A stretch of DNA of 64,000 nucleotides, taken from positions 66,216,001 to 66,280,000 of the forward strand of contig OX597821.1 in the NCBI GenBank assembly GCA_951406725.2. The letters are read 5' to 3'. Of this stretch, positions 1 through 64,000 are shown piece by piece. The notes below the pieces were generated by a model. That model was given only the letters and a program-made list of their open reading frames with translations, was not told the DNA's origin and ran no database searches. The position numbers and the translations under genes are program-made. How positions within the stretch are numbered: the first letter of the stretch is position 1; the number at the start of each line of letters is the position of its first letter. The DNA comes from Octopus vulgaris. Lineage: Eukaryota.

Positions 1-273
1 TCTATTTTCATTCACTTGAAACACTCGGACCTTGAGTCACTCTGTTACTTCTGCTATATATATATATATATATATATATTGAAGTATATTTGCCACCTAA
101 ATGTGGCGGACACGTAGGTGATAATACTACTGTGTTGTTTATAGCCCCAGGAAGACGTCTCCTCCAGGTGGCTAACGACACACCATCTGTGTCTGATTAG
201 GATTTGCGAAGGGGCGAAACAGCGGCATCCTCTCCTATAGGTCCGCTACATCTCGGTCAGAGATTTATTATTG

Positions 274-325
<52 letters not shown>

Positions 326-344
326 GAGTTCAGTTCCAATGAGA

Positions 345-436
345 AGCACCCTAGGCAAATGTCTTCTGCTATAGCCTCAGGCCAAACCAAAGCCTTGTGA
401 GACCATTTGGTATAGGGAAACTGAAAGAAACCCATC

Positions 437-482
<46 letters not shown>

Positions 483-716
483 GTATGTATATATGTATGT
501 ATGGATGAATGGATGAATGTACGTATGTATGTATGTATACACACGATGGTATGAGTCTTTGTGTTTGCCCCCCCCTCCCACCATCGCTTGACAACCGATG
601 TTGGTGTGTTTATGTCGCCAAAACTTAACGGTTCGACAAAATAGATCGATAGAATAAGTACTAAGGCTTACAAAGAATAAGTCCTGGGGTCGATTTCTTC
701 GACAAAAAGGCGGTGA
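345..716 (+). mobile_element. tRNA-derived SINE family A, degenerate copy with internal (TA)n/(TATG)n
   Basis: Matches the family body seen at 21518 (GGCAAATGTCTTCTGCTATAGCCTC...GGAAACTGAAAGAAACCC...CTTGACAACCGATG...GATAGAATAAGTACT...GGGGTCGATTT...AAGGCGGTG). Confidence 0.8.
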
Positions 717-889
717 TGTGTGAGTGTATGTGTACAGGGGGTGTCCGTCGGATTATTTCTCAGCACACAAACCTACACAAAAACCTGCATCCGCACTTTA
801 TTTTATTAGCAAAAGATCTGGTTTCGTAGCATAGCATTTTATCAGATTTTCTGGATGTTTTGGCACGATCCATGAGGATTTACCTCTAG

Positions 890-925
<36 letters not shown>

Positions 926-1183
926 CTCTCATCACTCACTCATTCTCTCTCTCACTCTCATCACTCACTAATTCCCTCTCTCACTCTCATCTCTCTCTCA
1001 CACTATCTCTCTTTCTCTCTCTCTCTCTCTCACACACACACGCGTACTATTTTTACGAATCGAGGCCTCTTTTCCCAGTTTGTACAACCAAACGTGCGAT
1101 TGCATGCATATATGTGTTTACTCTGTTAATGAACAAGAGCAGTTTTCGATAGGCTCATTACGTACACATTCAGATATATCCAT

Positions 1184-1240
<57 letters not shown>

Positions 1241-1907
1241 AGAGAGAGAGAAAGAGAAAGCGTGTATGCTTATGTGTACGAAACGAAAGAAGCTTGCTTC
1301 AGTATGATGGCTTACTATTCTCTCAACATCCAAACATACACAAACACACGCACACTTGTACACACGACGACTAACTTATTCTCGCGCAATATATTCCGCC
1401 GCTGTTGCTGCTCTGCTAGTAATAGAACACTGCTGCTAGCACCAGCATCACCACCACCACAAACCACCAGAATCATCACTGCTACTACTACTACTACTAA
1501 TAATAATAATGCTATCCGGCACAGTAAGCGCATTAGATCCGTGAGTGTATGTATGTACTGTTGGCGACTTTTGCTGCTCTTGTTTAGCCCAAGGTCCGGC
1601 CTGATCGATCATATCTTAATCAGATCAGATCAACAGTGTGTCAACCACAATCATTAATAAAAAAAATTGGGGGGGGGGGAGGGTCTTTAGATACTACGTT
1701 GCGACGAGTATATTGTCTAATAATGTATCCTGGATGTTAAAGTAAAAAGATATATGTTATTTAAAAAAATAAAAAATAGGCTTAGCTGCTATTTCGAGCA
1801 AATGAAACGAGCGCGTTGACTCTTGTTGGCTCGATAAAAGTGTATGCGTGTGTGTGTGTGTGTGTGTATAGCTGAGTGTAAATGTGTTTGATGTGCGTGC
1901 GTGTGTG

Positions 1908-1970
<63 letters not shown>

Positions 1971-2083
1971 GTGTGTGCCCAATGGGAAGCCGTCTTCAAG
2001 CCACGCTTTGGCATACATTACAATCGCGTGTCTGCGTGAATATTTGTGCGTGTGTGTACAGTAGTTGCGCGTGCACACACACA

Positions 2084-2114
<31 letters not shown>

Positions 2115-2138
2115 TATATATGTGTGTGTGTGTGTGTG

Positions 2139-2193
<55 letters not shown>

Positions 2194-2909
2194 AACTTTT
2201 ATCTTTCACTGGTTTCGGTCATGGCACTCCGGCCAATACTAGGGCGCCGCCTTGAAGGGAATTTTGTCTAGCAGATGGACCATAGTACAAATTTTTACGT
2301 CAAGTACTTAATCTAGCGTCACTTTTACTAAAACAGCTGGATTACGGGGACATAAACAGCCTCCCTCCTATATATATATATACATACATATATATTATAT
2401 ATAAGGGAGACTTGTTCTTTTACTGGTTCCAATAACTAGATCGTGACCAAGCTGGAGCACCACTTTTAAGGGGTTATTAACCGATCATATGGATGCCACA
2501 GTACTTAATTTGTCTAACTGAGTTTGTCAAACCGCTAAGTTACCTGACATAGATACTCAAACAACACCGTTTTCTTCTACTAAAAAAAAAACATAAACAC
2601 ACACGTACACATACCATACACACGCTCAACAGATACCATCACCACTACCAGCACACCATCGCAAAACATTGCATTGGTCAATCGGAGGCTGTAGTAGAGA
2701 GAAGGCAAGTAGGATATATAAAGAAATACACTGCGCTAGTTTATTTTCTTGAGGTGAACACAGCCATTCGTCGATAAAAAGGAATCGATCGAATTTAGTA
2801 GCATACTAAATCGTACTGTACTGGGTTCGATGTAATTTATTGACTGAAGCCCTTGAAGACAGCGCCTCCACCTTGACTGCGGTTCTATATATTGAAAATA
2901 CTGTTTGTA

Positions 2910-2942
<33 letters not shown>

Positions 2943-3680
2943 TGTACACTATATTTGTGTATCGATTAGATGATGAAAGCATGCATAGCACAGAGGTGGA
3001 ATAATTAGTGCGGTAACAACTAAACAGGCATACATCATAGTCGTCGTCATCACCATCATCATCATCATCATTGTCATCGTCTTCACTAACGAAAGAGAGA
3101 GAGAGAGAGAGAGGAGTCACTTCGGCGAGGAATCATAATAGTGACGACGTTCCACCTGTTAGAAATAGTAGCCAAATCTACCATCTTTACCTCTCTCAAC
3201 CGCAATCAATATCTTTAAAATAAATAAAGAACACACTGGATAATGTAGTAATCTAGATGTCCACCCAAATTCGACGGGGTGGTTACGAATGGAAAGCATT
3301 CTGATAGTAAAGTTTCCTCAATCAAGAGTGGTTAAGGAATTTCATTCTTTTTACAGTTTGGTCAGAGAAGTCGATGCAATGCCCATGGGTTTTCGCAGAG
3401 CCTCCAACAGTGAGAGAAATCGAGAATTGGAACGAGGTCACACAAGTTTTTGACGGAAGGAAGGAAGGAGCACTAAATCAGAATTCAATACATGACTGGT
3501 CATTATTGTATATGGACCCCGAAAGGAGTGAAATGTAAAACCGACTTCGGTGAGATTTGAAAGGAGATCAGACGGTGGGTGATAAGATTAGAGCAGGTTG
3601 TTTTGTGTGTCGCTTCTAACGATACTGCCAAAGTGACGGTAATACAAACACGAGTATTCGCATGTACACACATTTCACAG

Positions 3681-3736
<56 letters not shown>

Positions 3737-4272
3737 AAATACATATGTATACAAACTATACACGTGTGTATAAATTAAAAACACTAAGGGTGAAAAATTG
3801 AATATTAATTTGATTAATATCAATTTAAAACCAGTGGTCTAGCATATAGAAAAATCTGAAGATTCAGAAAAATTATATTACATACATATAAGTAGGATGA
3901 CCACTAAGTGGGTATCCATTATGCAAGAAGTCGACCCCCTATGGTCTTACCACTAAGAAAGGAATGTTCTCAAGAAAATTTAGCAAACGCCAGAACGAAC
4001 GTAAGCGAGCAAGACAAATGAAAAGATTATATATATGTATATATATACATATACACTTATGTGTATAAAGTCCGAGAGCTGAATTTAGGAAATTATATAT
4101 AATTCTTTAGTTTCGAGCGTTTCGATACTACATGGTAATATATATTTCACGAACACGATTTTGTAATATTACAATATATTATATGTAAACCATGCCTATC
4201 TTATCGTACAGAGATTCATTTGCAGTAGTGGTGACTGAGGATTCTGCTCGAATTACTAAATTCTCCTTTACC

Positions 4273-4328
<56 letters not shown>

Positions 4329-4925
4329 GAAGGACAGGAAAAGACAACTCAAAAAGTTTAAACTTGAGTAATTTAAGTATGAAATACAGCTTTTGATCTT
4401 CAGCAGTACAGTGACAGGTTTTAGCGTTATGAAATCTCTTCAGCAAGCCAAAAATACAATCTACGACCGCAAGGCTCTGAAACACTTATATGATACAAGT
4501 AAATTAACAGTGAGTTATAATTAATGACTGTCGTTTCTCATCATTAGCGGTATAATCTTAATGTGTTGAAATAATTTCCTGGTTTCCCAGATAACGTTTT
4601 ACTAACAACCACTTTACTATTAAGTTTTTTATGCAGCTGGCGTCCATCTTTTTTGTTTATTTCGTTGAATAACGTGTTTAAGACTTCATTATAGAAACGC
4701 TTGTCTCTATTTAGAGCAATTCTAGTTGTTGTTTGCAGTATGGCGGAATGGTTTCGCAACCACGTGATCCTGTGTTCAATCCCACCACGTAGTATCTTCT
4801 TTATATCATTGTCTATCGCCTCGTGTCGACTTATGTTTTGTGAATGAATTTCGATAGACGGAAACTATGCTGAATCCTTCCAGATGGACTGTAACTTCAC
4901 TTCAAAGGATACAACCTTGTTTCTT

Positions 4926-4983
<58 letters not shown>

Positions 4984-5309
4984 TACCGTACTGATCTTGC
5001 CTCAGGAATACTCAACCACCTACAGGGTAATTAAGGGGCGGGTAATTTCAGTTGCTCGAACAGCTAAAACCTCATTATCGAGCGAAGGAAACCGAAACCA
5101 ATCATATTTGATGTTTCGCTACAGATCAACTCTGATCGAATACCCGTATTATGAAAATTATTCCCGCTACCCGTGACCATCTCATCTTTTTTAGGGGTAT
5201 CTGGCATTGCATTGTACGATGAATTCTCCCTTTATTTCAATGGTAGAGTTTAATCTGAAGAAGAACTGCCCGTTATTTTTAGCTGGTCGGTTTAAGCGAT
5301 TAGCTGTGG

Positions 5310-5520
5310 TTGTTGGTGTTTAACCCGAGGTCACACTTAATCCAGTAGACTCTTGATCAAAGGCATTCCAGTCCGTGACCATCTTATCTTTTCCCTATGT
5401 ATAACGAGAAGCTAGGACAACATTATCGAACGAGTATTTTTCTCTTCTAACTAAAGCGGTATGATATGAGGGTGATTTGCCTCTTCTATTTAGCAGTTTG
5501 GACAGTTACGAGATAGAACC
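5310..5520. repeat. Old dispersed repeat family (representative copy; about 10 degenerate relatives in window)
   Basis: Motifs TTTAGCCCCAGGTCAG...GATCAAAGGCATTCCAG...TGAGGGAGATTTGGCTGCTATTTCTAGCAG recur near 1580, 3170(-), 9600, 12220(-), 55240(-), 57490 and 59675. Confidence 0.55.
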
Positions 5521-5819
5521 TCGAAGATATAACCTCTTTTTAATGTGTGTGTGTGTGTTTGAACGTGCGTGAAAGCATTTAAGTAAATTGTAAGGCAAAC
5601 TAAAAACGCGTATTCTACGTAGAAGACTAGCCCCTCGTTAGTTACTCTGTATAAGCGTTTAAGGAGAGAAAGACAAAAATAGTAAGTATTTTAATACAAG
5701 TTAAAAATACACTGCGGTTAATAGCGTAAATTAAGGGAGATTTAGTTGTTATTTTTAGCAAAACCAATGATTATTTAAAGATTCCTTGACTGGTCCATTA
5801 CATGCGAGCGTATAAGTGT

Positions 5820-5876
<57 letters not shown>

Positions 5877-6143
5877 GGTGATGAATAGAGATGGAAGGAG
5901 AGCGAGGATTGGTCGTGTAATAAATGTGAATAGAAAGATGCTGTTTACTTACTCTACGTTACAAGCGTGTAACGTCTAGTTCTATGTGAATTATTATTGC
6001 CGTATTCTACGTTGAATTTTAACAGCTCTAATAGTTATATTTATAATATGCATTTAAAATGCCTGAGTAAAGTCAGATAACGATAATAGATATTGTGCTT
6101 AGGTAAAAAGAGTGGCTTTCGGTTGATACATGCACACGCATGA

Positions 6144-6197
<54 letters not shown>

Positions 6198-6927
6198 CTG
6201 CCACTCTCATTTATATATATGTAAGTACACACACGTACACACACACACGACCTGATATCAATCTTGTCAAACAAAATACATGTATGTGTGTTTTACAGAG
6301 AGATTTATATATACGTACATTAAGCATACCTATAAATTCACACACACATACACACACACATGCGTGTGTGTGTGTGTTTATATATGTATTGCTGTACGTA
6401 TGTACGTACGTACGTATGTATGTATATATAAATAAATATATTCATACACAAAGGAGTGAGTGAGTGAGTGAGTGGATGGAATCCTTTATGGGGATTGTTC
6501 GGCATGCTAGGTAGAAATAGAAGCCGAAGATTCCTCGACTTTGCAGCTTGCAATTCCGAGAATCAAAAGACACATGGGATGGTAATGTATTCATAAATTC
6601 TGTTCCACCTGAAATAAAACAGATGCGATGGTCACGGAATGAATATCTATTATGAACGACAAGAGAATGATTAGAAGCTTAACCACCACCGTTACTCACA
6701 CACACACACATGAACGCACGCACACGCATGAACGCACGCACACATACACGCACGCGCACGGTATATATTCTGAAATTACTTGTTTATGTGTGTGTGTGTG
6801 TGAGTGTGTGTGTGCAAATTAATGGAAATTACTAGTTCGAACGATAACTTCACACATATTAAAGAAACAAACACACTTGCGCATGTACGCATGCGTACAT
6901 ACACATTTACTAACACGTACGAGCAGG

Positions 6928-6961
<34 letters not shown>

Positions 6962-7011
6962 CATACACACACATCTATACATACACACACATCTATCTAT
7001 CATCTATCTAG

Positions 7012-7080
<69 letters not shown>

Positions 7081-7112
7081 ATATCTATCTATCTATAACC
7101 CGAATCAACCGA

Positions 7113-7164
<52 letters not shown>

Positions 7165-7170
<6 letters not shown>

Positions 7171-7228
7171 CATATACTCTAAGTATATAAACGTGATGAG
7201 TCCCTGTTCATACATACCTTATTCTCAA

Positions 7229-7266
<38 letters not shown>

Positions 7267-7321
7267 TACATATACTCTAGTATATAAACATGATGAGTCC
7301 CTGTTCATACCTTATTCTCAA

Positions 7322-7367
<46 letters not shown>

Positions 7368-7428
7368 TACCTACATATACTCTAGTATATAAACATGAGT
7401 CCCTGTTCATACCTGATTCTCAAATATG
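7165..7428 (+). repeat. Three tandem copies of a ~60-bp unit separated by (TA)n
   Basis: CATATACTCTAGTATATAAAC(ATG)ATGAGTCCCTGTTCATACCTTATTCTCAAATAT repeated three times. Confidence 0.85.
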
Positions 7429-7443
7429 ATGTGTATATATATG

Positions 7444-7492
<49 letters not shown>

Positions 7493-7761
7493 AAGACACA
7501 CACGCATGCAAACCCCGGATTGCTAACTGGATTTCCTTTTAATGACGTGGATAACGGAACAGACAGATAATGGCATTGATATTTAAACGATTTTTAATAA
7601 TATTGACCGTTAAGAGTACACAACCCACATTTACACATCACAAAAACACATATACATGCAGCAGAACGCGCACACACGCGCGTACGGCTATGAAGACGTT
7701 ATACACCCGCACGCTTATCGCATACGGATAGGGTAAATATTACAGTCACCCGCGATAACTC

Positions 7762-7800
<39 letters not shown>

Positions 7801-7874
7801 CGTACACACGTATATACGGTGTATGCATTTATTCTTGTGGACACGTTGAAATATACACTGATGTATCTTTTATC

Positions 7875-8137
7875 TCATACTTGTTTCATTAGACTGCGCC
7901 CATGCTGGGGCACCGCTTTGCAGAAGTTTAATCGGACGAATCGTCGTCCACTGTGCTTATTATTTTCAACTATTCATTTATTATTTAATTTTGTTTGTTT
8001 GTTTGTTTGTTTGTTTGTAAAGTCTGGTATTTATTCTAATCGGTCCCTTTTTGCCGAACCGCTAAGTTATGGAGGCGTAAACACACCAACACCGGTTGGG
8101 AGGTGGTGGGGATGGACAAACACAGACCAAAGACACA

Positions 8138-8186
<49 letters not shown>

Positions 8187-8301
8187 CGACGGGCTTCTTT
8201 CGGCTGTAGTAGAAGTCGCATGGCCAAGGTGCCACGCAGTGGGACTGAACCCGGAACCATGTGCTTGGGAAGCTAACTTCTTACCACACAGCCACGACTG
8301 C
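7875..8301 (-). mobile_element. SINE family A copy (internally deleted)
   Basis: Reverse complement of the head (CCAAGGTGCCACGCAGTGGGACTGAACCCGGAACCATGTG) and tail (CCATGCTGGGGCACCGC), with internal (TA)n. Confidence 0.85.
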
Positions 8302-8302
8302 G

Positions 8303-8405
<103 letters not shown>

Positions 8406-11359
8406 TGGATGGATGGATGGATGGATGGATGGATGGATGGATGGATGGATGGATGACAGACAGACAGACAGACAGACAGATAGATACATAGATAGATAGA
8501 TAGATAGATAGATATAGGTAAATAGATAGCTAGATATAGATAGATAGATATTGACAGACAGATAGATAGACAGACAGACAGACAGAAAGGTAGGTATGTA
8601 GGTAGGTAAGATAGTGGAAGTCAATATGATCACACTTGGACGAAATCTTTACGTTAACAGCAACTGACAGATTGATAACATAAAGCAAATAAGTTGTTTA
8701 GGATCCACCAATTTCGATAACTATAACCGACTGATTGATCAGTTAAGCAGCGTCCACTGTATGTGTATATATGAACATGTGTGTGTGTGTGTGTGTGCGC
8801 TTGTATATATGTATGTGTGTTAGTGTGAGATGTATGGAATATGCATTTATTGATGGTATATGATTGATTGATTGATTCTAGTTTCAGCTTATGAGCTGTG
8901 GCCATGTATGTGTTAGTATGTGCGTGAAAACGTGTGTATAATTGTGTGTATGATATACCTCTGTGCGGAAGATGCATACGTGTCTATGTATGTATATATA
9001 TATATATATGTGTGTCTGTGTGTGTAATTATGCGCGTGCTTATGTGTGTGTTATGGTAATGCGATGGCATGTGCGTGTGTATGTGTATAACAATTACAGG
9101 TTTAGATGTGTATACGAAATAGCATGTTTATACAATTTGCTACACACACACACACACACACACAGGCGAGTGTATAAAAATATATCTATCTGTTGATAGA
9201 TTCCGTATATAATTGTTGCATTTTACTCTCTTTGACTTTCTCCGTAACACACAAGCATGCATACACATTCATTCATATATATACTCGTATGTGTGTGTGT
9301 GTGTGTGTGTGCGTGTGTGTGTGTGTGTTCTTTTTAGTTACCAGTCAAATCCCGACCGAGCAAAATATACGATGCAAGGCTTGCCAACCACGACAATCTC
9401 GTTTTGTTTTTCTCTCGTCCCCACCATCGAGCCCTACGAGACTGAATTCGTCTAGGACCTCATTAATCTACATTTTCATTAGCTAAGAAATACTACGTTC
9501 GATTTGAGGGACATTTAGCTGTTACGTCTTGCCTGTCGCGCCACTAAACTGAAGTTCCTTCGTTGGCGCGCATAAGACAAGATCTTGGGCTTGTGAAGCA
9601 TTGGTGTTTCGCCCCAGGTAAACTCTGATAGAGTAGATTTTTATTCGGAAGCATTCCATAATTGAGTATAACCTGTGTCCTTCATTTTATTACAAAAAAA
9701 AAAAAAAAATGAGGGAGTTTTGGCTGTTATTCCTAGCAGCTCGAGCGACTGACTAGAGACTAATCTAATTGTATACAAATGTTTATATACATGCTAGCAT
9801 GATATACATACGCACACACTATTCCTAGGCATCTGTCTGTAAAGTAATTTCACATGAAAATGTAAACGTTTTTGTATTACGATACGCAAAATATCAACAC
9901 ATACATAATTAATTACACATTTGTTGTGTGTGAGTGTATAATAATAGATCTGTCCGTGTGCGTGTGTGTGTGTGCGCGTATGTGAAAAGTATGTTATACA
10001 TTTGTGAACAATAGCGTCGTTAATTACAGATTCTCATCGGACTAGTGCCAAATAACAAGGGATTCGCCGTAAGGAATATATTCGGGTAGAATAAGCACCA
10101 GAAGGTAATTTTCGTCAGATACTACAAATTTTTCGACAATTTCTTGCCGATGTGAATATCTTTGGCCAAGACACACACACACACACACACTCTGGGCTTT
10201 TTATGTTGTGTTCGTCTACCGAATTTATTTCCCTACACACTGAAGGCAATAAAGGCTGTAGCATGGTGTCGCGCTCTCGAATCGAACCTGGAACCACGTA
10301 ACTGCAAAAGAAACTTCTTGCTCGCACAACCGTACTAGTGCCGCAGGCAGAGTTCATATGGTTATGGAATATCAAGTAATGTTATCGCATGTTATAACAT
10401 AGTTTACAGACTCAGATAATTACTGCTAGTTAGGTCGAGCCTTAGACGAAATTCCTCGGGTTTAGTAAAATTCATAGAGGCCCATAAAAATAGTAAAACG
10501 AATGGAACCAGCAATATACCTTCCTAGATCCTACTGAATGTGTGATATTGTGTCGCAGCGTCGGGGAAAAAAATGTCTTGTGATATGAAGTTATGGTTGC
10601 TTATGTTTTGTGCTCAAGTAAGGACGATTTTGCCTTTCGTGGGGTGGGGTCGATAAAATAAAATACTAAATCAAGGACGTGGGTCGGTCTAATGTGCAAA
10701 CATCCAGTACGTCCAGCTAAATTTCTGACCTTGAGCCTGAATTATAAAAAAGAATTAGGGTAGTGGTTTGGCTGAAGCGCTTGTGCGTCGGACAAAATAC
10801 TTTGCGATGCTACTTCCAGCAGCTCATTACGCTCGGTGTTCAAATCCCACCGCGGCCAACTTACCTTTTGACATCAATAAAATTCAGTTCCTGGCAAGAA
10901 CTGAGTTCCGAGGTATCAACTAACTCCCTACTCTCGAAATAACTCGAGCCTTAAATATCTAAAGAAGTCACAGCCACTGTTATTATTTACTATCACCACT
11001 TCGTCGCCGAAAACTGTGCATTTTGGATTCCTGGTAAATAAACTTCATTCTTTGTCCTCCAGGACTGTCCTAAGTGCCAAATGTGGACTCTGTGTGTTGT
11101 AAAAGCAGAAGTTCCTATTCTGCTTGTAAGCTCTGCTTCCTGACAATTTAATACCCTTTACTCAGTTCGCTTGCTACCCCAATTTTTACCCCTCAACATA
11201 TATAATAATAACAAGAAAACAATTTCTTGTATACTACAAAATTTCTTGCATAGCATTAACAGCCTTTTACCTAACAATAAGCAACCTTAAAATTGAAGAA
11301 AGGAGAGAAGAAAGCGAGCAAAAAAAAAAAAAAGAAAAACTATATGAAAATAATAGAAA

Positions 11360-11575
11360 CAAGGCCTGGAATTTGGGTGGGGGAGGGACTAGTTGATTAC
11401 ATCGAACCCAGTGCAAACAGATATTTATTGCATCTAATCTGAAAGAATAAAAGGCTAAGTCGACCTCGGCGGAATTTGAACTCAGAACATAAAGACGGAC
11501 GAAAAGCCGCTAAGCATTTCGCCCGGCGTGCTTAACGATTCTGCCAGCTCGCTGCCTTAATAATAATAATAATAA

Positions 11576-11606
<31 letters not shown>

Positions 11607-11830
11607 TACAAATTTTGCCACAAGGGCAGCAAATTTGACAGGGAGGATGAGTAAATTAAATCAACCCCCCCCCCAGTGTTCAACTGGTACTTCTTTTATC
11701 GACCCCGAAATGGATGAAAGGCTAAGTCGACCTCGGTGGAATTTGAAACCAGAGCACATAGAACCGGACGAAAAGCCGCTAAGCATTTTTTCCCGGCGTG
11801 CTAACGATTCTGCCAGCTACCTGCCTCAGA
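11360..11830 (-). mobile_element. Two tandem SINE family B copies (Meta/MESC-like central domain)
   Basis: Reverse complement of GGCGAGCTGGCAGAATCGTTAGCACGCCGGGCGAAATGCTTAGCGG...GAGTTCAAATTCCGCCGAGGTCGAC..GCCTTTCATCC, separated by (TAA)n/(TAG)n. The domain name is from recollection of the Meta-SINE consensus. Confidence 0.8.
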
Positions 11831-11902
<72 letters not shown>

Positions 11903-12496
11903 CGTGATGATTTTTCAGATTTGAAAAAAATAAAAAAAATAAATTCGCTCCATTTCGGATCTCTAAAAATTACTCCTAGAATTCTATTATTTTCTTTTCA
12001 AGTTCACAATTGCTTTTTTATATGCGACTGAAAGGAGTCAATCGCCTCATTTAAACGTTTTGTAGGGATATAGCCGAGCCATAACGACTTTCACATTTTT
12101 TTTTTTTTTTTTTCTTTTAACTACAGACACTCACATTTTACAAAGACGGTGGTGCTGATGATAGTGGTGGTGGTGGTGGTAGTGGTAGTAGTGATGGAGC
12201 TTTAATCCGGTCGAGTTGCTTCAGATGCTAGAAATAGCAGTTAAATACTACTTTTTTTTTTAAACCGCACACCTCACCCAACCTCTTAAAATATTGGCAA
12301 TATAACCATGAGATATACACGCAACAAGAGATATCACAGATGGAATGTCTTTGATAGTACAAGTCTGTATATAATCCGAGCTGACCTCGAGCCTAACAAC
12401 ATCAATTCATTTTACTATTAGCATACCTAGGAATAACAGTGTGTTGTGTGGGTCCACACATATTTACAGAAAGCAGTTTGTCTGCATGCACGTTGA

Positions 12497-12556
<60 letters not shown>

Positions 12557-12573
12557 ATCTATCTATCTATCTA

Positions 12574-12640
<67 letters not shown>

Positions 12641-12641
12641 T

Positions 12642-12709
<68 letters not shown>

Positions 12710-12731
12710 CCTATCTATCTATCTATCTATC

Positions 12732-12765
<34 letters not shown>

Positions 12766-13225
12766 GTATCTATCTATCTATCTATCTATCTATTTATATA
12801 TCTATCTATCTATCCATCTATCTATCTATCTTTCTTTCTTTCTATCCACATGTATACCGTATATACACATAGACCTTTTAGCATTCTCATAACGTAATTT
12901 ACAATGTGTAGAGCTATATATAACTCTTACTCGATTATGCATGTAACAGTATTTTCTGTAAGACACACGTGATCAGTGACAATGTTTTCGATAGTATTGT
13001 TTTAATAACCAGCTCACTTCTGATCGAGTACAGCGATATTCAAAGAAATATGGCCCTCTTGTCTTTTTATCTAGCTTGGAGTATACTGTCCAGTTCGTCT
13101 ATCCCTTATTAAAGTGGCAGGATGCAATTTGAAGGAATTTGTTTTTCGCATGCATGAAGAGGGAGAGAGAGAGAGAGAGAGAAGTATGTACGAGTGCATA
13201 TATAAATAATATATATATATATATG

Positions 13226-13279
<54 letters not shown>

Positions 13280-14641
13280 CCACGTGAAGATTCCCAAGTG
13301 TGTGTGTATGTGTGTGTGTGTATAAAATCATAGAATCAGATATTTTCGCCTGATGATCGCAAGCATGTGAAACACGGGTCGGCAAGTATAGCAATATAAC
13401 TAACCAGTTTTAATAAACAACATACTCAACATTATGTATAGAGTTCTCCACTCATCTTTCAGTAATAGACTGTAGCATTTCAGTATGTATGTGTGCGTTC
13501 GCGTCCGTGTTTGTGTGTGTGTGTGTCCGTGTGTCGCGGGAAAGGGTTGAATGTGTAATTGTGTGTATTATATTGGATTCTTCCTATAAAGAATCACAGT
13601 TCTATGGATAGAATTTAGATAACGAAATCAACGTAGACGTATTACAAATTTGAACTTTATTAACATCTTGCATACTTTTATTGTTCCGCATACATATTGT
13701 ATTTGCGAAGTGTGTGTTAACTCGTCATATGTGATGTGCATATAGCATGTACGTACGTATATATATATATATATACGCGCGTGTATATAATGTACGTATA
13801 ATGTATGCGAATATGTTCGAAGTTTTGAGTTTACAATATTAATATATGAATGAATGTAGAGTTCAAAATAGTTTGTATGCATATGCGTACGCATGTATGC
13901 GCATAGGCAAGTGTATGTATATATATATATATACACAAGCATACACAATGTAAATATGTTTAATTAAATACGTATAACTGGAGAGTAACTGTATAACCAG
14001 ATGTAGTATAATTATATATATACACATACAAATATATTCGTCCGTGTGTACGAGTGTATGTGAATGTATACGTGTGATAAGCATGTCTTTATATACGTTT
14101 AGCTACAGAAATGAATGTGTATAGGCGCGAGATGTGTGTGTGTGTGTGTATACGTAAACTGTTGATCTATAGGACTTGTGACGATTGTGGGTCCAAAACT
14201 AGAAGACATCTCTCTACAGCTTTCCCACCTTCACTCCAGAATCACACGGGTGTATATATACACACGGGATACTTGCGAATATAAATCTGTGAAATAATAT
14301 TATATATATATATAGGAAAGAAGACTTAACGTGTAGTGGATGTACCTACATTGTACATCAAGCAAAAATATATTTGGTTGCATGCAAGCTTCTATGCATT
14401 GTATGTGTGTGTGTGTATGTATGTATATGTGTGTTGTTTGTAGATGTTGGTATGTGTTTGTGTGCATATGTGTGTGTGTGTGTCTGTTCATGATTGGTAT
14501 GCCCCATCAATCCTCGAGCATGTCCAATTTTCACCAGACCAGACACACACACAAACACACATCCACATAGAAACGCACACATTAGACAACACCAACTCGT
14601 TTATGTTTGTACGAATGCGTGTGTATGTACACACACACACA

Positions 14642-14687
<46 letters not shown>

Positions 14688-14914
14688 TACAGATAAAAGT
14701 ATACATCTATCGTTCGCATCAATGGAGCGATATTGCCAAATAATTCAGACATTGGCACTTGGAGGCTTATATATTATGTACGATACATACAAGCACGTAC
14801 GTGTGTGTGTGTGAATGTAATATGTAAAAACAGACACACTACCCATGATGTGGCCGAGTCTACGCATTTCTGGTTTCGTTTTCGGTTGTGAGTATATAAG
14901 CATACATATACGAT

Positions 14915-14972
<58 letters not shown>

Positions 14973-15121
14973 CTATGTATGTACATACGTATGTAAAGTA
15001 CGTATGTATGTTATGTTCGTAAACATGTATGTATAACATGTATATATCTCTGTCCGTGTCTAAAGCTATTTATGTATTTCAGTATAAAGATCGCTACACT
15101 TGAGCAATATTAAATGTGTTT

Positions 15122-15152
<31 letters not shown>

Positions 15153-15334
15153 CATACAGACACAGCCACCCCGCTCTATAAAGTATTAGAAGTATAAAGT
15201 GAAAAAAAAATATATATAAGGGTGTTTGAATAAGTAAGAGTTACAAATTTTAAAAAGCAGAACAAATGAACATCACCTGCAGAAAGAGACTAGAAAAGGC
15301 ATATAAAAAAACAACAACTTCATATACATACATG

Positions 15335-15370
<36 letters not shown>

Positions 15371-15833
15371 ATATATATATATATATATATATAGATAGAT
15401 AGATAGATAGATAGATACAGATATAGATATATATAGATATAGATCATATTCAATTATATGTGCACTTTCTTTTAATAATTGTTTAATGAAAGGCAAACTG
15501 TAAAATAACATACCATGGCGTGGTTTTGAATATATCTCTCCGAACCAGGTTCCGTTGGATGGTAAATATGTTCCTTTTCGGATTGCAGTACTAAATCTGT
15601 TTATAGTATGATGTTGTGAAATGGTGTGTGTGTGTGTATGTGTATGTATGTACGATTGAGTTGTTGCATGTGTCTGTACGTGTGTACGTGCGTGTGTGTG
15701 TATGTGTATATATGTGTATCTGTGTATTAGTCTATTTATATATATATACGTAAATATATTTACGTATATATATCGGCATACATCCACATATCACAAACGG
15801 TATAAATAGTTTTACTTATCTATAAATATGTAC

Positions 15834-15864
<31 letters not shown>

Positions 15865-16550
15865 AATATATATATATATTTATATATTTATATATAAACA
15901 CACAAAGGATAGAGTGAGGGAGAAGACAGGGGTATAGTAGATATGTAAAAAGAATGTGAACGTGTGAACCTCTATGGTATATTATACAACATAGGTGTGT
16001 ATATAATATATATACGTATTTGATCTACATCTATCACTCAGTCACACACTCTCTCTTTCTTTCTTTCTTTCTCAGTCTATATATAATTTATATATATATA
16101 TATATACATATATACAATATGCGTATATGTGTATTCGTGTTTGTGTATATATATAGTATAGCGAAGAAGTTAAAGTGCTGGGGCAATCTTCGCGATTACC
16201 ACTCTAACCAAATCCATGATACCATGAGATTTTCCGTTTGCCTGTTGTTTTTGTTCTTCTCTACTCCACTTATTGCTAGTCTCCCTCTCTCTCTCTCTCT
16301 CTCTCCCTCTCTCCTTCTCTCTCTCTCACTCACACTCTCTCTCTCTCATCCGTGCCCGCGCGCTCTCTCTCTCTCTCTCGCTCTCTCTATCCCTCTTTCT
16401 TCTCCCTCTGTCTCTCCTCTCAGTCTGTCCGTGTGTCTGAAAACTACGTGGTTGTCTCTTATGCCTGCTTGCCTGTCTGCCTGCCTGCCTGCCTGTCTGC
16501 CTGCCTGACTGTCTGTCTACTTGCTGTCTGGATGGAGAGTTGGCTGGTAG

Positions 16551-16592
<42 letters not shown>

Positions 16593-16970
16593 GTGTGTGT
16601 GTGTGTGTGTGTGTTGTGTGTGTGTGTGTGTTTGTGTGTGTGTGTATGGCTGTGTATTAGTGTGTATATATTACTCATGTATGCTGTGCGTACATTCATG
16701 CATCTCCATGCATATGTGCGTGTGTATATATGTTAGATTTGTATGTACATATATATGTGTATGTATGTTTATGCATATAACTTTAATATGTATGTGTATA
16801 TATATGTGTTTGTATGTTAGGTGTGTGTGTGTGTGTATATTAGGTGTGTGTATATATATGTGTCTGTGTGTGTGCGTATTTATGCTAGGTGTGTATATGT
16901 ATGTGAGATGTGTATATGTATATATGTATGTATATGGTAGATGTGTGTATATATATGTATGTGTTAAATG

Positions 16971-17009
<39 letters not shown>

Positions 17010-17754
17010 ATGTGTGTTAAATGTATATAAATGTGTGTGTATTTATGCTAGGTGTGTATGTGCGTGTGTATATATATATGTATGTATATAGTAGGTGTAT
17101 ATATGTATATGCATGTATGTGTTAAATACATATATATATATATAAGTATGTGTTAAATGTATATAAATATATATATATATATGTGTGTGTGTGTGTATAT
17201 GTATGTTAGTAGATATATGTTGTATACATGAATGTGTTTGTATTATACGTGTGTATGTATGCGTGTGAATATATATGAGTGTGTGTGTATTCGCGTGTTC
17301 GATGTTTTGCTTTTATTTCTTTTCAAGCTCTAAGCTCTTCATTCGTTCTCTTTTTATCAGTCTCTTCATTTTTCTTTCTATCCACTCATCTGTTTTTACC
17401 CTTTATCTTTCTCCTTCTCTCTCTCTCTCCTTCACTCACTTTCTCTCTTTTCCTCTCACTCTCTCAACAACACCCTTTCGTTTTATCTTTCTTTCTTTCC
17501 CCAACTCTTTGCATTGTTTTTTTTCTTCTTTCTTTCATTCTTTCTCCATCCTTTTACACATCTTTTCTTCTATCCCTTCTCATCATAGCCTTTATCTCTT
17601 TCATCCTTCTCATTTACTCTTTCCTACCCCCCTCCCGCTCATACTCTTTCTTTCATTTTTTTTTTTTACTCGCTCTCTGCCCTCTTTTTTCTTTCTACTC
17701 CCCTCATTCATTCTCCTCATTCCTTTCCCCTTTATTCGCTCCCTACAGTATTCT

Positions 17755-17806
<52 letters not shown>

Positions 17807-18270
17807 CCCTTTTTTTCCTTCCTGCTCGCATTTACTTCCTCTAACATTTTCATTCACTACCCTTTCTTTATTGCACTTCTTCTTCTTTTTTACTCCCTCT
17901 CCCTCTCTCTCTCACCTTTTTTTTCCTTCTTTACTTCCTCTAGCCATCTCTCATAACTTGCTTTCAACACAGCTAAACGGTGGAGCTTCTCCGTTGGTCG
18001 CTCGCTCGCTCGACCTGCCTAGACTCATATCTCCTTATAGTCGAACCCTACGGTCTTGCGGGGAAAAAAAACAAAAAAAAAACGATACGTAAAGCACACA
18101 CATCAAATAATGGAATTTGAGAGATTCTCTATAAAAGTCGGAATTGTCACGGCTGGAAGAGCTTTCGTCTTAAGTTTGCTTCATCAGGTTTGAATTGTGT
18201 CTAAAACAGGACTCGTTTCATTTCACTCCGTATCCCTCTCTCTCCAGGACACAATCACGTATACACACAC

Positions 18271-18363
<93 letters not shown>

Positions 18364-18368
<5 letters not shown>

Positions 18369-18760
18369 TCATACTCGCAAACGCGTACAATCTCATATAC
18401 ATATACAAATTCATACACGCACACACACACACGCACACACACGCACACACACAGACTCATACTCGCACACGCGTACAATCTCATATACATATACAAATTC
18501 ATACACGCACACACACACACACACACAGACTCATACTCGCACACGCGTACAATCTCATATACATATACAAATTCATACACGCACACACACACACGCACAC
18601 ACACACACACACAGAGACTCATACTCGCACACGCGTACAATCTCATATACATGTACAAATTCATACACGCACACACACACACCACACACACACACACACA
18701 GAGACTCATACTCGCACACGCGTACAATCTCATATACATATACAAATTCATACACGCACA
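18364..18760 (+). repeat. Compound minisatellite: five copies of a ~55-bp core separated by variable (CA)n
   Basis: AGACTCATACTCGCACACGCGTACAATCTCATATACATATACAAATTCATACACGCAC repeated five times. Confidence 0.9.
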
Positions 18761-19071
18761 TAACAAACCCATTTACACGAACATAAAAGAAAACTCCTAC
18801 ACACGTACATACTAACTTCATACACACGTTTACGAACTCACACACACGTACATACAAACTCGTACACACGCACATACAAGCTCACACGCGCACGTACAAG
18901 CTCTCACACGCACGTACATACGAGCTTACACATATGCACATACAAACTTCATACAGCACACTCTCAAAATACATTTTCATATAAACACACTGGTTTATAT
19001 GTCCATGTACAAAATGCATTAATCTTTCTGCGCAGATACACATGCACCCACAATCACACACGCACACATAT

Positions 19072-19106
<35 letters not shown>

Positions 19107-19167
19107 TACACACACGTACTTTCACTCTCTGGCGCTCTGTTATTCTCACATTTTATTAATTCTCAAG

Positions 19168-19239
<72 letters not shown>

Positions 19240-19268
19240 CCTACCTACCTACCTACCTACCTACCTAC

Positions 19269-19315
<47 letters not shown>

Positions 19316-19717
19316 CCTACCTACCTATCTATCTACCTACCTACCTACCTACCTACCTACCTACCTACCTACGTATGTATGTATCTATCTATCTATCCCT
19401 CTATATGCACACATATGGACATATATATATATATGTGTGTGTGTGTATATATATGTATATATATATAATCCTTCGAAACGTTTAGTAGATGAAACTTTAG
19501 CGACTGAAGAAGGGGATTTTTCGTTGTGCTTATTGTCCTGTATCTCCTTTTTTTTTTGCCTGTCTTGTTCCTTGGTTTGTGTCTATGTTTTTCGTCTCTC
19601 TATGTGTTCGATCTTTTGGTGTCCTGTACACATATATGCGTGTATATACATGTAGAGGTAGTACGTACATATATGTTTATATATATATATATATTAACAT
19701 ATGTATATATATGTATA

Positions 19718-19813
<96 letters not shown>

Positions 19814-20369
19814 CCAAGGGGCATCTTTATGATCACTGGATGTCGACCTGCTATAAATACCGACCAGATCTTTCTAAATTCATGCACTGACGACTTCGAA
19901 AGCACATAACCAAAACGTCAGCTTTAGCTAATTTCTTCCTCTTATTACACATTACGTATGAAAAACAAAAAAATTAAACATAACTGGGTGGCCATGGTTA
20001 GAGCCACTTAATTGCATGGCTGATCGATGTGGAATTACTCGGAGTAGATAACAAGCACCTACCTTTTTTTTCCCTACTACTGCCCAGTGCGCATCTTCTG
20101 CTTTTCGTTCTCAACCTTCACTTTCAAAAAGCGCCCCTAACCCTCTCACTTTCTAATTTCTCACCCTACAACCGTCAGTTACCTTTTCTGTTTCGCTGTC
20201 TTTGTACAAACACGCAAACACTTGTATATATGTGCGCGTAATATATATACGAAGGAGTGGTGAGAAGTTCCTGGGTTTAAACGGGGTCGCCCAAAAGGCC
20301 TGGTTGGAGGACCACCAACCTTCTGAGTTCTTTGACAAGAATTAGAAAAACTGAGAAGGGGATACTCTC

Positions 20370-20586
20370 TCTTTTTACTCTTTTACTCTTTTACTTGTTT
20401 CAGTCATTTGACTGCGGCCATGCTGGAGCACCGCCTTCAGTCGAGCAACTCGACCCCGGGACTTATTCTTTTGTAAGCCCAGTACTTATTCTATCGGTCT
20501 CTTTTGCCGAACCGCTAAGTAACGGGGACATAAACACACCAGCATCGGTTGTCAAGCAATACTAGGGGGACAAATACACACACACG

Positions 20587-20625
<39 letters not shown>

Positions 20626-20791
20626 GATATACGACGGGCTTCTTTCAGTTTCCGTCTACCAAATCCACTCACAAGGCTTTGGTCGGCCCGAGGCTATAGC
20701 AGAAGACACTTGCCCAAGGTGCCACGCAGTGGGACTGAACCCGGAACCATGTGGTTGGTAAACAAGCTACTTACCACACAGCCACTCCTGC
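20370..20791 (-). mobile_element. SINE family A, near full length
   Basis: Reverse complement of the 21518 copy, including the tRNA-like head and (AGTAAAAG)n tail. Confidence 0.92.
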
Positions 20792-21292
20792 ATACATTGT
20801 GTGTGTGCGAGTATCCAGCAACCGCTTATATATATATATATATACGTTTAATAAAATCATAATTAACTGATCCTCCTATATTTTCTTTTATCCAAATCCA
20901 GGGAACTTTTCCGCATCCATTCGTATGTATTACACACACACACACACACACACACACTAGAACTGTATGTGTGTGTGTGTATAGATAGATATGTAAAAAT
21001 ATATACACACACATACATACACACACATATATATTATATATATATTTGTATGTATGTATGTATATGTGTGTGTGAATATATAAATATATGTACATGTATT
21101 ATGTTGTTGTACGTTTGCTTCCCAACCACATTGGTCCGGGTTCAGTCCCACTGCGTGGCATCTTGGTTTTCTATAACTCGGGCCGACCAAAGCCTTGTGT
21201 GTGGATTTGGTAGACGGAAACTGAAAGAAACCCGACACGCGCGCACACACACACAAACATACATTGTGTGTGTGCGAGTATCCAGCAACCGC

Positions 21293-21339
<47 letters not shown>

Positions 21340-21517
21340 CAGTGTGTGTGTGTGTGAGTGAGTGTGTATGTATGTGTGTGTGTGTGTGTGTGTGTAATTA
21401 ATAATCAGTAGAAATTAGAGAGTGACTCGAGGGCCGAGAGCTTCTTGCGTTGTCAGTTATGAATTTATATTCTGGTGATAATGGTAAATATTTTTTACAC
21501 ACACACACACGTCAATA

Positions 21518-21682
21518 GGCGCAGGAGTGGCTGTGTGGTAAGTAGCTTGCTAACTAACCACATGATTCCGGGTTCAGTCCCACTGCGTGGCATCTTGGGC
21601 AAGTGTCTTCTGCTATAGCCCCGGGCCGACTAATGCCTTGTGAGTGGATTTGGTAGACGGAAACTGAAAGAAGCCTGTCGTA

Positions 21683-21749
<67 letters not shown>

Positions 21750-21968
21750 TTGCGTGTCTGTGTTTGTTCCCCTAGCATTGCTTGACAACCGATGCTGGTG
21801 TGTTTACGTCCCCGTCACCTAGCGGTTCGGCAAAAGAGACCAATAGAATAAGTACTGGGCTTACAAAGAATAAGTTCCGGGGTCGATTTGCTCGACTAAA
21901 GGCGGTGCTCCAGCATGGCCGCAGTCAAATGACTGAAACAAGTAAAAGAGTAAAAGAGTAAAAGAGTA
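21518..21968 (+). mobile_element. SINE family A, full length (tRNA head, CORE-like segment, internal microsatellite, AGTAAAAG-repeat tail)
   Basis: Head GGCGCAGGAGTGGCTGTGTGGTAAG (A-box-like) and GGGTTCAGTCCC (B-box-like). TTGGGCAAGTGTCTT resembles CORE-SINE domains. More than 15 copies in the window. Confidence 0.92.
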
Positions 21969-22011
21969 TTATTTGCATATCTATACATATACATAGATGT
22001 GTGTGCGCGTG

Positions 22012-22042
<31 letters not shown>

Positions 22043-22457
22043 ATTTGTGTGTTTGTGTGTGTGCATGTATCTATGTATTTGCACACAGTGAACACGCATA
22101 TATCTCAGTATATATATATATGCTATAATATGTATATCTACGTTTGTCTGGTTCGTTAATTTGTGTTTGTGTGTTTGACCTAACACTGCCGCGTGTTTAT
22201 AATAACACGGTAAACAATCGATAAAACAGCAATACCACGGTCTGGATTTTAACTATTCGGCGAGGACGCTAAGAGACTAAAAAAATCCCTCCGAAGGCGG
22301 GACTCCAGCATGGCCACAGTCAAATTTTTCTAAATTAGTAAAAGAGTTTAAGAGAATATAAAATATACATCCATACATAACTTATATGTATAAATACGTG
22401 TGTGTGTGTTTGATAGAACGGAGAGGAATATAAAACTCAATACAAAAGTATACTAAA

Positions 22458-22968
22458 CTAGCAGTATCGCCCGGCGTTGCTCGGGTTTGTAAGGGAAATA
22501 ACTATATAAGCATTTTTAGAGAGTTACTTCCCTTATAGATGCCAATTCGGGCTTTCTTAGCCATTTCTGTTTTGGTGACTTCAAACCATGAAGTCGTTCT
22601 AAAAGAACGTTGGTCTCCTTGACAACGCATTACGACGTTGATTTCCTTACACTCCCTTCCCCACAGCTTCACGAGGGAGGGAAGAAGGGGGAGAAGCAAA
22701 CAGGTGCAGGTGTGACCATGGACGCCAATTCCGCCGCCATCGACACACGAAAAACTATGCATTAAAATGGAATAAAAAAATGATGTTAAATTATTTTTAA
22801 AATCGTAGACTCATTGTAGACGCGCGCTAATACTCAGACGGGCTCGATATGAATCACGACTATAAGATACCCGAATTTGGTTAAACTGCACCGCAAAATG
22901 TGGGAGTAGTTAGGAATCTAAATCGAAGGGGACAGACACTCACACAACTACAGTTTTATATATATAGA
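22458..22968 (-). mobile_element. Non-autonomous Helitron (511 bp)
   Basis: The minus strand begins A|TCTATATATATAAAA and ends with hairpin CCCGAGCAACGCCGGG, 8 nt, then CTAG|T. These are canonical TC...CTRR termini in an A|T target with no TSD. Confidence 0.85.
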
Positions 22969-22969
22969 T

Positions 22970-23315
22970 TATTACCTCTGCCTTAGCAAATGCAGAGATA
23001 CTGTTTTCAGTCGCGTTTGTTTGTTTGTTTGTCCGTGAACAAGATATCTCAAAAAACCGCTCGATGCATTTCGGATGAAACTTTCAGGGATAGAAAAATG
23101 AGAATATCTGAACTAAAATCGACTGCTCTCACAAGAATTCTGGATTATTTTTCCGTTTTTTTTTTTAACTCTTTGAGAGCGGTCAGGTTCATTTTTAGTA
23201 TTCTCGTTTGTGAGAGCAGTCGATATTTTTTCAGATATTCTCATTTTAAAAATCATCTCTGGCTAATCGTTGAGTGGACGTTGGTGTTGCGGAGGTCTAC
23301 GCTTTCTGAGTGCTC

Positions 23316-23317
<2 letters not shown>
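22970..23317 (+). mobile_element. Helentron-associated non-autonomous element (HINE/DINE-like)
   Basis: Subterminal inverted repeats ACCTCTGC (22974) / GCGGAGGT (23289), internal (GTTT)n, 3' hairpin CGCTTTCTGAGTG and T-rich flanks. Confidence 0.7.
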
Positions 23318-23370
<53 letters not shown>

Positions 23371-23407
23371 TACTATTACTATTATTATTATTATTATTAT
23401 TATTATT

Positions 23408-23962
23408 GAGTGAGAGAGCAGTTCATGCCATCAAAGTGACACTGGGGTAAAATATACGAAGCCCAATATACCCATCATGATTACCCGTCTGATAAGGGTA
23501 CACCAGGCACATGCATCACAACCATATGTGCGCGGCATGGTGATCTCATAGCAAGATAAACAGCACATGACCTTGCAGGTGGGGCCCGGTTAGAATTTTC
23601 TTCAGGTTGATTAGCCCATCCCGCTCAAAAGGTCCCTGAATAAGGGTTGTTTAAGGATGTTGAAAGAACCACCCATGTTTCCAGAGGTGAATTATTCAAA
23701 CCTCAAAGAATCCCTCTCAACACATGGCTATGATGCTCCCCCACTACTTCTGCCCGTGATCAGAGATGCACATATCGTCAGCCACTAAGGGACATGCTCA
23801 ACTGGTTAAGGTCAAACAACTGGCAAGCAAATCTGTGGTATTGAGCAGAATATTTGCTGTAGCCCATCTTTTATACCAAGACAAAACAATGTACATGATA
23901 ACACTTCCAATCAGTTAAGATCAGAAGCCATGAGAGCCACTGTCTGGTACTGCATCAGGGCA
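23408..23962. mobile_element. 555-bp non-coding interspersed element embedded in (TTA)n, copy 1
   Basis: Colinear over its whole length with 62732-63286. Both copies are flanked by (TTA)n. Confidence 0.85.
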
Positions 23963-23972
23963 TAGCCACTGC

Positions 23973-24045
<73 letters not shown>

Positions 24046-24057
24046 TTACATATAATG

Positions 24058-24272
24058 GGACGAGCTGGCAGAATCGTTTGCATGCTGGACGAAATGCTTA
24101 GCGGTTTTTAGTCTACCGCTACGTTCTGAGTTCAAATTCCGCTGAGGTCGACTTTGCACCTCATCCTTTCAGAGTCGGTTAAGTAAGTACCAGTTACGCA
24201 CTGGAGTCGATGTAATTGACTTAATTCCCTTCCCCAAAATTTCAGGTTTTGTACCTTTAGTAGAAAGGATTA
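24058..24272 (+). mobile_element. SINE family B
   Basis: GAGCTGGCAGAATCGTT...GAGTTCAAATTCCGCTGAGGTCGACTTTGC...TAGTAGAAAGGATTATT. Confidence 0.85.
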
Positions 24273-24707
24273 TTATTTCATTGTACGTAACCCCCCAATC
24301 TTTATGTCTGTCTTTTTATTTGTTCCCGTCATCTCTCTTCACCCTGGTGGCAAATAAATGAAGCTATTATTATTAATCAACATTAGAGTCATGCGTGGAG
24401 CGCTCAGACTTCGAATCACTTTTGTAACATTCTGCCGATTAAAAGCATAGGAATACGGTGTGTGTGTGTGTGTCCTTGTTTTTGTATGTATTCGCTGCTT
24501 TCTTCCAAGGAATCTAATGCTCTTAGCTTAGTTTTTCCTTGGAGCAATCTCAAGTATAATCAGCCGAAATTGTGAAGATAATCTGGTACTTGACTGAGGA
24601 AAGGTAACTTCGAATGACTCGTCCTTGTTTTCTTTGTATCGTCTATCTGGATGTTTTATTGTCTCATTTTTATATCACCTAACTGTCCTTATGTTTTGCG
24701 TCCTTGT

Positions 24708-24783
<76 letters not shown>

Positions 24784-24784
24784 A

Positions 24785-25046
24785 AGGCGTGTGGCTTATT
24801 TGGTAGGGTATTCGGCTCATGATCATAAAGTCAGGAGTTCAGTTCCCGGCGACGCGTTATACCAATTCAATCAGCTGGTAAAAATGAGCAATACTTTGTA
24901 TTTCAAACGGGCCAGCCTGAATCTCCCCGAGAACTACGTTAAGGGTACACGTGTCTGTGGACCCACTTGCACGTTAAGTTCACGAGCAAACTGTTCCGTT
25001 GATCGGATCAACTGGAACCCTAGTCGTCGCAACCGAGGGAGCGCCA
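24785..25046 (+). mobile_element. SINE family C copy (degenerate head, deleted body)
   Basis: Tail GAGAACTACGTTAAGGGTACACGTGTCTGTGGA...GTTCCGTTGATCGGATCAACTGGAAC is shared with 27280-27662. Confidence 0.75.
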
Positions 25047-25121
25047 GTTTTAGTACACACACACATATATATATATACATATGTATATGTATATAAATAA
25101 TATATATATTATGTATATAAA

Positions 25122-25171
<50 letters not shown>

Positions 25172-25184
25172 AATATATACATAT

Positions 25185-25650
25185 ATGTACATACCTACAT
25201 ATATGCATGCATGTATGGGTACAGAACATCAAAAAAACATTGAACACAATGAGAAACGAAAACATAGAAAACGAACTTTAATTTTTTTTCGAACAACGAG
25301 AAAAAAAAATAAGCAGAGAACAGAAACATGCGACATAAAGAATTTCACTCTCAGCAAAAAATCCCAAATTTTATTTAATTTGCTTAGCGGGAAGGACTGG
25401 TTCAACGAAGTCGCGTATTGTCCTTAACTTCGATTCGCGGAGTAGATGAAACAGGGACAACTGATGAAGGGGAATATTCTTTATGTTCCATGTCTCGTTT
25501 CTTCTCTGTTTTTTGTTTTCGTTGTTCGAAAAAATAGTTCGTTTTCTATGTTGTTATTTTTTATGTTTTCGCTTCTCACGTGTTCAACGTTTTTTTGATA
25601 TCCTGTATCCATATTTACATGTATATATACATATATATGTAGGTATGTAC
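25185..25650. repeat. Fold-back element with ~160-bp imperfect inverted arms
   Basis: 25185-25345 is the reverse complement of 25474-25650 (TGTACATACCTACATATAT...CATAGAAAACGAAC...CATAAAGAAT). A related single arm lies at 19500-19670. Confidence 0.75.
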
Positions 25651-25724
25651 ACATATGTATGTATATATGCATGTATTTATATTATTATATGATCGAACGC
25701 TACGCATCCTTCTCCAAGTAAGTT

Positions 25725-26193
<469 letters not shown>

Positions 26194-26338
26194 TATGTAT
26201 ATATATTTTTATGTATTGAAGCAGTCCGTTCGAAAATATAAAAGACAACTTTTAGGAACAATAGTGGATTATTGACGCAGAAGGTTGCGAACTTTTCCCG
26301 TATCGAAGTAAGCTGAAAAAAGCTTATTTTATAGTTCA

Positions 26339-26749
26339 CAGGAGTGGCTGTGTGGTAAGTAGCTTGCTAACCAACCACATGGTTCCGGGTTCAGTCCCAC
26401 TGCGTGGCATCTTGGGCAAGAGTCATCTACTATGGCCGCGGGCCGACCAATGCCTTGTGAGTGGATTTGGTAGACGGAAACTGAAAGAAGCCTGTCGTAT
26501 ATATGTATATATATATATGTGTGTGTGTGTGTTTGTGTGTCTGTGTTTGTCCCCCTAGCATTGCTTGACAACCGATGCTGGTGTGTTTACGTCCCCGTCA
26601 CTTAGCGGTTCGGCAAAAGTGATCGATAGAATAAGTACTGGGTTTACAAAGAAGAAGTCCCGGGGCCGATTTGCTCGACTAATGGCGGTGCTCCAGCATG
26701 GCCACAGTCAAATGACTGAAACAAGTAAAAGAGTAAAGAGAAAAGAGTA
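26339..26749 (+). mobile_element. SINE family A, near full length
   Basis: Colinear with 21518-21968. Confidence 0.92.
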
Positions 26750-27279
26750 GGGGTTATTGTATAGGCAAATAGACATTCGGAAATTGGAGAAAGGAGTAGA
26801 TAAATCCGGGTTACATATGCTAACGGAACTTCGGAAGTAGTACATTATTCAAAAGAGGAACGAGGAGTAGACCGTTAGCTACCTTCAGGCCAATGATACT
26901 TTGATCATACGAAGTTTATATCGTCATAGGGAAATCCCATATTAACTCGTTGGGAGATCCCGTATTAACTCGTTGGAGATTCGATCGAAATACACACACA
27001 CACATTTTCTTCTTCAAACTCGATACTACATTTTGTTGTTTTTTTTCCCTCTACATATAAATGTTTTTTTTTCCCCGAATAAAATTGCAACGAAGCTATA
27101 AGATCATGCACAAGCACTCGACTATGAGTGCATTACATCTTACCGTAAAAACAGCTGTAAGCTATTGAGCTGCTTTTCATAATATCTTGTTCTCTTCTCA
27201 TTCATATAATCTTTTATTACGCTCTGTACTCCACTACCGTTCTTCTTTGAATCGTATGTATACGCTAATATACATACAT

Positions 27280-27662
27280 TGGAAGCACTCCGTCGGTTAC
27301 GACGACGAGTGTTCCGGTTGATCCGAATCAACGGAACAGCCTGCTCGTGAAATGAACGTGTAAGTGGCTGAGCACTCCACAGACACGTGTACCCTTAACG
27401 TAGTTCTCGGGGATATTCAGCGTGACACAGAGAGTGACAAGGCCGGCCCTTTGAAATACAGGTACAACAGAAACAGGAAGTAAGAGTGAGAGAAAGTTGT
27501 GGTGAAAGAGTACAGCAAGGATCACCACCATCCCTGCCGGAGCCTCGTGGAGCTTTAGGTGTTTTCGCTCAATAAACACTCACAACGCCCGGTCTGGGAA
27601 TCGAAACCGCGATCCTATGACCGCGAGTCCGCTGCCCTAACCACTGGGCCATTGCACCTCCA
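27280..27662 (-). mobile_element. SINE family C, full length
   Basis: Minus-strand head TGGAGGTGCAATGGCCCAGTGGTTAGGGCAGCGGACTCGCGGTC...GGTTTCGATTCCC has A and B boxes. The tail is shared with the 24785 copy. Confidence 0.85.
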
Positions 27663-27816
27663 CTATACATACATACGTTTATATATATATGCATACATAC
27701 ATAGATGTATCATATGCATACACACACACACACAGACACGCGCACACATTATTCTTAAACAAGCCAGTGACTTCGAAGCTTCAGCCAGTTAAGCCATCAT
27801 CGTTGTACTCCATCAC

Positions 27817-28103
27817 TCTCTTTTACTCTTTTACCTGTTTCAGTCATTTGACTGGCGGCCATGCTGGAGCACCGCCTTTAGTCGAGCAAATCGACCCCAG
27901 GGCTTATTCTTTGTAAGCCTAGTACTTATTCTATCGGTCTCTTTTGTCGAACCGCTAAGTTACGGGAACGTAAACACGCCACCATCTTTGGTCAGCCCGA
28001 GGCTATAGTAGAAAACACTTGTCGAAGGTGACATGCAGTGAGAATAAACCCGGAACTATGTGGTTGGTAAGCAAGCTACGTACCACACAACCACTCCTGC
28101 GCC
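27817..28103 (-). mobile_element. SINE family A with central deletion
   Basis: Head (CCACTCCTGCGCC) and tail are present. The microsatellite-bearing middle is missing. Confidence 0.85.
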
Positions 28104-28307
28104 TTTTGTAATGTACTAAAGTATTAAGTAACTCATTAGGTTAATGTAAAATTTTACGTTTATTAATTTGTGTTGTAAGATTCTTGATGTGAAATCGTGT
28201 GTTGAACCAGATATTGTTGTATTTCGGGACGGTCATTTTTTTTTTTTTTTTTTTTGCCACATAAACACACACTCTATATATTCGTTCTTCACTCGTTTAT
28301 TACTACA

Positions 28308-28652
28308 CTATTTACATTATTTACATTTGACGGGTATTTCTCCTCATCTTGTTTGTTGTTAAGACGTCGTTTCGGCTAATATATCCTCCAGCTCTTATCA
28401 GGTGACTTGGAAAAATTTCGAACCTGGGTTCTCATTCCTAAGGTATGTTTCGATGTTATTATTATTATCATCATCCTTCTTCTTCTTCTTCTTCTTCTTC
28501 TTCTTCTTCTTCTTCTTCTTCTTCTTCTTCTTCTTCTTCTTCTTCTTTTTCTTTTTCTTTTTCTTTTTCTTTTTCTTCTTTTTCTTCTTCTTCTTCTTTT
28601 TCTTCTTCTTCTTCTTCTTCTTCTTCTTTTCTTCTTTTTCTTTTTCTTCTTG

Positions 28653-28712
<60 letters not shown>

Positions 28713-28716
28713 TCAC
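28308..28716 (-). mobile_element. Family H (hammerhead-tailed element), head-truncated copy with (CTT)n/(TTA)n expansion
   Basis: Colinear with 34830-35620 from the tail up to ATTCAGGTCAC. Confidence 0.85.
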
Positions 28717-28860
28717 CTAGGTGCGAAATTTCCTCAAGACACCCGATGAAGGCTGGAGGGTATACCAGCCGAAACGTTGTGCTAACAACAAACAAGATGA
28801 AGACAAATATCCATCAAATGTAAATAATGTACATAATTCTTCATCTCTTAAATATGGAAC
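28717..28860 (+). mobile_element. Family H tail copy, inverted relative to its neighbour
   Basis: CGAAATTTCCTCAAGACACCCGATGAAGGCTGGAGGGTATACCAGCCGAAACGTTGTG...ATGTAAATAATGT. Confidence 0.85.
28738..28783 (+). ncRNA. Minimal type I hammerhead ribozyme-like motif (U4C core variant)
   Basis: GACAC-CCGATGA-A-GGCTGG(AGGGTATA)CCAGCC-GAAA-CG-TT-GTGCT: stem I, 6-bp stem II and palindromic ACGT stem III, as in Penelope-associated minimal hammerheads. Confidence 0.6.
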
Positions 28861-29029
28861 TCGTTCATTACTGTTGTTATTCTAACTTCATTGACTAAAG
28901 ATTTCCGGACAATGGACATGAGTTAGAATAAGAAAAGTAATAAACTAGTGAAGAACGAATATATAGTGCGTGTGTTTATACAACAACAATGTAAAATTTC
29001 CATTATAACTGAGCATAAAAACAAACAGT

Positions 29030-29151
<122 letters not shown>

Positions 29152-29224
29152 CGGGTGGATTTTGTAATGATGACATTCTCTAGAAGCGGCGACGACAATT
29201 TTCAGAATTTAAGAACTTATGTTG

Positions 29225-29352
29225 TATGTTTACATTATTTACATTCGACGGATATTTGTCCTCATTTTGTTTGTTGTTAACACAACGTTTCGGCTGATAT
29301 ACCCTCCAGCCTTCTTCGGGTGTCTTGGGGGAAATTTCGAACCTGGGTTCTC
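29225..29352 (-). mobile_element. Family H tail copy containing a hammerhead-like motif (29279-29324)
   Basis: Minus strand reads GACAC-CCGAAGA-A-GGCTGG..TCAGCC-GAAACGTT-GTGTT. Confidence 0.8.
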
Positions 29353-29418
29353 AAACCTTCCAAAATCTCTAGAAATATATAGAACTGAGCTAAAGTATCC
29401 TCAACATTAAATAATTAA

Positions 29419-29571
<153 letters not shown>

Positions 29572-29574
29572 ATA

Positions 29575-29795
29575 CGTTTGTGTGTCTGTGTTTGTGTGTC
29601 CCCCCCCCCCCCAACATCGCTTGACAACCGATGCTGGTGTGTCTATGTCCCCGTAACTTAGCGGTTCGGCAAAAGAGATCGCTAGAATAAGTGCTAGGCT
29701 TACAAAGAATAAGTCCTGGGATCGATTTGCTCGACCAAAGGCGCTGCTCCAGCATGGCCACAGTCAAATGACTGAAACAAGTAAACGAGTAAAAG
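29575..29795 (+). mobile_element. SINE family A, 3' half
   Basis: CATCGCTTGACAACCGATGCTGG...CAGTCAAATGACTGAAACAAGTAAA. Confidence 0.85.
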
Positions 29796-29820
29796 GGTAT
29801 GTATATATATATATATATAC

Positions 29821-29879
<59 letters not shown>

Positions 29880-29904
29880 ATGTGTGTGTGTGTGTGTATG
29901 TATG

Positions 29905-29949
<45 letters not shown>

Positions 29950-30321
29950 CAGCAATATAACAACAAGAACTACGGCCACTCCTCCTTACTAGCCCAATTA
30001 ATGAAATATTAAACTCCACAGCAAGGCAAGAGCCCTTCCCTGTGTATTTATCCACTTTCTCATTTTCTCGAAATACCACAAGCGACTCTTCATTATCATT
30101 GTCCTTATGTTCTACTGCTATTACCCTTACCAAGACTAGATAACGACAACAACAACAACAACAACATCATGATCAACATTGGCAGTCACTCTTCAATACT
30201 AGAACAATTGATGACCCATTAAACAACAGTCTGGAGCTCTTCTCCATAATTAGGTCATTCAAATTTGTCTCAGAATAATACAAGGGATCCATCACCACCA
30301 TTGTCATCCTACTATCTACTG

Positions 30322-30375
<54 letters not shown>

Positions 30376-30479
30376 CAATTTGTGAAGGACCACTCCTTTC
30401 TTCTTCCTTCCCTCTATTATCCACTTTAATGTGAATATATACCTGGCAGCTCCATGATAAATTTGTCTACTATAAATAA

Positions 30480-32517
30480 AGTAAAATCATGAACACACGA
30501 AACCACCAAATATGGCGCTATTCTCAACGCGAGAGACTATGCATACGCAGTGACTGTAGCTTCATCCATTTTCAAAAGACAAGATGTACAATTCGTACAA
30601 ACAATAGCAACCTACGCCAAACTACACAGCTGACAACACCACCACCACCATCACTACGAAATGCTAAATCACACTTAATAACTACTACACATGTAACCCG
30701 GAACCCCAAAATCTGTTGCTTTCCCAACACGAAAGATCATGTCTGATGTGTAACTGTCTCGTCACTAATCTTTCAAGGACTCGATGCACTAATAAAAACC
30801 TGACTTCAAATCACCACCAAATCCACAGTAGAAATATTCCTTACAGTGGCAGTGTTGGTTCAGACTTTCATCGAAACCCAGATATCATCCAGGTATCTAC
30901 TGTGAAATCAACAGCCGCAAACCATGATGAATCTGGCAAAAGAAATAAAAGAGACTTCTAGCTCTCACACAGCACCAACCATTGCTTTTACCCCAGTGCA
31001 CAACCACACACCATTGCTGTCATTAACTCACAAACTCAACTCTATGATAATGCCGAATGTACAAGGTCTTTTACACTTCACAAATTGAACATAAATATCA
31101 TATCTTGAAGAGTTCGTACAGCGAGAAAAGACAATATGTGAAACACTAAGTGCAACGCACCTGACCCCAGACTTATCGGATGTGGAAGTACATGTTAGAT
31201 TATGTATTACTCAGGGCTGACCATAGAATACGGATACAAGGGGAAATAACGATTTTCATCCAAGATGACCTGGCAACAAATGTCCCCTCCCCTGCTCCAA
31301 CACGGTGCGCAATACACTAATATTACATGTAATTGATTTCAATTTGATCATAGGTATTACCTACGGTCTTCCTGGTGCAGCTAGCCACAGAGATCAAAGA
31401 TGCTTTGTCGCTCATAAGTCAAACCACAAATGAGGCCAATGTACTTTGAGCAGAGGATTTTAGTTTTCCTAATTTCAGCAGGCCTGAGGGTTATATCCAA
31501 CCTGAAATTATACAACTGAACAGGAGAGATATGAATGCTCTTTTCGACACCACTAAAAGATTTCCTCATACAATTAATCATTACCTGTCCAACTAAGGGA
31601 AATAACATACTCGACTCAGTCTTTATCACCAATACAGACTTCACTCACAATGTTGAGATCATTCCCACAGCTATTCCCGACCACAACATTATACAATTAT
31701 CTGTATACGGTTCAAAGAGAGCAACACACATAAATAGCATCAAACATGGCTCAATCCTCCTAAACTTGAATTTCAAGAAGGCCAAGTGGAATAAAATGGG
31801 ATCTGAAATCCTTAAAGCAAATTGGCAATCTCAATGCTAACGAAGGAATGAAGCTTCTGAAAGAAGAATTAATCAGAATGTGTCGAAAGTATTCCCCATA
31901 TAAACACTCCTATTCCTACAAGTACTTGATTCCGTGAGATAGACGGATACCAGTGCGTAACAGAATAAAAACCAACAAAACAACTATAAAACCAAACTCT
32001 CTCAACAGATGAGATTGTGAAAAGATAAAAAAGAACATCGAACTGGACCTAAAACTATCTCATGAGAAAGAAACTTCGCTAAGAAAACAACGAGCAGTAT
32101 AAAATATAACATTCATTTCTAAGATCAATAAATTTTCCCCTTTACTAAACAAAACTCAGCTACGCATAACCAGATTGACTATCTAACGGATCAAAATGGA
32201 TCATCTACTAATGAGTTATCACAAATATGTAAATTCTTGAGTCGACATTATGACAGTGCATCTTACCAAACTATAAGTGAACAAAATAACATATGAGCCG
32301 AATGAATTCTTTGATCCTCAGAACTAAACTTACAACTAATGTCTTAGATTCAAACTCAGCATCTGGACCAGATGGTCTGCCAGCCATACTACTAAAAACG
32401 TGCAAAAACAGTCTCGTGAAACCATTAAAAATACTATTTCACAAGTCGCAAGATACCGGCGAATTCCCAGAACTATTAAAAGACACAATGGTAATACCTA
32501 TACACAAAGGAAGGTAG
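30480..32517 (+). mobile_element. Decayed CR1/L2/Jockey-group LINE (ORF1 remnant, APE endonuclease, start of RT)
   Basis: ORF 31535-31840 has PTKGNNILDSVF...IPDHNII (APE C-terminal motifs). ORF 32293-32517 has SASGPDGLPAILLK...LVKPLKILF...GEFPELLKDTMVIPIHKG (pre-RT block). Many stops and frameshifts, and the element is cut by a SINE at 32525. Confidence 0.85.
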
Positions 32518-32524
32518 TGAGACT

Positions 32525-32760
32525 GAAGGTGAGCTGGCAGAACCGTTAGCATGCCGAGCGAAATGCGTAGCCGTGTTTCGTTTGCCGTTACGTTCTGAGT
32601 TCAAATTCCGCCGAGGTCGACTTTGCCTTTCATCCTTTCGGGGTCGATAAATTAAGTACCAGTTACGCACTGGGGTCGATGTAATCGACTTAATCCGTTT
32701 GTCTGTCCTTGTTTGTCCTCTCTGTGTTTAGCCCCTTGTGGGTAGTAACGAAATAGGTAT
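32525..32760 (+). mobile_element. SINE family B, long-tail variant, well preserved
   Basis: GGTGAGCTGGCAGAACCGTTAGC...GCCTTTCATCCTTTCGGGGTCGATAAATTAAGTACCAG...TTTAGCCCCTTGTGGG. Confidence 0.9.
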
Positions 32761-32811
32761 CAAAGGCATTGTTTCAAATAGAATTAGTACATGATTTGTG
32801 GAAAACAAACT

Positions 32812-32817
32812 CGCATC

Positions 32818-32848
<31 letters not shown>

Positions 32849-34070
32849 TCATCATTATCGTCATGCCATCGCTACTATTGCCACGCCCTCTACCAACCTC
32901 ATAACCACCTACCCTCAACATTTTAACATTTATCACCACCGCCGCCACCGCCTCCGCCCCCAGCACCGCTGCCGCTTCCACCACCGCCGCTATTATCACC
33001 CCCACTGCTACGATCATTATTGCCACTGCCATTCCCAATCCGACCTTCACAACTGCCTCAGTTCCCATTAGCCTCACCATTTCGATGTCTGCCATCACCA
33101 CCATCACCACTACGACAAGCATCACCACTACGACAAGCATCACCACTACCACCACCACCAACATCACCACCGCTACTATCATTTCCGACATCACCGTCAT
33201 CACTTCAACCTCCACTGCTATCATCACCACCACACCATCATCACCACGACCACGACCACCACCACCACCATCATCGCAGCCACCATCACCACCACTACCA
33301 CCTCATCACCACCACAACAACCAGCACCACCAAGACTTCCACTACCACAACTACCATCACCACCACCACCACCACCACAACACCAACACCACTATCATCA
33401 CCACCACCATCACCATCACCACAACAACCATCATCGCCACCATGCCCGTCATTATCATGAACTTTGACATTCGACGCCACCACCATCACTGCTACGAGCT
33501 CCACCACCATCACCATTGACACCACTACGATTACCGCGATGGCGACCGCCACCACCGCCACCACCACAACCACCACCACCACCACCACCACCGCCACCAC
33601 CACACCACCACCACCACCACCACCACCACCATCACCACAACCATCAACCCCATTATAATACCATCAATGCCATCACCACCACCACCAACACCACCGCCAC
33701 CACCACAACCACCATCACCACCACAACCATCACCACCACAGCCATCAACCCCATTATAATACCATCAATGCCATCACCACCACCACCAACACCACCACCA
33801 CCACCACCACCACCACCATCACCACAACCATCACCACCACAGCCATCAACCCCATTATAATACCATCAATGCCATCACCACCACCACCACCACCACCACC
33901 ACAACCACCATCACCACCACTACCACCACCACCACCATCACCACAACCATCACCACCAAAATCACCACCACCACCACCACCATCACCACAACCATCACCA
34001 CCACAGCCATCAACCCCATTATAATACCATCAATGCCATCACCACCAACACCACCAAAATCACCGCCACG
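32812..34070. repeat. (CAT)n/(ACC)n low-complexity tract with a higher-order ~35-bp unit
   Basis: CCATCAACCCCATTATAATACCATCAATGCCATCACCACC occurs four times between 33640 and 34045. Confidence 0.85.
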
Positions 34071-34281
34071 TTTTCAACGTGTCTTCCTGACATTTAATGC
34101 TACAGCTGACTAAACTGCAAGCTTCGTGTAAATGACTTATCGCACACACGCTTACATATGCGTGCACTGACAGACACAGTTATAGATGCATGCACGCACG
34201 CACAAACGCACGCGCACATACACAAACACACAAATAAACAAACAAGCAAACACGTGCATACACTTACGTACTTACACGTAC

Positions 34282-34429
34282 TGTGTGGTAAGTAGCTTGC
34301 TTCCCAACCACATGGTTCCGGGTTCAGTCCCGCTGCATGACACCTTGGTCAAATGTCTTCAACTATAGCCTCGGGCCGACTAAAGCCTCCTGAGTGGATT
34401 TGGTAGACGGAAACTGAAAGAAGCCCGTC

Positions 34430-34488
<59 letters not shown>

Positions 34489-34490
34489 CA

Positions 34491-34552
<62 letters not shown>

Positions 34553-34554
34553 CA

Positions 34555-34617
<63 letters not shown>

Positions 34618-34826
34618 GTATGTGTGTTTGTCACCCTATCCAACATCGGTTGACAACCGATGTTGGTGTGTTTACAACCCCGTAACTTAGGAGCTCAGCA
34701 AAAGAAACCGATAGATTAAATACAAGGCTTACAACGAATAAGCCCTGGGGTCAATTTGCTCGACTAAAGGCGGTGCTCCAACATTGCCGCAGTCAAATGA
34801 TTGAAGCAAGTAAAAGAATAAAAGAA
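34282..34826 (+). mobile_element. SINE family A
   Basis: Colinear with the consensus, with a long internal (TA)n/(TACA)n. Confidence 0.9.
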
Positions 34827-34829
34827 TAT

Positions 34830-34980
34830 TACATTATTTACATTCGACGGATATTTGTCCTCATCTTGTTTGTTGTTAAACACAACGTTTCGGCTGATAT
34901 ACGCTCCGGCATTCATCAGGTGTCTTAGGGAAATTTCGAACCTGGGTTCTCATTCCTAAGGTATTTTTCGATATTATTAC

Positions 34981-35035
<55 letters not shown>

Positions 35036-35620
35036 TTTTTTTTTTTTTTTCTTCTTTCAAATTTGCTTCCATTTCTTGCCGAGTGTCTTCCCGACTCCTA
35101 GGGCAAAGAAACTCATAGTATACATTGGTAGGCCATTAAACCAAACTCAGTAGTTCGTTCATTTAAAAAAAAATTTTTTTTTAAGTTAAATTAAAATACA
35201 TGAGCAGCAACAGTTCTCACATCGACAATGCTCTTCTCAATACGTGTGATGTACCAGTTAAGACAATCTTTTGCACTTCTTGCAGGGATGGTAAGCCAGG
35301 GATCATTCTCATATAATTTTCGGTTCCCTTCTTGATCATTCCTAGTGCTCCTACGATCACTGGTATTGTAACCGCCTTGAGATGCCACATTTTCTCAATT
35401 TCAATGAGTAGGTCTTTATATTTTCTGAGCTTGTCAAACTCTTTCGCTGAGATATTTTGATCATAGGGGATGCTCATGTCGATCAATAAGCAAACGTTAT
35501 TGTTTTATTATTATTATTATTATCATTATTATTATTATTATTCAGGTCACTGCTTGGAATCGAACTCAGATTCTTGGGGTTAGTAGCCCGCTCTCTTAAC
35601 CACTACGCCATATGCCCGTA
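34830..35620 (-). mobile_element. Family H, full-length copy: tRNA-like head, (TAA)n, hammerhead-like tail (interrupted by a Dong/R4 insertion)
   Basis: Minus-strand head GGGCATATGGCGTAGTGGTTAAGAGAGCGGGCTACTAACCCC...GAGTTCGATTCC has A and B boxes. The tail contains GACAC-CTGATGA...CAGCC-GAAACGTT-GTGTT (34879-34924). Confidence 0.85.
35034..35503 (-). mobile_element. 5'-truncated R4/Dong-clade non-LTR retrotransposon (RLE endonuclease C-terminus, 3' UTR, poly-A)
   Basis: ORF 35217-35486 reads IDMSIPYD..ISAKEFDKLRKYKDL.IEIEKMW....TIPVIVGALG...QKIVLTGTSHVLRRAL. There is an A17 tail (T run 35034-35050) and (TAA)n on both sides. Confidence 0.9.
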
Positions 35621-35703
35621 GTGTTTAAGAACGCGGGCTACTAAGTCCAAGATTCCGAGTTCGATTCCAAGCAGTGACCTGAATAATAATAATAATACTA
35701 TTG

Positions 35704-35740
<37 letters not shown>

Positions 35741-35798
35741 TAACAATAACAATAATAATAATAATAATAACAATAACAATAATAATAATAATAATAAC

Positions 35799-35850
<52 letters not shown>

Positions 35851-35982
35851 TATTAACATCGAAAATACCTTAGGAATGAGAGCCCAGGTTTGAAATTTCC
35901 CTAATACACCCGATGAAGACTGGAGAGTATATCAGCTGAAACGTTGTGTTTAACAACAAACAAGATGAGGACAAATATCCGT
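35617..35982 (+). mobile_element. Family H copy, head-to-head with the preceding copy
   Basis: CGTAGTGTTTAAGAACGCGGGCTACTAAG...GAGTTCGATTCCAAGCAGTGACCTGAAT(AAT)n...TACAC-CCGATGA-A-GACTGG..TCAGCT-GAAACGTT-GTGTT. Confidence 0.85.
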
Positions 35983-36823
35983 AGCTCGTTAGATTCTATA
36001 TGAATAGAAAATTTTAAAATATTTACGTCGCAGACGTGTGGAAAACGCTCAGAACTCGAGGAAAACGAAGAAAACTTCAATGAATACGGGTTATTTTCCC
36101 TTAATAAGAGGGGGAAAAATCCTTAATAGACTCGGAGAGACTTCAGATGCAAACGGGGAGATCCAATTTTCTTGTACGTAACGCTTAAAGTGGATACATG
36201 CATACACACACACACATATATATATACACATGTAGTGATGCATAATGTCTTAGGTGTCTCAAACACTTAACAAGTCGGTATAATCAATGTGAAATGTCTC
36301 GAAAAGTGTTATTCTAATCTGTTTATAGAATGAGACGCGGTGATATATGGCAGTCCTCTTCTGGACACAGGACTTGGCACGGTAGTATGTAAAACATACT
36401 TTTTATCATACTGTAAGAATATTGTCTCTAAGTCGCCATCAAAAGCAGGGCAAGAATATATAAATCTTGGCACTTAAAGACAATCACAGCCTGCCTTGGG
36501 CATCCCAATTCCAAATTTGCGATCGATTAAATAGTTGTTTCTGTTCGATAATATTTTTTTTGTTTTTTAATCGTTGCCTGAAGGACAATGACTAAGGAAA
36601 CCTAGGAGAGATTTGAATACACAACGGGAAAAACCAAATAAATACCGCAATGTATTTTGTCCGATGTACTAACGTCAAGGGTTCCAGACGAGCCTACCTC
36701 ACTGCAGGAAACACGGATAAGGGTAGCCGCATCAAACTCCCTCATTGACCAAATGTCACATATCAGAGGAGGTTTCTAATATTGGAGTACCTCAGTCAAC
36801 GGTAGTGCAAACGTATAGTGTTT

Positions 36824-36867
<44 letters not shown>

Positions 36868-37175
36868 GTGCTTGAAGCATATTTGAACCCGTTAGGACGC
36901 CATTCCTTGTAACGTGCCATGGAGAACATTTTTCGCTCCATACAAGTAGGTATAAATACGCCGACTCTGCTTACAGCCCCACCTAACCAGATTATTGGAT
37001 GCATGCATTTCGCAGTGTTTATCTCCTATTCAGTGACATATATATATATAACGGGAAGCTTTATGAAAATAAACAAAAGACGAAGGCAGGTTTACGGAAA
37101 TAAACAAAAGACGTAGGCAGGTGGAATACAAACAAACAATTGTATTAGTATGGCGCTCAGGAATATAAATATATA

Positions 37176-37212
37176 TCTTTTACGTTTCGAGCCTACGCTC
37201 TTCAACAGAAAT
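37176..37212 (-). ncRNA. Second minimal hammerhead-like motif (CUGUUGA core variant)
   Basis: Minus strand reads TTT-CTGTTGA-A-GAGC(GTAG)GCTC-GAAA-CG-TA-AAAGA. A relative lies at 41181-41214. Confidence 0.45.
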
Positions 37213-37284
37213 ATATATATATGAGTGTGTGTGTGTGTGTGTGCAGACACTAACACGCATATAAAATGTATACCGACATATGTT

Positions 37285-37582
37285 TGTTCCTTTTCGAGCC
37301 ATGCCTGGCTCATAAGGGCCGGCTTCCCGGTTTCCTTGGCGTATAGGTTCCCCACCTGGACGGGACTCTGGTTCGTCGCAGGTGAGCTGCAAGATGCAGG
37401 AGGAAAGAGTGAGAGAAAGTTGTGGCGAAAGAGTCAGCAGAAATTCGCCATTACCTTCTGCTGGAGCCGCGTGGAGCTTAGCTGTTTCGCTCATAAACAT
37501 ACACATCGCCCGGTCTGAGATTCGAACCCGCGATCCCTCGACCGCGAGTCCGCTGCTCAAACCACTAGGCCATGTGCCTCCA
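37285..37582 (-). mobile_element. SINE with a family C-type head and a different tail
   Basis: Head TGGAGGCACATGGCCTAGTGG...CAGCGGACTCGCGGTCG...GGTTCGAATC is like that of the 27280-27662 copy. The tail ...AAGGAAACCGGGAAGCCGGCCCTTATGAGCC is unrelated to the family C tail. Confidence 0.8.
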
Positions 37583-38322
37583 CATACCAACATATACATA
37601 CGAATATATGCTTCTTGTTACCGATTATTGAATATTAGATAACATGAAGCTAGGTTCTTCTATTTATGAAGTGAAAGCAAGATAAATACGAATTATATAT
37701 AAATTATTTGTAAGAAACTAAGAAACTTTATTTTTCATTTCATGATATATGAATGATGATATATTATTTCGTAGTTTAGACATTTATTTAATATTTGAAA
37801 TACTGTGATGTATATGAATGTTTATTATTATTTCTTGTCATTGGATTTCCATATGAAAAAGGGACACAAAATCTTGCTTTTCGTGGAACTGACTTACATC
37901 CAGGAAGTGGACGGACGCAGCTGTTTAGTCGCTGGCAATTTGGCGTGACTGAGTAGATTTTGAACATGTTTTGGCGATGACATTTTTGCTGAAAGTACTT
38001 TTTAGCACTGGAGGCAAACATGCACACACGCACGAATGCATAGAAATATACTCGCTCAGACCAAGATAATAAGGGCGAGAGATAACAATTTGTTAATGGG
38101 ATCCGATTGACATAAACACTTTACCTTGCTTTATACTGCAAAAGAAAAATATGCTCGCACACACAAACATAGCCCCATGTCCACACATATACACACAACG
38201 GGAGGGAGGAAATGTCTTATGCGAAGTTAGCGTCAATTCAACTATGCCAAAACGGTGGCGCCAAAATGGTCGTGCCAAATGTCTCATACACTACAAGAAC
38301 ATAGCTACTGAATAAAATGTTT

Positions 38323-38561
38323 CTTTGGAGTAAAGATTGTTTGCCAACATAACATGGCAGCCCTGGTTTAGGACGAATGTTGCTGTAATTTAGATGTCTC
38401 CTGCTGGCTATACGACACGACCTGTGTCTTTATATTTTTGAACAAGAATACAGATCATGTATAACCAGCTGGAGACAATGTCTCCTGGGGCTAAATTACA
38501 GCAACATTCGACCTAAACCAGAACTGCCATGTTATGTTGGCAAACAATCTCTACTCCAAAG
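38323..38561. repeat. Palindromic (fold-back) MITE-like element, ~70-bp near-perfect arms
   Basis: CTTTGGAGTAAAGATTGTTTGCCAACATAACATGGCAG...GTAATTTAG pairs with CTAAATTAC...CTGCCATGTTATGTTGGCAAACAATCTCTACTCCAAAG. Confidence 0.85.
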
Positions 38562-38994
38562 TCTGTTACTTTATATCTCTCGTTGTGAGATTTAAAAAAA
38601 TAGTAAAAAGTTTCTGTTGATACTTTCCACAGACAGGTAAATACAAAACATTCGCAGAAATTGCGACAGCTCATCACACTGATAATGACTTCGTGTGATT
38701 CATCGTCTTTGCGTTGCATTCTAGCAGCGTCATGCTAGCAAGAGTGAAATACACCCCCATGGTAAAAAATCGTGTACCACCGACAGATTTTAAACATCCA
38801 GCGGAATACATAATGGTATCACAGATTAAAACCATAGACCATCCATAATTTTGCAAAGATCATAAAAATATGATTAAGGAGGACTGGTTTAAAGTCATGC
38901 TTAGTGACGAAATATCCATTCAGGAGTTTACATCTAATGCTCCTTTCGTTCGTTCGTTCGGCTGTTTATCAAATTCCAATTGCACCCTAAAGTA

Positions 38995-39536
38995 TTGGGT
39001 TGTCCGGAAAGTTCGTACCGATTTATAGTAGCTTAGCTTTCGACTTATTTTAGAACATGTTGAGTCCATAAAATAGCATTTAACTACACCTCCATTTAGA
39101 GCACAGTTGAAGCTATCTTTTCGTGGAAGAAGGTTTATGTTCCTATAACCTGTGTTAATTTTGTAACCCTTTAAAATTGAAGATAAGAAAGTTCCTTTCG
39201 GCACTTGATGCTTTGGGAACCAGAAAAAAATTGCTGCAGCTCTGCTGGGATGTGTTACCTCATTCTCCATATTCACCAGATATTGCTCCTTCGAATTTCC
39301 ACTTATTCAGGTCTCTGCAGAATAGTCTTTGGATGACGTAAAAAGATACCTTGATGAATTCTTTGCCATGAAACCACATCAATTCTGGGAAGAGGGTATT
39401 TTCAAGTCAAAGGAAAAATGGAGACGCATTGTGCAACAAAATGGTTCATATTTGGTTGATTAAAAATGTTATAGCAAGTATTTATTCACATTTTTCTTTC
39501 CTTTAAAAATTGGCATGAACTTTCCGGACAGCTCAA
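38995..39536 (+). mobile_element. Internally deleted mariner (Tc1/mariner) element
   Basis: TIRs TTGGGTTGTCCGGAAAGTTC / GAACTTTCCGGACAGCTCAA with TA on both sides. The remnant at ~39247-39462 reads WDVLPHSPYSPDIAPSNFHLFRSLQNSL...FWEEGI....KWRRIVQQNGSY, with the third catalytic D changed to N. Confidence 0.92.
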
Positions 39537-40558
39537 TATTATTGCTTGCAGAGATATATCCAGGTGTAGGTGGTCTATCTGTAATTTGTTGGAGATATTC
39601 ACCCAGGAACCGTTCGATTAAATTTGAGAGCATTTTCTTCTCTTGAGTGTCTTGGTACGATGTTTAAGAGGGCAGAGTTAAGCTATGTTGTCCAGGGCGC
39701 ATTATAATAAGAGAAAAACATTTCTGGCAAAGAGATAAGTTGGTATTTGAATTATTTCAAGTTGTAATAGTATTAGTATGAGGCATTGTAAGAAAGTGCC
39801 ACTGAATTCACCATTTATTGGTGATTCCCTACCTCTCTTGGCGGATGATGTCTTTGCCCCACGCAAACGAGAACCCTCCAACATATGGGTCTGCTTTGGG
39901 TACTTGTTACTGGCGAGAGATTTACGAGGTCGGACTGCAAATCCTACTTCAACCTCTTGTAGTCGCCTTTTACGACACACAGAGGAAACGATAGTTCTAT
40001 TCTTTCACACGAAAGCAACCTGAAGTAAAGTGTTATGCTCATAAACAAAAACAACACTCGGCTCGGGAATCGAAACCACAATCTTACGATGGTGAGACCA
40101 GCTACCTTAACAACTAGACCATGCTCCTTTACATTTTCTCAATGAAGAACCATAAACTTCAAAACTTAACTGGGTACTTTGAAGAAAATGCCAGTTTATA
40201 TTACACCATATCCCAACAAGAATGTGAATCTTGTCATTTTGCAAAATGCGTGAAAGACTAACTCAGAGATAATGATATCAAACAATTTGGTGAATGCCTA
40301 GTGCCATATCCTGACCTGAGCTCTAGACAAATTACTGTCTTTTACACTTTTATTCCTTTACTGGATTTAGTTAGTAGGCTGAGGACATTCTATCAAATCG
40401 ACTCCAGTATTTACTTTATAAAAGTTTTATACGTATCAGACTCTTTTGGCGAACAGCTAGGTTACAGGGACGTAAACAAACAGACAAACACCAGTCATCA
40501 AAGCATGAGAATACAATCACATACATACTTCAGAAGGAAACGTGTGCATATCATATAC

Positions 40559-40617
<59 letters not shown>

Positions 40618-40698
40618 GTGTGTGTGTATATATATGTATATATATAAATGTGTATATATATATATATGTATGTATATATGTATATATATATGTATGTA

Positions 40699-40748
<50 letters not shown>

Positions 40749-40952
40749 TATTGTTGACGTTCATAACAAGTCTGTAAAGTTTCGGGAGAACACGGAATAA
40801 TTCGTTTTTGAAATAGTATATCTTGCAGCGCTTACAGAAAGCTACAAATAATAGCATTGTTTTATATACGCATATTTATATATATATATGCACATGCGTA
40901 TGCAGGCACACTCACAAACACACACAGCATATAATATATATATATATATATG

Positions 40953-41090
<138 letters not shown>

Positions 41091-41313
41091 GATTTAAAGA
41101 TTACAAAAAAAAAAGTCAGAGACTGGTAAGGAAACAAGAAACAAGATGTATGCGTTGGACGCTCAGGGGAAACGGAAGCGTTTGACGTTTCAAGCCTACG
41201 CTCTCTACAGAAAGAAATGAGAAAAGGAAAACAGATGGAATGAGAAAAAAAAAAGATGGAGAGAGACAAAAGACGTGTCTGGATTAACGGTTGCACCTGT
41301 TAAATATATCAGA

Positions 41314-41457
41314 AGTGGCTATGCGGTAAGTTCCCAACCACATGGTTCCGGGTTCAGTCCCACAACGTGACACCTTGGGCAAGTGTCTTCTACTATAGCC
41401 TCAGGTCGACCAAAGCCTTGTGAGTAGATTTGGTAGATGGAAACTGAAAGAAACCCG

Positions 41458-41546
<89 letters not shown>

Positions 41547-41763
41547 TGTATATATATGTGTGTGTTTGTATGTCTATTGTGTCACCCCACCATCGCTTCA
41601 CTACCGATGTTGGTATGTTTACTTCCCCGTAACTTAGAGGTTCGGCAAAAGTGACCGATAGAATAAGTACTAGGCTTGCAAAGAATAAGTCTTGTGGTTG
41701 ATTTCTTCGACCAAGGGCAGTGCTCCAGCATGTCCCCAGTCAAAATGACGGCAACGAATAAAA

Positions 41764-41766
<3 letters not shown>
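41314..41766 (+). mobile_element. SINE family A
   Basis: Colinear with the consensus. Confidence 0.88.
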
Positions 41767-41822
<56 letters not shown>

Positions 41823-42270
41823 TAAATTAGAGACAAAACCACTATTAGGCAAATCAAACAATGAAAAACTTAAGCCAATACATAAGATTATTTAATTTAT
41901 ATTATTTAAATATATAACAAAATTATTAAAAAAACTATAATTAATATCACACTACGTATTTGGTTTGCAAGATTCTTTATATGAGTTCGTGTGTTGAAGC
42001 ATATTTTGTTGTGTCTGGGAAGAGTCATTCTCTTTTAGTTCCTTATAATTTAACACACTCACCAGTAAAATTTCCACTTTTTTACTAATTTATTTTCCCT
42101 AAAACTTTCGTTCCGTCTTGCAACCTTTTCAAAAGTCGTTGACTCTCCGTTATCCGAGCTGCGTTCTTTTTGTTTGTTTGCACGCATATGTGTGTCAGTG
42201 AGCGCGCATACACGCATGTATGTATGTATGTATGTATGTATGTATGTATGTATGTATGTATGTATGTATG

Positions 42271-42785
42271 TTGAGGTCAGGTCACTTTCGAGTGCTACTG
42301 ATAACATGTAACCCAGTACAACCTGTTGCATGGTCGGGTCGTCGGCGACTAAATCGGCAACCCCACCAAGCTTGCTTGGTGAGGAGGGTGTCTATTGGAC
42401 ACCCTGCAGGATGAAAAACAAAACCTGTCAAAGGGCGGAGGAACTCTTGAGAGTCAACGGCTATCCAATTAAATGTTTTAAGTTTGTATCATGCGCGGTT
42501 AAACCATTGGGAGTGAAGGACTCCTAGCCTTTGTTAGGGCATCCTTCTAAGAGAAGGTAACTCAGGTAACAGGGATAACTCTGACATAAAACCTGCGGCT
42601 CAGTGGTTACCGATGATGTTGACGTGTTCTTCTTTTCGGATTATGGCTGCTGTTGCTTAGTGGGTGGGATTGACTCAGTGCACAGCCTTTCCTCACTTTA
42701 AAAAAATCTTCTTGCACAGGCGTTGCACGATAACAAGATTAAGCTTCGTGCAATGACCATACTCGATAACGAGGGAGCAGCCACC
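42271..42785 (+). mobile_element. Non-coding element inside (TATG)n, possibly RTE-derived non-autonomous
   Basis: Complex sequence flanked on both sides by (TATG)n. GGGCATCCTTCTAAGAGAAGGTAACTC resembles RTE 5'-UTR motifs as I recall them. Confidence 0.5.
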
Positions 42786-43332
42786 ATGTATGTATGTATG
42801 TATGTATGTATGTATGTATGTATGTATGTATGTATGTATGTATGTATGTATGTATGTATGTATGCATGTATGTATGTATGTATGCATGTAAGTGTGGGCA
42901 GGTATGTATGAATGTGTGTGTGTGTGTCTTTGTCTATGTATGTGTGTACGTTGGTATGTATATATTCTTCATATTCATGTGCTTGCGTGTTCGTGTTTCT
43001 GTGTTTTTATGTGTGTATTTGCATATGTGTGTGTGTGTGTGTGTGTACTTCTGTCTCCTTGTGTGTGTATGTCTGAATGTGTCTGTGCATGGGTATTTGT
43101 GACTATGTACTGTGTCTTTATGCATGTATGTGTGTCTCCATATGTGTCCTTGTGTGAAGTGAATTGTGTGTGTATATGGTCAAGTGTTTCAGTCTTCATT
43201 TGCATATGTATGTGTGTATGCGTGCTTGTCTCTTCATATTTCCTATATACCTATCCGTCTATGTATCTACCTGTTTACATTCATATCTATTTACCTACAT
43301 TCATATCTATTTACCTACATACATATACGTAT

Positions 43333-43382
<50 letters not shown>

Positions 43383-43467
43383 ATGCACACAACTACATAA
43401 GGACCCGCTAACCATTCTACCTGTATATATATATGTATAAACTCTGGGTATAGGGGTATGATTACCT

Positions 43468-45272
43468 ACTACGTATATTTCCTATTTAGTAATTTGGATA
43501 TTTCCTTTATGAGGACGTACTCCTGTATTTGTTTGAGTGTTGGGTCCTTTGGGTGCTTGGATAAAATGTGGATGTCAAGTTGATCCAGGTTGCCTCAATG
43601 TCGGTCCTTGGCATTTTGGTAGAGTATGCAGGACTGTTTTTTGTCGTCATATTGTCTCAAATTTTCATTTAGTCGTTCCGCAATGCTCCTAGATGTTTGT
43701 CCCATGTATGTCATGTTTTTGTCGTTACAAACACCTTCTATGTACCTTATACTGTAGACTACATTTCTAGTTCTACAATTAATGTCAAGGTTAATCCTAA
43801 ACACTATGCTGTTATCATTGATGCTTATGGTATTCTCAAAGGGGTACGTCCTACATAGTTGTGATCTGATGGCATTCCCTGGCTTTTCAACGATCTTAAT
43901 GTTGAGTTTGGTCCCCTTCAGAGCTTTCCCAAATCTACGGGCTAGTTCTCTATGGGCTGTGGCCTCTACAAACATCACTCCTTGATATTTGTTGGCTTTA
44001 TACCACGTGTTCACTCTGTTTGCTTTTTCACAAGCTCTTTGTATTCTATTCCAGTCTTTACTTCTATATCTAGGACAAGTACCACTGGTTTCATTACCTA
44101 CAATGTTATCTAACTTCTTTCTAGCACACCTGTATACTGGAACCCCATCTTTCTGATCGTATCCAGAGAACTGCATGCCTGCATGAAGTTCTGTACATAC
44201 ATCTTCGTTTCATAGGTTTTGCATAGTGGGGACAAGTTGTTCATTATCCTAACTAAGTCTGCTATCAGTATGTTAATTTTCATGTTGTGTGACAAAGCTG
44301 GGTTCTTGTCAACAACATATTTCGAAACTATGGGTTTCATGTAATAGGAGTGGAGGAGCTGCAATCTGTTGTTCAGTCTCTAACCAAAGTTCAGTATCAA
44401 GGACGGGGAGTCTATTGTTGGGTTGCCTAGTGGGATCATCTATAGTTACCTTGATACTTTGGTGGATGGAGTTGGCTACTTGCTGAATGCTCTCCATTAT
44501 TTTCCTCTCGGTTTCTACATTACCGTACTAGATTTGGTCTTAACTAGGATATTAATGTCATCTACATTCCTACTGCAAAGTAAAAGAGTTGTGGACTGTT
44601 CTGCTAAGGATTGTTTAAGTTTTCTGTCCAACCAGGTCATGAAGAGGTTGGCCACATCTCCAGCTACACCGACACCAATGGCTGCACCTTGATCTTTCAT
44701 GTATAGTTTCTCGTTAAACTTTAAGAATGGTTCTTCAAGGTGGTTCTTACACTAGTCCCTATTGCATGTGCAATCATTCCTTTCATTTGATTGTTGTTCT
44801 CAGGATCTTGGGTGGGTAAGGTCCAGCGAATCCAGCGATCTGTGGTGCTTTTCTTCCCTGCCGAGGTGATGGTGGGTGGTTTTCCCCTCTGTGACCTAGA
44901 GGGGCAGAATCTACTGAGGTCATGGCCGTCTAAATAGTCACTGTCGTAGCTTAGTCTAAGGAGGATGTCCAGTTCCCTAGTATGGACTTCATGGAACTCG
45001 ACTTCACTCTCACAAATTATCCCAATGCATTTCTCCACAGCAAAATCTATGTCTATAGATGAGTAGAATGAAATCCCATCCATACTACTCACTACACAAC
45101 CTGTGAGGTCGTTGGAGTGGTTGCAAGTACTGATTCTACTGAGGAGATACTCCTTGCTCAATCAGACATCCGGGGACATGTCTATGAGAGGTCGAAATAC
45201 CAATGAGAGTTCGTAATACCAACGACCTAACAGGTTGTGTAGTGAGTAGTATGGATGTAATTTCACTCTACC
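43468..45272 (-). mobile_element. Decayed Penelope-like element (RT + GIY-YIG endonuclease), 5'-truncated with an inverted segment
   Basis: Frameshifted ORFs: SMDGISFYSSI (RT motif A region), QGAAIGVGVAGDVANLFM.WLD...RNVDDI (motifs B/C), LPVLDTELW, then CRTRNVVYSI...YMGQTSRSIAERLNE (GIY-YIG) and DPTLKQIQE...LN. 45219-45272 is an inverted copy of 45062-45115. Confidence 0.9.
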
Positions 45273-46524
45273 CAAAGTACAAGCTCATGCATATGTTTAT
45301 AAGAAATGTAGACCACAATCACTTAATTACATAAAGAAGAATCAGAGTCGGAATGGGAGGTGCTAATAGTAGAGGAGTCGGAGTCGGAGATTTTTGTTTG
45401 GACTCCACAGCCCTGATTAATTCAGAACGGAATGAGACGGAAGATATGCTATAAAGCATTGTGTCCGGCGCAGTGACAATCCTACCAGTTCAGCCTTTAA
45501 CACCATTCATTGTATTCAATAAACCTTAAAAGTTTGAATGAGGAGAAACCGTGATTAAATGTCTGAGACACAGAAACGAAATTGTTTAAAATAACTTGCC
45601 AGACGACATACTTTCGTAAAATGGTACGCCTATATAAGCGTGGCAGATGGCAAATTGGCTGAGTCGCTACATCATCTTGCGGTTATTCATACCGGCTCTC
45701 TGGATACTGAGTTCAAATACCGCTCTAGTCAACATCCCGCCATTCATCATTTAATGGTCCCATAAATAAATTTACTAGATCAGGGCGGTGGATCTGCTCT
45801 GAATTTTTACTTTCTGAGTTGAGAATCATTCGTGGTATCGATGAACAGGACTAATAATATTATTATTAAATCAAACCGGTCAACTCTAAAAGTGGTCAGT
45901 GCGGACAGTTATGCCTATATGTGGTCTTGATAAACCGACGAAGTCGTAATGTGTGGCTTTATCCAGCAGTAAATCGAAAACAGCTGAAAGGAATGAAAAT
46001 GAGAACACGACGTAATGCATGCCATGAACAAAATCATAAAGAACCAAATGCGGCCTCAGCGCCCTAGCTTACCGATGCCTCGTATAAAACTATCACATAT
46101 GTGTGTGGAGTAATCAAAAATTACAGAATCCTACCTGAATATTTCATGGAGCTTAAAATGACTGGACGAAATGTCATAATATGTAAGTTGAGAGAATTAT
46201 CAGATGACGTCTGAATTATCTTGAACGGCACCTGACGTCATAAATTGGTCACATGACTCGTGATGTCATTTGTCTTTTATCTTTCATCACAAGGGTATTC
46301 CGTAAAGTTCACGAGAAGGAATGTCAGCATGGTTGAAATTTTTTGAATAATTATGTAGAATTCAGGTCAGCGCAATGAGTGAAGTAGAGCTGCTGCTGTT
46401 GCAAGTATTTTTGTTATTCCACCAAATTTTAACTCTCGTTGATCAAGTATCAAATCAAAAGCGTGCCAGCCCTGACCAGCCCGACTTTAAAAATATTGTT
46501 TTGATATCTAAGACAAGGAGAAGG

Positions 46525-46900
46525 TAGCGAGCTGGCAGAATCGTTAGCACGCCGGTCAAAGTGCTTAGCGGCATTTTACTCGTCTTAACATTCTGAGTTC
46601 AAATTCCGCCGTGGTCAACTTTGCCTTTCATCCTTTCGATAGAATAAGTACCAATTTATTACTGGAGTTGATGTAATCGACTTGGCCCCGGCCCCGAAAT
46701 TGCTGGCCTTGTGCCAAAATTTGAAACAATAGGGTGTGATTTGAAGGAAGAAGCTCGACCGATGTTAGTGTGTTTACGTCCTCGTAACTTAGCAGTTCGG
46801 CAAAAGAGACCGATAGAATAAGTACTAGACTTACAAAGATCTGTTCGACTAAAGGCGGTGCCCCAGCATGGCCGCAATCAAATGACAGAAACGAATAGAA
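46525..46900 (+). mobile_element. SINE family B followed by the 3' part of SINE family A
   Basis: GAGCTGGCAGAATCGTTAGC... then CCGATGTTAGTGTGTTTACGTCC...GGCGGTGCCCCAGCATGGCCGC. Confidence 0.8.
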
Positions 46901-46984
46901 GGATATACTACGAATCATTTGATATTTAATATATTATATAATTTGTATACAATACTATAATAATATTATAAATTCACTTCCTTC

Positions 46985-47074
46985 CTCCCAACGCCCCCTT
47001 AGGAACCAGCGCCCACCTGGACCGCCTCAACGCCACCGGGTAGGGGTGCGGTAGCGCCCACTTCGAGAACCTCT
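46985..47074 (-). mobile_element. hAT (Charlie-like) MITE terminus
   Basis: The minus strand begins CAGAGGTTCTCGAAG, like hAT-Charlie TIRs, followed by GC-rich subterminal sequence. No partner end was found. Confidence 0.4.
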
Positions 47075-47123
47075 GGAATAGAGTAAAGTGCTCACTCTAA
47101 AACAAGTATTTGGGTAAAGTCTC

Positions 47124-47302
47124 TATTCTGAGTGAGGACAGCTTTGTGTTTTTCCTCACCACGTGTGACGGAGGCTCTGAAAAAGGGCAGTAGAAATTTC
47201 TCCATCGTAGTCTGTGTAGGAAGGGCAATTTCCATTGCATTTTTAAAGGGTCCCCATCACACGTGGTGAGGGAAAAAGACAAAGTTGTCCTCATTCGAAA
47301 TA
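47124..47302. repeat. Palindromic MITE-like hairpin (~180 bp)
   Basis: TGAGGACAGCTTTGTGTTTTTCCTCACCACGTGTGA pairs with TCACACGTGGTGAGGGAAAAAGACAAAGTTGTCCTCA, with further inner pairing. Confidence 0.8.
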
Positions 47303-47318
47303 CTTATTCTGAATATGT

Positions 47319-47660
47319 GAAGGCGCATGGTTCAGTGGTTAGAACGTCGGGCTCACAATCAAGAGATAGTAAGTTCGATTCTCAGGCCGGGCTGAGTTGT
47401 ATTCTTGAGCAAGACTCTTTATTTCACGTTGCTCCAGTTCACTCAGCTGTAGAAATGAGTTGCAACATCACTGGTGCCAAGCTGTATCGGCCTTTGCCTT
47501 TTCCTTGGATAACATCAGTGGTATAAAGAGGGGAGGCTGGTATGCATGGGCGACTGCTGGTCTTCCATAAACAACCTTGCCCGGACTTGTGCCTGGGAGG
47601 GTAACTTTCTAGGTGCAATCCCATGGTCCTTCATGACCGAAGGGGGTCTTTACTCTTTTA
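47319..47660 (+). mobile_element. SINE family D (tRNA head, CORE-like segment)
   Basis: TGGTTCAGTGGTTAG...AGTTCGATTC, then CTTGAGCAAGAC. Relatives lie at 56145-56380 (-) and 56513-56650 (+, head only). Confidence 0.8.
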
Positions 47661-47754
47661 CTCTATTCTGAGTGGGACACTCGGTTGCTATTTCTAACAA
47701 GTCGTAAGAAAGCGTAGAGGTTCCCTTTCAGTTTGAGGATTCTTCTCTTAATTA

Positions 47755-48130
47755 ATGATGATGATGATGACGATGATGATGATGATGATGATGATGATGG
47801 TAATGAAGAATAGTGTTGGTGATGGTGTTAGTGATGGTCGTAATTGTGTAAAGGATAATGGACGATGATGACGATAATGATAGTTGTGGTGGTGATGATG
47901 ATGATGATGATGATGACGACGACGACGACGATGACGGAGGATGGTCGTGTTGGTGGTGGTAGAAACCGTTGTGGTGGTGGTGATGATGATGATATTGGTG
48001 ATGTTGGTGACGATGATGATGTCAATGATGTTGATAATGATGATGATGATAATGTCGATGATGTTAATGATGATGATATTGATGATGGTGATGTTGATAT
48101 TGGTGATGATGATGATGATCATAATGATGT

Positions 48131-48162
<32 letters not shown>

Positions 48163-48499
48163 GCCTTGATATCCTAAGACGTGTTGATAAGATTAGCAGA
48201 AGCTCTCACCGGAAGTGTTTGCTTCTAACCGCCATGTTATGGCAATGGAAAGAGCAAACTCTATTAGCAGCGGCGGTAGTAGAAGTGGTACCAACAGTTA
48301 GAGCTGCAGCAGTACCGGTACGAGGTGTGCAGTAATGTGCAGTAATTGTAGCTGTAAGTAGTAGACTAATTACAACTGCTGCTGCTGCTGTAGGAATACT
48401 AATCAACAACAATAGTCATAACTACTACCACCATCACCACCACCACTACTGCTTTTAATATAACTACTCTTCTACTACTACTACTACTGCTACTTGTAT

Positions 48500-48532
<33 letters not shown>

Positions 48533-48605
48533 CACCACTACTACTACTACTGCTTCTTGTATTACTACTATTACTACTACCACCACAACCACCACTGCCA
48601 CCACG

Positions 48606-48662
<57 letters not shown>

Positions 48663-48756
48663 GATGCTGCTGCTGCTGATAATAATACCATCACTATCAC
48701 CACCACCACTGCTACTGCTGCTACAACGACCACGACCACCAATACCATTACTGCTG

Positions 48757-48817
<61 letters not shown>

Positions 48818-48927
48818 CACCACCACCATAACCACCACCACCACTACTACTACTGTTGCTGCTGCTACTAATACGCATAAGTCTGCATAGTAATGCATAA
48901 TGCTGCTGCTGTTACTACAGCTGTTGT

Positions 48928-48969
<42 letters not shown>

Positions 48970-49132
48970 AGCTGCTGCTGCTGTTTCTGTATTGATGTAT
49001 TTGTTTGGTACACGCCATAACATAGTTAGAGGTGTGTGATGATGGCAGCGGCAGACATCGTGGTTTAACATCGGACTGCAATAATCCAAAGGAGGAGCTT
49101 CCTCTTCCTCCTCCTCCTCCTCCTCCTCCTCC

Positions 49133-49172
<40 letters not shown>

Positions 49173-49316
49173 CCTCCTCCTCCTCATCATCATCAGCAGC
49201 AGCAGCAGCAGCTGCTGTTGTAACGAGAGCAGCAGCAGCGGCAGTAGGAGCAGCAGCCGATACTAAGTATTATTAGTAACACCTCGAATCTCTTGAGATA
49301 CCTGTAACAGCATCTT

Positions 49317-49350
<34 letters not shown>
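47755..49350. repeat. Patchwork of trinucleotide repeats (GAT, ACT, ACC, CCT, CAT, CAG)
   Basis: Directly visible. It produces spurious poly-Ser/Val/Asp/His ORFs. Confidence 0.9.
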
Positions 49351-49457
49351 TCTGTTAATGCTGTTGCTGTTGCAGTTTATCTTTCATCTTAATTCTTTCC
49401 TCTTTTACTTGCTTTTTGGACATTGGATAGCGGCCATGCTGGGGCACCGCCGTCAAC

Positions 49458-49493
<36 letters not shown>

Positions 49494-49494
49494 T

Positions 49495-49913
49495 CTTTTA
49501 TTCTTTCATTCGTTTCAGTCATTTGACTGTGGCCATGCTGGAGCACCGCCTTTAGCCGAGCAAATCGAACACAGGACTTATTCTTTGTAAGCCTAGTACT
49601 TATCCTATCGGTCTCTTTTGCCGGACCGCTAAGTGACGGGGACGTAAACACACCAGCATCGGTTGTCAAGCGATGCTGGGGGGGGGGGGATGCAGACACA
49701 CAAACACATACACACACACACACACACACGTATATATATAGATACATATATACGACGGGATTCTTTCAGTTTCCGTCTACCAAATCGACTCACAAGGCTT
49801 TGGTCGGCCCGAGGCCATAGTAGAAGACACTTGCCCAAGGTGCCACGCAGTGGGACTGAACCCAGAACCATGTGGTTGGTAAGCAAGCTACCTACCATTG
49901 CCACTCCTTCGTC
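49495..49913 (-). mobile_element. SINE family A, full length
   Basis: The head on the minus strand is GACGAAGGAGTGGC (consensus GGCGCAGGAGTGGC). Body and tail are complete. Confidence 0.92.
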
Positions 49914-49920
49914 TTGTGAC

Positions 49921-50031
49921 GCTTACAGCACCTAGGTTTCCCAAGCGGTCACCTATCTAAGTACTAACTAGGTTCGACATTGCTTAACTTCGGTGATCAG
50001 ACGAGAACTGGTGCTTTCAATGGTCGTAAGC
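49921..50031 (-). pseudogene. 5S rRNA pseudogene (about 7-nt deletion in the 5' part, no oligo-T terminator)
   Basis: Minus strand GCTTACGACCA-TTGAAAGCACCAGTTCTCGTCTGATCACCGAAGTTAAGC...TTAGTACTTAGATAGGTGACCGCTTGGGAAACCTAGGTGCTGTAAGC matches the metazoan 5S pattern. Terminal helix GCTTAC/GTAAGC; box A is intact and box C is altered. Confidence 0.92.
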
Positions 50032-50035
50032 CATA

Positions 50036-50169
50036 TGTATATATATAAAACAATTTCAACGGATTTCGCCCAAATTTGACGTCGATGTTACTTAGTTTGG
50101 TTTGAAATAAAGAACTCGATTAGCATAATAATCGTAAATTAATCTCGGGCAAAGCCGAGTTATACTGCT

Positions 50170-50171
<2 letters not shown>
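50036..50171 (+). mobile_element. Mini Helitron-like element
   Basis: Starts in TATATATAAAA and ends with hairpin CTCGG(GCAAAG)CCGAG then TTATACTGCTAG|T, the same 3' signature as the 22458 element. The 5' TC is not clear. Confidence 0.55.
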
Positions 50172-50216
<45 letters not shown>

Positions 50217-50251
50217 TCTCTCTCTCTCTCTTTCTCTCCCTCTCTTTCTTT

Positions 50252-50289
<38 letters not shown>

Positions 50290-50297
50290 CATACATA

Positions 50298-50374
<77 letters not shown>

Positions 50375-50895
50375 CATACATACATATATATATATATTCA
50401 CATACACATATATGGTGGGCTTCCACGCAGTTTCTGTCCACAAGTTTCACTAACAAGGCATTGGTCAGCCAGAGTCTGTAGAACACACTTGCCCAATGTT
50501 TGAACCCGAAGTCACGTGGTTTGCAAAACTAGCTTCTTAACCATACAGCTCTTTTCTGTGTGCGCCTACAGCGACTCTTATTTTGTACTTGCTTCAACCA
50601 CTGAACTGAAACCATTCTTTTGGTAAGATCAGCCGTAGTGGATATATAATACTGAACACTTATAACTTCGCTTTGAAAAGGAATTATATTCATTCTTCTC
50701 TCAAGAATTATTCCCTCTCTATTTCCGTAATATTTAGTTTTATTACTGTTAGAAACAGCTCCTTTATCCTAGATTCTAATTTAAAGTCAGAAGTCTGAGC
50801 AATTTTAAATGTAAAAATGTTCATATATATCAATTACTTATTTTGGCACCGCCTTCAAGAATTTTTGGTGGAATAAATCGACTCCAGTATCTGTT

Positions 50896-50969
50896 GTCTC
50901 TGTGGCGCAATCGGTTAGCGCGTTGGGCTGTTAACCGAAAGGTTGGTGGTTCGAGCCCACCCAGAGACG
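50896..50969 (+). tRNA. tRNA-Asn(GTT) gene or very young tRNA-derived retrocopy
   Basis: GTCTCTGTGGCGCAATCGGTTAGCGCGTTGGGCTGTTAACCGAAAGGTTGGTGGTTCGAGCCCACCCAGAGACG has a perfect acceptor stem and A/B boxes, anticodon GTT at 50930-50932, one G:G mismatch in the anticodon stem (50925), and TTTT at 50977-50980. Confidence 0.9.
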
Positions 50970-51497
50970 CAAGTCGTTTTAAATGGTGGTGCCCCAGCAT
51001 GGCCACAGCTCGTGAGCTGAAACTACATGAATATATATATATATATCTTCACTCCTGGTGCTGTATGAACATTTAATGTGGTTTTAGAGTCAAGTTTTAG
51101 CTGCTATTTCCAGCGTGGTGGTATGTCTTAGATATCCTAAATTATAATCTTAATAATAGTTATTACCCTTGAAGGTTTTTATTCCCATGCTGGCCACTTA
51201 ATAAGATCGATATTTAGATTAACGATCTTATCCTTATATAAATATATATATATATATATCGTTGCTACTATGTTAAAACTGACGTATGTAAAATGCGATT
51301 TTTTTTCAATATTTATTTTTGCTTGCACTAGACGGTCCTTTTGGTCAAAGTTATCGTGTCTCCAGCTACTTCAGATGCCAGGAAATCAAAAGTTGTCAGT
51401 GTAGTACAACGGTTTCACTATGGAATTGTGAAGCTATTTGTTTGTTTTCCGAAAAAAGCAACGTTTTGGACTTAAAGACGCTTTTGCATAATACCAA

Positions 51498-52325
51498 CGT
51501 GGACAATTTATCAAATTTCCGCTAGTGGACAGTTGATCGAGTTTACACCAGTAGACAGTTGATCGAATTTTCGCTAGTGGACAATTGGTCGAATTTACAC
51601 CAGTGGACAGTTGATCGAATTTGCTCAAGTACACAGTTGATCGAATATATACCAGTGGACAGTTGATCGTATTTGCGCTAGTGGACAGTTGATCGAATTT
51701 TCGCTAGTGGACAGTTGATCGAATTTCCGCTAGTGGAAGGTTGATCGAATTTTCGCTAGTGGACAGTTGATCGAATTTACACCAGTGGACAGTTGATCAA
51801 ATTTTCGCTAGTGGACAGTTGATCGAATTTTCGCTAGTAGACAGTTGATCGTATTTACACCAGTGGACAGTTGATCGAATTGTCTCTAGTGCACAGTTGA
51901 TCGAATTTACACCAGTGGACAGTTGATCGAATTTCCGCTAGTGGGCAGTTGATCGAATTTTCGCTAGTGGAGGGTTGATCGAATTTGCACCAGTGGATAG
52001 TTGATCGAATTTTCGCTAGTGGACAGTTGATCGGATTTTCGCTAGTGGACAGTAGATCGAATTTTCGCAAGTAGATCGAATTTTCGCAGTTGATCGAATT
52101 TTCGCTAGCGGACAGTGTAACGAATTTACACCAGTGGGCAGTTGATCAAATTTACAACAGTGGACAGTTGATGGAATTTACACCAGTGGACAGTAGATCG
52201 AATTTCCGCTAGTGGGCAGTTGATCAAATTTTCGCTAGTGGACAGTTGATCGAATTTTCTGTAGTGGAGAGTTGATCGAATTTACACCAGTGGACAGTTG
52301 ATCGAATTTCCGCTAGTGGACAGTT
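51498..52325 (+). repeat. 26-bp minisatellite, about 30 units, two alternating variants
   Basis: AGTGGACAGTTGATCGAATTT followed by ACACC or (T/C)CGCT. Confidence 0.95.
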
Positions 52326-52519
52326 TGGATCATCCATAACTTGCAGTAAGCAACATTTATTAAACGTTATTACTGTTACTTCTTTATTTTCTGCAAACAA
52401 AATGCACAAAAATGTTACACGTTTGCATTGTTATATATACAATAATAATAAAGTACGTTATCGTATACATTTTTACAAACCAAGGACGTTATATAGACCT
52501 CCTTGACTCAATTCAGAGA

Positions 52520-52623
52520 AGGGGTGCGTATTATACACAAGGTTTAGGTTTTTCAGAGATACAGCCCCCTAAAAATCCCCTGCGTATTATACTCAAGGGC
52601 GGACTATACACGAGCATTTACGG
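52520..52623 (-). mobile_element. Tc2/pogo-like DNA transposon terminus
   Basis: Minus strand TA|CCGTAAATGCTCGTGTATAGTCCGCCCTTGAGTATAATACGCA, with the internal repeat GCGTATTATAC. No partner TIR was seen. Confidence 0.55.
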
Positions 52624-53089
52624 TATTTTATAGTTTATGTCTCAAATTACATATAGCTAAAAAGATAACCTTCTTTCTCTCTAAACACAAACATTATAAA
52701 TTAGCTTCATAAAGTTATAACAGTTCAAAAATGTCAACATCTGATCTTTATTAATAAAAGTTCGATGCATTAGAGATGGATGCTTTCCTGTCGGCAACCC
52801 TCATCACTTTAGTATGATACTTTGTTTTTTCAAATAAGAGATCTCTTAATCTACATGTCTTCGAAACCTCTAATGGAGAATAGTCAGAATAACACTAGCC
52901 TACTTCCAAACTATGTGGTCTTGGATTCAGTTCCATCGCGGAGTACCTTGGGCAAGTGTCTTCAGCTGTATTCTTAGAACGACCAAAACCTTGTGAGTGG
53001 ATTTGGTCGACAGAAACTTGAAGAAAGTCCGTCGTAGATATGTGTATGTATGCGTGTTTGACGTTGTGTTTGGCCCTACCTTGTGTTTG

Positions 53090-53162
<73 letters not shown>

Positions 53163-53675
53163 AAGCATGGAATTTTTCGAACAGCTAATGGTGATGAAGA
53201 GCGCGATATCTTCGTCTTCCCGCTTATCCTCCGCGGTACCAACACCAACACCACTACCACTGCCATCATCATCATCATCATCATTAGCATTAAGGCAGGA
53301 CCGTAGTTCAACGGTTGAGGTGCTCCGATGCTTAATGTGTTACAGCGGCGGATTATCTATTTTAGGAATGTGTCGCTGTGAATAAGAAGCTCTAATGCTT
53401 TCAGAAAGGATTAAAATCAGATTTGTCTGCATATTACTACAGAACAAATATACAGAACGCCCAAAACAACCGCAATCTATCGTCTGCGGTAGTATTTGTT
53501 TCTGACTCACTGCATACACATCAATGAATCATACTTAAAACAATTCCACACCCATTCAACACAAACTTCAAAATTTAGAATATTCATCACAATCATTGGT
53601 GTTGTTGTTCTTGTACGACTCCAGGTTAGCTCTGATTAGACTACATATGCATCTCCTATCAGAGTTAATCTAGAG

Positions 53676-53760
53676 CAGTGGTTCCCAAACTTTTTCAGGC
53701 TGCCCCCTTGGTTCTAAGGCCACATTCGTAATGCCCTCCATCGCCACGCTCCCCATCATT
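53676..53760 (+). mobile_element. hAT-Charlie-like left end
   Basis: TCTAGAG|CAGTGGTTCCCAAACTTTTT is a typical Charlie TIR with a TCTAGA-type target. Confidence 0.55.
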
Positions 53761-53761
53761 A

Positions 53762-54020
53762 ACAACCAAGTTTGAGAAATATGTCAGAGAAATCGGAATT
53801 GACATGAGAGCTGAGCAAGCCCAAAAAACTGCTTTGTTGGAGACACCTAGGATTTTGAGATTGGTACTTGGATGTTGGATACCTCCCACGATAATCAACA
53901 ACCAAGTATCAAAGCTTATAATGTGCGGAAAGAGACCCTGTGAGACCTCTGACGACAGGCTGCGGTCCGTTCTCACAGAATCTACCAGAACAAACAAGAC
54001 CAAGCGTTCTGAGAAGTAAA
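53762..54020 (+). mobile_element. R4/Dong-clade 3' end, second family
   Basis: TKFEKYVREIGIDMRAEQAQKTALLETPRILRLVLG followed by a putative 3' UTR ending at AATAATAA. Confidence 0.75.
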
Positions 54021-54024
54021 ACAA

Positions 54025-54970
54025 TAATAATCCTTTCTACTAGGGGCACAAGGCCTGAAATTTTGGGGGAGGAAACTAGTCGATTACATCGACCCCCCAG
54101 TGTTTCACTGGTACTTAATTCATCGACTCCGAAAGGATGAAAGGCAAACTCAACCTCGGTAGAATTTGAACTCAGACGAAATACCGCTAAACACTTTGTC
54201 CGGCGTGCAAACGATTCTGCCAGTTTGCCGCCTTTTAGAGTTATACAATATTTTTTTCTACTGTAGGCACAAGGCCTGAAAAGTTGGGGGACTGTATAGT
54301 TGATTACATCGACCACAGTGCATAACTGGTACTTATTTCATCAACTCCGAAAAGATGAAAGGCAAAGTCGACTTTGGCGGAATTTGAACTCAGAACGTAG
54401 CGGCAAACGAAATACCTATTTCTTTACTACTCACAAGGGGCTAAACACAGAGAGGACAAACAAGGACAGACAAACGGATTAAGTCGATTACATTGACCCC
54501 AGTGCGTAACTGGGACTTATTTAATCAACCCCGAAAGGATGAAAGGCAAAGCCGACCTCGGCGGAATTTGAACTCAGAACGTAGCGGCTGGCGAAATACC
54601 GCTAAGTATTTCGCCTGGTGTGCTAACGATTCTGCCAGCTCGTCGCCTTTGTGTACACTGTACTATGATGAAAACTTTAAGATGTCATATTTGTAAATAC
54701 ACATGCAGGAGAAGCCGCTTATTGTCATCACAACGATGAAGCCTTTTCTTTTTAAATAACCGGAACTTGGTAATAACATAAAACAAATAAAGAATTTGGA
54801 ACTCAGTATTATCGACCCCAGTGCGTAACTGGTACTTATTTAATCGACCCCGAAAGGATGAAAGACAAAGTCGGCCTCGGCGGAATTTGAACTCAGAACA
54901 TTAGCGGCAAACGAAATACTGCTAAGCATTTCGCCCGGCATGCTAACATTTCTGCCAGCTCGTCGCCTTC
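54025..54970 (-). mobile_element. Cluster of four SINE family B copies
   Basis: GAAAGGATGAAAGGCAAAGTCGACCTCGGCGGAATTTGAACTCAGAACG-type blocks at ~54130, 54350, 54535 and 54855. Confidence 0.85.
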
Positions 54971-56964
54971 TGGAGTTATACAATAATGGTCTTAAGTCGT
55001 TGGTCTCGGTGTTAGTGTGTTTGCGTCCCCGTAACTTAGCTGTTCGGCAAAATTTACCGATAGAATAAGTACCATACTTTAAAAAAAACATAAGTACGGG
55101 GATCGATTTATTCGACTAAAAATTCAAGGTTGTGCCCCAGCATGGCCGTAGTCTAATGGCTGAAACAAGCAAAAGATAAAACTGAATCAACCACATCCAC
55201 CTCTAATTGCATCAACGATGGAGCTTCTATCGTGGTCATTCAACGTGCTGGAAATAATACAACACATTTTTCTTTGAGCTGACTCTGAAGTCTTTAAGAA
55301 AAGAGAAAGAAGTCACAACTGGAATAGCTTTGATCATAGGTTTGATTAGTGAACATTGCTGACCTGGGGCGAAAACTTTAATAACTCTAATATTTGTTTT
55401 TCTACTTCTAAATTCCACTTCATTTCTTCTCTCCACATCTAAATTCAGATTTAATACGGATAATCTCTCTACGATTGAAAGTAAAAAAAAATAGAAAAGT
55501 TGATTTAGAAAATGAAAACAATTGACTCAAAATTACTATGGATTTCACTAAAAACCGAAAAATAAATAAAATAAATTGTATTTATTGATCGATGGTTCCA
55601 GAACAAAAGAAGGCAACCGATAACTCTGTCATGCAATACATCCATGGATTTGATTGATGTTTAGAGAAATATTGGTAGCATCGAGGGAATTAACACATGA
55701 ATCCTGGTCAGAATCGATGAGTTTCATTTATTTAGTTGTTGTTATTATAAGTTTTATCATTTTTTTTTTTCATTTTTTTTTTTTCAGAAAAACTGAAATC
55801 AATATAGAATCAAGCCCGCTAGAATATCGATTCCTTACCGCGTAACTATTTATTTTTGTAAATCATTACTTGATTTTGTTTTAATTTCTAAGTCCGAGAA
55901 GGCGGTTCCAGTAGCATTTAATATCCCTTGTACGCAAACCATGTGCGTAGATTATTACATTCACACATGGCTAAACTACATTGTATGACGCAGCGTTATA
56001 TTTCCTGAACGTGCGTTATTAATGAGTCAACGAAGTAACATCTACGGCATTCTTTGAACGGCTAGAAATAGTAGTTAAATTTCCCTCAAACACACATTAT
56101 TGAGGCTGTTATTGTATTAATTCTTTTGAATTCTAAATGAGGTTAAAGACCCCCTTCGGTCATGAATGATTATAAGATTACACCTAGAGTGTTGCCCTCC
56201 GGAGTTTAATTCCGAATAAGGTTGTTCATGGAGGACAAGTAGTCACCCATGCCTCTCCTCTCTACGTCACCGATGTTATCCAAGGGAAAGGCAAAGGCCG
56301 ATACAGCTTGGCACCAGTGACGTCGCAACTCATTTCGACAGCTCTGTGAAATAAAGTGCCTTGCTCAAGAACACAACACAGTTCCAGATAGGTCCTGATT
56401 AAAAAAGGTCAACATACTACATGGATTGCCATGGTAATCCAACCTTTTTTTTTTCAAGCCATGTGGGAGTACTTAATATTATGTTATTCAGTTGTATATG
56501 TAAATAGTATGCGAAGTCGCATAGCTTAGTGGCTAGAGTGTTGGACTCACAATCGCTAGATCACGGGTTCGATTCCCGGATCGGACTTGGCGGTGTGTTG
56601 TTCTTGAGCAAAACACTTCATTTCACGCTATTGCAGTCCACTCAGAAGTAACGGAATGGCTTTTTCATCAGTGAGAAATGATGATGATGATGAGCACTAA
56701 TGTCATCGTCCTCTCGCCTATCCTTCTTGGTATCAATACCACCACCACCACCACCACCTGTTTATCTTGATATAAGATCACCATGTCACGTACACATGGT
56801 TGTGATGCATATGCCTTGTTAAAAGGATACTCTAGATCATTTCCAAAGGTACCGGGAAAAAATTCCGCCAGAACGGAGAAATTCTAACTTATGTGGGCCA
56901 CTCATCGTTGGTGGGTATAATGAGCTTCGTATATTTTACCCTAGTGTCATTATTATTATTATTA

Positions 56965-57140
56965 AGTCGGTAAGATGGCAGAATCATTAGCACGGCAGGT
57001 AAAATGCTTAACGGCATTTCTTCCGACTCTTTACGTCCTGAGTTCAAATGCTACCGAAGTCGACTTCGCCTTTCATTCTTTCGGTGTCGATAAAATAAAC
57101 AATAGTTGAGCACTGGGATCCATGTAGTCAACTAGCGCCG
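56965..57140 (+). mobile_element. SINE family B, degenerate
   Basis: TGGCAGAATCATTAGCACG...GAGTTCAAATGC...GCCTTTCATTCTTTCGGTGTCGATAAA. Confidence 0.75.
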
Positions 57141-57153
57141 TCCCACACAAAAG

Positions 57154-57215
<62 letters not shown>

Positions 57216-57219
57216 TACT

Positions 57220-57345
57220 CCGAGTAGGGGCACTCAGATCACTAACATTCAAGTTCGAGAAGTATGTCAGAGAAATAGGAATTGACATGAGAGCAGAGCA
57301 AACTCAAAAAACTGTTCTGCTGGTGACAGCTAGGATCTTTGGTGA
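57220..57345 (+). mobile_element. R4/Dong-clade 3' fragment directly after (TAA)n
   Basis: VGALRSLTFKFEKYVREIGIDMRAEQTQKTVLLVTARI, the same family as 53762. Confidence 0.75.
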
Positions 57346-57654
57346 CCTGCTCACCTACCCAGCGGAATGACATCATTCGAATGCTGAAACAATTCAAAGC
57401 GCATTGTGATCAGCGATGTATAACAACATCCAATAGTCTAGTCGATACCGTGACATAGTATTTATATTTTAAAGAAAGCTGAATGTGATTTAGAGGGAAA
57501 TTTGGCTGTCATATCTAGCAGTTCGGACGTCCACCACGTAGAAGCTCCCTGGTTGACTCAGCTTTATTGTGGTTGATACATTACTGAGTGTTTTGAAATT
57601 AATGGTGGTCAATAAAAATGAAATGTTGTCAAGACCGAATTTCCATTGGGTCGG

Positions 57655-57875
57655 AACAACCTTCGAGTAGGATGGCAAGACAGACTCTCAAACAAATCCC
57701 TGTGGGAGCAGATGAACCAGTAGCCTATCGGGATCCAAATCAAGAAGAGGAAATGGGGTTGATTGCGACAACTCTTATAGAAACCTGTTTCCAACATTAC
57801 GAGGAAATCCCTCCGATAGATACCCAAAAGGAAATGCAAGGGTAGCAGACCAAAAACAACATGGAAAAGGTCTAC
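57655..57875 (+). mobile_element. RTE-clade LINE C-terminal fragment with stops
   Basis: My translation: LRVGWQDRLSNKSLWEQMNQ*PIGIQIKKRKWG*LRQLL*KPVSNITRKSLR*IPKRKCKGSRPKTTWKR, a typical RTE ORF C-terminus pattern. Confidence 0.8.
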
Positions 57876-59625
57876 AGAAACTGAAGCCCCGGCGTTCTGA
57901 GTTTATATTCTACTTAGCATTTTTGTAATCCCAATGGCCGTATCTTCGCTCCTAATTCACCGAGAGAAAATCTCTAGGCAAACTATGGCCGATTACAGCT
58001 CCGGCATCTCCTTGCAATTAGACAAATTAGCACCTCCTTGCCAATTCATGGCACAAATGCGTCTCAGTACAATTGTAACATGAAATTGGAATGTTGAAGA
58101 CCAGTTACAATAGGGATCAAATTATGACTCTTCCTTTATACTTACTAAATTCATTAATGAAAAGATTCGTCATTAAAAGATCGTCATTATTTCCGTCGAA
58201 TGTAAACAATGTAAATAGCTAGAAATGGTTTTTAACAACCTTAAGGTTAGAATATAATCGATTTAGAGAATATTCGTTTTAATCCGCCATATCCAGTACG
58301 CTTTTCCCCCCATTTTTCTTGAGTGCTAGCGCTTATACAGTTTGTTACCTAGTTTCCATGGCGCATAAGTAACCGAAATCACAACAATCTTCATTGAACA
58401 GGATGCCGGTCCGTTGCAGGGTTCAAGGCTGGTAATTTCTAAGGGAAGGGGACATATCGATTTCATCGATCCCAGTACTTGGCTGGTAGTTTATTTTATC
58501 GATAAAAGGCAAAATGAACATTGACCAGATTTGAACTCAGAAGGTATAGATCCGAGAGAAGTGCTGCTAAGCATTGTGTCCAACTGGTTAACGCCACCTC
58601 ACAGCTTTATCCAGTATTTAATGGCTTAAAATTTTGGTTCATTGCCAGCATTTTCGGGGAATGAGCTAACTCGATTACAGTAAACCCTGTGCTCAATTGT
58701 TACTTATTCTAACGACCCTGAAAGGATGAAAAGTAAAGTTTACCTCATCACAATTTGATCTCAGAACGTAAAGACGCTGCCAAGCGATTTTCACAGCGTG
58801 CTAACAATTCTGCCGTATATCAAGTTCTGAATTGGAATTTATTTTATCAATTCCGGGCAGATGAAAGGGAAAGTCGACTTCGATGGAATTTTAATCCCGA
58901 TCATGGAGGGCATAAGGTAACACCGCAGCCATAGTTCGTAATAATGATTTCTTTGGATCCTAACATAATGACATGATGAGAATTTGGGGTTAGAGGGAGA
59001 ATAATCAATAATCGATTAAAACGATTTAAGTTCTTGATTGGTTCTTCATGCTGTTCAATTCTGAAAATGGATGCCAAATTCGATCACAGCGGAACTGGAA
59101 CTTACAACGTAGGATGATGTAGGTACACTATACAGCCTGAGTAAAATGGCAATTTGAGTATCATACTAACTTCATGATGGTGGCCAAGAATGACAGCAGG
59201 TAAACTATGGATTTGATTATGTTGTCTGGTACTTAAGCAAATTTCGATGAGATGCAAACAGCGTGTATGAATGCAATTCTTAACTCCAAGAGAGTCTTGT
59301 AGTTACGGTTTCTTCTGTAACTACAGCTAGGAAGAATCTGTTTACCTTTTGAGCTCTTTTCAATCTGTTCTTCGGTTATGTTGTTGGTGTTGTGTCCAGC
59401 CATGTTGTTTGTAGCAACTCTCTGCTTGGTAAATTCAAGTTTCAGCCGAAAATCCCTACGATCTTCTATAAAAGGCTTCTTCAGTTAATTTATCTGAAGA
59501 TTAGCCAGTTATTTACCAAGACTGGTCGTTGTGGTTTCAAAGTTGCAGATGGTATTCATCGAACCTTCGATAAATAGTCTCCCACTCCAAATACGCGACT
59601 TGTCGCTTCGAGTTGCGGTCAGTGT

Positions 59626-59661
<36 letters not shown>

Positions 59662-59879
59662 GTTATTGTGATAGCTTAGCCCCAGGTCAGCTGTGACCTA
59701 GCAGACTTACGAGCAATGGCATTCCTTGGGAGGCCACAATTGGCAATGTGTCCTTTAAAAAAATGCGATAGGTTGTAAATTGAGGGATATTTGATTGCTA
59801 TTTCTAGCAGGTTGAGCACTCGTATTGATTCTCCTTCATCACATTGAAGACCTCCGTCGTTGACTTGTACAAACTGAAC

Positions 59880-59911
<32 letters not shown>

Positions 59912-60503
59912 ACACGTGTGTGTGAGACATCGACCCAGATATGTGAGTAGTGCTTTAATATAGGACGTACAGTTCTTCCGGTGAGTTGGCAACTATTTAG
60001 AACTGCTCCTGAAAAAAAAAAAACAAAAACAAAAAAACAAAATCAAAAACCGAAAATACCCCTTATTTCAGCAAATTCTCATCTCTCAAATATCATAATA
60101 TTTTCTTTCCTTTGGCAGCTTTTTTTTTACTTCTCTGAAATGATGCGTTGGCAATCCCTTAAAAATACCTAAAAGAACTAACCCGAAAAGCAAGGTCAAT
60201 GTAACTACCTGGGTTCTTATTACTCTTACCACCCCTCACGTATACACTCCTTAATGATAGCCAATTATTTTTTAAACCAAAATTACACTCTGGACATCTG
60301 GCCTTCTGGAAAGTTATTTCTAGGAATATTGTCCCATTTGAACCTTAGCTGTATTAAGCTTTCACTCCATCAAATCTTATCTCCCAGTCTACAATAATTC
60401 AAAAAGTCTGTGTATGCTCTCTACACATATATGTATGTATGTATGTATGTATGTTTGTATGTATGTATGTGTGTATGTATGTGTGTATGTATGTGTGTAT
60501 GCG

Positions 60504-60566
<63 letters not shown>

Positions 60567-60995
60567 CCACTCACAAGGCTTTGGTCGGCCCGAGGCTATA
60601 GTAGAAGACACTTGCCCAAGGTGCCACGCATCCACATAGTTCCGGGTTCAGTCCCACTGCGTGGCACCTTGGCCAACTGTCTTTTACTATAGCCTCGGGC
60701 CAACCAAAGTCTTGTGAGTGGATTTGGTAGATTGAAACTGAAAGAAGCCCGTCGTATATATGTATATATATATGTGTGTGTGTTTGTGTGTATGTTGGTG
60801 TGTCTGTGTTTGTCCCTCCAAATCGCTTGGCAACCGATGCTGGTGTGTTTACGCCTCCGTAACGTAGCGGTTCGGCAAAATAGTCCGATAGAATAAGTAC
60901 TAGGCTTACAAAGAATAAGTCCTGGGGTCGATTTGCTCGACTAAAGGCGGTGCTCCAGCATGGCTACAGTGAAATGACTGAAACAAGTAAAAAAA
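60567..60995 (+). mobile_element. SINE family A with an inverted 5' duplication
   Basis: 60567-60630 is the reverse complement of 60658-60721. The plus-strand body continues to the tail. Confidence 0.85.
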
Positions 60996-61124
60996 TGTAT
61001 TCTTTTACTTGTTTCGGTCATTTGACTGTGGCCATGCTGAAGCACCACCTTTAATCAAACAAGATTCTTACCACATACCCAAACCTGCGCCTTTATGTAT
61101 TTGTAATACATATATGTATATACA

Positions 61125-61174
<50 letters not shown>

Positions 61175-61179
<5 letters not shown>

Positions 61180-61590
61180 TCATTAGACTGCGGCCATGCT
61201 GGAGCACTGCCTTGAGAAATTTTAAGTCGAATGTATGAATCACAGCCAATATTTATTTTGTTCTTAAGCCTGACATTTATTTTATCGGTCTCTTTTGGCG
61301 AACATTTAGCATACAGGAACGTAAACACACCAATACCGGTTGTCAAGCGGTGGTAGGGGGTAAACACAGACACACACACATACACATACACACTCATACA
61401 CACACATAAACACACATGTGTATGTATATTCGACATAATTTTTTCAATTTCCGAGTACCAAATCCACTGATATGGCTTTGGTCGGCCCGTGGCTGATGTA
61501 GACTCACTTGTCGAATGTGTCACGCAGTGGGATTGAAGCCGGAACCATGTGGTTGTGAAGAATACTTTTTACTGTACAGCCACGCCTGTT
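61175..61590 (-). mobile_element. SINE family A, older diverged copy
   Basis: The tail, body and head are recognisable on the minus strand. Confidence 0.8.
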
Positions 61591-61644
61591 CCTATATATA
61601 CATATACATACACACATACATACATACTTACATATATATATATG

Positions 61645-61714
<70 letters not shown>

Positions 61715-61895
61715 AAATAAGAAAATGGACAAATACATCTAAATCATTTATCAGCTACCAGATAATACCCAATCATATACTTTATTAAACCACTACATAA
61801 GAACATTAGGGTTAAACATAAAAATATATAACAAAACAGCGTACATGAATGAGTAATACAATACAAAAAGTACATTTGCAACCCCTATCTCAATT

Positions 61896-61965
<70 letters not shown>

Positions 61966-62143
61966 TTTATGTACGTATATATGTAGAGATAGACGGAGAG
62001 AGAAGGGAGAGAGGGAGGGAGAAGAAGAGAGAGTGAGTGGGCGAGACAGAGAGAGAGAGAGGGAGGGAAAAGAGAGAGTGGGTAAGAGAGGGAGGGAGAA
62101 GAAGAGTGAGCGGGTGGGAGATAGATAGTGATAGAAAGAGACT

Positions 62144-62184
<41 letters not shown>

Positions 62185-62731
62185 GTGCTGACTTGACACA
62201 TGACTGCGAGAATATTGAGTATATTAAGGTTTATGTCAACAGTTAGTATTTTCAGTGGTTCACACTTCAATAAATATGGACATATGTTTTGGCAAGTCTA
62301 GAGAAAACATATGTAATAAATTATACCCTTTAAAATATCAATAAATGTAGCATTAGTACATATGTTCTAGAATCGTGTGTCGGCTGGTTAAGTCGTTAAG
62401 CACTTTTGTTTCGAGGATTCGTAGTTTCAAGTTCAATGCCTTTATGCGACACCGTCAGTAAATATTTTTTGTTGTAGCTTTTTGGGTCGACTAAATCATT
62501 GAGAATGAAATTAGTTGATATAAATTGTGGTAATTTCAGACGGTAGGACCGCTCTTGTTTCACGGTTGTAGACTTTCTAAGTATCGAGTTCAAATTCTAG
62601 CGAAATCAACTTTGCCTTCTATTCTTTCGGGGAATGTACAAGCCAAGTACTGGATCGATTTAACCGTCGAGACCCCTGCAGACAATATTCATGACTTCGT
62701 GTAAATGTAAGAAAATATTATTATTATTATT

Positions 62732-63286
62732 GAGTGAGAGAGCAGTGCATGTCATCAAAGTGACACTGGGGTAAAATATATGAAGACCAGTATACACATC
62801 ATGACTACCCGTCTGATAAGGGTACACTAGGCACATGCATCACAACCATATGTGCGCGACATGGTGATCTCATATCAAGATAAACAGTACATGACCTTGC
62901 AGGTGGGGCCCAGTTAGAATTTTATTCTGGTCGTGTAGCCCATCCCACTCAAAAGGTCCCTGAATAAGTATTGTTTAAGGATGTTGAACGATCCACCCAT
63001 GTTTCCAAAGGTGAATTATTCAAACCCCAAAGAATTCCTTTCAACACACGGCAATGATGCTCCCCCACTACTGCTGCTTGTGATCAGAGATGCACATATC
63101 GTCAGCCTCTAAGGGACATTGTCAACTGGTTAAGGCCAAACAACTGACAAGCAAATCAGTGGTATTGAGCAGAATATTTGCTGTAGCCCATCTTTTATAC
63201 CAAGACAATACAATGTACATGATAACACGTCCAATCAGTTAAGATCAGAAGCCACGAGAGCAACTGCATAGTACTGCACCAGGGCA
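62732..63286. mobile_element. 555-bp (TTA)n-embedded element, copy 2
   Basis: Colinear with 23408-23962. Confidence 0.85.
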
Positions 63287-63294
63287 TTTTATTA

Positions 63295-63353
<59 letters not shown>

Positions 63354-63359
63354 GATATA

Positions 63360-64000
63360 GCGGTGAGCTGGCAGAATCGTTAGCGCATTTGACGAAATGC
63401 TTAGCAGTATTTCACCCGTCGTTGCACTCTGCGTCCAAATTCCGCTGGGGTCGACTTTGTCTCTTTCAGCCTTTCGGATGAAATACTAGGGTCGATGAAA
63501 TACCAGTAAAATTCTAGGGTCGACGTAATCGACTAGTTCTTTTCCCCCAAATTTCAGGCCTTGCGCCTTTAGTAGAAATGATTATTTTTATTATTATTGG
63601 TAGTAATATTTCTGTGCGAGAGTAAGGCGAAATGCTTAGCGGTATTTCGTCTGCCTTTACATTCTCAGTTCAAATTCCGCTGAGGTCAGCTCTGCCTTTC
63701 ATCCTTTCGTGATCAACGAAATAAGTACCATTTATGAACTGGGATCGATCTAAGCAACTTAACCCTTGCCCCCAAAATTTGAAGCCTTGTCCTTCCAGTA
63801 GAAAGGTTTATTATTGATAAGGCGGTGAGCTGGTAGAATCTTTAGCATGCTGGACGAAATGCTTAGCGATATTTCGCCCGTCGCTACGTTCTCAGTTCAA
63901 ATTCCACCATCAGGGTCGACTTTGCCTTTCATCCTTTCGGGGTTGATAAATCAAGTACCCGTGAAATACTAGGGTCGATGTAATCGACTAGTCCTCTTTC
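63360..64000 (+). mobile_element. Three tandem SINE family B copies (last one runs off the window)
   Basis: Heads at ~63360, ~63625 (truncated) and ~63821, separated by TTA-rich linkers. Confidence 0.85.

What the first reader, a model, noticed from the sequence alone, without database searches (positions are those of the whole stretch)
34830..35982. tRNA-headed retroposon with a Penelope-type hammerhead ribozyme tail (candidate PLE-mobilised SINE/retrozyme)
Seen: a Pol III-type head (TGGCGTAGTGG, GAGTTCGATTCC), an internal (TAA)n, then a tail with consensus GACAC-CYGATGA-A-GGCTGG-loop-YCAGCC-GAAA-CG-TT-GTGTT. That reads as stem I, hammerhead core, stem II and a loop-less palindromic ACGU stem III. 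There are five copies (28361-, 28738+, 29279-, 34879-, 35905+), twice arranged as inverted pairs, with no poly-A tail. Established: minimal type I hammerheads with palindromic stem III that cleave as dimers mark Penelope-like element pLTRs, and Schistosoma Sm-alpha is a precedent for a tRNA-like repeat with a hammerhead. Inference: a non-autonomous element transcribed by Pol III, processed by its ribozyme and copied by a PLE RT/GIY-YIG enzyme; a decayed PLE lies at 43468-45272. Caveats: three copies have CCGA rather than CUGA, no single copy is fully canonical, and CCGA could be ancestral.
Basis: partly seen in the sequence, partly recalled or inferred. Interest (0 to 1): 0.85.

Follow-up and report, generated by a model that had tools for sequence, protein, structure and literature searches.

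The report
Penelope retrotransposon with tRNA-derived promoter
This repeat is the terminal piece of a protein-coding Penelope-type jumping gene that carries a minimal hammerhead ribozyme motif and has captured a tRNA-like sequence, which likely serves as its promoter and likely explains why tens of thousands of short, SINE-looking copies begin at the tRNA start.

Summary
In detail: five tails, two heads, two head-to-head pairs. The genome holds an estimated 22,000 or more tails, and the core is CUGANGA in 83 of 100 sampled copies (CCGA in 6).

It is not a SINE that borrowed a Penelope tail. Head, (TAA)n, ribozyme and tail together form the pseudo-LTR of an autonomous Penelope/Poseidon element (2,652-nt unit, 835-aa RT plus GIY-YIG ORF). 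The head starts 29 nt after the stop codon; the ribozyme lies in the first 25 codons. The decayed PLE at 43468-45272 is another family.

Pairs show PLE hallmarks: target duplications in 25 of 42, one long plus one short tail in 37 of 42. Ribozyme cleavage does not define insertions: 128 of 161 copies span the cut site.

The unusual part is the 74-nt tRNA-derived segment with intact A/B boxes. Of 44 copies reaching it, 36 stop at its start, and the unit's sense strand has no TTTT run. This points to Pol III transcription of a protein-coding retroelement, untested; RNA-seq was uninformative. I found no such PLE in the papers searched; Repbase and Dfam were not available.

The parts
35543..35619 (-). 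tRNA-derived head of the minus copy (tRNA position 1 at 35617; copy begins 2 nt upstream, inside the family's 5'-end hot spot); A and B boxes intact
   Evidence: family head matches tRNA-Arg(ACG) at 53 of 74 positions, z 9.6
35498..35542 (-). (TAA)n tract, upstream part
35034..35497 (-). secondary insertion: 3' end of an RLE-type non-LTR LINE (Dong/R4-like label is recalled) inside the TAA tract; not part of the element
   Evidence: same family upstream of the TAA tract in L140
34972..35033 (-). (TAA)n tract, downstream part
34830..34971 (-). pLTR 3' part = first codons of the PLE ORF; ends at the short RT start site
34879..34924 (-). minimal type I hammerhead, core intact, two stem II mismatches
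35617..35681 (+). head of the plus copy, 5'-truncated at tRNA position 11 (A box partly lost), joined head-to-head through a 3-nt overlap
35682..35848 (+). (TAA)n tract
35849..35982 (+). pLTR 3' part with the putative ORF ATG at 35876; 3'-truncated
35905..35950 (+). minimal hammerhead, U4C variant with broken stem pairs; predicted cut after 35945
28309..28716 (-). pair 1, minus copy: short tail, degenerate hammerhead (about 28361-28406), expanded microsatellite, last 17 nt of head
28715..28861 (+). pair 1, plus copy: 5'-truncated, hammerhead 28738-28783 (U4C), long tail
28291..28304 (+). left target-site duplication of pair 1 (14 nt, 1 mismatch)
28859..28872 (+). right target-site duplication of pair 1
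29231..29353 (-). single 5'-truncated pLTR, hammerhead 29279-29324 (U4C, N7=A)

Best explanation
The repeat is the pseudo-LTR of an autonomous Penelope/Poseidon retrotransposon, made of a captured tRNA-like segment, a (TAA)n tract and the first 50 or so codons of the ORF with a minimal hammerhead motif inside them, and the tRNA-like A/B boxes likely act as an RNA polymerase III promoter that fixes the RNA start. SHOWN from sequence: unit architecture, one 835-aa RT plus GIY-YIG ORF, 5' ends piled at the tRNA start, two fixed 3' ends 31 nt or so apart, head-to-head pairs flanked by 8-16 nt target duplications with one long and one short tail. INFERRED from the Anolis Poseidon biochemistry (PMC11167929): the protein makes a staggered cut in AT-rich DNA; both 3' ends prime reverse transcription at the two internal start sites downstream of the ribozyme; the two cDNAs meet and give an inverted pair. 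Priming in the RNA's first pLTR runs only about 240-280 nt plus the TAA tract to the RNA 5' end, which gives the SINE-looking short copies; priming in the second pLTR gives ORF-bearing copies. INFERRED: the ribozyme is not needed for insertion; its cut would remove the start codon, so it most likely works as a protein-assisted or dimer-dependent off-switch or multimer cutter. Short copies are mostly dead-end products rather than an independent SINE lineage.
For: Head follows the EN stop in 23 of 30 loci picked by the RT thumb. Tail runs straight into the ORF in 6 of 30 loci picked by the N-terminus. L204 is a full EN end-pLTR-ORF-pLTR partial tandem, and L208 is a full unit starting 2 nt before tRNA position 1. 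Unit 2,652 nt, ORF 835 aa, stop to head 29 nt. The ORF is 37% identical over about 800 aa to an 836-aa Anolis protein and 57% to P0005, which keeps the ribozyme-coded peptide at its N-terminus; RVT_1 passes its cut-off. 5' ends of 110 loci: 36 of 44 reaching the head start stop within 27 nt, 0.030 per nt against 0.0013-0.0016 in the ORF; this includes 13 of 17 copies with no inverted partner. Adjacent inverted copy in 63 of 110. TSD of 8 nt or more in 25 of 42 pairs against 2.9% of shuffled pairings. Long plus short tail in 37 of 42 pairs. Head is colinear with tRNA-Arg(ACG), 53 of 74. No T4 run in the unit: synonymous-shuffle mean 2.9, P(0)=0.024; real copies 0.26 per kb against 2.05 expected, control families 0.89 and 1.94 per kb; 49 of 57 tRNA genes have T4+ within 30 nt. 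N7, the only free core position, is the most variable, 23 of 100.
Against: No direct evidence of Pol III transcription or cleavage. Three RNA-seq runs of another coded organism give equal depth in both mate directions, 66-71% of reads running on into unlike sequence, and no pile-up of ends at the head start or cut site. The T4 deficit is modest: P(0)=0.09 under a dinucleotide model, G4 runs are also absent, and the control PLE consensus has only 2 in 1,702 nt. An uncapped Pol III RNA is a poor mRNA (general knowledge), so a second Pol II route may be needed for protein. A small hairpin sits at the 5'-end hot spot. In the folded full-length short RNA, stem II forms (p about 1) but stem I does not (p 0.02). 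Single hammerhead copies fold no better than shuffles (z +1.2 to -2.0). Only 11 tRNA types plus Asn were compared, so the Arg label is provisional. The 110 loci are the first matches on two contigs, chosen for a near-perfect ribozyme, and a few are partners of one another.
Confidence: 0.7

Rival explanations
1. Same PLE pLTR, but the tRNA-like piece is a relic or is used by Pol II: the element starts there from an ordinary Pol II internal promoter, or reverse transcription stalls at the small hairpin just upstream of the head.
For: D. virilis Penelope uses an internal TATA-less promoter in its pLTR (passages). Palindromes at pLTR 5' ends are known. The ORF needs a translatable RNA. RNA-seq shows no Pol III signature. 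The T4 deficit is weak.
Against: 5' ends fall 0-8 nt upstream of tRNA position 1 and trail into it, where a type 2 Pol III start is expected (the spacing rule is general knowledge). Both boxes are near-perfect while the cloverleaf is lost. 13 of 17 non-inverted copies also stop there. The hairpin is only 4-5 bp.
Confidence: 0.2
2. Solo pLTRs are self-propagating: each carries its own Pol III promoter and RT start site, so they behave as a PLE-dependent SINE lineage alongside the parent.
For: Short copies outnumber ORF-linked ones about 13 to 1 (102 vs 8 of 110). One head variant is commoner in solos (25 of 75 vs 4 of 37, p=0.03, uncorrected). pLTR sequences alone could mobilise a host gene in trans in a rotifer (passage).
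Against: No fixed solo-specific change and similar divergence. In the Anolis element the minimal active RNA needs sequence about 55 nt beyond the RT start, which inserted solos lack. The common length variant in the tail is 9 nt, in frame.
Confidence: 0.08
3. A retrozyme: the ribozyme cuts multimeric RNA into monomers or circles that are then copied.
For: Canonical core in the family consensus; occasional head-to-tail runs such as L029.
Against: Ends do not map to the cut: none of 161 unselected copies starts exactly at it, 6 start 1-4 nt after it, and 128 span it. Copies are dispersed inverted pairs, not tandem arrays. Ribozyme mutants did not block insertion in the Anolis element.
Confidence: 0.02

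Closest known systems
Poseidon from Anolis carolinensis (PAc), Penelope/Poseidon clade (PMC11167929, main text read)
   Same: Single ORF with RT and C-terminal GIY-YIG; ORF start overlaps the hammerhead; tail equals ORF start; two RT start sites; both strands cut and extended. An 836-aa Anolis protein, which I take to be this element, is 37% identical.
   Different: The text I read describes no tRNA-derived segment or Pol III promoter. Here the putative ATG lies 29 nt upstream of the ribozyme rather than at stem II.
Adineta vaga and D. virilis Penelope (PMC3846280, PMC2377424, passages)
   Same: Inverted pLTRs flanked by 8-10 bp TSDs; optional 31-37 bp tail on one side; pLTR includes the first codons; internal promoter in the pLTR.
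   Different: Their promoters are Pol II type (TATA/Inr, DPE). Here the start coincides with tRNA A/B boxes.
TRIMp3: Cassandra, Helenus, Ajax (PMC10886601, abstract)
   Same: Small-RNA-derived sequence with a proposed Pol III promoter inside the terminal repeat; proposed origin by insertion of a SINE into the repeat.
   Different: Those are non-autonomous LTR elements with PBS and PPT. This is a protein-coding PLE.
Schistosoma Sm-alpha SINE-like hammerhead repeats (known only through review passages)
   Same: Pol III-type promoter followed by a type I hammerhead.
   Different: Described as tandem repeats freed by cleavage, with canonical ribozymes. Here the motif is the minimal form, copies span the cut site and the unit belongs to an identified autonomous parent.
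Non-LTR retrozymes (PMC7229834 passages; bioRxiv 10.64898/2026.07.22.740005 part 1 of 5 and term search)
   Same: Short hammerhead-bearing sequences related to PLE pLTRs.
   Different: Defined by tandem arrays and circular RNA; the preprint has no mention of tRNA. Not the arrangement here.

Membership tests
Penelope-like element, Penelope/Poseidon clade | Single ORF with RT and C-terminal GIY-YIG endonuclease | tested here: met
   835-aa ORF; RVT_1; EN aligns with homologs, some annotated PF01541
Penelope-like element, Penelope/Poseidon clade | No extra Zn-finger linker between RT and EN (present in Neptune/Nematis) | tested here: met
   Absent here, present in the window PLE's family (criterion). 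No tree was built.
Penelope-like element, Penelope/Poseidon clade | Partial tandem forming pLTRs that include the ORF start | tested here: met
   L204, L208
Penelope-like element, Penelope/Poseidon clade | Inverted 5'-truncated partner, TSD, 30-40 bp tail on one end | tested here: met
   63 of 110; 25 of 42; 37 of 42
Minimal type I hammerhead | CUGANGA and GAAA core, extra nt before stem II, G10.1-C11.1 pair, palindromic stem III, NUH triplet | tested here: met
   criteria; triplet GUU
Minimal type I hammerhead | Covariation in stems | tested here: inconclusive
   One family of decaying copies cannot show it; indirect signs only: N7 most variable, core-coded peptide kept in a 57% homolog
Minimal type I hammerhead | Self-cleavage | not testable with these tools
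   RNA-seq shows no end pile-up at the cut, but fragmented libraries are a weak test
SINE | tRNA-derived head with A and B boxes at the 5' end | tested here: met
SINE | Independent non-autonomous lineage sharing only its 3' end with the partner | tested here: not met
   The parent carries the whole unit including the head; no fixed solo-specific change
SINE | Poly-A or simple-repeat 3' tail | tested here: not met
   2 of 100
SINE | Pol III transcription | not testable with these tools
   Indirect only: 5'-end step and T4 deficit
Non-LTR retrozyme | Tandem arrays of ribozyme-bearing monomers whose ends are set by cleavage | tested here: not met
   128 of 161 span the cut; dispersed inverted pairs

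The most novel reading that the evidence does not exclude
An autonomous, protein-coding retrotransposon that swapped its Pol II promoter for a captured tRNA gene and purged TTTT terminators from its whole 2.65-kb sense strand, so that Pol III makes the full-length RNA; its promoter-bearing pLTR floods the genome with SINE-like copies, showing how a PLE-dependent SINE can be born.
Probability: 0.35. Interest if true: 0.85.

Novelty: new variant of a known kind. Interest (0 to 1): 0.6.

Why it matters
PLE promoters studied so far are Pol II type, and Pol III promoters inside terminal repeats were reported for non-autonomous LTR elements. A Pol III-driven protein-coding retroelement would be surprising and raises a testable question: how is its RNA translated? 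The family also gives a very large natural data set for the unsolved PLE integration mechanism. One long and one short tail in 37 of 42 TSD-bearing-type pairs is what priming of both cut ends at the two RT start sites predicts. In practice, automated pipelines would probably label these copies as SINEs, and this one family accounted for all 100 listed minimal hammerhead matches in the genome.

Tried and rejected
Window PLE 43468-45272 as partner: rejected. It has a Cys-rich linker, a microsatellite-rich 3' UTR, and no head or tail in 0 of 30 loci.

CCGA as ancestral core: rejected.

Rfam: no tRNA or hammerhead hit on the element; the whole-window scan was swamped by microsatellite miRNA matches, and 242 lower rows were not shown. 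ARAGORN does not call the head.

Run search: no RNA holder listed. Laid RNA-seq was uninformative on strand, start and cleavage.

A tRNA-Ile-like origin for the head was considered from recall; a pattern search gave 10 matches, none Ile-like.

A tail-only sample to test for cleavage-derived 5' ends could not be obtained beyond 3 short regions, all spanning the cut region; held unselected copies were used instead.

TSDs in copies without an inverted partner: 3 of 23, two of them low-complexity; not convincing.

Free head-only SINE: tail follows in 134 of 144 complete heads, but the sample is tail-biased.

PDB: only weak group II intron RT matches. Pfam names nothing in the EN or N-terminal fragments.

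Scan look-ups returned two unrelated bacterial notes and two blanks.

Papers not held: Lunse 2017 and Ferbeyre 1998. The 1994 octopus SINE paper was seen only as a reference title.

Full report
OBSERVATION. The five tails and two heads are present as described. The genome is 2.8 Gb in 227 contigs; I infer an octopus from its size and from repeat types that I recall, not from a call. The exact canonical 46-nt motif occurs 848 times with 0 control matches. A generic minimal-hammerhead pattern occurs 6,808 times against 17, and all 100 listed matches are this family. An exact 24-nt tail word occurs 8,224 times; 97 of 265 held copies contain it exactly, giving about 22,000 copies, a lower bound because the held copies lean young. 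With the core left free, 83 of the first 100 matches are CUGANGA. Changes by position are C3 2, U4 6, G5 3, A6 0, N7 23, G8 6, A9 1 (hand count). The source element therefore had a canonical core, and the only position with a frequent variant is the free one. The N7 change is also a conservative Asp/Glu change in the ORF, so this is not pure RNA-level evidence. The structure matches the minimal form described in PMC4209133 (parts 1-2 of 4 read). Rfam does not detect it.

WHAT IT IS. Several loci had GIY-YIG coding sequence directly upstream of the head. In 30 loci chosen by the RT thumb, 23 have the head downstream in the same orientation; 7 are cut short or interrupted (one of the 23 is the query locus). 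In 30 loci chosen by the ORF N-terminus, 6 have the tail running directly into the ORF. L204 is a complete partial tandem and L208 a full unit beginning 2 nt before tRNA position 1. The unit is 2,652 nt with one 835-aa ORF; the head starts 29 nt after the stop, then (TAA)n, then the ATG 29 nt before the ribozyme. The ORF is 37% identical to an 836-aa Anolis protein and 57% to P0005, which keeps the ribozyme-coded peptide near its start. It lacks the Neptune-type linker. So the 'SINE' is the pLTR of a Penelope/Poseidon element. The decayed PLE in the window is a different family. The 460-bp piece inside the minus copy is a LINE 3' end inserted in the TAA tract.

ENDS AND INTEGRATION. In 110 loci chosen only by the ribozyme (30, 80 fetched), 5' ends fall as follows: ORF 8, head start 36, inside head 21, TAA tract 27, tail 18. 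Of the 44 copies reaching the head start, 36 stop within 27 nt. Many TAA-class ends are LINE insertions that split the copy. 3' ends are bimodal: 42 at +90 to +99 and 52 at +120 to +134 from the ribozyme start. An inverted partner abuts 63 of 110. Among 42 clean pairs, 25 have a flanking duplication of 8 nt or more (control 2.9%) and 37 have one long and one short tail. Window pair 1 has a 14-nt duplication with one mismatch; pair 2 has none detectable and its right end is truncated. These are the known PLE signatures (PMC3846280 and PMC8557442, passages). They fit the Anolis in vitro work: both strands cut and extended, two internal RT starts (PMC11167929, parts 1-2 of 4). That both ends of one cut use the two start sites is my inference.

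THE RIBOZYME. The predicted cut is at +41, upstream of both RT starts. Among 161 tail-bearing copies not chosen by the ribozyme, 128 span the cut, none starts exactly at it and 6 start 1-4 nt after it, two of these by microhomology jumps. Templates were therefore mostly uncleaved. In the Anolis element, catalytic mutants still insert and cleavage needs protein. A cut here would separate the ATG from the ORF, so a regulatory role is the best guess. Activity is untested; stem I is disfavoured in the folded short RNA.

THE HEAD. It aligns base for base with tRNA-Arg(ACG), 53 of 74, z 9.6, best of the types held. The boxes are retained and the cloverleaf is lost. The 5'-end hot spot lies 0-8 nt upstream of position 1 and trails into it, in inverted (23 of 27) and non-inverted (13 of 17) copies alike. 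The sense strand of the unit has no T4 run (P(0) 0.006 for base shuffles, 0.024 for synonymous shuffles, 0.09 and 0.25 for first- and second-order Markov models; G4 runs are also absent). Real copies have 0.26 T4 runs per kb against 2.05 expected; two control families have 0.89 and 1.94; 49 of 57 tRNA genes have T4+ within 30 nt. This is suggestive, not proof. RNA-seq from three runs of another coded organism looks like passive read-through and shows no start or cut pile-up.

SINE OR BY-PRODUCT. Solo heads (77) and ORF-linked heads (40) share the consensus and diverge 5.4% and 5.9% at non-CpG sites; one variant differs at p=0.03 uncorrected, and other low p values come mostly from gaps in linked copies. 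Internal RT initiation in the first pLTR of an RNA starting at the head gives such short copies without any separate SINE. A contribution from self-propagating solos is not excluded.

WHAT IS KNOWN. Nine full-text searches listed no paper on a PLE with a tRNA-derived pLTR; two searches returned zero. I read only listings for most hits. The 2026 O. vulgaris repeat paper (part 1 of 3, term search, supplement search) gives family counts only and does not mention hammerheads. The retrozyme preprint has no mention of tRNA; its supplements are closed. Repbase, Dfam and most subscription papers were not searchable, so an existing database entry, perhaps labelled SINE or Penelope, is quite possible. 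The nearest analogue is the TRIMp3 group (abstract).

VERDICT. Real, and a new variant of a known kind. Identity as a Poseidon-type pLTR is near certain (about 0.97). Pol III use of the head is somewhat better than even; Pol III transcription of the entire coding unit about 0.35. Interest 0.6.

Noticed in passing
window 35034-35497; L044, L051, L053, L140, L141, L148, L152, L166: The element's TAA tract is repeatedly hit by 3' ends of at least three LINE families that end in (TAA)n, as expected of Dong/R4-like elements (label recalled; Dong-R4 is abundant in PMC13282606 Table 1).
   Followed up: partly
window 43468-45272: Decayed PLE of a second family with a Cys-rich RT-EN linker (Neptune-like) and a CA/TA-microsatellite 3' UTR; no hammerhead core found in about 1.8 kb of its consensus.
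   Followed up: partly
window 28738, 29279, 35905: Three of five local copies carry U4C against 6 of 100 genome-wide; possibly a minor subfamily with an impaired ribozyme (a synonymous Pro codon change).
   Followed up: partly
G000:C1 first 23 Mb: The N7=A variant is rarer in the first few Mb of the contig and commoner further in, hinting at subfamilies with regional bias.
   Followed up: no
window 49920-50031 (-) and 50896-50970 (+): 5S rRNA-like sequence with a 7-nt deletion, and a tRNA-Asn gene.
   Followed up: no
window 58189-58215: 27-nt remnant resembling the tail end.
   Followed up: partly
L091 (G000:C11:56263500-56270500): A near-identical (99.6%) inverted duplication of the ORF N-terminal region around a longer copy.
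   Followed up: no
G000:C2:211887000-211908000: Tandem cluster of tRNA-Arg genes, many at about 206-bp spacing.
   Followed up: no
window 32750-34110 and 47750-49270: Long imperfect trinucleotide (CAC/CAT/TAC) tracts with strong GC skew.
   Followed up: no

What the first reader, a model, noticed from the sequence alone, without database searches (positions are those of the whole stretch)
50845..51030. Almost perfect tRNA-Asn joined directly to the SINE A 3' tail: a minimal, nascent SINE?
Seen: about 15 nt after the tRNA comes GGTGGTGCCCCAGCATGGCCACAGCTCGTGAGCTGAAAC, matching the family A tail (GGCGGTGCTCCAGCATGGCCGCAGTCAAATGACTGAAAC). Immediately upstream is an inverted tail fragment of another copy (GGCACCGCCTT...AAATCGACTCCAGTA), so the tRNA lacks a normal unique 5' flank. 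The anticodon stem has a G:G mismatch. Inference: a body-less SINE (intact tRNA plus LINE-recognition tail) that would inflate tRNA-Asn gene counts. Caveat: a TTTT between tRNA and tail could terminate Pol III.
Basis: partly seen in the sequence, partly recalled or inferred. Interest (0 to 1): 0.7.

Follow-up and report, generated by a model that had tools for sequence, protein, structure and literature searches.

The report
tRNA copy fused to retrotransposon tail
A nearly intact asparagine tRNA sequence sits 15 bases in front of a retrotransposon tail; it is likely a one-off hybrid copy, made when a reverse transcriptase switched from the tail RNA to a tRNA precursor (a known kind of event), and whether it has multiplied into a new SINE family is untested.

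Summary
The layout is real. A tRNA-Asn(GTT) at 50896-50969 (63 bits, one G:G pair in the anticodon stem) is followed by a 7-nt trailer, TTTT, 4 nt and a two-hairpin retroposon tail. An inverted 45-nt SINE fragment lies 6 nt upstream. One correction: the tail is not family A's. It matches 21/24 bases of the first half but 7/15 of the second, and belongs to a sister subtype with compensatory pairs. That subtype's only other copy in the window (8906) is a bare, truncated tail.

Most likely (about 0.42) this is a single chimeric retrocopy of a pre-tRNA joined to a tail by template switching, like platypus U6-L2 and human tRNA-L1 chimeras. A 5S pseudogene joined to a SINE 860 nt away looks like a second such junction. 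Rivals are a multi-copy tRNA-plus-tail SINE family (0.27; no second copy in 64 kb, TTTT in the way, but the subtype's source element is unknown) and a tail inserted later behind a tRNA gene (0.25).

The parts
50845..50889 (-). Inverted fragment of a SINE body end plus the first 9 nt of the tail (longer-linker subtype), cut off at both ends
   Evidence: nhmmer 22.7 bits, E 8e-6, reversed control best 5.5 bits; 35/45 aligned to the copy at 55095-55136
50890..50895 (.). 6-nt spacer: either pre-tRNA leader or decayed continuation of the inverted fragment; unassigned
   Evidence: sequence; profile hits end at 50889-50892
50896..50969 (+). tRNA-Asn(GTT), full length, no encoded CCA, conserved D- and T-loop (A/B box) positions, G:G mismatch at 50925:50937
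50970..50980 (+). 7-nt 3' trailer followed by TTTT (50977-50980), a minimal Pol III terminator
   Evidence: TTTT within 12 nt of a random position: 5.6%; no clear match to any family A body end
50981..50984 (+). 4-nt linker (AAAT); could be the 5' edge of the tail, a micro target-site duplication or untemplated bases
50985..51025 (+). Retroposon 3' tail, subtype 'C': hairpin 1 (50985-51004) shared with family A, hairpin 2 (51006-51019) with compensatory changes
51031..51046 (+). (AT)8 run right after the tail, the kind of site this family is enriched in
   Evidence: 7 of 21 tails, this one included, against 9.5% background
8879..8906 (-). Only other subtype C tail in the window: 28 nt, 5'-truncated, no head, body or tRNA
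49504..50031 (-). Parallel junction: full-length 5S rRNA pseudogene (50031-49920) joined after about 6 nt to a full-length family A SINE, with TA-rich runs on both outer sides

Best explanation
The locus is an intact-looking tRNA-Asn with its own trailer and TTTT, joined in the same orientation to a 5'-truncated retroposon tail, and it likely arose in one retrotransposition event. Inferred mechanism: a LINE reverse transcriptase bound the two-hairpin tail of a subtype C RNA, primed at an AT-rich target, copied about 45 nt, then switched template onto the oligo-U end of a pre-tRNA-Asn that still had its trailer, and copied it to or just past the mature 5' end. The inverted SINE fragment is likely older DNA at the target, though capture in the same event by twin priming is not excluded. 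The copy later acquired the G:G mismatch. It is predicted to be a pseudogene whose transcripts, if any, mostly stop at the TTTT, so it would seed few or no further copies. Shown: the parts, their order, orientation and significance. Inferred: the single event, the template switch, the order of events, and inactivity.
For: (1) Order and orientation are those of known template-switch chimeras: small Pol III RNA 5', short stringent-type tail 3', same strand (PMC4476161 section 10; PMC13174262 passages). (2) The trailer plus TTTT at +8 looks like a pre-tRNA 3' end (5.6% by chance); pre-tRNA retropseudogenes are mentioned in PMC4476161. (3) Both Pol III RNA copies that Rfam finds in the window (2 of 2) have a same-strand element of this tail family starting within 15 nt of their 3' end. 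Under uniform placement each has probability 5e-4 to 4e-3, and neither gap contains the microsatellite seen in the 3 tandem SINE pairs. (4) The tRNA has repeat DNA 6 nt upstream instead of a unique 5' flank and a broken anticodon-stem pair. (5) The tRNA (1 broken stem pair) and the tail (26/28 to its sister copy) both look young, which fits arrival together. (6) A body-less head-plus-tail copy at 61049 shows that jumps or deletions fusing distant parts occur in this family.
Against: No target-site duplication brackets tRNA plus tail, though none of 7 full-length family A copies has a clean one, so the test is weak. The flank pattern fits a tail-only insertion at least as well: AAAT on the left and (AT)8 on the right of the tail, while the tRNA's left flank is not TA-rich. 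Family copies start within 100 nt behind one another about ten times more often than uniform placement predicts (3 of 20 against 0.31), so the chance figures are too low, and the tRNA junction was picked after the fact. Human tRNA-L1 chimeras are mostly antisense half-tRNAs, and platypus U6-L2 chimeras mostly have 5'-truncated U6; a full-length sense copy is atypical. No partner LINE was found.
Confidence: 0.42

Rival explanations
1. The locus is one copy of a multi-copy minimal SINE (near-perfect tRNA-Asn head, trailer, subtype C tail, about 130 nt) that amplifies through read-through of the TTTT.
For: The tail is a distinct subtype with two compensatory pair changes in hairpin 2, seen 0 of 2 times with a family A body, so its source element is unknown. 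Both subtype C copies are very short, whereas only 2 of the 19 other tails lack a body (49451, 61049), which suits a short source element. T4 ended 75% of transcripts in human cells, so about a quarter read through (PMC5725217 section 6). A family would also be met in a random window more often than a one-off.
Against: No second tRNA-Asn or second junction in 64 kb. The other subtype C copy has no tRNA, although being truncated it says little. A terminator between head and tail is costly to a SINE master. No description was found in the paper searches.
Confidence: 0.27
2. Sequential insertion: a genomic tRNA-Asn gene or duplicate with its native trailer and terminator was there first. A 5'-truncated subtype C tail later inserted into the AT run behind the terminator, and a SINE fragment lies upstream by a separate event.
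For: Trailer and TTTT look native. Removing the tail leaves TTTT-AAAT-(AT)n, a site type this family prefers (7 of 21 against 9.5%, p 0.002), with a possible 3-nt duplication. Bare tails insert on their own (8906, 49451). Copies cluster. Part of the 1081-nt region is held in runs of two other organism labels at shares 0.33 and 0.24, so the region is not private to one sample; which part they hold is unknown.
Against: It needs two independent repeat events within 6 nt upstream and 15 nt downstream of a 74-nt gene. It does not explain the parallel 5S-SINE junction. The G:G pair and the lost 5' flank argue against a maintained gene.
Confidence: 0.25
3. The partner LINE machinery targets the 3' ends of Pol III genes, so the tail and the 5S-adjacent SINE are targeted insertions.
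For: 2 of 2 Pol III RNA copies in the window have a same-strand element right behind them.
Against: 19 of the 21 tail copies are not behind a tRNA or 5S sequence; the 5S copy is decayed and has no terminator; the family's visible preference is for TA runs.
Confidence: 0.06

Closest known systems
U6-L2 and U6-Mon-1 chimeras of platypus, U6-RTE and U6-AnolisSINE2 chimeras of lizard (Doucet et al. 2015, PMC4476161; passages and section 10 read)
   Same: Pol III small RNA joined in sense to a short 3' piece of a stringent-type LINE or its SINE; small or no target-site duplication; attributed to template switching; proposed as the route by which tRNA sequences gain LINE tails.
   Different: Here the RNA is a full-length tRNA with trailer and TTTT (the platypus U6 parts are nearly all 5'-truncated); the host is probably an invertebrate; no duplication and no partner LINE were identified.
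tRNA/LINE-1 chimeras in human (Law and Burns 2026, PMC13174262; abstract and passages read)
   Same: tRNA sequence at the 5' end of a truncated retroelement 3' end; 21 human loci reported.
   Different: Those are mostly half tRNAs in antisense with 9-19 bp duplications, ascribed to twin priming. This one is full length, sense, without a clear duplication, and has a hairpin tail rather than poly(A).
Simple head-plus-tail SINEs such as rodent ID and B1 (as described in Kojima 2018, PMC5786205; introduction read)
   Same: Head and tail without a body.
   Different: Those are high-copy families. Kojima uses high copy number with identical structure to tell retrotransposition units from chimeric copies, and that is what is missing here. 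This copy also keeps a terminator between head and tail.
Octopus tRNA-derived SINEs OK, OR1, OR2 (Ohshima and Okada 1994; seen only as citations in PMC4758252 and PMC4824008) and the tRNA-Core and tRNA-Deu SINE expansion of octopuses (PMC8967140; passages read)
   Same: The window's family A is a tRNA-headed SINE with body and structured tail in a SINE-rich genome. That the repeats look octopus-like is my recall, not a tool result.
   Different: Those have bodies and diverged heads.

Membership tests
Small-RNA/retroelement chimeric retrocopy (template-switch type) | Pol III RNA 5' of a retroelement 3' end, same orientation | tested here: met
Small-RNA/retroelement chimeric retrocopy (template-switch type) | Retroelement part 5'-truncated with an intact 3' end | tested here: met
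   Both hairpins and the end motif present, no body
Small-RNA/retroelement chimeric retrocopy (template-switch type) | Target-site duplication around both parts | tested here: inconclusive
   None around tRNA plus tail. A 9-nt TA-type match (50823-50831 and 51039-51047) brackets the larger block that includes the inverted piece. 0 of 7 full-length family A copies have a clean duplication; 2 of 7 have only TA-run matches.
Small-RNA/retroelement chimeric retrocopy (template-switch type) | Both parts arrive together (empty orthologous site in a relative) | not testable with these tools
   No genome held; no orthologous sequence obtained
SINE2, simple head-plus-tail type | tRNA-derived head with internal Pol III promoter | tested here: met
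   Full tRNA model match with conserved D- and T-loop positions; transcription itself not tested
SINE2, simple head-plus-tail type | Structured 3' tail shared with a partner LINE | tested here: inconclusive
   Two-hairpin fold identical to family A's, with 2 compensatory pairs that represent one divergence event; no LINE carrying the tail found in the window
SINE2, simple head-plus-tail type | Many interspersed copies with the same head-tail junction and unrelated flanks | tested here: inconclusive
   One copy in 64 kb; genome-wide count not possible; the viral, metagenome and prokaryote collections gave 0 hits for the tail motifs and are not expected to hold this genome
SINE2, simple head-plus-tail type | No Pol III terminator between head and tail | tested here: not met
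   TTTT at 50977-50980; leaky in human cells (75% termination)
Family A SINE of this window | Family A tail sequence | tested here: not met
   21/24 then 7/15; family A copies 13-15/15 in the last part
Functional tRNA-Asn gene | Cloverleaf with fully paired stems | tested here: not met
   One G:G pair in the middle of the anticodon stem; other stems pair
Functional tRNA-Asn gene | Oligo-T terminator shortly after the gene | tested here: met
   TTTT at +8
Functional tRNA-Asn gene | Conserved syntenic locus and expression | not testable with these tools
   No orthologous sequence or small-RNA reads obtained
Octopus OK, OR1, OR2 SINEs | Sequence match to the published consensus | not testable with these tools
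   Consensus sequences not found in the papers or the one supplement searched

The most novel reading that the evidence does not exclude
Subtype C tails are carried by an undescribed, very young minimal SINE made of an almost unmutated pre-tRNA-Asn (gene, trailer and leaky TTTT) fused to a LINE-recognition tail. It would be a SINE caught at birth, still scoring as a real tRNA gene, inflating tRNA-Asn counts and showing directly that template switching onto a pre-tRNA founds SINE families.
Probability: 0.27. Interest if true: 0.6.

Novelty: new member of a known kind. Interest (0 to 1): 0.33.

Why it matters
As a single chimera it is a tidy example of the step long proposed for SINE birth (a tRNA gains a stringent LINE tail by template switching), here with the precursor's trailer and terminator still readable. 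It adds a host and an RNA type but no new mechanism. If it proves multi-copy, it would allow a direct test of how a tRNA gene becomes a SINE (which changes come first: the terminator, the anticodon stem) and would mean tRNA gene counts in this genome need repeat filtering. The neighbouring 5S-SINE junction suggests such chimeras may be common enough in this genome to count.

Tried and rejected
No whole genome is held, so no genome-wide count. Tail motifs gave 0 matches in viral contigs, metagenome contigs (21, 23) and prokaryote genomes (24); these collections are not expected to hold this animal, so the blanks are not evidence. Earlier-findings look-ups by sequence, place and words found nothing on this locus or family; one search returned only prokaryotic tRNA-island reports. 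Rejected: the tail as a decayed family A tail (second hairpin differs systematically and is shared with 8906). Rejected as main reading: a simple twin-priming inversion of one SINE with the tRNA at the joint, because the inverted piece and the tail are of different subtypes. Rejected: the inverted piece as the continuation of the old SINE head at 50420-50570 or of DNA right of the tail (no collinear match). The linker has no clear match to family A body ends (2-5 of 14 identical); its 12/13 match at 22591 lies in an unrelated context (E 4.9). My first hand-drawn pairing for hairpin 1 differed from the predicted fold and is superseded. Six candidate ORFs gave no Pfam hit above cut-off; no LINE ending in this tail was found. 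The sigma-70 scan is irrelevant to a eukaryote. The sub-threshold Rfam scan of 1-50800 showed microsatellite noise and no further tRNA among the 150 of 201 rows displayed. PMC4795812 was not held. Most of the output was cut from view; only its tail and upstream blocks are used.

Full report
Observation. The window is repeat-rich, apparently non-coding animal DNA: 13,271 bases are short-period tandem repeats and 14,058 bases fall in interspersed self-matches. A Penelope-like GIY-YIG remnant has eukaryotic look-alikes only as a lead. That the repeats look octopus-like is my recall; no call names the organism. ARAGORN finds one tRNA in the window, tRNA-Asn(GTT) at 50896-50970. Rfam finds two families at gathering score: this tRNA (63.2 bits) and a 5S rRNA copy at 50031-49920 (72.3 bits). 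The tRNA has one non-standard stem pair, G50925:G50937, in the anticodon stem. It has no encoded CCA. It is followed by a 7-nt trailer, TTTT at 50977-50980, AAAT, and the tail from 50985.

The tail. A profile built from 14 family A and A-like tails finds 21 copies in the window and none in the reversed window. The test copy scores 19.6 bits but only over positions 1-24 of 48. Against the majority of 8 family A copies it matches 21/24 and then 7/15, while those copies match 13-15/15 in the last part. It matches the copy at 8906-8879 at 26/28, and a search for that second half finds these two places only, against 0 in 100 shuffles. The test tail and a family A tail fold into the same two hairpins. 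On the 18-row alignment, two pairs of hairpin 2 change on both sides in both subtype C copies; this is one divergence event seen twice, and the structure was taken from these sequences, so it is supportive only. I read it as a sister tail subtype that keeps the fold, as expected of a LINE-recognition tail (PMC4824008 passages, describe such compensatory changes in bivalve SINE tails). The LINE that owns it was not found. The other subtype C copy is a bare 28-nt tail with no head, body or tRNA.

The 5' side. 50889-50845 on the minus strand is a SINE body end plus 9 nt of tail (22.7 bits, E 8e-6; control 5.5 bits), of the longer-linker subtype. It is cut at both ends. Similar tail-less body copies occur at 583-715 and 40390-40502, so such truncation is not special to this site. 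Six bases separate it from the tRNA.

Is the adjacency chance? With uniform placement, a same-strand start within 20 nt has probability 5e-4 (3 other body-less tails) to 4e-3 (all 20 other elements). Placement is not uniform: 3 of 20 elements start within 100 nt behind another copy, against 0.31 expected (5' starts read by hand), and 7 of 21 tails are followed by a TA run against 9.5% background. The true figure is therefore perhaps ten times higher, and the junction was selected after the fact. But the window's only other Pol III RNA copy shows the same arrangement: the full-length 5S pseudogene is followed after about 6 nt by a full-length family A SINE on the same strand, with TA-rich runs outside both ends. 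Neither junction contains the microsatellite spacer seen in the three tandem SINE pairs. Target-site duplications do not decide the matter: none brackets tRNA plus tail, and 0 of 7 full-length family A copies has a clean one. A 9-nt TA-type match brackets the larger block from 50832 to 51047, which leaves a three-part single event possible.

Mechanism. I favour one retrotransposition with a template switch from a subtype C tail RNA to a pre-tRNA-Asn carrying its trailer and oligo-U (0.42). This explains the orientation, the short tail, the native-looking trailer (TTTT that close arises 5.6% of the time by chance), the lack of a unique 5' flank and the parallel 5S junction. It is inferred, not shown. 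Against it, the AAAT and (AT)8 on either side of the tail fit a later tail-only insertion behind a tRNA gene (0.25), and known tRNA and U6 chimeras are usually truncated. But there is no second copy in 64 kb, and the terminator is in the wrong place for a master element. Targeting of Pol III gene ends is a minor rival (0.06).

Outside evidence. No genome is held. The run index lists the 1081-nt region 50420-51500 in runs of organism A (up to 0.60 of words; possibly the source sample) and of organisms B (0.33) and C (0.24). The tRNA-plus-tail unit is about 12% of that stretch, so those shares need flanking DNA as well.

Comparison with what is known. It works like the small-RNA/LINE-or-SINE chimeras of Doucet et al. 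(PMC4476161; passages and section 10) and the tRNA/L1 chimeras of Law and Burns (PMC13174262; abstract and passages). Membership is met on order, orientation and truncation, inconclusive on duplications and untestable on joint arrival. It fails the SINE test on the terminator and is unproven on copy number; Kojima 2018 (PMC5786205; introduction and passages) uses copy number to separate SINEs from chimeric copies. I found no description of a tRNA-Asn-plus-tail element in cephalopods in the searches (searches covered chimeras in general). The library lacks most subscription papers, including Ohshima and Okada 1994, and repeat databases and the supplements of octopus genome papers were not seen; any of these may hold the subtype C consensus. 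Also read in passages: PMC4758252, PMC8967140, PMC6279123; supplement search only: PMC5804259.

Verdict. A real but probably ordinary structure: a new member of a known kind, interest 0.33. The one result that would raise it is a genome-wide count of the junction.

Noticed in passing
window 50031-49504 (-): Full-length 5S rRNA pseudogene (72 bits, 7-nt deletion near the 5' end, no T-run terminator) joined after about 6 nt to a full-length family A SINE, with TA-rich runs outside both ends: a candidate 5S-SINE chimera or 5S-headed dimer.
   Followed up: partly
window 61092-61002 (-): Body-less family A copy: about 30 nt of head fused to the tail, apparently by internal deletion; it faces the tail of the copy at 60946 (+).
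   Followed up: partly
window 8906-8879 (-): Bare 28-nt subtype C tail followed by (ATCA)n; the source element of this subtype is unknown.
   Followed up: partly
window 2359, 49453, 61092 (all -): Three family copies start 49-71 nt behind another same-strand copy, each gap holding a TA or TAA run; tenfold more than uniform placement predicts.
   Followed up: yes
window 583-715 (+) and 40390-40502 (-): SINE bodies that lack the tail; the first breaks within a few bases of where the inverted piece at 50845 breaks.
   Followed up: no
window 50832-50844: On the minus strand the 10 nt after the break of the inverted piece resemble the A-rich body segment just upstream of that piece; also an 11-nt inverted match between 50815-50825 and 51064-51074 (E 2.3). 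Both may be chance.
   Followed up: no
window 51499-52325: Tandem array of a 26-bp unit with 52- and 78-bp higher-order periods, 450 nt downstream of the tail.
   Followed up: no
window 43598-44209 (-): 204-aa open frame resembling the GIY-YIG region of Penelope-like elements (Atlas feature hits 0.95-0.97, GIY-YIG on 18-27% of members of two clusters; no Pfam hit above cut-off).
   Followed up: partly
window 25858-26200 (+): Family A copy with an internal deletion in the head, inserted in a long (TA)n run.
   Followed up: no
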